In this document: one piece after another, positions 1 through 32,000 of the stretch
Numbering within the stretch: position 1 is the stretch's first letter
Layout of the letters: every line of letters begins with the position of its first letter
Source of the DNA: Candidatus Saccharimonadota bacterium
Lineage (GTDB): Bacteria; Patescibacteriota; Saccharimonadia; Saccharimonadales; UBA4665
NCBI GenBank assembly: GCA_003516025.1
Contig: CP023991.1
Span: forward strand, 751,374 to 783,373
Length of the DNA: 32,000 nucleotides
Direction of reading: 5' to 3'
Program-made: the position numbers and the translations under genes
Notes under the pieces: model-generated
What the model saw: the letters and a program-made list of their open reading frames with translations, nothing else
What the model was told of the DNA's origin: nothing
The model's database searches: none

Positions 1-392
1 CTGTTGGACGCCTCGATAAAGATTCCAGCGGCCTGTTGCTTATGACGAGTGACGGAGACCTGGCGCACCGGCTGACACACCCCAGCTTCCAGAAGACTAA
101 ACACTACGAAGTTCAACTGGACGCGCCGTTGCAGCCGCTACACCGCCAGATGATCAGCGACTACGGTGTCCGCCTGGAAGATGGGCCAAGCAAATTGCAG
201 CTGGAACGGTTGCAGGATGGAGACGATACCGTTTGGAGCGTCACGATGCACGAGGGGCGTAACCGGCAGATCCGCCGGACGTTCGACAGCCTGGGCTACG
301 GCGTCAAAAAATTACACCGTACACGGTTCAGTAACTACTCGTTAGGCCGTTTGGCAAGCGGCACATACCAGACAATACCCCGGGTTAGTTGA
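1..392 (+). CDS. Pseudouridine synthase, RsuA/RluB/RluF family (3' part; N-terminus upstream of window)
   Basis: Frame 3 is open from the window edge and reads VGRLDKDSSGLLLMTSDGDLAHRLTHP...HYEVQL. This is the GRLDxxSxGLLL catalytic-Asp block of this family. It is the same frame as track ORF 36..392, with stop TGA at 390-392. Confidence 0.85.
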   Translation, partial: VGRLDKDSSGLLLMTSDGDLAHRLTHPSFQKTKHYEVQLDAPLQPLHRQMISDYGVRLEDGPSKLQLERLQDGDDTVWSVTMHEGRNRQIRRTFDSLGYGVKKLHRTRFSNYSLGRLASGTYQTIPRVS

Positions 393-1032
393 CGGCCTGG
401 ACAGTTCCGACTTTGGTGAGCAGGATATGAGGGTTGCGGACAATTATAAACTCGGCGGCCACATCCTCGGGGTTTCGTGCTTTACGTAACATCTGCCTGA
501 TCGACGGCAGCGGCGGTTGTTTGAGTAAAACAGCGTCCGCGTCGCCGTAAAAACCGTGGATTTTATCGACTACAGCTTCCAGGCTGGTAGCCTTGGCCAT
601 AACAGACCGGCCAGCATGGCGGGCAATTTGCCTGATAGGGCCGCCCGACCATTCACGCAGGTCCAGCAGCCGGTCGGGGCTGGTGTCAAGGTCAACGGTG
701 TAGGCACCGACAATATCAGATTCGCTCGGCAAACCCTGTACGGCTGGAGGTACGTTATATAAACGCGGGCCGACACCCTTTCCCTGCAGGCTAATAGTCC
801 GGGCTTCGGCCGGAAGTTGCTGGAACTCCGTGATCGGCTGGACGGTTTGCCGGGTATCAATGCCGCCACTACGGGTGATTGGCACCCCAAACCCTAACAT
901 ACGGATCGAACCAAAAGCGATCAGCTTTTCATCAACTTCCAGGAAACCGAGCTCAGGATTGTAACCTAAGCGGTCCGAGGAAAAATCCGGTTGAAAACTG
1001 ACTGAATCTACTATCGTTTCTGGCTGTACCAT
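385..1032 (-). CDS. Hypothetical protein (215 aa)
   Basis: Long ORF with protein-like composition and ATG start. An AGGAA Shine-Dalgarno-like element lies about 8 nt upstream (rc of 1041-1048). I recognise no family motif. Its 3' end overlaps the convergent pseudouridine synthase gene by 8 nt. Confidence 0.6.
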   Translation of the reverse strand: MVQPETIVDSVSFQPDFSSDRLGYNPELGFLEVDEKLIAFGSIRMLGFGVPITRSGGIDTRQTVQPITEFQQLPAEARTISLQGKGVGPRLYNVPPAVQGLPSESDIVGAYTVDLDTSPDRLLDLREWSGGPIRQIARHAGRSVMAKATSLEAVVDKIHGFYGDADAVLLKQPPLPSIRQMLRKARNPEDVAAEFIIVRNPHILLTKVGTVQAVN

Positions 1033-1113
1033 CTGGTTATTCCTATCGGGGTTTTATTACTGCAGTCCGCGGACGCGAAGTGATTGATACTATTTTGTCA
1101 TTCATATACTTAA

Positions 1114-1142
1114 TTGTCAATATCGACTACCTCTGTTATAAT
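1114..1142 (+). promoter_or_regulatory. Sigma70-type promoter of der (TTGTCA-17-TATAAT)
   Basis: TTGTCA at 1114-1119, a 17-nt spacer, then TATAAT at 1137-1142. ATG 1152 lies 9 nt after the -10 element, so the leader is very short or absent. Confidence 0.55.
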
Positions 1143-1151
1143 ATGAGCTAT

Positions 1152-2600
1152 ATGAGTAAAAAACTTCCGATTATCGCGATCGTCGGCCGGGCTAATGTTG
1201 GTAAATCCAGCCTGTTTAACGCTATCCTGGAGCGTAAAGAGGCTATTGTTGCCCGTGAAGCCGGGACGACCCGCGACAGCATTATGGCCAAGGCTGAGTA
1301 CACACACCCGGACGGTGATGTCAGCCAGTTCTGGCTGGTCGATACTGCCGGTATCAAAGATCCGGAAGACGACTTTGAGTTTACTATCCAGGAACAGATT
1401 ACCCAGGCCGCCGACAGCGCCGATGTGATCTGGGTCGTAGTAGAAGCCGATGTACCCGTTACCGAAGAGGACCGCCGGGTCGCCAAAATGGCACTCAAGA
1501 GCCGCAAGCCGGTTTACCTGGTAGTCAATAAAGTCGACCGGTCAAAAGGCGCCGACCTGACGCAGTTTATCCGCCTTGGTATTAAGGATATTTATTACAC
1601 CAGCACTACCCAGCACCGCGGTATCGACCAGATGGTCGAAGCCCTGGCGCAGATGGTACCACAGGTGTCTGAACGCCCTGATGATGACCGCCTGCGTATC
1701 GCGCTGCTTGGCCGTCCGAACGTTGGTAAATCCAGCCTGTTTAACTCGCTCGCCAAGAAGCAGCAGGCTATCGTGGCTGACCGCGCCGGTACTACCCGTG
1801 ACGTTAACCGTACGGTATTAAAGTATCATGGCAAGGAAATTGAAATTATGGACACTGCCGGTATTCGCCGCAGCGGTAAGATCGAAACCGGCATCGAGCG
1901 CTTCAGCGTGGTGCGCGCCCTGGCAGCCATCGAACAGTCGGATATCTGCCTGATGCTCATGGACGCCCGCGAGCTCAATACGGCCCTCGATCAAAAAATC
2001 GCCGGTCTGGTCAAAGATGCCGGCAAGGGCCTGATTTTAGTGGTCAGCAAGTGGGATTTGGTCAAAACCGAAGAAGGGGAGACCGATCCGTTCGCCCGGG
2101 ACCGGATTGCCGCTGAAATCGCCGTAGCGTATGACTTCGTGCCCTGGGCGCCGCTCATCTTCACCAGTGCCGTTACCGGCCAGAATGTAACCAAAATTTT
2201 TGATCTGGCGAATGACATAATGGAACAGCGCAACAAGCAGATTCCAACCGTACAGCTCAATAAATTTCTGCGCGAAATGATTGATGCCCATCCGCCGGCC
2301 GGCCTTAAGAACCGCCTGCCGAAATTGAACTACATGGTACAGGAAACCGATAACCCGATCCCGGCCTTTAAAATTTTCAGTACACAGGTTAAGTTCATCC
2401 ACTGGAGCTACCGGCGCTACCTCGAAAAGGGCCTGCGGCAGCGCTATGGCTACGAGGGGACGCCGATCCAGCTATGGTTTATCGAAAAACACGAGACACA
2501 CAAGCATGGCAATAGTCCGACACAGGCGCCACGCAACCAGTTACAGCAGAGCATTCGCCGCAAAAAAGCAGCCGCGGCAGCCGCCAAAGGCAAGAAGTAA
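1152..2600 (+). CDS. der: Ribosome-associated GTPase Der/EngA
   Basis: Two tandem GTPase domains with P-loops GRANVGKSSLFN and GRPNVGKSSLFN, DTAG motifs in both, NKVD and SKWD G4 motifs, and a KH-like C-terminal domain. The track start at 1080 (GTG) runs through the promoter. ATG 1152 gives the canonical MSKKLPIIAIVG N-terminus; ATG 1143 is an alternative. The protein ends in a Lys/Ala-rich tail. Confidence 0.93.
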   Translation: MSKKLPIIAIVGRANVGKSSLFNAILERKEAIVAREAGTTRDSIMAKAEYTHPDGDVSQFWLVDTAGIKDPEDDFEFTIQEQITQAADSADVIWVVVEADVPVTEEDRRVAKMALKSRKPVYLVVNKVDRSKGADLTQFIRLGIKDIYYTSTTQHRGIDQMVEALAQMVPQVSERPDDDRLRIALLGRPNVGKSSLFNSLAKKQQAIVADRAGTTRDVNRTVLKYHGKEIEIMDTAGIRRSGKIETGIERFSVVRALAAIEQSDICLMLMDARELNTALDQKIAGLVKDAGKGLILVVSKWDLVKTEEGETDPFARDRIAAEIAVAYDFVPWAPLIFTSAVTGQNVTKIFDLANDIMEQRNKQIPTVQLNKFLREMIDAHPPAGLKNRLPKLNYMVQETDNPIPAFKIFSTQVKFIHWSYRRYLEKGLRQRYGYEGTPIQLWFIEKHETHKHGNSPTQAPRNQLQQSIRRKKAAAAAAKGKK

Positions 2601-2606
2601 TTCCAG

Positions 2607-3446
2607 CTACCGGTTAAACGTCGAGTGGGAGTCCGCGAGGCCGTATTCGTCGAAGATGCGCACCAGTTCAGGAGTGGCTTCATAGGGCCGGTCAGGGTGC
2701 GTACAGCGCTGGCGATGGCCTTCTATGGTATACGAGGTCGTAGACAATGACATATCGGTGTCATAGAGAGGATGCCCCATAAGGGAATTTATAACGTCGT
2801 GCTCGACCTGGTAGGCCTCCAACTCGTCGGATATTATGGAGTTACGTAAGTTCCCAGCCATTGCCGCAGTCGCCTCCGCTTGACGGGCGTGAGTAAATTC
2901 ATGAGCGATACGCGAGCCAATACCTAAAACTGAGTCCTGCGGAGTAATCCGGGAAGCAATGAACGGGCGGGACGTATAAAGAGCACCGGTTTCAGAATCT
3001 ACGTTAAAATACCGGTGATGGCGAGCCAGCGTCGTCGGTTTAAATGTCGGCGTTACCGCCGGTATCCGCGCCAGGCCGGTAACCGATTCGGTGACGAATT
3101 TGCCAGCATAAGCCGCCGTCTTACCCTTTGACTTGGCCTGAGCCACGATACGATCCATGCGCTGAGCCGTCGGTGCCAGCATAGAGTAATCTAAAACAAA
3201 CGCGCCATCTTCGGTATCCCGCACGGGGAAGAGCGTATATACATCCATATCGGCGTATTGCTTGGGTAAACAGAGTGTATACCCGACCTGGTTAGGCATA
3301 ACAGCCGATTCTACCGCGGACTTGAGCTGAAGGGCGGTATCACCCAAACTACGGCGTACTTTAGGTTCATCAAGCACCAGTACCGTTTCATTAACCAGCC
3401 GGTCAAAGGCCTGGTGGCGCGCCCGCTGATCAGGAGACGTAAACAT
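2607..3446 (-). CDS. Hypothetical protein with HExxH zinc-metallopeptidase-like motif (279 aa)
   Basis: IAHEFTHARQ (HExxH) is followed about 25 residues later by SDELEAY, a possible third Glu ligand in the gluzincin style. Track ORF 2607..3575 is trimmed to ATG 3446, which sits 6 nt after a TTGATA-17-TATAAT promoter. The longer version would overlap the pth start. Confidence 0.6.
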   Translation of the reverse strand: MFTSPDQRARHQAFDRLVNETVLVLDEPKVRRSLGDTALQLKSAVESAVMPNQVGYTLCLPKQYADMDVYTLFPVRDTEDGAFVLDYSMLAPTAQRMDRIVAQAKSKGKTAAYAGKFVTESVTGLARIPAVTPTFKPTTLARHHRYFNVDSETGALYTSRPFIASRITPQDSVLGIGSRIAHEFTHARQAEATAAMAGNLRNSIISDELEAYQVEHDVINSLMGHPLYDTDMSLSTTSYTIEGHRQRCTHPDRPYEATPELVRIFDEYGLADSHSTFNR

Positions 3447-3452
3447 ACATGT

Positions 3453-3481
3453 ATTATAGAATATTTTATAATATATATCAA
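3453..3481 (-). promoter_or_regulatory. Promoter of the HExxH gene (TTGATA-17-TATAAT), leaderless geometry
   Basis: Reverse complement: TTGATA (3481-3476), a 17-nt spacer, TATAAT (3458-3453), then 6 nt to ATG 3446. Confidence 0.55.
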
Positions 3482-3493
3482 CTGGGTCTGGTC

Positions 3494-3522
3494 TTGACGG
3501 CAGGGCAGTAGCTGGTGATACT
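3494..3522 (+). promoter_or_regulatory. Promoter of pth (TTGACG-17-GATACT), leaderless geometry
   Basis: TTGACG at 3494-3499, a 17-nt spacer, GATACT at 3517-3522, then 7 nt to ATG 3530. It lies back to back with the divergent promoter at 3453-3481. Confidence 0.55.
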
Positions 3523-3529
3523 AAGACCA

Positions 3530-4171
3530 ATGGCATTATTCCAACGCAGACCTCAAACCAGTGCGCCCCTTTCATATACCACTATTGGCTTGAACCGCAA
3601 CCTGCTTATTGTTGGTCTCGGCAACATTGGTAAAGAGTACGACCTAACCCGTCATAACATCGGTTTTGCCTGCGTCGACGCGTTCGTCCATTCCCAGTCC
3701 GACATGGGCGGCTGGGTCGACAAAAAAGACCTCAAATGCCTGGTTTCTACCGGACAAATCGGCGAAACCCGGGTCATGGCCGTTAAACCGACTACTTTTA
3801 TGAACCTGAGCGGTGAAGCCGTCCAGGCCATTAGCCATTTTTATAAAATCCCGCTGGAGCAGATCATTGTTGTCCACGACGAACTCGACGTTGATTACGG
3901 CCAGATTCGCATGCGTATCGGCGGCAGCGCCGCCGGCCACAACGGCATTAAGTCGGTCACCCAGCACATCGGTGAAGACTATGGCCGTGTGCGTATAGGC
4001 ATCGGTCCTAAAAATCCACCGCAGATCGACAGCGCGGACTTTGTGCTGCAAAAGTTTTCCAAAGAAGAGCAGGGACATTTCAGCGAACTGACCCGCGAAA
4101 CTACGGCTATTCTGACTGAACTGGCCTACGGTTCAAGCCTCCAGGCTGAAACCCGTAACTTTTTAATCTAA
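3530..4171 (+). CDS. pth: Peptidyl-tRNA hydrolase
   Basis: Contains LIVGLGNIGKEYDLTRHNIGF, GGSAAGHNGIKS and DFVL motifs typical of Pth. ATG 3530 is favoured by promoter geometry. An in-frame TTG at 3590 would give the more canonical MNRNLLIVGLGN start. Confidence 0.9.
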   Translation: MALFQRRPQTSAPLSYTTIGLNRNLLIVGLGNIGKEYDLTRHNIGFACVDAFVHSQSDMGGWVDKKDLKCLVSTGQIGETRVMAVKPTTFMNLSGEAVQAISHFYKIPLEQIIVVHDELDVDYGQIRMRIGGSAAGHNGIKSVTQHIGEDYGRVRIGIGPKNPPQIDSADFVLQKFSKEEQGHFSELTRETTAILTELAYGSSLQAETRNFLI

Positions 4172-4172
4172 C

Positions 4173-4460
4173 TTAGTTCTGGGGCGGCTGCGGCAGGACG
4201 CCGTTTTCGGCCAACAAGAATTTGATGTCCGTTATGCGCGCCAGGTAACGGGCATGCTGATGCTGGGCATATTCAAGCGATGGCCCCGGGCCCGTAAAAG
4301 AACGGTCCATATCGTCTACACGGTCGGAAGCTACAGACACTACTTCGAGCAATTCCTGACTCTGATCATAAGGCCAGGTAGTCCGTTCCGGCCGCAGGTC
4401 GAGCACGGCATTGTCAAAATCGTCTAATTCATACTGTCGGGTAGCATTGTTTGGTTTCAT
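4173..4460 (-). CDS. Hypothetical small protein (95 aa)
   Basis: ORF with ATG at 4460, preceded by TTTACA-17-TAGTTT and then 7 nt. I recognise no motif. Its stop lies 1 nt from the pth stop. Confidence 0.45.
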   Translation of the reverse strand: MKPNNATRQYELDDFDNAVLDLRPERTTWPYDQSQELLEVVSVASDRVDDMDRSFTGPGPSLEYAQHQHARYLARITDIKFLLAENGVLPQPPQN

Positions 4461-4505
4461 GCATATCAAACTACCACTTCGCCGACGTGATGTAAATGCA
4501 TTTAG

Positions 4506-4853
4506 CTAAGCTTGTGCTTTTAGGGCAGCAAGCTGTTTACTTGGGTGGATGCCTGGAATTACCGTATGCGAACCGGTCGCTTCTATATTTGTCGGCGTCA
4601 TTTTTTTAAGTATGGCAGTTCCGATTTCACTTACTGCTTTTTGAAGCCCTGCGGTAGGCTGTTCAAGCATTCTGTTTGTCAGATGATAATGCACGCCTAA
4701 CGTATCGTACGCGGGGTTAACGCCATCGTTGATAGCCAGACTGCCCAGATGGTTGTCTATAGTAACGTGTGGTAATTCAGGTGGTAATTCGTGATGGCCC
4801 GGGAATAATACGGCTAACTCTTCAGGATTTAATCGAACGTCTTGTTCATTCAT
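4506..4853 (-). CDS. Hypothetical small protein (115 aa)
   Basis: Track ORF 4506..4961 is trimmed to ATG 4853 (MNEQDVRLNPEE...). The longer form would read through a terminator hairpin and a consensus promoter. No recognisable motif. Confidence 0.5.
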   Translation of the reverse strand: MNEQDVRLNPEELAVLFPGHHELPPELPHVTIDNHLGSLAINDGVNPAYDTLGVHYHLTNRMLEQPTAGLQKAVSEIGTAILKKMTPTNIEATGSHTVIPGIHPSKQLAALKAQA

Positions 4854-4860
4854 AAAGTAT

Positions 4861-4889
4861 ATTATAGCATACTTATTAAGTTTTATCAA
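4861..4889 (-). promoter_or_regulatory. Consensus promoter (TTGATA-17-TATAAT) 7 nt upstream of ATG 4853
   Basis: Reverse complement: TTGATA (4889-4884), a 17-nt spacer, TATAAT (4866-4861), then atacttt and ATG. Confidence 0.6.
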
Positions 4890-4905
4890 TAAGAATTTAG
4901 ACACT

Positions 4906-4950
4906 AAAAAAGGCCTACAAGAGGGGGTGGGCACCGCTTGTAGGCCTTTT
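4906..4950 (-). terminator. Rho-independent terminator (potentially bidirectional)
   Basis: An 11-bp perfect stem, AGGCCTACAAG (4911-4921) pairing with CTTGTAGGCCT (4937-4947), encloses a 15-nt loop. An A6 run (4906-4911) gives U6 on the minus strand, and a T4 run lies on the plus-strand side. Confidence 0.7.
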
Positions 4951-5301
4951 CCAGAGGACAACTATGGTTGTCCTCTCGCTGGAACAGCCCTTCAACCCAC
5001 CTTGAAGGCCTCCGTATTACGTATACTCGCAGAGAACACATAATACGGCCCACTCAGGTTTTTTCCGTCATTCGCCACGGCTCAAATAAAACGAGGGGGA
5101 ATACGGGGTTAAAGGGACTAGGCTGCATCTCAACGGGTTGGGACACAATCTAGTAGTTTTAGAGCGCTCACACTCGGAGGTGCAAGCTAAGGACAAGTGG
5201 AGGGTAACAACTTGGGATCTTAGCACGCTCTAAAACGAATCTAACAAATTGTTAGAAATTGGGGGGTATAAGGTGCGTAAATTCGTTGAACGAACTTACA
5301 G
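4906..5301 (-). ncRNA. Candidate structured non-coding RNA, about 395 nt, class unknown
   Basis: The segment is bounded by a near-perfect promoter (5336-5308) and the terminator at 4906-4950, and has no credible ORF. It contains several perfect stems:
- 4954-4962 / 4967-4975 (9 bp)
- 4989-4995 / 5002-5008 (7 bp)
- 5012-5019 / 5041-5048 (8 bp)
- 5156-5166 / 5226-5236 (11 bp; GTTTTAGAGCG / CGCTCTAAAAC)
- TCTAAC / GTTAGA near 5241-5257. Confidence 0.45.
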
Positions 5302-5307
5302 ATTGCT

Positions 5308-5336
5308 ATTCTAGCAAATTTATGGCCAAGTGTCAA
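5308..5336 (-). promoter_or_regulatory. Promoter of the candidate ncRNA (TTGACA-17-TAGAAT)
   Basis: Reverse complement: TTGACA (5336-5331), a 17-nt spacer, TAGAAT (5313-5308). The predicted transcription start is near 5301. Confidence 0.6.
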
Positions 5337-5473
5337 TACTTTAATACATTCTTGTGTAATCTGCCACTATTTAGCATAAACATATTAAATTGATGAACTA
5401 CTTCTTTCACGAAGCAGGACATGCTTGCATATTGGCCTGGCAGACCGATAATTACAGCAGACAAGGGGGAAGT

Positions 5474-6337
5474 ATGCGTCAGCCACAAATACAGTCAGTA
5501 AACATCTCGAACAGCCGGATAAAAGACCTGTTCCACCAGGTTTCGCCGCCTGTCGAAAACCTCTATATACAAAGTGATAATGTAGATGATTTATTGGCCC
5601 GGCCGCGGGTCGCTATAGTAGGCAGCCGTAAAATCACCGCTTACGGCAAGGCGGTAACCCGCCATCTCAGCAGCGAACTGGCGGGGCAGGGCATTGTAAT
5701 TGTCAGCGGGCTGGCCTATGGAGTAGATGCTGTAGCCCATACGGCGGCACTGGAGGCTGGAGGCCTAACCATCGCGGTACTGCCAAGCAGCCTGGAAGAC
5801 ATTTATCCATCAGCCCATAACGGCCTGGCGCGCCGCATTATTAGTCAGGGCGGGGCGCTGCTTACGGAATATCCTCCCGGCACGCCCGCTTATAAAAGCC
5901 AGTTTGTCGAACGTAACCGGATCGTCAGCGCCGTTAGCTGCGCGCTGTTAATTACCGAAGCAGCCATTAACAGCGGTACTATGCATACCGCCCGTTTCGC
6001 GCTGGAGCAGGGTAAAGACGTACTGGCAGTACCGGGCAACATTACCAGCGCCACTTCGGCCGGTACCAACAACCTTATTAAGAGCGGTGCCATAGCCGTA
6101 ACCGAAACAGCCGATGTGCTGCGGGTACTGGGACTCACACCCTTAGCGCGCCGGCAACCCGCTGGGGCCACGCCGCAGGAACAACGTATTCTTGATCTGA
6201 TGACAACCACCGGCAACGGTGACCAGCTGCTCAGTATGTCGGAGCTCAGTACGCCGGAGTTCAATCAGGCTCTAACCATGCTTGAAATTACTGGAAAAAT
6301 AGTTTCACTGGGCGCCAACCAGTGGGCTGTAGCCTAG
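5474..6337 (+). CDS. dprA: DNA processing protein DprA/Smf
   Basis: Rossmann-like DprA core: VAIVGSRKITAYG, VSGLAYGVDAVAHTAAL, FVERNRIVSA, EAAINSGTMHTARFALEQGKDVLAVPG. Track start 5390 (TTG) is trimmed to ATG 5474, which follows the AAGGGGGA Shine-Dalgarno element. Confidence 0.9.
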   Translation: MRQPQIQSVNISNSRIKDLFHQVSPPVENLYIQSDNVDDLLARPRVAIVGSRKITAYGKAVTRHLSSELAGQGIVIVSGLAYGVDAVAHTAALEAGGLTIAVLPSSLEDIYPSAHNGLARRIISQGGALLTEYPPGTPAYKSQFVERNRIVSAVSCALLITEAAINSGTMHTARFALEQGKDVLAVPGNITSATSAGTNNLIKSGAIAVTETADVLRVLGLTPLARRQPAGATPQEQRILDLMTTTGNGDQLLSMSELSTPEFNQALTMLEITGKIVSLGANQWAVA

Positions 6338-6371
6338 TTGCCATCGTTACGCTTATGCTACACTGCCTAAC

Positions 6372-6539
6372 ATGAAAGGCATGATATTTATCGGCATCAC
6401 CATTGGCGGATTAGCCGGCGGCTGGATCGGCACTATGCTCGATCATGGCAACGGCCTGGGCGCCTGGAGTATTATTTTAAGCACGGCCGGCTCCCTGGCC
6501 GGTATCTGGGCGGCTATTCGCATTAACGACTATTTATAA
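6372..6539 (+). CDS. Small Gly-rich two-helix membrane protein (55 aa), not in ORF track
   Basis: My own translation gives MKGMIFIGITIGGLAGGWIGTMLDHGNGLGAWSIILSTAGSLAGIWAAIRINDYL, which has two hydrophobic Gly-rich segments. A TACACT -10 element (6359-6364) lies 7 nt upstream of the ATG. It resembles small GlsB/YeaQ/YmgE-like membrane proteins, but that assignment is tentative. Confidence 0.55.
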   Translation: MKGMIFIGITIGGLAGGWIGTMLDHGNGLGAWSIILSTAGSLAGIWAAIRINDYL

Positions 6540-6657
6540 TTTTGCTTTCCTGACCGAGTTCGGTATCATAGGCATTTGTGCCGCGATATAACGCAATTAA
6601 TTTTACAGCGCCCCGTTACTTAAGATTCACCGGCGAAAGACGTATACTTATATAAAC

Positions 6658-8988
6658 ATGAGCAAAAACTTAGTTATCGTAGAGAGCCCGGCTAAAGCCA
6701 AGACCATCGAGAAATACCTCGGTGGTGACTTTAAGGTACTGTCGAGTGTCGGCCACATCCGCTCCATCGCCAAAAAAACCAAGGACGGCACAGCGCCTAT
6801 CGACACGCAGGCCGGATTTAAGACGGTGTACGAAGTTGACCCCGAGAAGAAAAAGGTTATTACCGAACTCAAGAAGGCCATCAAGGACGCTGATGACGTA
6901 TGGCTCGCCACTGATGAAGACCGCGAAGGGGAGGCAATCGCCTGGCACCTGTGCGAAGTACTCAAACTCGATCCTACGAAAACAAAGCGCATTGTGTTCC
7001 ACGAAATTACCAAAGGCGCCATTGAAGACGCTATCAAAAAGCCGCGAACGGTTGATATGAACCTGGTACAGGCCCAGCAGGCCCGCCAGATTCTCGACCG
7101 GCTGGTTGGGTTTGAATTATCACCAGTGGTCTGGCAGAAGGTTCCCGGTGGCAAAAGCGCCGGCCGCGTACAATCGCCAGCCGTACGATTGCTCGTGGAA
7201 CGCGAGCGTGAAATCGACGCCTTTAACGGTACGTTCAGCTTTAAGGTAACAGCTACCTTCGCTGTCGCCGGCGAAGAGGTTAAGGCGGAACTGCCTAAGC
7301 GCTTTGACACCGAAGAGGAAGCCCAGCAGTTCCTGGAAAGCCTGCAAAGCGCGAATTTTACGGTTTCCAAAGTAACCAAGAGCCCAAGCAGCCGCAATCC
7401 AGGCGCGCCGTTCACCACCAGTACGCTGCAACAGGAAGCTAACAGCCGGCTTGGATTTGGTTCTAAAGCTACCATGTCCAGTGCCCAGCGTTTGTATCAG
7501 GAAGGTAAAATTACCTATATGCGTACCGACTCAGTCAACCTGAGCGGTCAGGCATTGGCGCAGATGAGCGACTACATTCGTAGTGAGTTCGGTGAGCAGT
7601 ATCATCAGGTTCGCAAATTCAAAACCAAGTCTGCCGGTGCTCAGGAAGCTCACGAAGCTATCCGCCCGACTGATGTACGCCAGCTAACAGCCAGCGGTGA
7701 TAATTACGATCAAAAACTGTATGACCTGATTCGCCGCCGCACATTGGCCAGCCAAATGGCACCGGCCAAGCTTGAGAAAACGACTATTACCATTACTGTT
7801 TCGACTTCCAAGCAGGTTTTTGAGGCCAAGGGCGAAGTTGTGATATTTGACGGTTTCCTGAAGGTCTACGGCGCCAACAAGAAGGACGACACGTTGCTGC
7901 CGGCCGTCGCCAGCGGGGACACACTGGACTTGCAGGAAGCCGGGGCCCGCCAGGTCTTTGCCCGGCCACCAGCCCGCTATACCGAGGGTAGCCTGGTTAA
8001 AAAGCTCGAAGAGCTCGGTATCGGCCGTCCGAGCACCTACGCGACCATTATCAATACCGTCCAGGTTCGCGGTTACGCCGAAAAGGGCGAAGCCGAAGGC
8101 ACGCCGCGCGAGGTGATCGTCCTCAACCTGGACAAGACCGCTGTCAAACGGGAAGTGGTCACCGAGAAGACCGGCTCTGACCGTGGCAAATTGGTGCCGA
8201 CAGCCAGCGGGCAGGTAGTCAGCGACTTTCTCACTAACCATTTTGACCAGGTTGTCGACTATGGTTTCACGGCCAACGTCGAAGAAGAGTTCGATGAAAT
8301 CGCACAGGGCAAAATTGAACGCAATAAGATGTTGGATGAGTTCTACAAGCCATTCCACCAGTTAATCGTGGACAGCGGCGGCATTGACCGGGCCAGCGTA
8401 GCTCAGGCCCGTGAAATTGGTATCGACCCCAAGAGCGGCAAACCCGTTCTGGCCCGTTTTGGCCGCTTCGGGCCGATGTTGCAGCTGGGAAACCCGCCCA
8501 AGGAATCCGACGAAAAACCGCAGTTCGCGCCACTACCCGCTGGCGCCAAGCTCGAAACGGTCACTTTAGAACAAGCCCTCAAGGCATTTGAACTTCCCCG
8601 CGAAGTCGGTACGACTGCCGACGGCAAGACCATCAAGGCCAATATCGGCCGCTTCGGGCCGTACATCCAGATAGATAAGACGTTCGTGTCTATCAAGCCG
8701 CTCGACCCCCATACCATTACCGAAACTGAAGCCCGCGAATTATACGCTGAAAAGCAACAGAAAGACGCTGAAAAGTACATCGCTGAGTTTGAAGGCGGCA
8801 TTCAGGTCCTCAATGGCCGTTACGGCCCCTACATTACCGACGGCAAGAAGAATGCCAAAATTCCGAAAGATAAAGATCCGAAGTCACTTACTCGCGTGGA
8901 GTGCCTGGATCTCTTAGCAGCTACCCCTGACAAAAAGAAACCATTTCGTCGTGGCGCTACAAGCCGTAAAACTGCCAAGCGATCGTAA
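6658..8988 (+). CDS. topA: DNA topoisomerase I
   Basis: Toprim N-terminus LVIVESPAKAKTIEKYLG and active-site region GKITYMRTDS. The C-terminal domain has three GRFGPY-type repeats (ARFGRFGPMLQL, ANIGRFGPYIQI, LNGRYGPYITD) and a Lys-rich tail, with no Cys4 zinc ribbons. Confidence 0.97.
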   Translation: MSKNLVIVESPAKAKTIEKYLGGDFKVLSSVGHIRSIAKKTKDGTAPIDTQAGFKTVYEVDPEKKKVITELKKAIKDADDVWLATDEDREGEAIAWHLCEVLKLDPTKTKRIVFHEITKGAIEDAIKKPRTVDMNLVQAQQARQILDRLVGFELSPVVWQKVPGGKSAGRVQSPAVRLLVEREREIDAFNGTFSFKVTATFAVAGEEVKAELPKRFDTEEEAQQFLESLQSANFTVSKVTKSPSSRNPGAPFTTSTLQQEANSRLGFGSKATMSSAQRLYQEGKITYMRTDSVNLSGQALAQMSDYIRSEFGEQYHQVRKFKTKSAGAQEAHEAIRPTDVRQLTASGDNYDQKLYDLIRRRTLASQMAPAKLEKTTITITVSTSKQVFEAKGEVVIFDGFLKVYGANKKDDTLLPAVASGDTLDLQEAGARQVFARPPARYTEGSLVKKLEELGIGRPSTYATIINTVQVRGYAEKGEAEGTPREVIVLNLDKTAVKREVVTEKTGSDRGKLVPTASGQVVSDFLTNHFDQVVDYGFTANVEEEFDEIAQGKIERNKMLDEFYKPFHQLIVDSGGIDRASVAQAREIGIDPKSGKPVLARFGRFGPMLQLGNPPKESDEKPQFAPLPAGAKLETVTLEQALKAFELPREVGTTADGKTIKANIGRFGPYIQIDKTFVSIKPLDPHTITETEARELYAEKQQKDAEKYIAEFEGGIQVLNGRYGPYITDGKKNAKIPKDKDPKSLTRVECLDLLAATPDKKKPFRRGATSRKTAKRS

Positions 8989-9007
8989 TTTCCATACGAA
9001 CTGCTCG

Positions 9008-9023
9008 TGTGATATTCATCACA
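9008..9023. promoter_or_regulatory. Perfect TGTGA-N6-TCACA palindrome (CRP/FNR-type operator shape)
   Basis: TGTGAtattcaTCACA lies 20 nt downstream of the topA stop and about 180 nt upstream of the promoter at 9203. Confidence 0.3.
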
Positions 9024-9202
9024 TAGTAATTATGGTTAAATCGTATTTTTGCAATTTTAACCACATTCTACCAGAGTTACTTAAGCTGCTTACTTGTATT
9101 ACCACGAGCACGTTGTATAGCAACAATTCTACAACATAGACTTCGCTGAACCGTCCATTACGTGCTACAATAAGTCATAACCTACAAGCATTCGACGTGG
9201 GT

Positions 9203-9231
9203 TTGACTGAAATTAGCTTAGGTGTTATAAT
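9203..9231 (+). promoter_or_regulatory. Promoter of the sigma-region-4/HARE-HTH gene (TTGACT-17-TATAAT)
   Basis: TTGACT at 9203-9208, a 17-nt spacer, TATAAT at 9226-9231. The leader of about 38 nt carries an AGGAAA element before ATG 9270. Confidence 0.6.
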
Positions 9232-9269
9232 TAACAAAAGTTAGCGTATCAACAGATAGGAAAACCGCG

Positions 9270-10328
9270 ATGGCACAGACCACCACGTCCTCACCTGATG
9301 TTCAGACTACTACTCTGAGCACCGAGGAATACATTAATGACATTCTAGAGACCATTGACCGCGAGCGCGAACGAGAAATCATTTCACGCCGTTTCGGCCT
9401 CTTCGACCGTAAAGAAACCCTTGAACAAATAGGGGAATTATTAGGTATTACCCGGGAACGTGTGCGTCAGCTGGAAAAGTCGGTCCTATCCCGCCTGAAA
9501 GCTTCAGCAGAGCAGGGCACTGTCCCCCGTATCGCCGACCTACAGGTCACTTTTATAGAAAAACTGCACCACATGGGTGAATTAGCCCGCGTCAGCACAC
9601 TGACCGAGCAGGTGAGTGACACTCACACCAAGCTTGAACAGGCTCGTATCGCCTTCCTGGCCCAACTTTGCCCGGAACTGATTGTTATCAACGACGACGA
9701 CCATTTTCATATGACGGTCGGCATCTTGGCCACGCGCGACGCCCATGCCATTAAAGCTGATGTCGCCAAGATAATTGATGCCATCAAAAAGGCGGGCGAG
9801 CCTTCAGATATCGAAGCCGTCTCCAAAGCCGCCAGTATCAGTGACGTCCAGCAGGCGGGAGCTTTAGCCAGTACTTCTAAGGCACTGGCGACTTTAAATG
9901 GCCGCTGGGGCCTCGTTAAGTGGCCTATGGTCAATCCGAAGAACATTCGCGATAAGATCTACGTTATTCTCAAAGAACACGGCAAACACATGCATTTCAA
10001 TGAAATCGCCGAAGCTATTAAAGGCAGCGAATTTAAGCGCAAAGACGTCACCACCCAAGCCATCCATAACGAACTAATCAAAGATAAGCGTTTCGTCCTG
10101 ATTGGCCGCGGTATCTACGCCCTCAAAGAGTGGGGTTACGAGAAGGGAACGGTCAGCGACATCATTAGCGATGTCCTTAAGCAGGAAGGCGGTCCGCTGC
10201 ACCGCGACGAAATCGTTAAGCGCGTTCTTAAGAGCCGTTATGTTAAAGAGACTACTATCCTCCTGAACCTCCAGGGCAAACCGCAGTTCAAGCGTGTCGC
10301 CAAGGCTACGTACGCTTTAGCCGAATAG
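9270..10328 (+). CDS. Sigma-70 region-4-like HTH protein fused to two HARE-HTH (RNAP delta-like) winged-helix modules
   Basis: The N-terminus, REIISRRFGLFDRKETLEQIGELLGITRERVRQLEKSVLSRLK, looks like sigma region 4.2, and no region 2 is present. The C-terminus, HFNEIAEAIKG...AIHNELIKDKRFVLIGRGIYALKEWGY, matches the HARE-HTH pattern of RpoE/delta. A second weaker copy follows (LHRDEIVKRVL...FKRVAKATYALAE). Confidence 0.8.
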   Translation: MAQTTTSSPDVQTTTLSTEEYINDILETIDREREREIISRRFGLFDRKETLEQIGELLGITRERVRQLEKSVLSRLKASAEQGTVPRIADLQVTFIEKLHHMGELARVSTLTEQVSDTHTKLEQARIAFLAQLCPELIVINDDDHFHMTVGILATRDAHAIKADVAKIIDAIKKAGEPSDIEAVSKAASISDVQQAGALASTSKALATLNGRWGLVKWPMVNPKNIRDKIYVILKEHGKHMHFNEIAEAIKGSEFKRKDVTTQAIHNELIKDKRFVLIGRGIYALKEWGYEKGTVSDIISDVLKQEGGPLHRDEIVKRVLKSRYVKETTILLNLQGKPQFKRVAKATYALAE

Positions 10329-10341
10329 TATCGCGCCTCTT

Positions 10342-10917
10342 ATGCCGCAAGATATGGCACCAGTACCCAAAGAATCCTCCACCGCCGATAAGTGTTTTGA
10401 TGCCTATTCGCCGTTCAATGTGACTCACTTTGGCAAACTGGTGGGCATCAGCCAGGAGACTCAGGATTTTGCAACGCCTCCCCGTGATCATTGCGTGGTC
10501 ATAGATAACGCGACGAACGCGCTGGCTGTCGTTCGCCGCACGCCGCTGACCAAATATCGGACCGGCCTGCCTCCGATTACGAGATCGGGCGAAGCGGCCG
10601 CTGACTTTCACGACAGACACTTGCAGCAGCTGGGCTATTACGGTCTCACGCCATGGATAACAGCGGTACGGCATGGCAGTTATGATAACAGCCTGTATGT
10701 TCAGCAGGAGCTACTGCCGGAAGACGCTGAAGTCGAGATTGAGGATGATGAATCATGCCAAATAATACAGACACGTGTGGAAGCCTATATGGCGTGGGTA
10801 CTACGCAATAACGAGCCGGCTTTTCTCTCTGATATTAGTCGCCCGGACCAATATAGCCGATTAGGCGATACGGTCGTTTTACACGATGTTGAACCGTTAT
10901 ATCAGGCAAACAAGTAA
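10342..10917 (+). CDS. Hypothetical protein (191 aa)
   Basis: ORF starting 14 nt after the previous stop, with plausible composition including an acidic stretch (EDAEVEIEDDES). No recognisable motif and no obvious Shine-Dalgarno element. Confidence 0.5.
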   Translation: MPQDMAPVPKESSTADKCFDAYSPFNVTHFGKLVGISQETQDFATPPRDHCVVIDNATNALAVVRRTPLTKYRTGLPPITRSGEAAADFHDRHLQQLGYYGLTPWITAVRHGSYDNSLYVQQELLPEDAEVEIEDDESCQIIQTRVEAYMAWVLRNNEPAFLSDISRPDQYSRLGDTVVLHDVEPLYQANK

Positions 10918-11173
10918 AACCGAACATTATACGAACACTCTATGTAAGTGGCATGCAGCTACGATTTGATCGCCACAGACGCCAAACGGCATCACGGGAA
11001 TACGGGAACATATTGTCATAATACGAGACTAACGCATACACAGTGAGATCATGACAGGCAACTATAAAAGCACAATTTATAAAAAATGGGCAATGAAACG
11101 AACCATCTGGATTTATAACCATTGGCAGCCGTGGGGCAATGAGTGCTAAGGCATAAATCCAGATAGTGAAACA

Positions 11174-11201
11174 ATGTCGCACAATGTATATTTTGCGACT
11201 T
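11174..11201. other. dif-like Xer recombination site candidate
   Basis: ATGTCGCACAA-TGTATA-TTTTGCGACTT has near-palindromic arms (GTCGCAcAA / TTtTGCGAC) around a 6-bp core identical to the E. coli dif core TGTATA. By my count it matches E. coli dif (GGTGCGCATAATGTATATTATGTTAAAT) at 18 of 28 positions. It lies in the AT-rich gap where gene orientation converges. Confidence 0.4.
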
Positions 11202-11670
11202 GAATATAAGAATTGTATAGGTAAACGCATACGTGGCTATCGGGGAATTAAACATTAGAATTTAGTACTACCGCCCCGAAACACTATTAGCTTTTACTTT
11301 ATGCGCTTAAATACTTTACCTACCTTTAGCTATACATTTGTTACTACCCAATACCTTACACATTCGACAATATGTATAAATATAGGTTTAGTGGATCCTG
11401 TAAGGCCGCGTAGACGCCCAGGCTGTGAAATGCCAAAAACAGCGTGAAATGTTTGACTTATCCACAGTTCCATAGCAAAATTTGCATTTTGTGGATTTAT
11501 ATTAAAAAATATGTATTACTCCCCTACTCCCTGTACGCTATTTTAATTTGCATATTTTGACATTTGGTTTGTTATATATTTTTATATGTTTTACGGGAAA
11601 CAGAAAAAATAATGAACAAATTACGAACATGAGTAGGGCGATGGGGCACAGGACGTTACCAGCCCCTTCC

Positions 11671-12642
11671 CTATTTGTAATACGCCCGGTCTGCCACCCT
11701 GACATCTATATATTGCGACGGCGTCACCCGTTCGGATTCCAGACGCTGCTTTGTCGCGATGAATGCCCCTGTTTGCATCCTAGCCTCCCCCTGCAGGTTG
11801 AATCTTACAAAATAGGGTTTACCTGAAATGTATACGTCGAGTTCACTGCTGTTAGCGGGCAGAACTAACCGGCTGTATGCAATATCGGCTGCATCGAGGA
11901 CAGCTGTTACCTGACGGGCAAAATTAACTGTTGCCCGGGACAATACCTGTTTACCTAGCTCCACACGTAAGCCGCTCTTATCTTCAAGCTTCGGTACCGC
12001 CAGTTCGCCGTTATCAGTTACTTGGCTGGCCGAAATAAGGGCTCGTCCGCTGGTATCAATTAAAAATGCGCCGTTACTGGTAGTCGTCAGGATAAATGCC
12101 GGTGGATACGGAGTAACTCGTACGACAGGGCGGACACCGAACAGGGGCAAATCTACCGAGACATCACGTAGTTCGGGATACTGGCTGGTTAATTCCTGCG
12201 AGACTTTAGCAGTGTCGACGGTTAGCTTACTGCGATTAAACAGCGAACCGCCTAACGCTCGGGCGGCCGCCTGCTGATAAACAGTGGTATTTTGAACATA
12301 ATATGCCTGACTACTAGCTGAAGCCACCTCAACCCGCGGTGAAGTGCTGAGCGACAACAATAGTACGAGCCCGGCGGTTAACACGAGGGCGCTGAGTGCT
12401 AGCCCCAGCTTGTAACGCGTAGAAATGTGCTCGGCGAGAGGCGGCATTTTAAAAGCTGGCCGGCGACCGGTTTGCGCTTCAGGTACCGGCCGCTCCGGCT
12501 GAGACTTAGGCGTCGCGTTCGCGGGGCGTTGGGCGTAATAAGAAAAAGCCTGCGGGCGTGATTCACCCCGGTCATCTGACAATGGCCGCCGGCGGCCAGC
12601 AGGCGGTTCGGGGACTGGTGTTTGTTTTCGGCTAAATTTCAT
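11671..12642 (-). CDS. ftsQ: Cell division protein FtsQ/DivIB-like
   Basis: The position immediately after murG in the dcw cluster fits FtsQ. The protein has a basic/Pro-rich cytoplasmic N-terminus, one TM helix (LGLALSALVLTAGLVLLLSL), then a POTRA-like beta-rich ectodomain. Confidence 0.75.
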   Translation of the reverse strand: MKFSRKQTPVPEPPAGRRRPLSDDRGESRPQAFSYYAQRPANATPKSQPERPVPEAQTGRRPAFKMPPLAEHISTRYKLGLALSALVLTAGLVLLLSLSTSPRVEVASASSQAYYVQNTTVYQQAAARALGGSLFNRSKLTVDTAKVSQELTSQYPELRDVSVDLPLFGVRPVVRVTPYPPAFILTTTSNGAFLIDTSGRALISASQVTDNGELAVPKLEDKSGLRVELGKQVLSRATVNFARQVTAVLDAADIAYSRLVLPANSSELDVYISGKPYFVRFNLQGEARMQTGAFIATKQRLESERVTPSQYIDVRVADRAYYK

Positions 12643-12653
12643 AATGACCTTGG

Positions 12654-13823
12654 TTATTTTATATCTTTGGCTTTTTCAAACAGCATCGAAGCAATGGCAG
12701 CTGCCGCGTCAGGGCGGCCGAATGAGGCAAAATTCCGGGACAATTCGGCGGTTTTATCAGGGTGGTCAAACAAATCAGATACCACGCTGGCGAGGCGCAA
12801 TTCCTGCTCGATCTGGTCTTCAGTCATCTCTATTATAGCCCCCCGGCGCTTTAAGACAGCCGTATTTTTAAGCTGGTGGCCACCGGTTAACACTGGACTC
12901 GGTATGATGATGCTCGGTTTAGCTTGGACGGCCAGTTCAGCAAGATTAGTGGCGCCCGCCCGGGCAATAACTACGTTAGCCGCGCCGGTATACTCGTACA
13001 TATTAGTTACAAAGCCGACAACTGTAATCCGCTCAAGATCTTGTGGCGAGACAGACTGGGTGTATTGTTGTTTGACGACACTTTCATGAATCCGGCCAGT
13101 CAGATGCACAATCGCCAGCCCGGGATACCGCTGCAACAGGTACGACGCGTTGGCCACCATAGCATCATTCAAACGCTGAGCTCCGAGGCCACCACCGGTT
13201 AGCAACAACACCCATTCATAAGCGCCGAGGCGAACCGCTTCTTTGTAGGCGGCCCGCTGTTTGTCGCTTACCGGGCGGTAGTCGCTGCTGATAGGTACGC
13301 CGACCGTTTCAGTTTTGCTGGCCGGATACGGATACACATCCTTGGGCAAAGCTACGGCATGCACAGCAGCCCAGTGGGCGATTAAGCGGTTCGTCAGGCT
13401 GGGGATGGCATCCGAATCATGCGTAACATAGGGAATTCCCCGCGCTGCCGCCGCCAGACAAACCGGAACGCTCACATAGCTGCCGCGCGTAAAGATAATG
13501 CTCGGCTTAACCCGCCGGAGCAACCAGAAGCTCTGCCATAAGCCTATCAAAATAAACAAAGCGTCCCGAACGTTTAAGTACATGGTTTTCAGGTCGAGCA
13601 GCTGCCGCCACCCTTCCCCGTGGTAACGGCGGAACTTACCGGCCCGAACGCTGACCATTTCGTCGATATTAGTGTCCTGTCCCGGCACGTCATCAAGCGG
13701 ATCGTTCGTATGGCTGACGTATACAATACGGATATCAGGGCGTTGTTTTTTGAGCTCGCGCGCGACTGCCAGGATTGGGGTGATATGCCCCCCGGAGCCG
13801 CCGCCCGTCACGACTATAGTCAT
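12654..13823 (-). CDS. murG: UDP-N-acetylglucosamine--N-acetylmuramyl-(pentapeptide) pyrophosphoryl-undecaprenol GlcNAc transferase MurG
   Basis: N-terminus MTIVVTGGGSGGHITPILAVAREL, plus LLTGGGLGA and ARAGATNLAEL motifs. It sits in the expected dcw context. An AAGGAAA element precedes the ATG. Confidence 0.95.
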   Translation of the reverse strand: MTIVVTGGGSGGHITPILAVARELKKQRPDIRIVYVSHTNDPLDDVPGQDTNIDEMVSVRAGKFRRYHGEGWRQLLDLKTMYLNVRDALFILIGLWQSFWLLRRVKPSIIFTRGSYVSVPVCLAAAARGIPYVTHDSDAIPSLTNRLIAHWAAVHAVALPKDVYPYPASKTETVGVPISSDYRPVSDKQRAAYKEAVRLGAYEWVLLLTGGGLGAQRLNDAMVANASYLLQRYPGLAIVHLTGRIHESVVKQQYTQSVSPQDLERITVVGFVTNMYEYTGAANVVIARAGATNLAELAVQAKPSIIIPSPVLTGGHQLKNTAVLKRRGAIIEMTEDQIEQELRLASVVSDLFDHPDKTAELSRNFASFGRPDAAAAIASMLFEKAKDIK

Positions 13824-15084
13824 ACGAGGTTTCCTTTTTTAGACCACTACTTTCACTCTTACGGGGTGCCTGCTGGGCAGTATAGTACGAAACCTGGAAT
13901 ACCAGTCCCACGGCCGCCGCTACAAAAACTACACTGGTACCACCGGAGCTGATAAACGGTAACGTAATACCCTTCAGTGGCAACAGTCCAATCATAGCAC
14001 CGACGTTCACCAGCGCCTGGATGCTCAACCAGGCCAGCACCCCGATGGTTAGCAGCTGGCTGAACATATCTGGCGCCCGCTCGGCTATCCGTTTGATACG
14101 CGCGAAAAACATTAAGAGTATGCCGAGCAGTATGGTGACACCCACAAAACCGAATTTTTCAGCGTAGACCGCGAAAATGGAATCATTGGAGGCTTCCGGC
14201 AAGTATCCGTATGCCTGAACACTACGGCCGAGACCAAGCCCCGCGAAGCCTCCGGAACCGACGGCTATTAACGCCTGGCAGGCCTGGTAACCGCTCGTAG
14301 TCTGACAATTTTCCTCGGGATGTAAAAACGTTGTGATACGGGCACGACGGTAATCAGACGGCAGCACGACTAGAATGACGCCAATCGCCAGTACGCCGGC
14401 CAGCATAGCCAGGCGTTTCATAGGCACGCCAGCAACAAAGGCCATCACCGACAGCATTACGATGATAACACCCATGGAACCAAGATCACTTTGGCCATGC
14501 AGGCCGCCTGGACCGGCCACGATTACACCGATTACCAATAAAGCGATTAAGAGCGGCTTTAGGGTGGATGTAAAATTATCAAGCTGGCCCTTAGCCGCCT
14601 GAGTGGCTAAAAAGCCGCCTACGCCCAGTAGGAGACCAAACTTAAGCAGTTCTACTGACTGAAACGAAAAACCGCCCAGCCGCACCCAGCGGTGGGCAGG
14701 ATACGACGGATTGAGCGGCGTGACGAGCGCGATCAAGGTAGCGATCGCTGCCGCGATCAATATCGGCTTGGTAAAACGGCGCCAGACGGGCAGCGGTACC
14801 CGGGCGGCCACAATAAAAGCGATGACACTTAAAAATACGGCGATCAGCTGGTGGGCGATAAATTGACCGCTCGACCCCTTCCCGGCGGCGGCCATAGCCG
14901 GACTGATGGAATAAACCACTATCAGACCTATCGATAGCATTACAAGGCTCAGGATAACTAACAGGTAGTCAGGCCGGTGCTTGCGCCCCATGCTCATACT
15001 TGTAGCGGCTTGACGCGTACCGCCGGCTGGCCTGCCCCGCATCCTGTCTCCCCGAACCGCGCGGTCTCCACCGACCGGCATCAT
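13735..15084 (-). CDS. ftsW: Peptidoglycan glycosyltransferase FtsW (SEDS family)
   Basis: About 10 TM segments and SEDS blocks (QSVELLKF, GQSDLGS, PEASNDSIFA, GLLPLKGITLPFISSGGTS). It lies between mraY and murG. The C-terminal tail runs 89 nt into murG in another frame. Confidence 0.9.
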   Translation of the reverse strand: MMPVGGDRAVRGDRMRGRPAGGTRQAATSMSMGRKHRPDYLLVILSLVMLSIGLIVVYSISPAMAAAGKGSSGQFIAHQLIAVFLSVIAFIVAARVPLPVWRRFTKPILIAAAIATLIALVTPLNPSYPAHRWVRLGGFSFQSVELLKFGLLLGVGGFLATQAAKGQLDNFTSTLKPLLIALLVIGVIVAGPGGLHGQSDLGSMGVIIVMLSVMAFVAGVPMKRLAMLAGVLAIGVILVVLPSDYRRARITTFLHPEENCQTTSGYQACQALIAVGSGGFAGLGLGRSVQAYGYLPEASNDSIFAVYAEKFGFVGVTILLGILLMFFARIKRIAERAPDMFSQLLTIGVLAWLSIQALVNVGAMIGLLPLKGITLPFISSGGTSVVFVAAAVGLVFQVSYYTAQQAPRKSESSGLKKETSYDYSRDGRRLRGAYHPNPGSRARAQKTTP

Positions 15085-15085
15085 G

Positions 15086-16126
15086 TTAGCTGAATCTCCC
15101 GACCAGGAATATCAGTAAACCTGTTACACCGGCTACTTGCCCCAAGATCCAAAAACGCATAGTAACTTTGGGCTCCGGCCAGCCTAAAGCCTCGAAATGA
15201 TGATGGATTGGCGATGACAAAAACACTTTCTTACCGTTCCGTAGTTTCCGGGATAGACGGTTGATGATAACTGATGCGGTTTCCATAACGTATACCGCGC
15301 CGATGACCGGCAGCACGTAAACCGTATCGGTCTGCATGGCGATGATTCCCAAAGCGGTTCCAAGCGCGAAAGCGCCGACATCGCCCATAAAGAAACGGGC
15401 GGGGAAAATATTGAACCAGGTATAGCTCAGCAACGCGCCGACCACTGTCAGGCAGAAGGCCGCCAGCGAATATTTGCCTTCCACCATACAAATCACCGCG
15501 TAAGTGGCGAATGATGACGCCAGCAAACCGCCGGCCAGGCCGTCCAAGCCGTCGGAAATATTGACCGAGTTAGCCGTGGCGACAACCACCAGCCAGAACA
15601 GCGCGATAACAAAAGCTCCGATGTAGACATGCTCCAGACCAGGTATATAAACAGTGGTGACATCCAGTTTTGACCAGAACCACCAGCCGCCAACCAGCGC
15701 GACCAGGCTGTATAAGCCAAACTTAACAGTTGAACGCATGCCGGCGATTTTAGAGTTGCCGCGGATATTCATAATGTCGTCTATCAGCCCAATAACAGCG
15801 GCGCCAGCCATACCGGCCAACGGCAGCCAGGTTTCACCGCGCGTCAGGTTGCCCGTTAACGTAACCAGCAGGATAACAACGACGAAAATCAGTCCTGCCA
15901 TTGTTGGAATATTGCGCAAATGCTTGGCGGCATGCAGTTTACTGTAAACGGCCGCCGAACCACCCGACCACGATTCGGTACGAGCCTTTTTCCACCACTG
16001 CTTCCGGTAGGCTATCGTCGTATATACCGGTGTCAGGAACATAGCCAGCACGAAAGCCAGGAAGCCGAACAGGAAAATTCCTATGAGAGTTCCGGTATTG
16101 ATGGCGAAATGCAGGGTTTCATTCAT
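15086..16126 (-). CDS. mraY: Phospho-N-acetylmuramoyl-pentapeptide transferase MraY
   Basis: Polytopic membrane protein with GLIDDIMNI, NSVNISDGLDGLAGG, FMGDVGAFALG and PIHHHFE motifs. Confidence 0.95.
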   Translation of the reverse strand: MNETLHFAINTGTLIGIFLFGFLAFVLAMFLTPVYTTIAYRKQWWKKARTESWSGGSAAVYSKLHAAKHLRNIPTMAGLIFVVVILLVTLTGNLTRGETWLPLAGMAGAAVIGLIDDIMNIRGNSKIAGMRSTVKFGLYSLVALVGGWWFWSKLDVTTVYIPGLEHVYIGAFVIALFWLVVVATANSVNISDGLDGLAGGLLASSFATYAVICMVEGKYSLAAFCLTVVGALLSYTWFNIFPARFFMGDVGAFALGTALGIIAMQTDTVYVLPVIGAVYVMETASVIINRLSRKLRNGKKVFLSSPIHHHFEALGWPEPKVTMRFWILGQVAGVTGLLIFLVGRFS

Positions 16127-16165
16127 ATCTGTGTTTGATCTTCTCTGATTATTATACCAGTAAGC

Positions 16166-17956
16166 CTAATTTTTCGCGGCAACCCGTGAATTATTGATCA
16201 GCATGTGGGCGATATCGCCAAAGACAGGCTGGGCGGCGGCCGTACCGGCATAACCGCCATTCTTCGGCTTGTTCATGAATACGGCGATAACATACTGCGG
16301 CTTCTGCCCGCCTACGAACCCGAGGTATGTGCCATTGAAGTCATTTTCAAAATAACCGCCACCCGGCTTGGCGATCTGGGCCGTACCGGTCTTACCGCCA
16401 ACCATATAGCGGTTCTGGTCAAAACCGGGGCTAAAACTATGATGATCGACAGTATACTGCATCATCGGAATCAGGGCGTCAGTTACCGATTGCGAGACTA
16501 CGCTGCTGCGTACAATCTGCGGTTCAGTTTTCTCTACCTTGCCCTGCGGGTTAACTGTACCATCCACCAGGTGCGGCTTATAATAAGTGCCCCCGTTAAT
16601 GATGGAGGCCATAGCGGCAGCCATCTGTACCGGCGTGGCCGTCATTGCCTGCCCAAAAGTCGTGTTGGCGTATGTCAGATTGATGCCCGCGCCGTTATCT
16701 TTTGGAGCTGGCACGTAGCCCGGAGCCTCAAACCCCTGTTCAATACCGGTCTCTGTGCCGAATTGGTAACGATTGGTCATGTAATCGTACCAGGTAGCGC
16801 GCGCCTTGGCATTGATGGTTCCACCGCCCATCTGCATCAGTTCCCAGGTAGCGCCCGTGTTAAGTGACAGGTTCAAAATGTCACGGATACTGCGCACGCC
16901 GGCCGGACCATCTTCTTCGATGTTAGTAATAGTAAAATCGTCGACTTTATATTTCGCCGGATCATTATACGTTTGATTAGGCCGGATCACCCGGGCATCA
17001 AGCGCGGCCGCGGTAGTCAGCGGTTTCATGATAGAACCGACCTCTATCGGATTGACGGCGGCGTTATTTGAAAACAGTGCGGCATCGTCGACATCGGAGT
17101 ACTTAGACGGATCATACGTCGGATAGTTAGCCATCGCCTTAATAGCACCGCTGTTAACATCCATAATTACCGCGCTGCCGCTATCCGCTTTGGTCTTTTC
17201 GACGCCTTTCTGCAACAGGGTTTCAACTTGCTTCTGCATGGCGATATCAATGGTAAGCGCCAGGTCCTTGCCTGCTTCGGCCCTGGTTTCCACATTTCCA
17301 GCGCTGGCGGCCAGCGGCACGCCATGAACATCGGTGATTGCCTTGAGCTCACCCGGCTTGCCTTTGAGTTCACTGTTAAGCGCCTGCTCGATGCCATAGG
17401 TTCCCTTACCCTCGTCGTTCACAAAACCCAACACCTGGGAAGCAAGTGTTCCCTGCGGATAGGTGCGATAGTCCTGCTGCTGGCTGCCGATGCCAGGAAG
17501 CTTCAGTTTAAGCAGCTTTTCGTTCTGCGCCTGACTGATTTTTTTGCCAATTATTTGGTAACGGCTGTCCTTAACTGTCATCAGGTCTTCATATTTGCCA
17601 CGGTCACCACCAATAACGTCAGCCACCTTACCGGCAGTTTTCGCAGCGTCCTTGATATACGCCGGGTCGGCGTATATGGTATACAGCTTTTCATTCAGGA
17701 CAATTGGGATGGCATGGTCACCATCGTAAGCCAATATGGTGCCTCGGCTGGCCGGAATTTCATATTGTTTTAACTGGTCCGATAAAGCCGCGTTTTTATA
17801 ATGGTCATAGCGGATAATTTGCAGGTAAAACAAACGTACAAAAAAAATTGCCAGCACCACCACTAAGGCTGCGTACCAAAAACGGACACGCCGTGCCGCG
17901 CTATACGGAGATACCGATGGTCCCTCGCTTGAATTGTGTAGTTGCCCTACTGCCAT
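16166..17956 (-). CDS. ftsI: Class B penicillin-binding protein / peptidoglycan D,D-transpeptidase FtsI
   Basis: N-terminal TM anchor, a PBP dimerisation region, and the transpeptidase triad SIMK (SxxK), SLN (SxN) and KTGTA (KTG). dcw context. Confidence 0.9.
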   Translation of the reverse strand: MAVGQLHNSSEGPSVSPYSAARRVRFWYAALVVVLAIFFVRLFYLQIIRYDHYKNAALSDQLKQYEIPASRGTILAYDGDHAIPIVLNEKLYTIYADPAYIKDAAKTAGKVADVIGGDRGKYEDLMTVKDSRYQIIGKKISQAQNEKLLKLKLPGIGSQQQDYRTYPQGTLASQVLGFVNDEGKGTYGIEQALNSELKGKPGELKAITDVHGVPLAASAGNVETRAEAGKDLALTIDIAMQKQVETLLQKGVEKTKADSGSAVIMDVNSGAIKAMANYPTYDPSKYSDVDDAALFSNNAAVNPIEVGSIMKPLTTAAALDARVIRPNQTYNDPAKYKVDDFTITNIEEDGPAGVRSIRDILNLSLNTGATWELMQMGGGTINAKARATWYDYMTNRYQFGTETGIEQGFEAPGYVPAPKDNGAGINLTYANTTFGQAMTATPVQMAAAMASIINGGTYYKPHLVDGTVNPQGKVEKTEPQIVRSSVVSQSVTDALIPMMQYTVDHHSFSPGFDQNRYMVGGKTGTAQIAKPGGGYFENDFNGTYLGFVGGQKPQYVIAVFMNKPKNGGYAGTAAAQPVFGDIAHMLINNSRVAAKN

Positions 17957-17988
17957 AAGCTTTTAGCTAGTATAGCACGATTAACGGA

Positions 17989-18342
17989 TTAGTCCTGGAC
18001 AGTTCCGGATGGCGTAACGGGCACCATGGCAGTAGCCTCGGCGCTATCCTGTACGCGGTCCAGTGATTGTAAACGGGCCGATGCCACTTCAAGGTCGTCA
18101 TGTTCGGTTTTGAGATCTGTTTGCTGCTGGCTCAGGCCGTTAAGCTGGTAGCCGTAAGCATTAGTTTTGGTTACTTGCGTAAGATACAACAATCCCAGCA
18201 AGCAAGCCAGCACGATAAGCATTACTGTGTTACTGACCGGTCCAAGCCTGGTACTTCGTTGTTTACGGAAGTCTACAGCGTTTTGATTACGCCCCGCGAA
18301 GCGTTGTTGCCGTGAGACGGAGAGGGTGCTTGAATAAGTCAT
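17989..18342 (-). CDS. ftsL: Cell division protein FtsL-like (small bitopic coiled-coil protein)
   Basis: 117 aa with a basic N-terminus, a single TM helix (VMLIVLACLLGLLYL) and then a heptad-like segment. It sits directly upstream of ftsI, as FtsL does in dcw clusters. Confidence 0.6.
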   Translation of the reverse strand: MTYSSTLSVSRQQRFAGRNQNAVDFRKQRSTRLGPVSNTVMLIVLACLLGLLYLTQVTKTNAYGYQLNGLSQQQTDLKTEHDDLEVASARLQSLDRVQDSAEATAMVPVTPSGTVQD

Positions 18343-18616
18343 AATAACCGCCTTTCTGTTTGTTTTCTTTTTTATGTTTAGGGTTTATGGCGCGTACGGC
18401 AGCAAGAAAAAACCAAGCTTACACAGCAGATGCCGTGAAGCCGTGTCCTTTACTGATGCCGTGGGGGGGTAGTAGCGTGGGTTAGAGGACGAATCCCCTA
18501 ACCCGTAACTGACCGCTGGAAGTCTAAATTAGACTACTTTGACCTGTACTTTATAAGCACGTGATGTAGATTTGATTTGGATTGGCATAATGCTTTTCCT
18601 TTCTTTAGAATTATTT

Positions 18617-19537
18617 TTAATTTTTTATTTTCACTGCGGCCCGTAGTTTTGCGCTTCGGGAACGCGGATTGTGAACAAGTTCAGTTGCCTCAGCAGTAGT
18701 GGGACGCTTGGTGAGTAACCGTATGGTTGCGTCATACCTGTCGCCGCTGAGATCGGCCAACAGATTCTTTACGAGCCTGTCTTCGAGGCTCTGGAAACTA
18801 ATAATACAGATACGTCCTTCCGGCTTCAGTAAATTAATCCACTGTGGGAGGTTTTTGCTGAGGAGACCGAGTTCGTCATTGACGGCAATACGGACAGCCT
18901 GGAATGTGCGGGTAGCGGGATGGACTTTGCTGTGTCCCGGCCAAACTTTGGCGGCGACTGCCGCCAGCTCGATAGTTGTTGCTAGAGGACGAGCGGCGAT
19001 AATCGCTTTGGCGATTGCCCTGGCTTTTGGTTCCTCTCCGTAGCGTGTCAGAATATCGATCAACTGCTCTTCCGAATAGCTATTTACTATCCGTTCTGCG
19101 GTTAATTCCTGATCCTGATCCATACGCATATCGAGCGGACCATTCTGGGCCAAGGAAAAGCCTCGTGCGGCTTGGTCAAGGTGCGGGCTGGATACACCAA
19201 GGTCTGCCAGAATAACATCAAACTGCGCTTTTTCTGAAACCAACTGTGTAGTAGCGGTACCGAAATCAGCGTGCACCAAACGGACCGTGTCACCAAACCG
19301 TTCGGTCAGCGATGCAATTGCATTACTGTCGCGGTCGACGAGTACGGCCTTTTCCGGAGCCTGTGTACGTTCCAGTATTCGTGCGGCGTGTCCGCCGTAT
19401 CCAGCTGTTAAGTCGAGATAAGTCTCGCCTTTTTGGGGAGCTAAATACCGCAGCACTTCTTCGACGAGTACCGGAATATGCACGGCACCTTCTGCAGGCG
19501 TGCTTGATGGTTGTGGCATGACTTTGGATGCGTTCAT
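18617..19537 (-). CDS. rsmH: 16S rRNA (cytosine1402-N4)-methyltransferase RsmH/MraW
   Basis: HIPVLVEEV, DLTAGYGGHA, LADLGVSSPHLD and SFQSLEDRLVK motifs. dcw context. Confidence 0.95.
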   Translation of the reverse strand: MNASKVMPQPSSTPAEGAVHIPVLVEEVLRYLAPQKGETYLDLTAGYGGHAARILERTQAPEKAVLVDRDSNAIASLTERFGDTVRLVHADFGTATTQLVSEKAQFDVILADLGVSSPHLDQAARGFSLAQNGPLDMRMDQDQELTAERIVNSYSEEQLIDILTRYGEEPKARAIAKAIIAARPLATTIELAAVAAKVWPGHSKVHPATRTFQAVRIAVNDELGLLSKNLPQWINLLKPEGRICIISFQSLEDRLVKNLLADLSGDRYDATIRLLTKRPTTAEATELVHNPRSRSAKLRAAVKIKN

Positions 19538-19634
19538 CCGATTAGTTTACCATTTACCGGTGCAAACTAGGTTGCGACCAGCGGTGTTGTATGCCCTACC
19601 CTGTGGGTATAAGCGCGTTTTTTGTTTTGGTGAT

Positions 19635-19970
19635 GTTTTTGTTTTTAGTCACTACTTTCGTAGCGGCTTCCAGGTCACCTAATCAGCAGTCAACTTTTTG
19701 TTTTTGTGCAAATGTTTTTGTTTTTGTGGATTGACCGTTTGTCTTGATGCCTACCAGTATGTTGAGAGTCTGTTAAGCGAGCAAATGGTCAAAAGTTTGA
19801 GAGACTTATGTGTGAGGTGGAGTTTTGGGAGGTGTTTTTGATGAATGTACGAGGGTTTTTAATGTGGTGCCCCAAGATGCCACGATGTGTTGACTGCCGA
19901 ATAGTTAACCTTGAATTGTAAAAGATCGCTGAGACTACGTTTTTGCTTTTAGGTTTTTTGTTTTTTGTAA
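19635..19970 (-). repeat. Dispersed copies of a C/A-rich motif (CAAAAACAAAAAC on the transcribed strand)
   Basis: On the plus strand the copies read GTTTTTGTTTTTa (19635-19647), cTTTTTGTTTTTGTG (19694-19708), TGTTTTTGTTTTTGTGG (19713-19729) and GTTTTTGCTTTTAGGTTTTTTGTTTTTTGTAA (19939-19970). Related tracts precede mraZ (20466-20491) and ftsL (18356-18379). Confidence 0.55.
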
Positions 19971-19979
19971 CCTAATTGC

Positions 19980-20008
19980 ATTATAGCACAAGCGTTTTCA
20001 TTTTCCAA
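19980..20008 (-). promoter_or_regulatory. Candidate internal promoter in the mraZ-rsmH spacer (TTGGAA-17-TGcTATAAT)
   Basis: Reverse complement: TTGGAA (20008-20003), a 17-nt spacer ending in TGc, TATAAT (19985-19980). It would produce a roughly 440-nt 5' UTR for rsmH. Confidence 0.4.
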
Positions 20009-20079
20009 ATTTTTCAGTAAATTCGGTTGCTGTTAATAAATTGTTAATGAACTGTGATTTTATAGGGTTTTACTGCCGC

Positions 20080-20439
20080 TTACGTCTCTGACATAAGCCG
20101 CCAATACTTACCAACCCGCACCGCTACAATGCCCTTGCTGATACCGGCATAGTCCAGCAGGTGCTGTTCTACGCTAAACCGGCCCTGCTTCAGGTCGAGT
20201 TCACCCTCTGTCTTACCCATACGGAACTGTACGTTAAGGTCAGCCGTGGCTTCGTCAAGGATATTTCCTTTCAGTAGCGGCTCCACCTCTTCGTCCCATA
20301 CCATTTTTGGATATAGATGAAGGTAATTTTTGAATCCCCTTGTCACGACTACGCCGCTGGCGAATTCAGCCCTAAGTTCGGTAGGTATGGTTAACCGCCG
20401 CTTATCGTCGAGCTTTCGCTGGAAGTAGTCTATTGTCAT
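20080..20439 (-). CDS. mraZ: Transcriptional regulator MraZ
   Basis: Two SpoVT/AbrB-like halves carry the DxxxR-type motifs LDDKRRLTIPTELR and LDLKQGRFSVEQHL. It is the first gene of the dcw cluster. At 119 aa it is short for MraZ. Confidence 0.88.
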   Translation of the reverse strand: MTIDYFQRKLDDKRRLTIPTELRAEFASGVVVTRGFKNYLHLYPKMVWDEEVEPLLKGNILDEATADLNVQFRMGKTEGELDLKQGRFSVEQHLLDYAGISKGIVAVRVGKYWRLMSET

Positions 20440-20548
20440 TGGGATGTTTAGTAATAGGTGCTAGTGGTTTTGTATTGTTTGTTTTTTGGTGAGTGGCCTC
20501 GGGAAGCAATTGAGGATGCTTCTGCGGTATTGCTACCGTTTTGATGCT

Positions 20549-20595
20549 ACCCACGTTTACCCACTAGCTAGAGTGTACAACCCACTACTACCCAC
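20549..20595 (-). promoter_or_regulatory. Four direct GTGGGT boxes (candidate MraZ operator)
   Basis: ACCCAC occurs on the plus strand at 20549-20554, 20559-20564, 20580-20585 and 20590-20595. These read GTGGGT on the mraZ strand, with spacings of 10, 21 and 10 bp, 110-156 nt upstream of the mraZ ATG. Confidence 0.6.
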
Positions 20596-20767
20596 GCACA
20601 AGCACTTTTTTATACAAAAAGTGGTGTTCATCACACCACTTATCCACAGATTTACACCGTATTACCAACATATCCACATATATAGTGCTTATGTTTATGA
20701 ACGTGGCGCTAGGAAGGACTACCAGCACACATATTTGCAAAAATCACGCTTATGCTTTAGATACAGT

Positions 20768-21058
20768 TTACACTGTTCCAGCTGTCGGATGTGAACGCAT
20801 GGTCGTACCATAGCTGACCAAGGCATGCCGGTTCTCTTCCTTTTCACGGCGCATCATTTGCTCTACCCGGTGCTCTGCCTGGACATGTTCCGATGAATGA
20901 GCGAATACCGGCTGCATACTATCTACAAAACGCGGCATGCGGGCTTCATGCAGCTCAAGCAGGCTTACCGTAGCGGCCAATGACATGGCGACCAGCCCCA
21001 AATTGGCGGCTACTGATTCAACGTAATTTTGAATGATATTTTTATTTTTATCGAACAT
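20768..21058 (-). CDS. Hypothetical small membrane-anchored protein (96 aa)
   Basis: One hydrophobic segment (LGLVAMSLAATVSLL) is followed by a His/Glu/Arg-rich tail. ATG 21058 lies 6 nt after a TTGACA-17-TAATGT promoter. Confidence 0.5.
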   Translation of the reverse strand: MFDKNKNIIQNYVESVAANLGLVAMSLAATVSLLELHEARMPRFVDSMQPVFAHSSEHVQAEHRVEQMMRREKEENRHALVSYGTTMRSHPTAGTV

Positions 21059-21064
21059 ACTTAA

Positions 21065-21093
21065 ACATTAGCATAATGTGTAAGTAATGTCAA
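21065..21093 (-). promoter_or_regulatory. Promoter (TTGACA-17-TAATGT), leaderless geometry
   Basis: Reverse complement: TTGACA (21093-21088), a 17-nt spacer, TAATGT (21070-21065), then ttaagt and ATG 21058. Confidence 0.55.
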
Positions 21094-21126
21094 TATTATG
21101 CGTTTACAGTTGACCTATTACAGTAT

Positions 21127-21939
21127 TTATTCCAGATCTGTAGTCACCCGTTCGCCTTCACTCAGTCCGTCGAGAGCTGCCATATCATCATCGTTAAGTT
21201 CGAAATCAAAAACCGAAAAGTTTTCAACTATATGCTCCGGGTTCTGCGAGCGCGGCAACGGTGCTGTGCCGTGCTGAATACACCAACGCAAGATAACCTG
21301 CGTAGGAGACTTCCCTACGCGCTCGGCAACGCGTTCAATTTCCGGGTGAGAAGTTTTAGCATGACGGGATAACGGACTGTACGCTTCGACCAAAATACTG
21401 TGCTGCGCGCAAAACTCAAGTAGTTCTTTCTGCTGCTGATAAATAAACGGGTGAAACTCCACCTGGTTAACGTGCGGGACAAGCGCGGTATTATCGAGCA
21501 GCTCCTGCAAGTGGCGCATGCTGTAGTTACTGACACCAACCGCCTTTGCCTTGCCGGATTTATATATTTCCTGCATAGCGCGCCATGCCTCGTCACGGGC
21601 GTCAGACTGCGGCCAGTGCACCAAATAGAGATCGACGTATTCCAGGCCTAATTTGGCCAGCGATTCGTCAATGGCATGCAAGGCACTGTCGAACGCATGG
21701 TCAGAATTCCATAGCTTGGTAGTCACGAAAACATCTTCGCGCGGAACTCCTGATTCGCGGATCGCCTTGCCGACACCCCGTTCATTACCGTATATTTTAG
21801 CAGTATCAATATGGCGGTATCCGGCAGTCAGTGCGGCCTGTACACTAGATTCAGCCGCGCTATCCGGCGTAATTTCCCACGTACCAAACCCCATCTGCGG
21901 CATGCGGGTATTGTTAGACAACATAAAGATGTGGTCCAT
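21127..21939 (-). CDS. Aldo/keto reductase (2,5-diketo-D-gluconate reductase-like)
   Basis: MPQMGFGTWE, the catalytic tetrad context (HIDTAKIYGNE, VTTKLWN, LYLVHWP), and C-terminal LRWCIQHG...PRSQNPEHI. A GAGAGGAAG Shine-Dalgarno element lies upstream. Confidence 0.9.
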   Translation of the reverse strand: MDHIFMLSNNTRMPQMGFGTWEITPDSAAESSVQAALTAGYRHIDTAKIYGNERGVGKAIRESGVPREDVFVTTKLWNSDHAFDSALHAIDESLAKLGLEYVDLYLVHWPQSDARDEAWRAMQEIYKSGKAKAVGVSNYSMRHLQELLDNTALVPHVNQVEFHPFIYQQQKELLEFCAQHSILVEAYSPLSRHAKTSHPEIERVAERVGKSPTQVILRWCIQHGTAPLPRSQNPEHIVENFSVFDFELNDDDMAALDGLSEGERVTTDLE

Positions 21940-21956
21940 ATGTGCTTCCTCTCTGT

Positions 21957-22595
21957 TTAGACGTCCAGTACTACTGGTTGGCCATTTTGCATTTTCAGGA
22001 ATGTTATGCCGTTTTCGGCGAATAGCTTTTCAAGGCTGTCGTACGTTTGCTCCCGGGCATCATCTTTCCAGTGCCAGTCATGGATCGGCACTACATACTT
22101 AGGCTTCAGCCGGAGCGCCAGTGCAGCCGCTTTTACCGTAGAGCCCCATGGAGCCGTCACCGGTAACGCCAATACCTGCTTTGTTTCGGAGAAGCCGTGA
22201 CTATCCCCGGGATGCGTCAACAAGTCCAAATAATGGTAACCAATTTCCTCTGGCTGAGGGAACAGCGGTTCAACATTTTCATGCGGCGCGTCCAAAAATT
22301 GTACGCCCTCGAATTCTTCGGTCGTCGCTAAAATACTTTCTTGTTTAAGTTTGTCGACGACTTCCTGCGGTGCTGTGATTCGTACATCAGGAAATTTCTG
22401 CAGCAGACGCTTAACTAACGGAACACTCAAATGGTCACCGTGGCCGTGAGTAATAAAGATATCGTCAAGATACACCAGCGCTTCGACGTCGACGTAGGGT
22501 TCACTCATTATTCCGGGATCGAACAGGGCGGTACGATTAACGGGGTCAGGCATTTCAACCAGCAGGCACGAATGCTCAAGCTTTGTAATTTTCAT
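21957..22595 (-). CDS. MBL-fold metallo-hydrolase
   Basis: HxHxDH motif (ITHGHGDHL) with downstream His/Asp ligands (HPGDSHG, PIHDWH). An AGAAGGGAG Shine-Dalgarno element lies upstream. Confidence 0.85.
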   Translation of the reverse strand: MKITKLEHSCLLVEMPDPVNRTALFDPGIMSEPYVDVEALVYLDDIFITHGHGDHLSVPLVKRLLQKFPDVRITAPQEVVDKLKQESILATTEEFEGVQFLDAPHENVEPLFPQPEEIGYHYLDLLTHPGDSHGFSETKQVLALPVTAPWGSTVKAAALALRLKPKYVVPIHDWHWKDDAREQTYDSLEKLFAENGITFLKMQNGQPVVLDV

Positions 22596-22670
22596 GTAGG
22601 GCTCCCTTCTGTTATTGCCACACTATACAAGCAGCACAAGGGCTATTCAGTAAGATTTATAACTGGCCAG

Positions 22671-23204
22671 TTACCGGTAGCCACGGTAGGCGGCGTAACG
22701 CCGTGCCGATCTTCTGCCGTAGTAATATTTGAGCCTGGTGAGTTCCTCATTCACAATCATGAGCGCTGGTATATACAGAAGCACAAGCAGTCCAAGGGGT
22801 TTTCGCGCGAAATCTACCGCATGACCGATATTTGGAAAACCGTATAGTACCTTGCCGGTGATGCCGTTAACCGGCAGGGCCGCGTCGGCTGTCATAACAT
22901 GATCTCCTTTGGTCTGCACGAGTCCCCGCACTGGATCTACCGCTACGACGCGGTGCGTTATGGAAACAGTGCGATTTATGGGACTGGGGTATGTTACGAC
23001 GTCACCAGGAGCCAATGGCCCAAAGTTTCTTGTTTGCAGTACGATGTCACCATGACGCAGTGCCGGCTGCATGCTATCGGTTTGCACGGTTAGCAACCTG
23101 TAGGGACCATAGTGCATGAGCAATATGGTACCAGCGCCACACAACAGGCACACTGTGATTGCTAGTAGCGTACTGAAGTGTTTGAGGCGCCGGTAGCGTG
23201 TCAT
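22671..23204 (-). CDS. Signal peptidase I, SipW/archaeal-ER type (S26B-like)
   Basis: N-terminal TM helix, nucleophile block VQTDSMQPALRHGDIVL, and SITHRVV containing the His of the Ser-His dyad type. It lies directly downstream of a TasA-like substrate gene. Confidence 0.8.
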   Translation of the reverse strand: MTRYRRLKHFSTLLAITVCLLCGAGTILLMHYGPYRLLTVQTDSMQPALRHGDIVLQTRNFGPLAPGDVVTYPSPINRTVSITHRVVAVDPVRGLVQTKGDHVMTADAALPVNGITGKVLYGFPNIGHAVDFARKPLGLLVLLYIPALMIVNEELTRLKYYYGRRSARRYAAYRGYR

Positions 23205-23232
23205 ACTATCCTGTTCCTGCCACGTGAGACCG

Positions 23233-23823
23233 TTATTGGGTTACCGCCGTGCCCGTAAAGACAACGTCGATGCCGGTTATATTCGTGTCCGTGCCGGTGA
23301 AGGCGTCAGAGTCCATGGCAACCTGCATCTTATACTGGGCGACCGCGCCGTTCCCCGCCAGTGTCTCCGTAAGTGGTGTGCCACCGGTAGCATAGCCGGA
23401 AACCAGAGTGCTCAAGGCGATTTTTTGTGGCGTATTGGCATCGATCCGTGTGAAAACAACATACACTTTACTAAGATTAACATTGCCGCTGTTTACCGGC
23501 GTACTGCTTACCGCGGCCTTAATGGTCAGCGCCGCGCTACCACTGTTTTTCAGATAAAAGTCATTACCAACGGTTGGCGCGGCGGGGCCGCCAGGTATAA
23601 CATCCCTGAAAGCGAAGCCAGCCCGGCTGGTGGCGAACGAGGCGGCGCTAGTGCCAATCTGTAGTCCGGCAGTTGCGGTCTGCAACGTATTGCCTGTAAG
23701 TGCTATCTGCTGACTCTGCAAGGCAGCAAATGTAACCCCAGTTGCCAGTACCGCGACTGACGCTATAACCGTAACCGCTCGCATAAGCGGTTGAACTCCC
23801 CGTTGACTACCAAAACGTTTCAT
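23233..23823 (-). CDS. Secreted TasA/camelysin-like protein with SipW-type signal peptide
   Basis: The signal peptide ends in ...LATGVTFAALQS, followed by TGNTLQTATAGLQIG and FAFRDVIPGGP...FYLKNSGSAALTIK. This is the pattern I know from the TasA/CalY (camelysin) family. A strong AAAGGAGGG Shine-Dalgarno element lies 6 nt upstream. Confidence 0.6.
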   Translation of the reverse strand: MKRFGSQRGVQPLMRAVTVIASVAVLATGVTFAALQSQQIALTGNTLQTATAGLQIGTSAASFATSRAGFAFRDVIPGGPAAPTVGNDFYLKNSGSAALTIKAAVSSTPVNSGNVNLSKVYVVFTRIDANTPQKIALSTLVSGYATGGTPLTETLAGNGAVAQYKMQVAMDSDAFTGTDTNITGIDVVFTGTAVTQ

Positions 23824-23919
23824 ACATGGCCCTCCTTTAATTAGTAGGGCCTATACTGCGCCGGCAAAAAGCTTGCTGTCAAAATGAATCAAAAACCGTT
23901 CAGAAGGAGTTAATAGTGG

Positions 23920-25455
23920 CTAGAGGACGGCATCTTCGCCGAAATGCTTCTGCAACCGTGCCTTAATGGATCCCGGATGCCTGCCAAACTCTTTAGTCAA
24001 TTTGGTAATGGATTTTGGCTTGGGGTCTTCGAAATACTGCAGCAGCTTGGCATCCTCGGCCTCGCTCCAGGGCTTATAAGCGTTTGGATACTTTTCGCGC
24101 ATCTTTTCCAGTTTTTCGGCCCAACTGCCGGCCTTGGTGGTTGATTGGGGCTGAGGCTGCAGTTTTTCGAGAGCTTCGCGTTCCAGAGCCCGTTCACGCA
24201 AATGTTCGAGCCGTTTAGCGTCCTGCTCACTCTTGGTGCGCAGGTGTTTATCAATTTCCAGGGCTTCGGGGCTGATCTGCAGAGCCATGCGGTTTATGCC
24301 CACCAGACTCAGGTTCTGCAGGTTACGCACGCGTGACAGCGCCACATAACCCATCCCCTCTACGAAAGCCCGGCGCAGGTCGATACGGGCAGCGTCAAGC
24401 GTCATGCCTTGGCTTTTATGAACGGTAATCGCCCAGGCCAGCCGCAGCGGAATCTGCGTGATGGAGGCTCGTTTTTTATCGCCGTCGCGCAGTTCCCAGG
24501 TCTCCGGGGTCATGGTAAGCGTACGGCCGCTATGAAGATTAACAATCGGATAACGAGTGCTCTTTTCGAAGTCGATCACGGTACCAAGCGTCCCGTTGGC
24601 CACCCGCTTTTCAGCGCTGTTTTTAATGCACATTACCAGCGCTCCCTTTTTAAGCACCAATACTTCCTGGGCCAGGCACGATCGCTTCAAAGTTTCGACA
24701 TATGACTCTTTGCCTGTGGTAGCCATCTCATAAGACTCTTCGCCTGCTTCCAGGCCGTTCAGACGCTGTTCGTTGATGCGGTCGACGTCGATGTTAACCG
24801 TATGTAATTCAGTGGCCTCATGCTGTTCCAGCGGCGCGTCGACACGCTCCAATAGCTTTTCCGCATGATGGCGGCGGACGTCGCCGGCTCGCATGGCATT
24901 GAGTATCTCCAGAAAATCGTCATCATCCTGGCGGTGCTGCTCCTGCAGGTAACAGATGACCGGATCGAACTCCTCCCAGACTTCAGCATTGACCACGAAA
25001 CTGCCCTGCCGGCCGTCATTCCGGTTTACGGGCGGCAGCTGGAAGAAATCACCACATAAAATAACCTGGATACCGCCAAACGGCCGGTCGTCGCGGCGGA
25101 CCTTACGGGCAACCTCGTCGATCATATCCAACCGGTAGTCGTGCAGCATGGAGATTTCATCGATAATCAGTACGTCGGTCGCCTCGATAATGTCGCGGCG
25201 GCCCTTAAGCAGATGCTCTTCAAACTGCGGGTGCAGTTGGTCCGCGATACCAATCCCGCTCCAGGCATGGATGGTGTTGCCGCCCAGGTGAGTCGCCGCC
25301 AGGCCGGTGGTCGCCGTTACGGCCACGTACTTGTTCTGTTTTTTGGCACGGCGAATAAACTCATTCAAAACATACGTCTTGCCCGAACCGGCTGGTCCTG
25401 TCAGCAATACGTTGTTACCCTCCAGCATTATCTCGAGTGCTAAGCTCTGGTCCAT
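23920..25455 (-). CDS. Pif1/RecD-family SF1 DNA helicase with C-terminal Myb/SANT-like tail
   Basis: Walker A LTGPAGSGKTYVL, Walker B LIIDEISML, the Pif1-type GDFFQLPPV, and ITVHKSQGMTLD. The tail reads WSEAEDAKLLQYF...ITKLTKEFGRHPGSIKARLQKHF. ATG 25455 is preferred over the track's TTG at 25491. Confidence 0.85.
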   Translation of the reverse strand: MDQSLALEIMLEGNNVLLTGPAGSGKTYVLNEFIRRAKKQNKYVAVTATTGLAATHLGGNTIHAWSGIGIADQLHPQFEEHLLKGRRDIIEATDVLIIDEISMLHDYRLDMIDEVARKVRRDDRPFGGIQVILCGDFFQLPPVNRNDGRQGSFVVNAEVWEEFDPVICYLQEQHRQDDDDFLEILNAMRAGDVRRHHAEKLLERVDAPLEQHEATELHTVNIDVDRINEQRLNGLEAGEESYEMATTGKESYVETLKRSCLAQEVLVLKKGALVMCIKNSAEKRVANGTLGTVIDFEKSTRYPIVNLHSGRTLTMTPETWELRDGDKKRASITQIPLRLAWAITVHKSQGMTLDAARIDLRRAFVEGMGYVALSRVRNLQNLSLVGINRMALQISPEALEIDKHLRTKSEQDAKRLEHLRERALEREALEKLQPQPQSTTKAGSWAEKLEKMREKYPNAYKPWSEAEDAKLLQYFEDPKPKSITKLTKEFGRHPGSIKARLQKHFGEDAVL

Positions 25456-25508
25456 ATCGTATGTTCTATTATACAGGGCAGAAGGTTGCAAGCGTAGCCG
25501 GATATGGA

Positions 25509-26654
25509 TTATTTTTCGGCGAACGGACTGGCGGGAACTACGCCGTCTTCTTCGCTTGGTGGTTTCAGCTCGCGTTTGCTCAGTACTTCATAGCGGATAC
25601 CGGTCATCGGGCTTTCCATGTAATCATCGTTCAGCAGGTTGACGAACTTATCCATATCCTTACCATCCATGATGATGATGGCACCCGAGTCGTCGGTCAT
25701 CATTTCAATACCCATTTCCTCGGCATGATCGAGCAACTGGTCCTGTTTAACCATTTCCGGATCAAGTTTCTGTAGTTTTTTAATGATTTTCGCCTTGCCC
25801 TTAATAAGAGACTGGATGCTGTCGCCTTCACCGAAGCTCAGTTTGAAGTTTTCCTCAATTTCGCGGACCTTTTGCTCGGCTATCGAGGCCATCTTGGCGT
25901 CATAGCCAAACAGGCTCTTAAGCTTGGCTTCGCTGAAGACATACATATCCTGGTCGAGAATGAGCAGCTGATTGTCCGGTGGAATCCGCAACGCCGCATC
26001 GGCGTCAAAGGTGACGATTTTGCCGTCACGGATCATCCAGCCGGCACTTCCCTTCATAACCTGTGACTGCGGTAGCTGCTTAATAACGTAGAAGCGCTTT
26101 GGCATCTGCTGGTGGCCAACCCGGGCGATGATGCCCTTCATGCGCTTAATATCGTGTTCTTCCTCGTTAAAGAGTTCAATTTCCTGCTCCTGAGTCTTCA
26201 GCCAGTTCAGAACTTCCTGGGCCTTTTCGACCTTATTCAACTGCGTGCGCTGCAAGACATTATCTTCTTTTTCGGCGTCTTCGAAACCGCGGACGATCAG
26301 GCCGTTATCGGCGCCTTCCAGTACGTATTCCAGAATTTCATCGATAAATAGTGGCTCAAGCTGCTTTTTAAGGTCCGGTACCAGGTTTGTCTTGTAGACG
26401 ACACCGTTTTTGTTAAAGAAGAAAAGGTCGATCTTCAGTTCGTCCTTAAACTGCACTAAGTTATTGGCCCAGGCAAACACATCAGATTCACTGTATCCGT
26501 CGCTAGTGGGCGCGGTTTCAGCTTTGTTGGCAGAGGTTACCGGGATTACTTCGGATTTTGGTAAATCGACCGCTTCGATCGGTGCCACCACCTCTTCCGC
26601 GACTTCAACTGCCGTAAGGGCTTCGTCCTGATCAACTACTGTTGGTTCTTCCAT
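25509..26654 (-). CDS. Hypothetical protein, DUF4868 (KwaB)-like by recollection, with acidic N-terminal extension
   Basis: 381-aa ORF whose first ~55 residues are acidic and low-complexity. The remainder is mixed alpha/beta, with ILDQDMYVFSEAKLKSLFGY and a C-terminal FVNLLNDDYMESPMTGIRYEVL block reminiscent of DUF4868. The confidence value applies to the CDS call; confidence in the family assignment is only about 0.35. Confidence 0.75.
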   Translation of the reverse strand: MEEPTVVDQDEALTAVEVAEEVVAPIEAVDLPKSEVIPVTSANKAETAPTSDGYSESDVFAWANNLVQFKDELKIDLFFFNKNGVVYKTNLVPDLKKQLEPLFIDEILEYVLEGADNGLIVRGFEDAEKEDNVLQRTQLNKVEKAQEVLNWLKTQEQEIELFNEEEHDIKRMKGIIARVGHQQMPKRFYVIKQLPQSQVMKGSAGWMIRDGKIVTFDADAALRIPPDNQLLILDQDMYVFSEAKLKSLFGYDAKMASIAEQKVREIEENFKLSFGEGDSIQSLIKGKAKIIKKLQKLDPEMVKQDQLLDHAEEMGIEMMTDDSGAIIIMDGKDMDKFVNLLNDDYMESPMTGIRYEVLSKRELKPPSEEDGVVPASPFAEK

Positions 26655-26819
26655 GTATTAGTGTGAGCTCCATTTTATGGCCGCATGGTGAGGAGAAGCA
26701 TGAGGCGCTATGTTTTAACGTAAGAACAATTCTAATGGAAGTATAGGCAAAAATCTGCTGTAAAATAGTCAAACCCTTGTGAAACGCGCTACAATAGTTA
26801 AAAGATTGAAGGAGTGGAC

Positions 26820-27440
26820 ATGGACTATAGCATATACAAGACATTAGAGTTCCGGCGTAAGTTTTTCAAGTTGTTCGGAGCGTCCATCGACATCACCAAC
26901 CCTGAGTCAGGCCAGCAGGTCGGCTTTATCCAGATGAAAGCCTGGAAGCTGAAAGAAGACATCCGTATTTTTACCGACAGTTCAATGCAGCAGCAGTTAC
27001 TGCAAATTCATGCCCGCAGCGTTATCGATTTTGGCGCTACATATGACGTTACCGACGCCCCTACCGGTGACAGTCTGTTTTCGCTGCGGCGTAAAGGGCT
27101 ACGCTCTACCTTTGTTCGTGACCGTTGGGAAGTCGCTGATGCTGCCGGAAATACAATCGGCACCGTCCAGGAAACCAGCAGCAGCCTGGCCCTGGTCCGC
27201 CGCTACGTCGGGATTATTCCTATCGTTGGCGAAATCGCTGACATCGCACTTAGTTTCGCACCGCTTACCTATACTATATTTGACGCTGACAACGCGGCCA
27301 TAGCTCAGCTGACTCATCGTAAAAACCCGCTGGTGGTCAAATTCGGACTGGACATTACAAATGAGGCGCACACTCTCGATGCCCGCTTGCCTGTCGCCGT
27401 GACTGCCCTGCTCGCCGTCGTTGACGCTTCAAAAAACTAA
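26820..27440 (+). CDS. LURP-one-related / scramblase-like (tubby C-terminal fold) family protein
   Basis: Repeating beta-strand pattern YKTLEFRRKFFKLFGASIDITNPESGQQVGFIQMKAWKLKEDIRIF... with a hydrophobic C-terminal helix LPVAVTALLAVVD, as in bacterial LOR/YxjI-like proteins. A GAAGGAG Shine-Dalgarno element lies 5 nt before ATG 26820; the track start at 26814 is GTG. Confidence 0.6.
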   Translation: MDYSIYKTLEFRRKFFKLFGASIDITNPESGQQVGFIQMKAWKLKEDIRIFTDSSMQQQLLQIHARSVIDFGATYDVTDAPTGDSLFSLRRKGLRSTFVRDRWEVADAAGNTIGTVQETSSSLALVRRYVGIIPIVGEIADIALSFAPLTYTIFDADNAAIAQLTHRKNPLVVKFGLDITNEAHTLDARLPVAVTALLAVVDASKN

Positions 27441-27476
27441 ATGTAGCTTTCAGCTGCCAGGACTACACTTACTGTT

Positions 27477-27914
27477 GTGAAACTCATACCCAAATACGAT
27501 AAACTGTTCCTCAAAATAACCGTGATCTTTTCGACGGTACTGCAGGTTGTGTTGAACGCCTTACTGATTCTTCTTATCTTCGCCCTTATCATCGGCGTTA
27601 TTAAATCCGGACACGACCTGTTCAGCTCCCTCAACCAGCCCCTCGACAAAGTTTTACAGAAAGTTTTGCTCGACACCGTTTTTATCGTGGCAGTACTGGA
27701 AATATCCATAACTATCCTCGGCTATCTTAAAGATGGTTATGTACATGTCCGTTACATCGTCGACACTATCCTCATCATCATGCTTAACGAAATTGTCGTC
27801 CTGTGGTTTCAGCACCCTGAGCTTCAGGACATGATCGGTATCTCGCTTATCGTCTTCGTACTGGCTCTTATCCGGATATCAGTCACGAAATTCGCGCCTA
27901 AACACGAAGACTGA
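27477..27914 (+). CDS. PsiE-like four-helix membrane protein
   Basis: 145 aa with four hydrophobic segments and a central LEISITILGYLKDGYVHVRYIVDTILIIMLNEIVV block, resembling the phosphate-starvation-inducible PsiE family. GTG start. Confidence 0.55.
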   Translation: MKLIPKYDKLFLKITVIFSTVLQVVLNALLILLIFALIIGVIKSGHDLFSSLNQPLDKVLQKVLLDTVFIVAVLEISITILGYLKDGYVHVRYIVDTILIIMLNEIVVLWFQHPELQDMIGISLIVFVLALIRISVTKFAPKHED

Positions 27915-27917
27915 ATC

Positions 27918-28544
27918 TTAATTGGCGCGGGCTGGTTTACGGGCCGTGGTCTTGCGGTCCTGAGAAGCGGGCCTCCGGTCGTAGTAGCGCAGTTGGCGTT
28001 TAAACTGGTCGAGACGGATGATATATTCTTCATACTTGTTATAAAGCTGGGAGTACTGGAAGCTTGGCGTCAATATATTGAGCAGCCGCTTTTTAGACTC
28101 AAGGTATTCGACCAGCGAGTAGAAATCGCCATCGCCCGACACCAGAATGGCCTTATCGTAATTAGACAGCTCTTTCATTGCCCATAGCACCAGGTCGGCG
28201 TCGATATTTCCCTTAACTGGCTTTTTTTCTTCAGCTTCACCATTGTGGTCCTTGTGGGGTTCGGCGTTCGCGTCAGGCTGCGGTTTAGTCATGTCGTATG
28301 TCGGTTTCAAGACAATGGCGTATCCGGCCTCGTGCAGCTGTTCATAAAGCGGTTCGAACTCGGGAACATAGCCGATAAACATGAATGCCTTGGTAACACC
28401 ATATTCGTCAGCCAGAAATCGGCGGAATTTCTGCCAGTCCATTTTCCAGCCGAACTTTTGTACGCCAACATTCAGGTTCTGACTGTCAATAAAAGCATAG
28501 ACGTTCTTTGGCTTATTTTTCGGATGTGCGGTCGGTTGATTCAT
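27918..28544 (-). CDS. NYN-domain (LabA-like) putative ribonuclease
   Basis: VYAFIDSQNLN (first Asp), AFMFIGY, and GNIDADLVLWAM...AILVSGDGDFYSLVEYL (the NYN acidic cluster). The C-terminal tail is basic. Confidence 0.85.
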   Translation of the reverse strand: MNQPTAHPKNKPKNVYAFIDSQNLNVGVQKFGWKMDWQKFRRFLADEYGVTKAFMFIGYVPEFEPLYEQLHEAGYAIVLKPTYDMTKPQPDANAEPHKDHNGEAEEKKPVKGNIDADLVLWAMKELSNYDKAILVSGDGDFYSLVEYLESKKRLLNILTPSFQYSQLYNKYEEYIIRLDQFKRQLRYYDRRPASQDRKTTARKPARAN

Positions 28545-28563
28545 CTACCCCTATCATACCATC

Positions 28564-28883
28564 TTATTTGCCCGAGGCACTGAGGTTGGCGTGATAAAAA
28601 TGGACGATCTCATCTATAAACACGTCAGTTTCGTATGCCGTTGCCGGATGCCAGCCGGTATCTTGTAAGGCACGCGTGTCATCCCGCCGCAGTGCCGATC
28701 CCATTGGTGCTGGTTGCTGCCTGCGTCTGGCAAACATCCTGGCTAAAATCCTTAACAGCTTCCATAACCTCCCAGAGTTGGCCATTGCTTTGCAGGCGCC
28801 CATCCGGGTCATAAAGCAACCGACGTTCAGCGCGAACCTGGGGGGGGTGATAACCATGCCGCCAACCGGGGAGAATTCGTAAC
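28564..28883 (-). pseudogene. Decayed 3' remnant of an NAD-dependent epimerase/dehydratase (GalE/RmlB-like)
   Basis: Two overlapping minus-strand frames together spell an epimerase C-terminus. Frame B reads ...SNGQLWEVMEAVKDFSQ.... After a shift near 28690, frame A reads RRDDTRALQDTGWHPATAYETDVFIDEIVHFYHAN, matching the pattern ADxSKAxxxLGWxP...WY. No N-terminal Rossmann part is present. A C8 tract lies at 28840-28847. Confidence 0.5.
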
Positions 28884-29453
28884 TCACAGTAAAAGCTCGT
28901 CCCGTAGCTCCACGAATGCCTCACCTTTGAGGTTATCGTAGTTAAAATGTCCATAGCCGCTAAACTCGCGAACCTTAAGGTTCTTAACCTTTTCACGTAT
29001 GCGGGCTACCGATTGGCGCGTACTGTCCGAATCGTCGTCACTGATAAACACCGTCAATGCGGTGGTGCGACTGGCCACATCAGGGTCGATCTCACCCGCG
29101 AAAAAATTTTCAGCCAATGTTTTTCCAGGATCAAGCCATGGCGCCACCAAAACGACTTTTCCAACCCGCAGTTGCGGTTTTTGACTGAGATATTTCAGCC
29201 AAAAACCTCCGCCGGCGCTATGCCCTACCAACATTGTTTCCGGCGTAATGTCATAGCGGGATATTTCCTGGCACCACAGATCCCATTTCGGTTCAAACGA
29301 TATCGGTATTTCGGGTGTCTGGGCAGTGATGTCGCGTATGATCAGTTCTTTTTGCAGCCACGGTAACCAATGGGCATTACTTTCGCTTGGCAGGTCAGGA
29401 TTATAGTAATTTTTCTTTTCCGGTGCCCCATGCAAAATAATGGCGTTTTTCAT
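28884..29453 (-). CDS. Alpha/beta serine hydrolase, YdeN/RBBP9 family
   Basis: 189 aa, MKNAIILHG..., nucleophile elbow GHSAGG, VLVAPW, and C-terminal GHFN. The size and motif order match the Ser_hydrolase (YdeN) family. Confidence 0.8.
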   Translation of the reverse strand: MKNAIILHGAPEKKNYYNPDLPSESNAHWLPWLQKELIIRDITAQTPEIPISFEPKWDLWCQEISRYDITPETMLVGHSAGGGFWLKYLSQKPQLRVGKVVLVAPWLDPGKTLAENFFAGEIDPDVASRTTALTVFISDDDSDSTRQSVARIREKVKNLKVREFSGYGHFNYDNLKGEAFVELRDELLL

Positions 29454-29456
29454 AGT

Positions 29457-29894
29457 TTAATCTTTCGCGGCTAGATTCCGCTTGCGTGCCTCGTTTGCCC
29501 AGTGGTCGGCCGCCTCATTGCCGGGGTCGTTATTATGTCCGCGCACCCAAATCAGTTTCGCCTGGCCTGAGCGGTGCAGCGGAACAACTTCCTGGACAAT
29601 ATCCAGGTTCATAATCGGGCCGCCTTTTTTCTTCCAGCCATTAGCTTCCCAGGCGATTGACCATTTGGTAATAACGTTAATCCAGAATTCACTATCAGTA
29701 TAAATTTCACAGGGTTGTCCGTTCGCCTCTTTAAGAGCAGCTATGAGCGCGAAGCCTTCCATGCGGATATTGGTCGTAGCGGCGCCGCTCGGTTCTCCGC
29801 CCAGTACGACTGGTTCGCCGGCGGGCGTAACCACCGAAAAACCCCCGGGACCTGGATTTGGACTTGCTGAACCATCAGTATAAAAAGTGAGCAT
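29457..29894 (-). CDS. rnhA: Ribonuclease HI
   Basis: DEDD residues appear in context: FYTDGS, MEGFALIAAL, IYTDSEF, GNEAADHWA. A basic-protrusion-like WKKKGG is present. A TACAAT -10 element (29907-29902) lies 7 nt upstream of the ATG. Confidence 0.92.
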   Translation of the reverse strand: MLTFYTDGSASPNPGPGGFSVVTPAGEPVVLGGEPSGAATTNIRMEGFALIAALKEANGQPCEIYTDSEFWINVITKWSIAWEANGWKKKGGPIMNLDIVQEVVPLHRSGQAKLIWVRGHNNDPGNEAADHWANEARKRNLAAKD

Positions 29895-30038
29895 AGGTCC
29901 TATTGTACCGCACGTTGGCAGCAGGGCCAGTCCGCCATTCGCGCGTCAATAACCACAAGCAAGGCTTTTGATGTAATTATCACGTCAAAAACCCCTAAAT
30001 CATTACTCGAGGTATGACTACTATTAACTCCTAGGGAT

Positions 30039-30067
30039 TTGACATGATGTCTAACGTACGATACTGT
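30039..30067 (+). promoter_or_regulatory. Candidate promoter of the LysM-Rpf gene (TTGACA-17-TACTGT)
   Basis: TTGACA at 30039-30044, a 17-nt spacer, TACTGT at 30062-30067. This predicts a roughly 100-nt 5' UTR ending in an AGGGAGGAA Shine-Dalgarno element. Confidence 0.5.
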
Positions 30068-30172
30068 GGCCTCTGTGTTTTTTCACTGGAGATGGAGACA
30101 CAACATATGCATCCCCAGTATCCACTTTTTTGGAGGGTACATAAAACCGGGGTGTATAGGGAGGAATAATAT

Positions 30173-30922
30173 ATGCGATATGTCGCTTTAACTGCGGCTA
30201 CTCTTAGTAGTGCCTTTTTATTGACACTGGGTAGTCCTGCGTTACCTACAGCATCATCAACCGATGCGGATGGCAATAGCGCGAACAAAACCACAAATAT
30301 TACAAAACTCACGACTTCGAAAGTTCTGCTTGCCAGCCAGGCAAAAACTCCAAAAACGGCAGCCACTAATGATGCGGCACCCGTACAGCAGCCTGAAGCG
30401 CCACAACCAAATATGATTACTGTGGCTCCTGGTGATACGCTCAGCAGCATCGCCGAAGCGAATGGCACGACATTCAAACGATTGTTCGACGCCAATGAAA
30501 CTGTCAAAGACCCCAATGTTATCTACCCCGCCGATCAATTGCGGATTCCAACCGCCGACGAGCAACTCGCTGACCGCCCTCTGCCTGCCGCGGCACCAGC
30601 CGTCGTAGCACCCGCACCTGTTGTCGCAGCGGCACCAGCCCCAGTTCGAATCCCAGCCACGTCAAATGCCCCAGCAGTCGCTGATGGCAGCGTCTGGGAC
30701 CGCTTAGCCCAGTGTGAAGCTGGCGGTAACTGGGCCATCAATACCGGCAACGGTTTTTACGGCGGCCTCCAGTTTACCCAAAGTAGCTGGCAAGCCGTAG
30801 GCGGCTCTGGCATGCCCAACCAGGCCAGCCGCGAAGAACAGGTTTTACGCGGCCAAATGCTTCAAGCCCGCCAGGGTTGGGGCGCATGGCCCGCCTGTAG
30901 CGCCAAGCTCGGCTTATATTAA
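30173..30922 (+). CDS. Secreted LysM-domain / resuscitation-promoting-factor (Rpf) transglycosylase-like protein
   Basis: Signal peptide, LysM domain (ITVAPGDTLSSIAEANGTTFKRLFDANE...IYPADQLRIP), a Pro/Ala linker, and an Rpf domain WDRLAQCEAGGNWAINTGNGFYGGLQFTQSSW...WGAWPACSAKLG. The Rpf domain is very close to actinobacterial Rpf cores. Confidence 0.9.
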   Translation: MRYVALTAATLSSAFLLTLGSPALPTASSTDADGNSANKTTNITKLTTSKVLLASQAKTPKTAATNDAAPVQQPEAPQPNMITVAPGDTLSSIAEANGTTFKRLFDANETVKDPNVIYPADQLRIPTADEQLADRPLPAAAPAVVAPAPVVAAAPAPVRIPATSNAPAVADGSVWDRLAQCEAGGNWAINTGNGFYGGLQFTQSSWQAVGGSGMPNQASREEQVLRGQMLQARQGWGAWPACSAKLGLY

Positions 30923-30943
30923 ACGTCATACATATATGTATGG

Positions 30944-30982
30944 ACATCCCAGGCAGCTCTCCAGGCCGCCTGGGATGTTTTT
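30944..30982 (+). terminator. Rho-independent terminator after the rpf-like gene
   Basis: Stem ACATCCCAGGC (30944-30954) pairs with GCCTGGGATGT (30968-30978) around a 13-nt loop, followed by a T5 run. Confidence 0.75.
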
Positions 30983-31011
30983 GATTCCGTAATATTTGAT
31001 ACCATAGATAG

Positions 31012-32000
31012 ATGCAACTGTCTGATTTCCACTACAACGTACCCGACGAGCTAATTGCCGACCAACCGCCGGAAGTGCGCGGCGATGCCCGCCTTCTGGC
31101 GCTCAACCGCGAAACAGGTGAAATCCAAGATAAGAATTACGGCGACATAGTTGAATTCTTAAACCCTGGCGACGTTTTAATAATTAATGATACAAAAGTA
31201 ATCAAAGCCCGCTTGATGGCCCGCAAATCTTCCGGCGGCGAACGCGAGCTGGTACTGGTGGAAAAACATGGTTCCACCGACGACTGGCACCTGCATAAGG
31301 TTATCTACCGGCGGCGGCTGAAGCCCGGCGACGAACTGTTTGTCGGACCGTACGCGCTGACTGTCGAAGAAATTATCGGCGATGGCATAGCGGTAGTTCG
31401 CAGTGGAAAAGATTTATTAGAGATAGCCGGTGAATACGGTTCGGTTCCCCTGCCGCCCTATATGCGCCGCGAAGCCACTGAAGCCGACACCGAGCGTTAC
31501 CAAACCGTCTTTGCCCGAGAGCAGGGTTCGGTGGCAGCGCCCACTGCCAGCTTGAACATGACCGAAGAAACACTGTCTAAACTTCGTAAAAAAGGCGTGA
31601 GCGTACAGTACGCCACACTGCATGTCGGACTTGGCACTTTCCTGCCTATCAGGGTTGATGATGTTGCCGAGCACAAAATGCACAAAGAATACTTTGAGGT
31701 TCCCGAAGAAACCGTCCGGGTCATGCAAACCGCGAAGCAGAACGGTAAGCGCGTCGTGGCTCTCGGTACTACTATCACCCGGACCCTGGAATACTGCCAC
31801 CAGCAGATTCTGTACGAAACCCCGCAGCAGCTGACCGGTGAAGCCGATATATTCATGTATCCCGGCTACGAGTTCAAAGTTATAGACGCCCTGCTGACCA
31901 ACTTTCATGCTCCGGAATCAACGGTCCTCATGCTAACCGCCGCCTTTGCCGGCTGGAACAAGCTCAAACCTGCCTACGAACACGCGGTCGCGGAACAGTA
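31012..32000 (+). CDS. queA: S-adenosylmethionine:tRNA ribosyltransferase-isomerase QueA (5' part; runs off the window)
   Basis: This gene is not in the ORF track because it has no stop within the window. My own translation gives MQLSDFHYNVPDELIADQPPEVRGDARLL...INDTKVIKARL...GSVAAPTASLNMT...TLHVGLGTFLPIRV...ALGTTITRTLE...LLTNFHAPESTVLMLTAAFAG, which are canonical QueA blocks. Confidence 0.93.
   Translation, partial: MQLSDFHYNVPDELIADQPPEVRGDARLLALNRETGEIQDKNYGDIVEFLNPGDVLIINDTKVIKARLMARKSSGGERELVLVEKHGSTDDWHLHKVIYRRRLKPGDELFVGPYALTVEEIIGDGIAVVRSGKDLLEIAGEYGSVPLPPYMRREATEADTERYQTVFAREQGSVAAPTASLNMTEETLSKLRKKGVSVQYATLHVGLGTFLPIRVDDVAEHKMHKEYFEVPEETVRVMQTAKQNGKRVVALGTTITRTLEYCHQQILYETPQQLTGEADIFMYPGYEFKVIDALLTNFHAPESTVLMLTAAFAGWNKLKPAYEHAVAEQ

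Follow-up and report, generated by a model that had tools for sequence, protein, structure and literature searches.

A conserved, highly structured RNA divergent from dprA in Saccharibacteria is very probably a new noncoding RNA family

What is encoded in the gap of about 400 bases between two genes of a Saccharibacteria chromosome was the question raised by this locus, which lies in the window, the whole 32,000-nucleotide stretch of contig CP023991.1 analysed here. The gap very probably encodes a tightly folded RNA and no protein. An earlier reading made from the sequence only had proposed an orphan RNA of about 395 nt on the minus strand, transcribed from its own promoter and ended by an intrinsic terminator (5336-4906), and all elements described for that unit were recovered at the positions given (Table 1). 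The promoter, a strong one of the sigma-70 type, agrees with the consensus at 11 of 12 positions and in addition carries the upstream TG (consensus scan). The terminator could be read directly as the stem GGCCUACAAG/CUUGUAGGCC followed by U6, the consensus scan having missed it only because its loop is 15 nt long. As proposed, no credible open reading frame is present, the longest inside the segment reaching at most 61 aa, and the indel lengths between conserved blocks of the homologue alignment are not multiples of three. The second consensus promoter, serving the next gene, is likewise in place. The minimum free energy of the minus strand is -153 kcal/mol compared with -101 ± 6 for 100 dinucleotide shuffles (z = -8.3), none of which folded as well, and the plus strand gives z = -6.5; together with the covariation described below this agrees with the proposed highly structured RNA. 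The helices frequently contain G-U pairs, which would be A-C mismatches on the opposite strand and thus support transcription of the minus strand. Furthermore, the promoter columns TTGAC and TG..TA..AT are at least 98% identical in about 150 homologues (HMM columns 1-29; 151 sequences), and the terminal hairpin with its U tract is kept likewise. The locus thus combines a conserved promoter and terminator, the lack of a conserved reading frame and compensatory base pairs, by which independent structured RNA genes are generally recognised, and is very probably a real, conserved noncoding RNA gene of a new family.

Table 1. Features of the RNA gene and its immediate surroundings in window coordinates.
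Feature	Position	Strand	Description
Promoter	5308..5336	-	-35 TTGACA 5336-5331, 17-nt spacer, extended -10 TGcTAGAAT 5316-5308 (hexamer TAGAAT 5313-5308)
Predicted transcription start	~5303-5301	-	
Predicted transcript	4906..5303	-	~395 nt, without credible ORF
P1	5277..5299	-	9-bp 5' hairpin GUAAGUUCG/CGAAUUUAC, loop UUCAA
Joining strand	5261..5276	-	conserved GCACCUUAUA 5276-5267, less conserved C run 5266-5261
P2	5240..5256	-	UCUAAC/GUUAGA hairpin
P3 domain	5156..5236	-	11-bp helix GUUUUAGAGCG 5236-5226 / CGCUCUAAAAC 5166-5156 enclosing two hairpins
P3 outer stem	5224-5219/5191-5186	-	GCUAAG/CUUAGC
P3 hairpin	5194..5214	-	CAAGU/ACUUG, 11-nt loop UGUUACCCUCC at 5209-5199
P3b hairpin	5168..5185	-	UUGCAC/GUGUGA in the window; variable sequence (MFE fold)
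Extra hairpin	5118..5153	-	clade-specific, window and L001 only (alignment columns 285-323)
Long-range helix, 5' strand	5108..5116	-	CCCUUUAAC, pairs with 4996-4988
Central domain	5009..5107	-	lineage-specific helices including 8-bp stem 5048-5041/5019-5012 (MFE fold)
G-rich strand	4988..5001	-	GGUGGGUUGAAGGG, invariant
P6	4954..4975	-	9-bp hairpin GAGGACAAC/GUUGUCCUC
P7, terminal hairpin	4906..4950	-	10 bp (4946-4937/4921-4912), U6 tract 4911-4906
P7 loop	4936-4922	-	15 nt, CGGUGCCCACCCCCU
P7 apical loop	4933-4925	-	UGCCCACCC, invariant, left by two inner G-C pairs
Second promoter, for next gene	4889-4861		TTGATA-17-TATAAT (consensus scan)

Conservation in relatives, on which the sequence-only reading had staked its proposal, was evident in a homologue survey anchored on dprA and on RNA motifs. 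The RNA was found in the same place (pth / RNA / dprA / topA) in 76 of the 77 informative Saccharibacteria species loci, and of 80 species loci 72 have it in divergent orientation ahead of dprA, the others comprising four diverged copies, three truncated ones and one locus without the RNA. At least 120 further metagenome loci or contigs carry it, and at least 151 distinct full-length copies were collected, with E-values reaching 1e-72 by nhmmer and 1e-100 in the profile search. The length in relatives varies from 320 to 520 nt, compared with about 395 nt here. While the DprA proteins of these loci are only 46-65% identical, 15-nt blocks of the RNA show no mismatch; the invariant loops and joining strands are UACCCUCCAC, ACUAACCCCUUUAAC, GGUGGGUUGAAGGG and UGCCCACCC. 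Within the limits of this survey the gene appears to exist once per genome, in conserved synteny, and nearly throughout the Saccharibacteria (Saccharimonadales). Its surroundings on the 3' side are of a different kind: the ORFs downstream in the window have no homologues in the other loci, and unrelated genes occupy the stretch of 3 to 3142 nt that separates the RNA from pth. Where dprA is missing, the RNA is retained beside topA. Since the genes downstream are unrelated or convergent, the RNA is not a leader, and with promoter and terminator both conserved the proposed independent transcription unit stands.

Covariation supports at least five helices, the long-range helix included. For the 5' domain, made up of P1, P2 and a three-way P3 domain, we aligned 50 sequences and used slid alignments and 500 shuffles as controls: 90.7% of cells are paired compared with at most 43% when slid, 20 pairs changed on both sides, and none of the shuffles attained the observed covariation values. 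All nine pairs of P1 changed on both sides across these sequences. The joining strand that follows has a nearly invariant GYACCUU, and its C run is missing from some members (L060, L062, L071). P2, noted before as a TCTAAC/GTTAGA hairpin, is 100% paired and nearly invariant, and in many relatives its loop is an extra helix of variable length, the insertions forming stems of their own. The 11-bp stem with the nested GCTAAG/CTTAGC stem that the sequence-only reading had described is present as P3; its long helix reaches 96.7% pairing, both partners have changed in 10 of its 11 pairs, and pairing is kept with quite different sequence in distant members (L086, L136, L128). The P3 hairpin loop contains the invariant UACCCUCCAC, which includes an anti-Shine-Dalgarno-like CCUCC. 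The 15-nt block GUUGUUACCCUCCAC of this hairpin shows no mismatch in nearly all loci, variation of the 11-nt loop being confined to its 5' part in distant clades. At the P3b position relatives have a hairpin of unrelated sequence. The similarity of GUUUUAGAGC to the start of the Streptococcus pyogenes Cas9 repeat was set aside as a coincidence, as covariation has turned this helix into unrelated sequences in distant members.

The central domain, in which the 8-bp stem reported before was read directly, differs in length between clades and aligns poorly from one to another. The 3' domain is closed by the long-range helix that CCCUUUAAC forms with GUUGAAGGG; the hairpin at its end covaries in the stem and has an invariant loop. 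CCCUUUAAC belongs to the invariant block ACUAACCCCUUUAAC, which in the window reads GUCCCUUUAAC. The closing pair of the helix is Watson-Crick in 186 of 186 distinct copies, with four pair types (C-G 169, G-C 15, A-U 1, U-A 1) and no mismatch. On the other side, the G-rich strand GGUGGGUUGAAGGG has no mismatches in nearly all loci, and its 3' part provides the pairing seen by covariation (4996-4988 with 5116-5108). The earlier 7-bp hairpin at 4989-4995/5002-5008 needs a narrower reading: it is present in the window but as a local hairpin is limited to the window's own clade, while in the wider family its 3' arm, UUGAAGGG, pairs with the distant CCCUUUAAC instead. P6, the 9-bp hairpin noted before and read directly (4954-4962/4967-4975), is missing in about 15 of 77 relatives; six of its eight pairs changed on both sides, with just 66% of cells paired in an unfitted alignment, and the H-to-loop spacing is bimodal. 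P7 together with the U6 tract is both the intrinsic terminator and a conserved module. Over 9 bp, pairing amounts to 99.9% among its 94 distinct stem versions compared with at most 48% when slid, and in the alignment 92% of cells are paired with seven pairs changed on both sides, the inner G-C becoming A-U in L192, in L138 and in sequences of the L065 type.

The 5' part of the G-rich strand, GGUGGG (5001-4996), is complementary to the loop of the 3' hairpin. The loop UGCCCACCC might thus dock on this neighbouring invariant strand and form a pseudoknotted core, a specific contact that we judge, from complementarity only, about as plausible as its absence. Because both sides are invariant, docking shows no covariation; if it occurs, the terminator hairpin would have a second role in the structure. 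The core of the RNA comprises the long-range helix and probably a pseudoknot. A few members (L110, L186, L148, L182) have a degenerate GGUGGG with an unchanged loop, and other possible partners of GGUGGG are GCACCUU and the CCUCCAC loop. Pairing of GCACCUU with RRGGUG was not adopted: L077 has a compensatory change in its favour, but L195 and L053 changed without compensation. RNAalifold also proposed a long-range pairing of the 5' C run (ACCCCC) with GGUGGG, which was rejected since several members lack the C run, whereas GGUGGG does not vary.

The 3' hairpin loop recurs in viruses. GYGGUGCCCACCCCCUC was found in 55 IMG/VR contigs compared with two for a reversed-sequence control; the rest of the RNA is present in one of the 55 and absent from the other 54. 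In GenBank phages only chance 20-mers were found. The viral loop caps hairpins whose stems are unrelated to those of the host RNA, with at least six flanking base pairs at 44 of 52 distinct viral sites compared with 0.3% of control positions. Neighbouring genes encode an amidase, a lysozyme-like protein, a portal protein and unknowns, and some hairpins are followed, 10-70 nt further on, by a start codon with GGAGGG or AGGGG ahead of it. By bearing the same loop on their own transcripts, viruses may plug into, or compete for, the partner of the host RNA. The viral hairpins could also be functionally unrelated to it, for instance as protective 3' ends.

Could the RNA nevertheless be a known one in disguise? 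Its size, strong promoter, single copy and near-universality are those of a housekeeping RNA, and the RNase P RNAs of the Candidate Phyla Radiation (CPR) are divergent enough to need lowered thresholds (PMC8172020). With Rfam 15 at gathering thresholds, no family matched the window or 16 related loci, and the orphan status first proposed was borne out when the check covered the window and 36 related loci. Permissive searches (E up to 10 on 4700-5500, 801 nt; E up to 5 on 20 homologues) gave nothing consistent, only isolated chance matches to microRNA, snoRNA and leader models. The Rfam 15 models of RNase P, tmRNA, SRP, 6S, OLE, ROOL, GOLLD, HEARO and raiA found no match apart from one chance-level partial tmRNA match, in one of 20 homologues (12.8 bits against a gathering threshold of 47, E = 0.21). 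RF00010 and RF00011 in particular matched neither the window nor 16 related loci nor, at E up to 5, the 20 homologues, and with ARAGORN neither the window nor any of 151 homologues gave a tmRNA or tRNA. Neither P4 strand of RNase P RNA (GGAAAGUCC / ACAGAA..GGCUUA) occurs in the 396-nt sequence, and the 5' and 3' ends each form a local hairpin, with no P1-type pairing of the ends. A tRNA-like domain, T-loop, ACCA end and tag frame were sought in the sequence and not found, in agreement with the earlier conclusion that it is neither RNase P RNA nor tmRNA. The defining shapes of SRP RNA (the helix-8 motif) and 6S RNA (a rod-like helix that has a central bubble) do not fit either, as the covariation-supported fold is multi-branched and not rod-like. 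Moreover, conventional class-A RNase P RNA is reported in Saccharimonadia: all the circular CPR genomes of one study, two Saccharimonadia among them, gave an RNase P RNA of the RF00010 type at a lowered score threshold (PMC8172020). A full-text literature search, including the invariant sequences, found no paper on this RNA. A very divergent RNase P RNA, tmRNA, SRP RNA or 6S RNA missed by the standard models is thus the least probable of the readings considered here.

The remaining alternatives concern the position of the gene, its 3' hairpin and its C-rich loops. A cis-acting role, as a long leader or riboswitch for the downstream gene or in the control of dprA by promoter interference or antisense overlap, would suit an RNA that is always divergent from dprA (164 loci), whose -35 box is often merely 5-25 nt from the dprA start and whose terminator could in principle be regulated. 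Yet about eight loci have the RNA without dprA, and the downstream genes differ among species or converge (in many loci pth stops 3-30 nt from the 3' end of the RNA), so that the constant co-oriented position ahead of a conserved gene that marks a leader or riboswitch is not seen. The next gene in the window has its own consensus promoter, riboswitch models are unmatched and a simple on/off terminator would not need an invariant loop; we regard a cis element as a very remote prospect. Hardly more probable is that the locus is chiefly a mobile-element feature, the gene or its 3' hairpin being a phage attachment site or relic and the viral hairpins attP. In its favour, integration into tRNA and tmRNA genes is a classic pattern, L070, L157, L160, L055 and L101 have partial direct copies of the 3' hairpin 30-1000 nt beyond the gene on its downstream side, the DNA from the RNA 3' end to pth is hypervariable, and one IMG/VR contig (L081) has the RNA beside RecT, FtsK-like and methylase genes. 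We do not favour this idea for the viral hairpins: by Pfam no integrase was found in the ORFs flanking them or in the host variable islands, and their stems are unlike the host stems, so that attL/attR would not rebuild the hairpin. Attachment would also account for the hairpin copies and not for the conserved 350-nt body.

More weight, while still unlikely, is due to a trans-acting base-pairing regulator or sponge whose C-rich loops (CCUCC, CCCACCCCCU) would pair with G-rich, Shine-Dalgarno-like mRNA sequences to inhibit or adjust translation, in the manner of the C-rich RsaE/RoxS loops in Firmicutes. The invariant UACCCUCCAC holds the anti-Shine-Dalgarno core CCUCC, the 3' loop is CACCCCCU, the ribosome-binding site of dprA in the window reads AAGGGGGAAG, and the position of some viral hairpins shortly before GGAGGG/AGGGG start sites would fit as well. 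Against this, the invariance reaches well past CCUCC, and base-pairing sRNAs do not usually have this size, a multi-domain fold, invariant joining strands or a long-range helix. In many genes of the window the -10 box directly adjoins the ATG and the Shine-Dalgarno sequence is weak or absent, so a global sponge would have few targets, and no conserved target was found in the locus flanks, where a search for complementary sequences returned only the gene's own antisense strand.

With moderate confidence, the best overall explanation is an independent gene whose product would be a stable and highly structured noncoding RNA of an undescribed class. On balance we favour an RNA that would act as a folded particle rather than as a base-pairing regulator, that is, an RNA-protein complex or an RNA-only machine and not a simple antisense regulator, in which the exposed invariant C-rich loops UACCCUCCAC and UGCCCACCC might be contact surfaces for a conserved G-rich RNA or a protein partner. 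Its near-universal retention, the absence of a known family and the end-piece copied by viruses make it a probable, so far undescribed component of the core machinery of these very small bacterial parasites. The loops are invariant though the proteins are only about 50% identical, and the gene keeps one genomic position in nearly all species, which points to an essential, lineage-specific function. More tentatively, Saccharibacteria, perhaps alone, may have a further housekeeping RNA machine, a ribozyme or ribonucleoprotein core unrelated to RNase P, tmRNA, SRP and 6S, whose portable 3' hairpin would be a recognition tag copied by viruses; with the hairpin (loop CGGUGCCCACCCCCU) on viral transcripts, a permuted tRNA-like unit among them, these could take over or inhibit the machine.

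It is rare for a new class of large, highly conserved bacterial RNA to be found, and the previous examples (RNase P, tmRNA, OLE, the omega RNAs of IscB/TnpB) led to new biology. Saccharibacteria, host-dependent members of the CPR with reduced genomes, inhabit soil, water and also the human mouth; little of their biology is understood, and any gene they retain likely matters. The viral copies of one module provide an experimental handle on the partner and suggest a new kind of virus-host RNA mimicry. As culturable, genetically manipulable strains now exist, the question can be tested directly.

Among known systems, RNase P RNA is similar in size, strong promoter and near-universality within the lineage, and its P4 is analogous to the core described here, a long-range helix between two invariant strands; the present RNA differs in having no covariance match at the thresholds used, no P4 strands and no end-to-end P1. 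With tmRNA it shares size, a probably pseudoknotted architecture and housekeeping-type conservation, and also partial 3'-end copies nearby and in viral contigs, as known for ssrA, whereas the viral copies here are self-contained hairpins with their own stems and no adjoining integrase. SRNAs of the RsaE/RoxS type likewise have exposed C-rich loops able to pair with G-rich ribosome-binding sites, but they are simple hairpins of about 100 nt without homology to this RNA, which is four times larger and has a conserved multi-domain fold with invariant strands outside the loops. ROOL and GOLLD are likewise large and ornate, linked to phages and without an assigned function. At 580-800 nt they are themselves carried by phages and prophages, whereas the present RNA as a whole belongs to the chromosome, where it is syntenic, and the viral part is limited to a hairpin of about 35 nt; the ROOL and GOLLD models do not match. 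OLE differs in length and phylum (about 600 nt, Firmicutes, compared with about 400 nt in a different phylum), its model does not match, and the present gene stands alone without linked partner genes of the oapA/B/C kind. Nevertheless, both are large, lineage-restricted, single-copy noncoding RNAs with many invariant nucleotides amid covarying helices, and for both a ribonucleoprotein particle is presumed.

Comparative sequence analysis revealed that the segment upstream of dprA holds a conserved gene, predicted to be transcribed on its own, for a structured RNA of several domains whose family is absent from Rfam. The window comes from Saccharibacteria (Saccharimonadales), and every one of the top DprA matches is a metagenome-assembled genome from this group. 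The sequence-only reading had described a segment lacking a credible ORF and framed by its own promoter and terminator: the ORF scan and the consensus scan bore out the first two points and every helix it listed was found in place, as was the terminator, a 10-bp hairpin with a U6 tract. The terminator scan overlooked this 3′ hairpin only because its loop has 15 nt. The 396-nt RNA has a minimum free energy of −153 kcal/mol compared with −101 ± 6 in shuffles (z = −8.3), and folding of the opposite (plus) strand is weaker (z = −6.5). G-U pairs are frequent throughout the helices; this frequency, the promoter and the U tract jointly place the RNA on the minus strand.

Positions of the RNA gene, its elements and related features (window coordinates unless a locus is named)
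Feature	Position	Strand	Details
RNA segment	flanked by dprA (start codon 5474, plus strand) and a pair of small ORFs on the minus strand	minus	longest ORF ≤61 aa
Promoter TTGACA-17-TAGAAT	5336-5308	minus	upstream TG; 11/12 consensus positions (consensus scan)
P1	5277-5299	minus	9-bp hairpin
P2	5240-5256	minus	UCUAAC/GUUAGA hairpin
P3	5156-5236	minus	11-bp helix, GUUUUAGAGCG/CGCUCUAAAAC
P3 strand GUUUUAGAGC	5226-5236
Long-range helix, CCCUUUAAC with GUUGAAGGG	5116-5108 with 4996-4988	minus	covariation of closing pair
Local 7-bp hairpin	4989-5008
Terminator	4946-4906	minus	10-bp G+C-rich hairpin + U6; read from sequence
Promoter of first gap ORF, TTGATA-17-TATAAT	4889-4861		−10 box ends 7 nt before ATG
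First gap ORF	4853-4506	minus	115 aa
Second gap ORF	4469-4173	minus	98 aa
Island	4173-4905
322-aa ORF	2607-3575	minus	der-pth gap
55-aa ORF	6372-6539		dprA-topA gap
topA box	6636-6660		TATATAAAC-ATG
der box	~1120-1145		GTTATAAT-ATG
Viral hairpin loops (examples)	L209:1933-1949, L204:2332-2348, L223:10397-10413
Partial host copies	L070:3287-3320, L157:5185-5215, L160:3633-3655, L055:28-45, L101:2157-2175
tRNA-like unit	L224:~9440-9600, L225:~7400-7560 (minus)

Conservation was surveyed at 80 species-representative loci collected via DprA, with dprA and RNA motifs as anchors; DprA identity across these loci is just 46-65%. In 72 of these loci the RNA lies directly upstream of dprA and divergent from it (single-sequence nhmmer E-values of 1e-72 to about 1e-12), four hold clearly diverged copies (L061, L065, L077, L080), three end short on the upstream side and one (L063) is without the RNA at that position. 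A metagenome scan for TACCCTCCACT followed, after a gap of 35-65 nt, by CTAAYCCCTTTAA added at least 120 further loci. Among the DprA-collected loci and the metagenome matches listed are at least 151 distinct full-length copies. With the promoter they measure 351-559 nt, and the promoter hexamers rank among the most conserved alignment columns.

The locus runs der, pth, a variable stretch, RNA (minus), dprA (plus), the 55-aa ORF and topA. Wherever the RNA and dprA occur together (164 loci) they are divergent, and in about eight loci lacking dprA the RNA adjoins topA. Between its 3′ end and the convergent pth lie 3-3142 nt across species, a hypervariable island filled with unrelated genes (Ser/Thr kinase, DUF2207 membrane protein, pilin-like protein and many without a Pfam match). 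Neither of the two gap ORFs of the window matches a Pfam family or has a homologue among 200 related loci; the second consensus promoter noticed earlier does precede the first of them, and its −10 box is so close to the start codon that the mRNA would be leaderless. Since the downstream genes are unrelated and the gap variable, pth is convergent and the RNA is kept without dprA, the RNA is the leader of no gene; its own conserved promoter and terminator support the independent transcription unit that had been proposed. The 55-aa ORF, glycine-rich and hydrophobic, recurs between dprA and topA in most of the related loci (34-74% identity) and has no Pfam match, and the 322-aa ORF, whose 5′ end overlaps the annotated pth start region on the opposite strand, has neither a Pfam match nor a tblastn match in the related loci. 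A TATAAT-like box abuts the start codon in several long genes, among them topA and der, and a Shine-Dalgarno-like motif was seen in only about half of 21 long ORFs; many mRNAs of this genome may be translated leaderless.

Compensatory changes in relatives were observed in the 5′ domain, the long-range helix and the terminal hairpin. Measured on 50 diverse sequences in an unfitted MAFFT alignment, the structure proposed for the 5′ domain (P1, P2, P3 and a capping hairpin) had 90.7% of cells paired, compared with 27-43% when the partners were slid; 20 of the 30 pairs were altered on both sides and none of 500 shuffles matched any observed measure. P3 stays paired despite wholly different sequence in distant members, and because of this covariation to unrelated sequences we judged it a coincidence that one of its strands is identical to the opening 10 nt of the Cas9 repeat of Streptococcus pyogenes. 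The terminal hairpin, in 94 distinct versions, is 99.9% paired over 9 bp (at most 48% when slid), and in L192, L138 and the L065 clade A-U or G-U replaces two inner G-C pairs of its loop, which leaves an invariant apical loop of 9 nt, UGCCCACCC. In the long-range helix, 8 of 9 pairs either never change or change on a single side (U-G to U-A). At its closing pair, 169 distinct copies have C-G, 15 have G-C, one has A-U, one has U-A and none has a mismatch. The local 7-bp hairpin of the sequence-only reading is present in the window, but family-wide the long-range helix stands in its place. It can form solely in the clade of the window, which has CCUUCAA just 5′ of GGUGGG. There the UUGAAGG stem would present GGUGGG as a 6-nt loop, and the hairpin may be an alternative fold or switch.

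Besides the apical loop of the terminal hairpin, the invariant elements are GYACCUUAUA 3′ of P1, CUAAC/GUUAG at the base of P2, the loop UGUUACCCUCC, whose core UACCCUCCAC the most distant copies also share unchanged, ACUAACCCCUUUAAC and GGUGGGUUGAAGGG. GGUGGG, directly 5′ of the long-range helix, is a perfect complement of CCCACC in the terminal loop (6-8 bp, depending on the clade), and this complementarity points to a candidate pseudoknot in the RNA core, stacked on the long-range helix. Covariation speaks neither for nor against it because both sides never vary. GGUGGG is degenerate in four members (L110, L186, L148, L182). Competing pairings, with GCACCUU or CCUCCAC, may also form.

No match to any of the 4227 families of Rfam 15 reached gathering score, either for the window or for 16 related loci, permissive searches (E cutoffs of 10 and 5) gave nothing consistent, and ARAGORN found no tRNA or tmRNA in 151 RNA copies. 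P4 strands, end-to-end pairing, a T loop, an ACCA end and a tag frame are all absent from the RNA sequence, in agreement with the earlier failure to find signatures of RNase P RNA or tmRNA. Circular CPR genomes, two Saccharimonadia among them, carry divergent RNase P RNAs detectable with RF00010 (Lui et al., PMC8172020), and rnpB is therefore located elsewhere in these genomes. Copy number and coexistence with canonical stable RNAs are taken here from the literature. Full-text searches, invariant sequences included, found no description of the RNA.

In IMG/VR, 55 contigs contain the 17-nt loop sequence GYGGUGCCCACCCCCUC, compared with two for its composition-matched reversal. One of the 55 (L081) holds the remainder of the RNA, next to RecT-like, FtsK-like and methylase genes; in the 54 others (L202-L255) the motif is a hairpin loop with stems differing from contig to contig, the invariant 15-nt loop CGGUGCCCACCCCCU topping unrelated stems. 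At least six consecutive flanking pairs were found at 44 of 52 distinct viral sites compared with 0.3% of control positions, and a T run follows 11 of the hairpins. Most sites are intergenic, and next to them lie genes for lysis, one for a portal protein and others of unknown type. Host DNA otherwise has the motif only in the RNA gene and, in five loci, in partial direct copies (loop and one arm) 30-1000 nt downstream of the intact gene. These copies resemble attachment-site scars and an attachment-site origin is possible for them, an integrase having been looked for and not found; for the viral hairpins this explanation is unsupported, as no integrase was found among the neighbouring genes. 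Judged by its occurrence in the host RNA and, with differing stems, in viruses, the terminal hairpin is a portable module common to host RNA and viral transcripts. In two of the viral contigs (L224, L225) it joins a tRNA 3′ half to a following 5′ half, namely the T arm and acceptor strand CUCCCCG-A, then CGGGGAG and the D arm, and the anticodon-stem strands match too, in permuted order. The unit reads as a circularly permuted tRNA-like element, on which ARAGORN makes no tRNA call; several repeats of a GGCA..G.GTTCCTAT motif lie nearby.

The presence of the same hairpin in viruses suggests that some cell component recognises it in trans, and the partner may be the G-rich strand of the RNA or a protein. 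Within the RNA, the 3′ hairpin would serve both in transcription termination and in docking on the G-rich strand, and the two invariant C-rich loops would be interaction surfaces. A regulatory role as a Shine-Dalgarno sponge is the weaker alternative: the loops hold CCUCC and CACCCCCU, but many window genes look leaderless, their −10 box lying right against the ATG, and their Shine-Dalgarno signal is slight. Three features of the RNA, namely its size, the invariant joining strands and the long-range helix, argue that it would rather act as a folded particle, and in these features it is closer to RNase P RNA, tmRNA and OLE than to base-pairing sRNAs.

Follow-up and report, generated by a model that had tools for sequence, protein, structure and literature searches.

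KwaB is the effector of Kiwa, which is among the commonest anti-phage systems, and it requires the membrane sensor KwaA. At the biochemical level, KwaB binds single- and double-stranded DNA non-specifically, stalls replication forks and is restrained by being tethered to KwaA (bioRxiv 10.1101/2023.02.26.530102). Canonical Kiwa is driven by horizontal gene transfer (HGT), with 53% of its genes co-localizing with mobile genetic elements (MGEs) and with a phylogeny that is incongruent with the host tree. In the genuine Kiwa loci L033 and L035, the KwaA gene is overlapping.

The window analyzed here, a stretch of 32,000 nt from a Saccharimonadales chromosome, encodes a protein that is homologous to Kiwa KwaB (PF16162/DUF4868; PDB 9mtn, 9mrx, 9nyu and 9o0i) across both domains. 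The two proteins are, however, only ~15-25% identical, the window protein scores far under the NCBIfam equivalog cutoff, and the window clade carries an acidic disordered N-terminal tail of 20-115 aa that Kiwa KwaB does not have. Whereas Kiwa KwaB is HGT- and MGE-borne, the window clade is passed on vertically and keeps one chromosomal site, where its neighbors are Pif1, RNase HI and NYN genes in place of KwaA. As there is no KwaA partner, the membrane tethering and sensing of Kiwa would be absent from the window clade.

The two genes and the spacer between them

The earlier note on this DNA had described two minus-strand reading frames, running from 26654 to 25509 (381 aa) and from 25455 to 23920 (511 aa), and had proposed them as a candidate defense or DNA-surveillance module. 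Both frames are present, and the features are as follows:

25509..26654, minus strand: KwaB-family (DUF4868) gene, 381 aa, identified from its open reading frame and by Pfam, PADLOC and Foldseek; member of a KwaA-independent chromosomal clade
23920..25455, minus strand: Pif1-family SF1B helicase gene, 511 aa, identified by PIF1 and Pif1_2B Pfam matches
25456..25508, minus strand: spacer of 53 nt between the KwaB-like and Pif1 genes, read from the sequence

The gap, previously given as about 50 nt, or 17 nt if the TTG at 25491 is used, measures 53 nt when counted from the Pif1 ATG and 17 nt when counted from this TTG, in which case the helicase has 523 aa. The public gene calls for the same genome chose the 511-aa form, which is covered to 100% by helicase orthologues of 503-545 aa. 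A terminator scan of the minus strand found no terminator-like site in the spacer, which holds a perfect TATAAT (25473-25468) 12 nt 5' of the Pif1 ATG. The base composition of the region presents no anomaly, and no tRNA or Rfam match was obtained in the window.

A KwaB-family protein without KwaA

The assignment of the 381-aa protein to the DUF4868/KwaB family, which the earlier note had made, is borne out by several searches. Pfam PF16162 (KwaB) matches residues 192-351 with 52.4 bits, against a cutoff of 26.3, and eight KwaB models of PADLOC match the protein, the best of them with 1.2e-18 over residues 67-365. The NCBIfam KwaB equivalog NF041623 scores 67.5 bits, where 200 would be required, i.e., below the equivalog level. 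In a Foldseek search of the PDB with the predicted structure, as had been suggested, KwaB structures were the only significant matches (E = 5e-11 to 7e-10, probability 1.0, ~330 columns), and it should be considered that the underlying AF2 model is only of moderate quality (pLDDT 70.7) and that TM-scores of 0.36-0.48 were obtained against KwaB. When the PDB was searched with the plain KwaB-like sequence, there was no significant match (E~0.3), and a profile search aligned the family to residues 43-317 of PDB KwaB with E = 8.9e-5. Homologues of the protein fall into 1937 clusters, and the best 120 of these 1937 are at 62% identity or more. The protein divides into two parts:

25560..26489, minus strand: two-domain KwaB core, codons 56-365, delimited by the PADLOC and NCBIfam models over residues 67-365 and by the PDB profile alignment
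26490..26654, minus strand: acidic disordered N-terminal extension, codons 1-55, delimited by pLDDT and charge count; sequence-variable and specific to the chromosomal clade

The core combines a Rossmann-like N domain with a DUF4868 C domain, a putative DNA-binding domain, and about 100 of its columns are invariant across 44 KwaB-like orthologues. In a low-scoring profile alignment, the KwaB DNA contacts R142, R167, K187 and R233 have K201, R223, K244 and K292 as their counterparts, with the K244 match to K187 offset by one position. By the same low-scoring alignment, basic residues are conserved in the window clade at four of the six mutated DNA-contact positions of Kiwa KwaB, these being K or R in 43-44 of the 44 orthologues, and the contacts N134 and D169 show no conservation. 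Given the homology, the fold and the aligned basic residues, DNA binding is likely to be common to Kiwa KwaB and the window clade, the window protein included.

The N-terminus, for which an acidic stretch of about 55 aa had been reported, indeed contains 13 D/E and 2 K/R in its first 55 aa, and residues 1-49 are modeled as disordered (pLDDT <50). Among 115 orthologues, the tail has a median length of 45 aa and a median net charge of -9, and it is negative in every one of them. In most phage and KwaA-linked relatives, it comprises 4-10 aa, and where it is longer, in a few of them, its charge is close to neutral; none of the phage and MGE proteins that lack KwaA has the strongly acidic tail of the window clade.

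That no KwaA-like partner precedes the gene, as the note had observed, holds within the window. Neither Pfam nor PADLOC detected KwaA on the neighboring genes, and when two genuine KwaA sequences served as phmmer queries, no ORF in the six frames of the window or of the loci L001-L032 was matched at E<=10. There is, moreover, no room for kwaA upstream, as only 159 nt lie between the start of the KwaB-like gene and a divergent LOR gene. The multi-TM protein PsiE and the LOR protein were considered as KwaA substitutes and rejected, as they show no KwaA similarity, are encoded on the opposite strand and occur in only 4-5 of 22 loci.

A Pif1-family helicase with a Myb-like tail

The partner gene was correctly recognized as a Pif1-family SF1 helicase. 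Pfam assigns it PIF1 with 131.3 bits and Pif1_2B with 32 bits, and every motif quoted previously was found in the translation, which contains GPAGSGKT as Walker A, IIDE as Walker B, GDFFQLPPV, VHKSQGMT and the Pif1 signature stretch DMIDEVARKVRRDDRPFGGIQ. The Dda-like helicase family PHROG 325 matches it at 1.7e-63. With Bacteroides Pif1 and T4 Dda, it has in common the complete SF1B motif set, the Pif1 signature motif and the 2B/SH3 domain. 5'-3' helicase activity is established for the Pif1/Dda-type family and, by analogy, would be expected of the window helicase.

Compared with such bacterial and phage helicases, the window protein adds a conserved Myb/SANT-like tail of ~70 aa, which follows a charged coiled linker:

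23944..24072, minus strand: putative tri-helical, Myb/SANT-like domain at the C-terminus of the helicase, from the Myb Pfam match of the tail and the c-Myb PDB profile

The Myb-like nature of this tail, also claimed beforehand, is supported marginally. While the proposed Pfam scan placed KwaB above its cutoff and matched PIF1, Myb_DNA-binding (cutoff 24.4) reached 19.2 bits in the full helicase and 24.6 bits when the tail was scanned alone. Myb models match 10-12 of 18 orthologue tails, and a profile of the tail against the PDB retrieved c-Myb at E = 0.0028. The motif W..KL.KMR..YPNAYKPW...DDAKL..LF...FGRHPGSIRARLKKHFGEDAV is highly conserved in the tail, and helicase orthologues, which are 68-85% identical over their full length, conserve both the helicase motifs and the tail. 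In the S. epibionticum orthologue SEML1_0264, residues 436-505 were described by Wang et al. as a tri-helical ECOD domain. The analysis documents, in addition, a bacterial Pif1 whose Myb-like tail is conserved; the Pif1 proteins of the phage-like locus L028 (422 aa) and of L025 (412 aa) are too short to contain it. PADLOC also returned matches of the helicase to PDC-S68 and type IV RecD, which we did not accept as system membership, as they cover the generic P-loop only and the profiles are much longer.

A conserved position next to the dcw cluster

The surroundings of the pair had been taken as accessory-looking; instead, the pair sits upstream of the dcw cluster in a conserved syntenic block. 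KwaB-like orthologues with 52-88% identity are found in the same dcw-proximal neighborhood in all 98 Saccharimonadales loci examined (19 GTDB genomes and 79 metagenome contigs), and their identity tracks that of RsmH (r = 0.89, n = 9), which is not the patchy, island-like distribution that had been suggested as a mark of defense. The order RNase HI, hypothetical, Pif1, DUF4868, GH1, YvcK, ..., RsmH is present in cultured S. epibionticum as well as in L024/L025 (46-50% identity). In a published Tn-seq study of a Southlakia epibionticum co-culture, the KwaB-like and Pif1 orthologues were both non-essential. This neutral result for both genes makes a central housekeeping role less likely and is equally in line with defense.

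The KwaB-like/Pif1 pair is inherited vertically with the Saccharibacteria chromosome and is dispensable. The idea of a defense module in an island-like setting thus fails because the pair belongs to the lineage's conserved, syntenic core, the outcome that had been named beforehand as speaking against it; the unremarkable composition agrees with this. A fixed, non-mobile defense role, on the other hand, stays compatible with the dispensability of both genes in laboratory co-culture, as defense genes would be expected to be dispensable in phage-free culture. Such a chromosomally fixed defense or DNA-surveillance module, in which the KwaB-like protein would block the replication of invaders, Pif1 (with NYN and RNase H) would replace KwaA as sensor or co-effector and phage copies would provide superinfection exclusion, is an explanation that we consider rather doubtful. 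Defense is the sole characterized role of the KwaB family, PADLOC candidate-system models match Pif1/RecD-like helicases and NYN proteins, and Saccharibacteria are naturally competent and so constantly exposed to foreign DNA. The helicase matches are, however, limited to the generic P-loop region, KwaA, which provides sensing and tethering, is missing from the window, the protein scores well below the KwaB equivalog cutoff, and its fixed site with a divergence that follows RsmH is unlike the HGT-driven Kiwa.

Two further genes recur in the neighborhood:

27918..28544, minus strand: NYN (LabA-like) nuclease-domain gene, Pfam NYN 52.2 bits; most persistent same-strand neighbor
29457..29894, minus strand: RNase HI gene, Pfam RNase_H 108 bits; persistent same-strand neighbor

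Among the 22 fully flanked loci, NYN is found on the same strand within 6 kb of the KwaB-like gene in 18, Pif1 in 17 and RNase HI in 14, followed by MraZ in 9 (within 6 kb) and by each other neighbor in at most 6. RNase HI adjoins Pif1 and the KwaB-like gene in L025, L031 and S. epibionticum. As for Pif1 itself, 47 of the 63 informative loci have it on the same strand, downstream of the KwaB-like gene, and in the other 16 there is no Pif1 nearby; the genes between the two are heterogeneous (RadC-like, prephenate-dehydratase-like and hypotheticals). The order varies between KwaB to Pif1 and Pif1 to KwaB, with closeness kept, and in L025 and S. epibionticum the two genes are inverted and still adjacent. 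The expectation that the genes are neighbors across genomes is thus supported as a recurring association, seen also in phage-like contigs, but direct adjacency applies to only 10 of the 63 loci.

As the whole region is syntenic, the closeness of Pif1 within Saccharimonadales may be inherited rather than selected. The two genes could even be functionally unrelated neighbors, which streamlined genomes keep in order, with the KwaB-like protein having a separate role, e.g., a nucleoid-associated one. This would agree with the rare adjacency, the heterogeneous intervening genes, the loci devoid of a nearby Pif1 and the synteny of the entire block, MraZ included, as well as with the TATAAT in the spacer, which permits independent transcription of Pif1, and with the moderate correlation between KwaB-like and Pif1 identity (r = 0.49), Pif1 falling into two identity classes. 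We nonetheless regard it as unlikely, since inversion has left the genes adjacent, since Pif1, NYN and RNase HI are kept near the gene more often than other neighbors and since the pairing recurs outside the block, as described below.

Relatives in phage recombination modules

Relatives with 31-44% identity, again without KwaA, are found within phage RecT/YqaJ modules. The phage and MGE proteins P0246, P0250, P0254, P0255, L030 and L124 belong, at this identity over the full length, to the same KwaA-less clade, and KwaA-linked KwaB, with about 25% identity, makes up a clade of its own, in an NJ tree without support values. Unlike the window gene, these relatives reside in early recombination/replication modules (RecT, YqaJ, SSB, Gp157), as in L027, L028, L029 and L124, where RecT, with or without YqaJ, SSB and Gp157, is close to the KwaB-like gene. 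They resemble the window clade in their association with DNA motors, which is with Pif1 once (L028) and with FtsK-PDDEXK twice (adjoining in L022 and L027); HerA is another such motor beside phage members of the clade. The KwaB-like and Pif1 frames overlap or abut in the phage-like L028, in L026 and in the IMG/VR contig L031, which also has RNase H. These three pairings outside the syntenic block show 33-44% identity and different genomic backgrounds. L031 may not be phage DNA but host sequence flanking a prophage.

In both lambda Red-type (exo-bet-gam) and siphovirus RecT/YqaJ modules, the slot beside RecT/YqaJ, which is that of the phage KwaB-like gene, usually encodes accessory DNA-binding or end-protecting proteins, such as Gam and SSB. 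Gam and SSB have no sequence or fold relation to the KwaB-like protein, so that the likeness would be one of position only.

These relatives bear on two of the explanations. In favor of fixed defense, they are commonly carried by phages and MGEs, and an oral-virome study entered orphan KwaB matches among phage 'defense genes'. The phage copies are, however, located inside RecT/YqaJ/SSB early modules, packed with replication-type motors, and not at typical moron positions. Phages also carry defense and anti-defense cargo. The pair could alternatively be what is left, decaying and now functionless, of the replication module of an ancient prophage, considering that the closest non-orthologous relatives are phage-borne and that Tn-seq found both genes non-essential. 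This explanation was already disfavored and is highly improbable in light of the intact frames, the ~100 invariant core columns across 44 orthologues, the conserved helicase motifs and tail and the acidic tail in all 115 orthologues, and Pfam detected no other phage genes among the neighbors of the pair.

A possible role in DNA handling

The pair resembles a DNA-handling function more than a mobile anti-phage island, as it is vertical and dispensable and as its closest outside relatives reside in phage DNA-recombination modules. Our preferred reading, to which we assign a probability of roughly 45%, is that the window protein is a KwaA-independent, DNA-binding KwaB variant that would work in replication or recombination together with DNA motors. 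The KwaB-like protein would be a dimer-forming, non-sequence-specific DNA binder that does not depend on KwaA. Its core may clamp or coat single- and double-stranded DNA at forks, ends or recombination intermediates, and a 5'-3' Pif1, with RNase HI and NYN encoded nearby, could process or clear those structures. The acidic disordered tail would plausibly replace restraint by KwaA, either as an intramolecular DNA mimic or as a partner-docking tail. The gene, from a KwaA-less clade that also occurs in phages, is now vertical, strongly conserved and non-essential in Saccharimonadia.

More tentatively, and with greater doubt than the reading above, KwaB-like, Pif1, RNase HI and NYN may together constitute an unrecognized fork- or recombination-intermediate module of Saccharibacteria and phages, in which a DNA clamp autoinhibited by its acidic tail would work with a Myb-tailed 5'-3' helicase. 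On this view, Kiwa KwaB would have been exapted from this replication/recombination protein, with KwaA in place of an acidic tail as its gate, or the exaptation would have run in the opposite direction.

What is new here is that a KwaA-less sister clade of KwaB is a conserved chromosomal gene across a class of ultrasmall epibiotic bacteria and is also present in phage RecT recombination modules beside DNA motors. This points to the DNA-replication/recombination toolkit as an evolutionary source of the Kiwa effector. For annotation, an orphan 'KwaB' match should not be counted as defense in Patescibacteria or in viromes. Since S. epibionticum can be manipulated genetically and insertions are tolerated in both genes, the pair also provides a tractable test of DUF4868 without its sensor.

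Searches of viral sequences

The window KwaB-like protein, P0255 and P0242 gave no tblastn match in 50,697 GenBank phage records, and IMG/VR searches with single KwaB-like proteins gave no confirmed relatives. The degenerate motif FVFNQxKFE had 0 matches in viral sequences, and GAIII[L]DxxD had 10, of which L124 alone is real. In PHROGs, the window KwaB-like protein had no match, and two phage members of the family matched the unannotated phrog_11123 weakly.

Gene pair and spacer

The best-supported reading of the KwaB-like gene in the window is that it represents a KwaA-independent variant common to Saccharibacteria chromosomes and phage recombination modules. This gene and its helicase neighbour are present as two minus-strand open reading frames, just as the earlier note had described them.

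Features of the window
26654-25509, minus strand: gene 1, KwaB-like, ORF of 381 aa
25455-23920, minus strand: gene 2, Pif1 helicase, ORF of 511 aa from ATG (523 aa from TTG at 25491)
12654-20439: compact dcw cluster of MurG, FtsW, MraY, FtsI, a small ORF, RsmH and MraZ

The 511-aa form of gene 2 is the one used by public gene calls for the same genome and is 100% covered by orthologues of 503-545 aa. Between the two genes lie 53 nt to the ATG, or 17 nt to the TTG, of gene 2. A scan of this spacer found nothing resembling a terminator on the minus strand. The spacer holds a perfect TATAAT at 25473-25468, 12 nt before the gene 2 ATG; co-transcription is therefore possible rather than established. 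No obvious Shine-Dalgarno accompanies the hexamer and, if it is functional, the gene 2 transcript would be near-leaderless.

Homology of the two proteins

Gene 1 scored 52.4 bits against the Pfam KwaB model (PF16162; cutoff 26.3) and matched eight PADLOC KwaB models (best 1.2e-18, residues 67-365), while with the NCBIfam KwaB equivalog it reached 67.5 bits, below the cutoff of 200. A plain sequence search of the PDB gave no significant match for gene 1; a profile of 22 diverse relatives reached residues 43-317 of the KwaB chain in the PDB (E=8.9e-5). In the AlphaFold2 model (pLDDT 70.7), residues 1-49 and 198-221 are disordered, and a Foldseek search of the PDB with this model returned KwaB structures as the only significant matches (E 5e-11 to 7e-10; about 330 columns, TM-scores 0.36-0.48). 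Considering these matches and the sub-cutoff equivalog score, gene 1 is thus a distant, two-domain KwaB homologue, which bears out the DUF4868/KwaB assignment of the earlier note. The NCBI name for such proteins is already 'KwaB-like domain-containing'.

In the Kiwa system, KwaB combines a Rossmann-like N domain with a DUF4868 C domain, forms a dimer of dimers, binds ss/dsDNA non-specifically via R142, R167, K187, R233, N134 and D169, and stalls phage replication forks, with the four-TM KwaA serving as its membrane tether and activator; Kiwa is horizontally transferred, with about 53% of loci on mobile elements (Zhang, Todeschini et al., bioRxiv 10.1101/2023.02.26.530102). The basic contacts R142, R167, K187 and R233 align to K201, R223, K244 (offset by one position) and K292 of the window protein, which are K or R in 43-44 of 44 orthologues. 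The gene 1 protein may likewise bind DNA. Its N-terminal extension is variable in sequence and uniformly acidic (median 45 aa and median net charge -9 in 115 orthologues, net negative in 115/115). In phage and KwaA-linked relatives the tail is mostly just 4-10 aa long, and where phage proteins have a longer one, as a few do, its charge is close to neutral. We regard the acidic tail as a candidate regulator acting within the molecule, which may stand in place of restraint by KwaA.

KwaA was not found among the window neighbours by Pfam (including PF28043) or PADLOC, and phmmer with two authentic KwaA queries gave zero matches among all six-frame ORFs of the window and 32 related loci. Upstream, the divergent LOR gene is just 159 nt away from gene 1. 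The earlier note had likewise seen no KwaA-like partner ahead of gene 1. Gene 1 and Kiwa KwaB are alike as two-domain homologues but differ in that gene 1 has no KwaA nearby. Among gene 1 relatives, identity has to fall to about 25-27% before genuine Kiwa is met: the genes of the homologous proteins P0292 and P0313 are both overlapped from upstream by a PF28043 KwaA.

The genes divergent from gene 1 (26814-27914) encode a LOR/LURP-one-related protein (PF04525, tubby/scramblase-like) and a PsiE membrane protein, and recur in just 4-5 of 22 loci, in every case on the strand opposite to gene 1. With this strand and rarity, and no KwaA similarity, they were rejected as a KwaA substitute.

Judged by its sequence, gene 2 is a Pif1-family SF1B helicase, as previously proposed: it scored 131 bits for PIF1 and 32 bits for Pif1_2B (Pfam), and its translation shows every motif, the Pif1 signature stretch included. 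The C-terminal tail is very well conserved and appears Myb/SANT-like, though at marginal significance. The earlier proposal of such a tail holds when the tail is scanned alone (24.6 bits, cutoff 24.4) and in a profile match to c-Myb (E=0.0028), but not in full-length context (19.2 bits). Myb models match the tails of 10-12 of 18 orthologues.

Genomic setting in Saccharibacteria

The window is part of a Saccharibacteria (TM7) chromosome of unremarkable GC content, and the identical gene 1 protein is found on contigs as long as 1.0 Mb. Close relatives are all labelled Saccharimonadales or Saccharibacteria, apart from a few orthologues (proteins P0028 and P0206, locus L002) labelled Candidatus Limnocylindrales/Limnocylindria (Chloroflexota) MAGs, which look like mis-binned contigs, as they are short and 79-89% identical to Saccharibacteria proteins. 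The dcw cluster, our synteny anchor, has no mur ligase genes in between, as is typical of reduced Patescibacteria genomes; RNase HI, serine hydrolase and NYN protein genes lie upstream of the gene pair.

We compared 98 loci (19 species-representative genomes and 79 metagenome contigs), and gene 1 orthologues of 52-88% identity had the same neighbourhood in all 98. KwaB-like identity follows RsmH identity (r=0.89, n=9). The earlier note had proposed a defence module among accessory-looking genes and would have abandoned this idea if the pair were a universally conserved syntenic core of the lineage; such a core is what we see in the loci compared, and the idea of a defence island is therefore set aside.

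The downstream region was informative in 63 loci. Of these, 47 have a same-strand Pif1 gene no more than 6.5 kb downstream, which in only 10 is the direct neighbour (at most 300 nt away), and 16 show no Pif1. The co-occurrence that the earlier note wished to see checked holds for proximity but seldom for adjacency. Intervening genes are mixed (RadC-like, prephenate-dehydratase-like, hypotheticals). Among 22 non-redundant loci flanked by 5.9 kb or more on either side, the genes that most often stayed nearby on the same strand were NYN (18/22), Pif1 (17/22) and RNase HI (14/22), followed by MraZ (9/22), with any other neighbour in 6 or fewer. More distant orthologues, at 46-50% identity, retain the context in inverted order; their loci read RNase H, Pif1, small ORF, KwaB-like, CofD (L025) and KwaB-like, S8 peptidase, GH1, CofD (L024).

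Compared with the window helicase, the downstream Pif1 proteins form one class of 64-90% identity and another of 44-58%, splitting loci L010, L038-L040, L052, L057, L070-L087 and L108 from L001-L009, L043 and L053, while KwaB-like identity is much the same in both (60-72%). In some Saccharimonadales, Pif1 may thus either have evolved faster or have been replaced by a second Pif1 lineage. At 22671-23823, a gene weakly matching the S26 signal peptidase family of Pfam adjoins that of a secreted-looking 196-aa protein without Pfam match; this is the 'SipW/TasA' pair of the first reading, with TasA putative, and of the 22 fully flanked loci just 4 have both genes downstream of Pif1.

Dispensability in Southlakia epibionticum

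In cultured Southlakia epibionticum, SEML1_0265 is a DUF4868 protein of 337 aa and SEML1_0264 a helicase (KEGG K15255 PIF1; domains P-loop, SH3, P-loop, tri-helical), both between RNase HI and GH1/YvcK and upstream of RsmH (Wang et al. 2023, Cell, PMC10633639). From Pfam annotation and gene order, we infer that they are orthologous to gene 1 and gene 2, respectively. Both were non-essential by Tn-seq in all three passages, with flat normalised reads (SEML1_0264: 6838, 6753, 6657; SEML1_0265: 2590, 2504, 2503; PMC10633639), unlike the RNase HI gene SEML1_0262, whose call changed to growth defect by the last passage (NE, NE, GD; normalised reads 832, 324, 177; PMC10633639 Table S1). The pair is thus conserved yet dispensable in phage-free co-culture, which excludes a central housekeeping role but does not discriminate between stress-conditional DNA maintenance and defence. 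A role in defence or DNA surveillance that became fixed in the chromosome, for which speak the non-essentiality of both genes, the only known role of the KwaB family being defence, and orphan KwaB matches in oral phages counted elsewhere as defence genes, seems to us rather unlikely.

Relatives in phages and mobile elements

Searched exhaustively, 1.84 billion cluster representatives yielded only 197 clusters at E<=1e-3, and the gene 1 subfamily is therefore narrow. Relatives at 31-44% identity are KwaA-less and lie on phage or MGE contigs. In an unbootstrapped NJ tree, a KwaA-linked clade stands apart from a clade mixing Saccharimonadia chromosomal and phage/MGE proteins.

Gene order at related loci
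L029: RecT, SSB, VRR-NUC, methylase, KwaB-like, terminase, portal, Mu-F
L027: RecT, KwaB-like, small ORF, FtsK-PDDEXK, then LysM-CHAP lysin
L028: RecT, YqaJ, HTH protein, KwaB-like, Pif1 (start 2 nt after the KwaB-like stop), HerA-like, 2'-5' RNA ligase
L022: FtsK-PDDEXK, small ORF, KwaB-like
L030 (IMG/VR): capsid, baseplate, amidase/CW_7, HTH, KwaB-like
L124 (IMG/VR): Gp157, RecT, YqaJ, KwaB-like, DnaJ-domain protein
L026: KwaB-like, overlapping the start of Pif1
L031 (IMG/VR): integrase, RNase H, KwaB-like, Pif1

The recurrence of the KwaB-like/Pif1 pairing in unrelated backgrounds weakens the explanation that the two genes are syntenic without any functional coupling, which we consider improbable. 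We favour, with a probability of roughly 0.45, a KwaA-independent KwaB variant that would bind DNA in replication, recombination or repair transactions and act with DNA motors, Pif1 being the notable candidate partner. In the full text of the literature on DUF4868, and on Kiwa in Saccharibacteria or Patescibacteria, we found no description of the KwaA-less clade as a Saccharibacteria lineage core, of its link to Pif1, RNase HI and NYN, or of KwaA-less KwaB-like genes inside phage RecT modules.

The PDDEXK nuclease-FtsK/SpoIIIE translocase fusions (695-715 aa; L022:2686-4773 and L027:8369-10516) are one small ORF away from the KwaB-like gene. At L031:1-2674, the RNase H, KwaB-like and Pif1 genes follow immediately on a tyrosine integrase gene, and the locus ends inside Pif1; the trio may belong to a temperate phage, or it may be host flank next to which a prophage has integrated.
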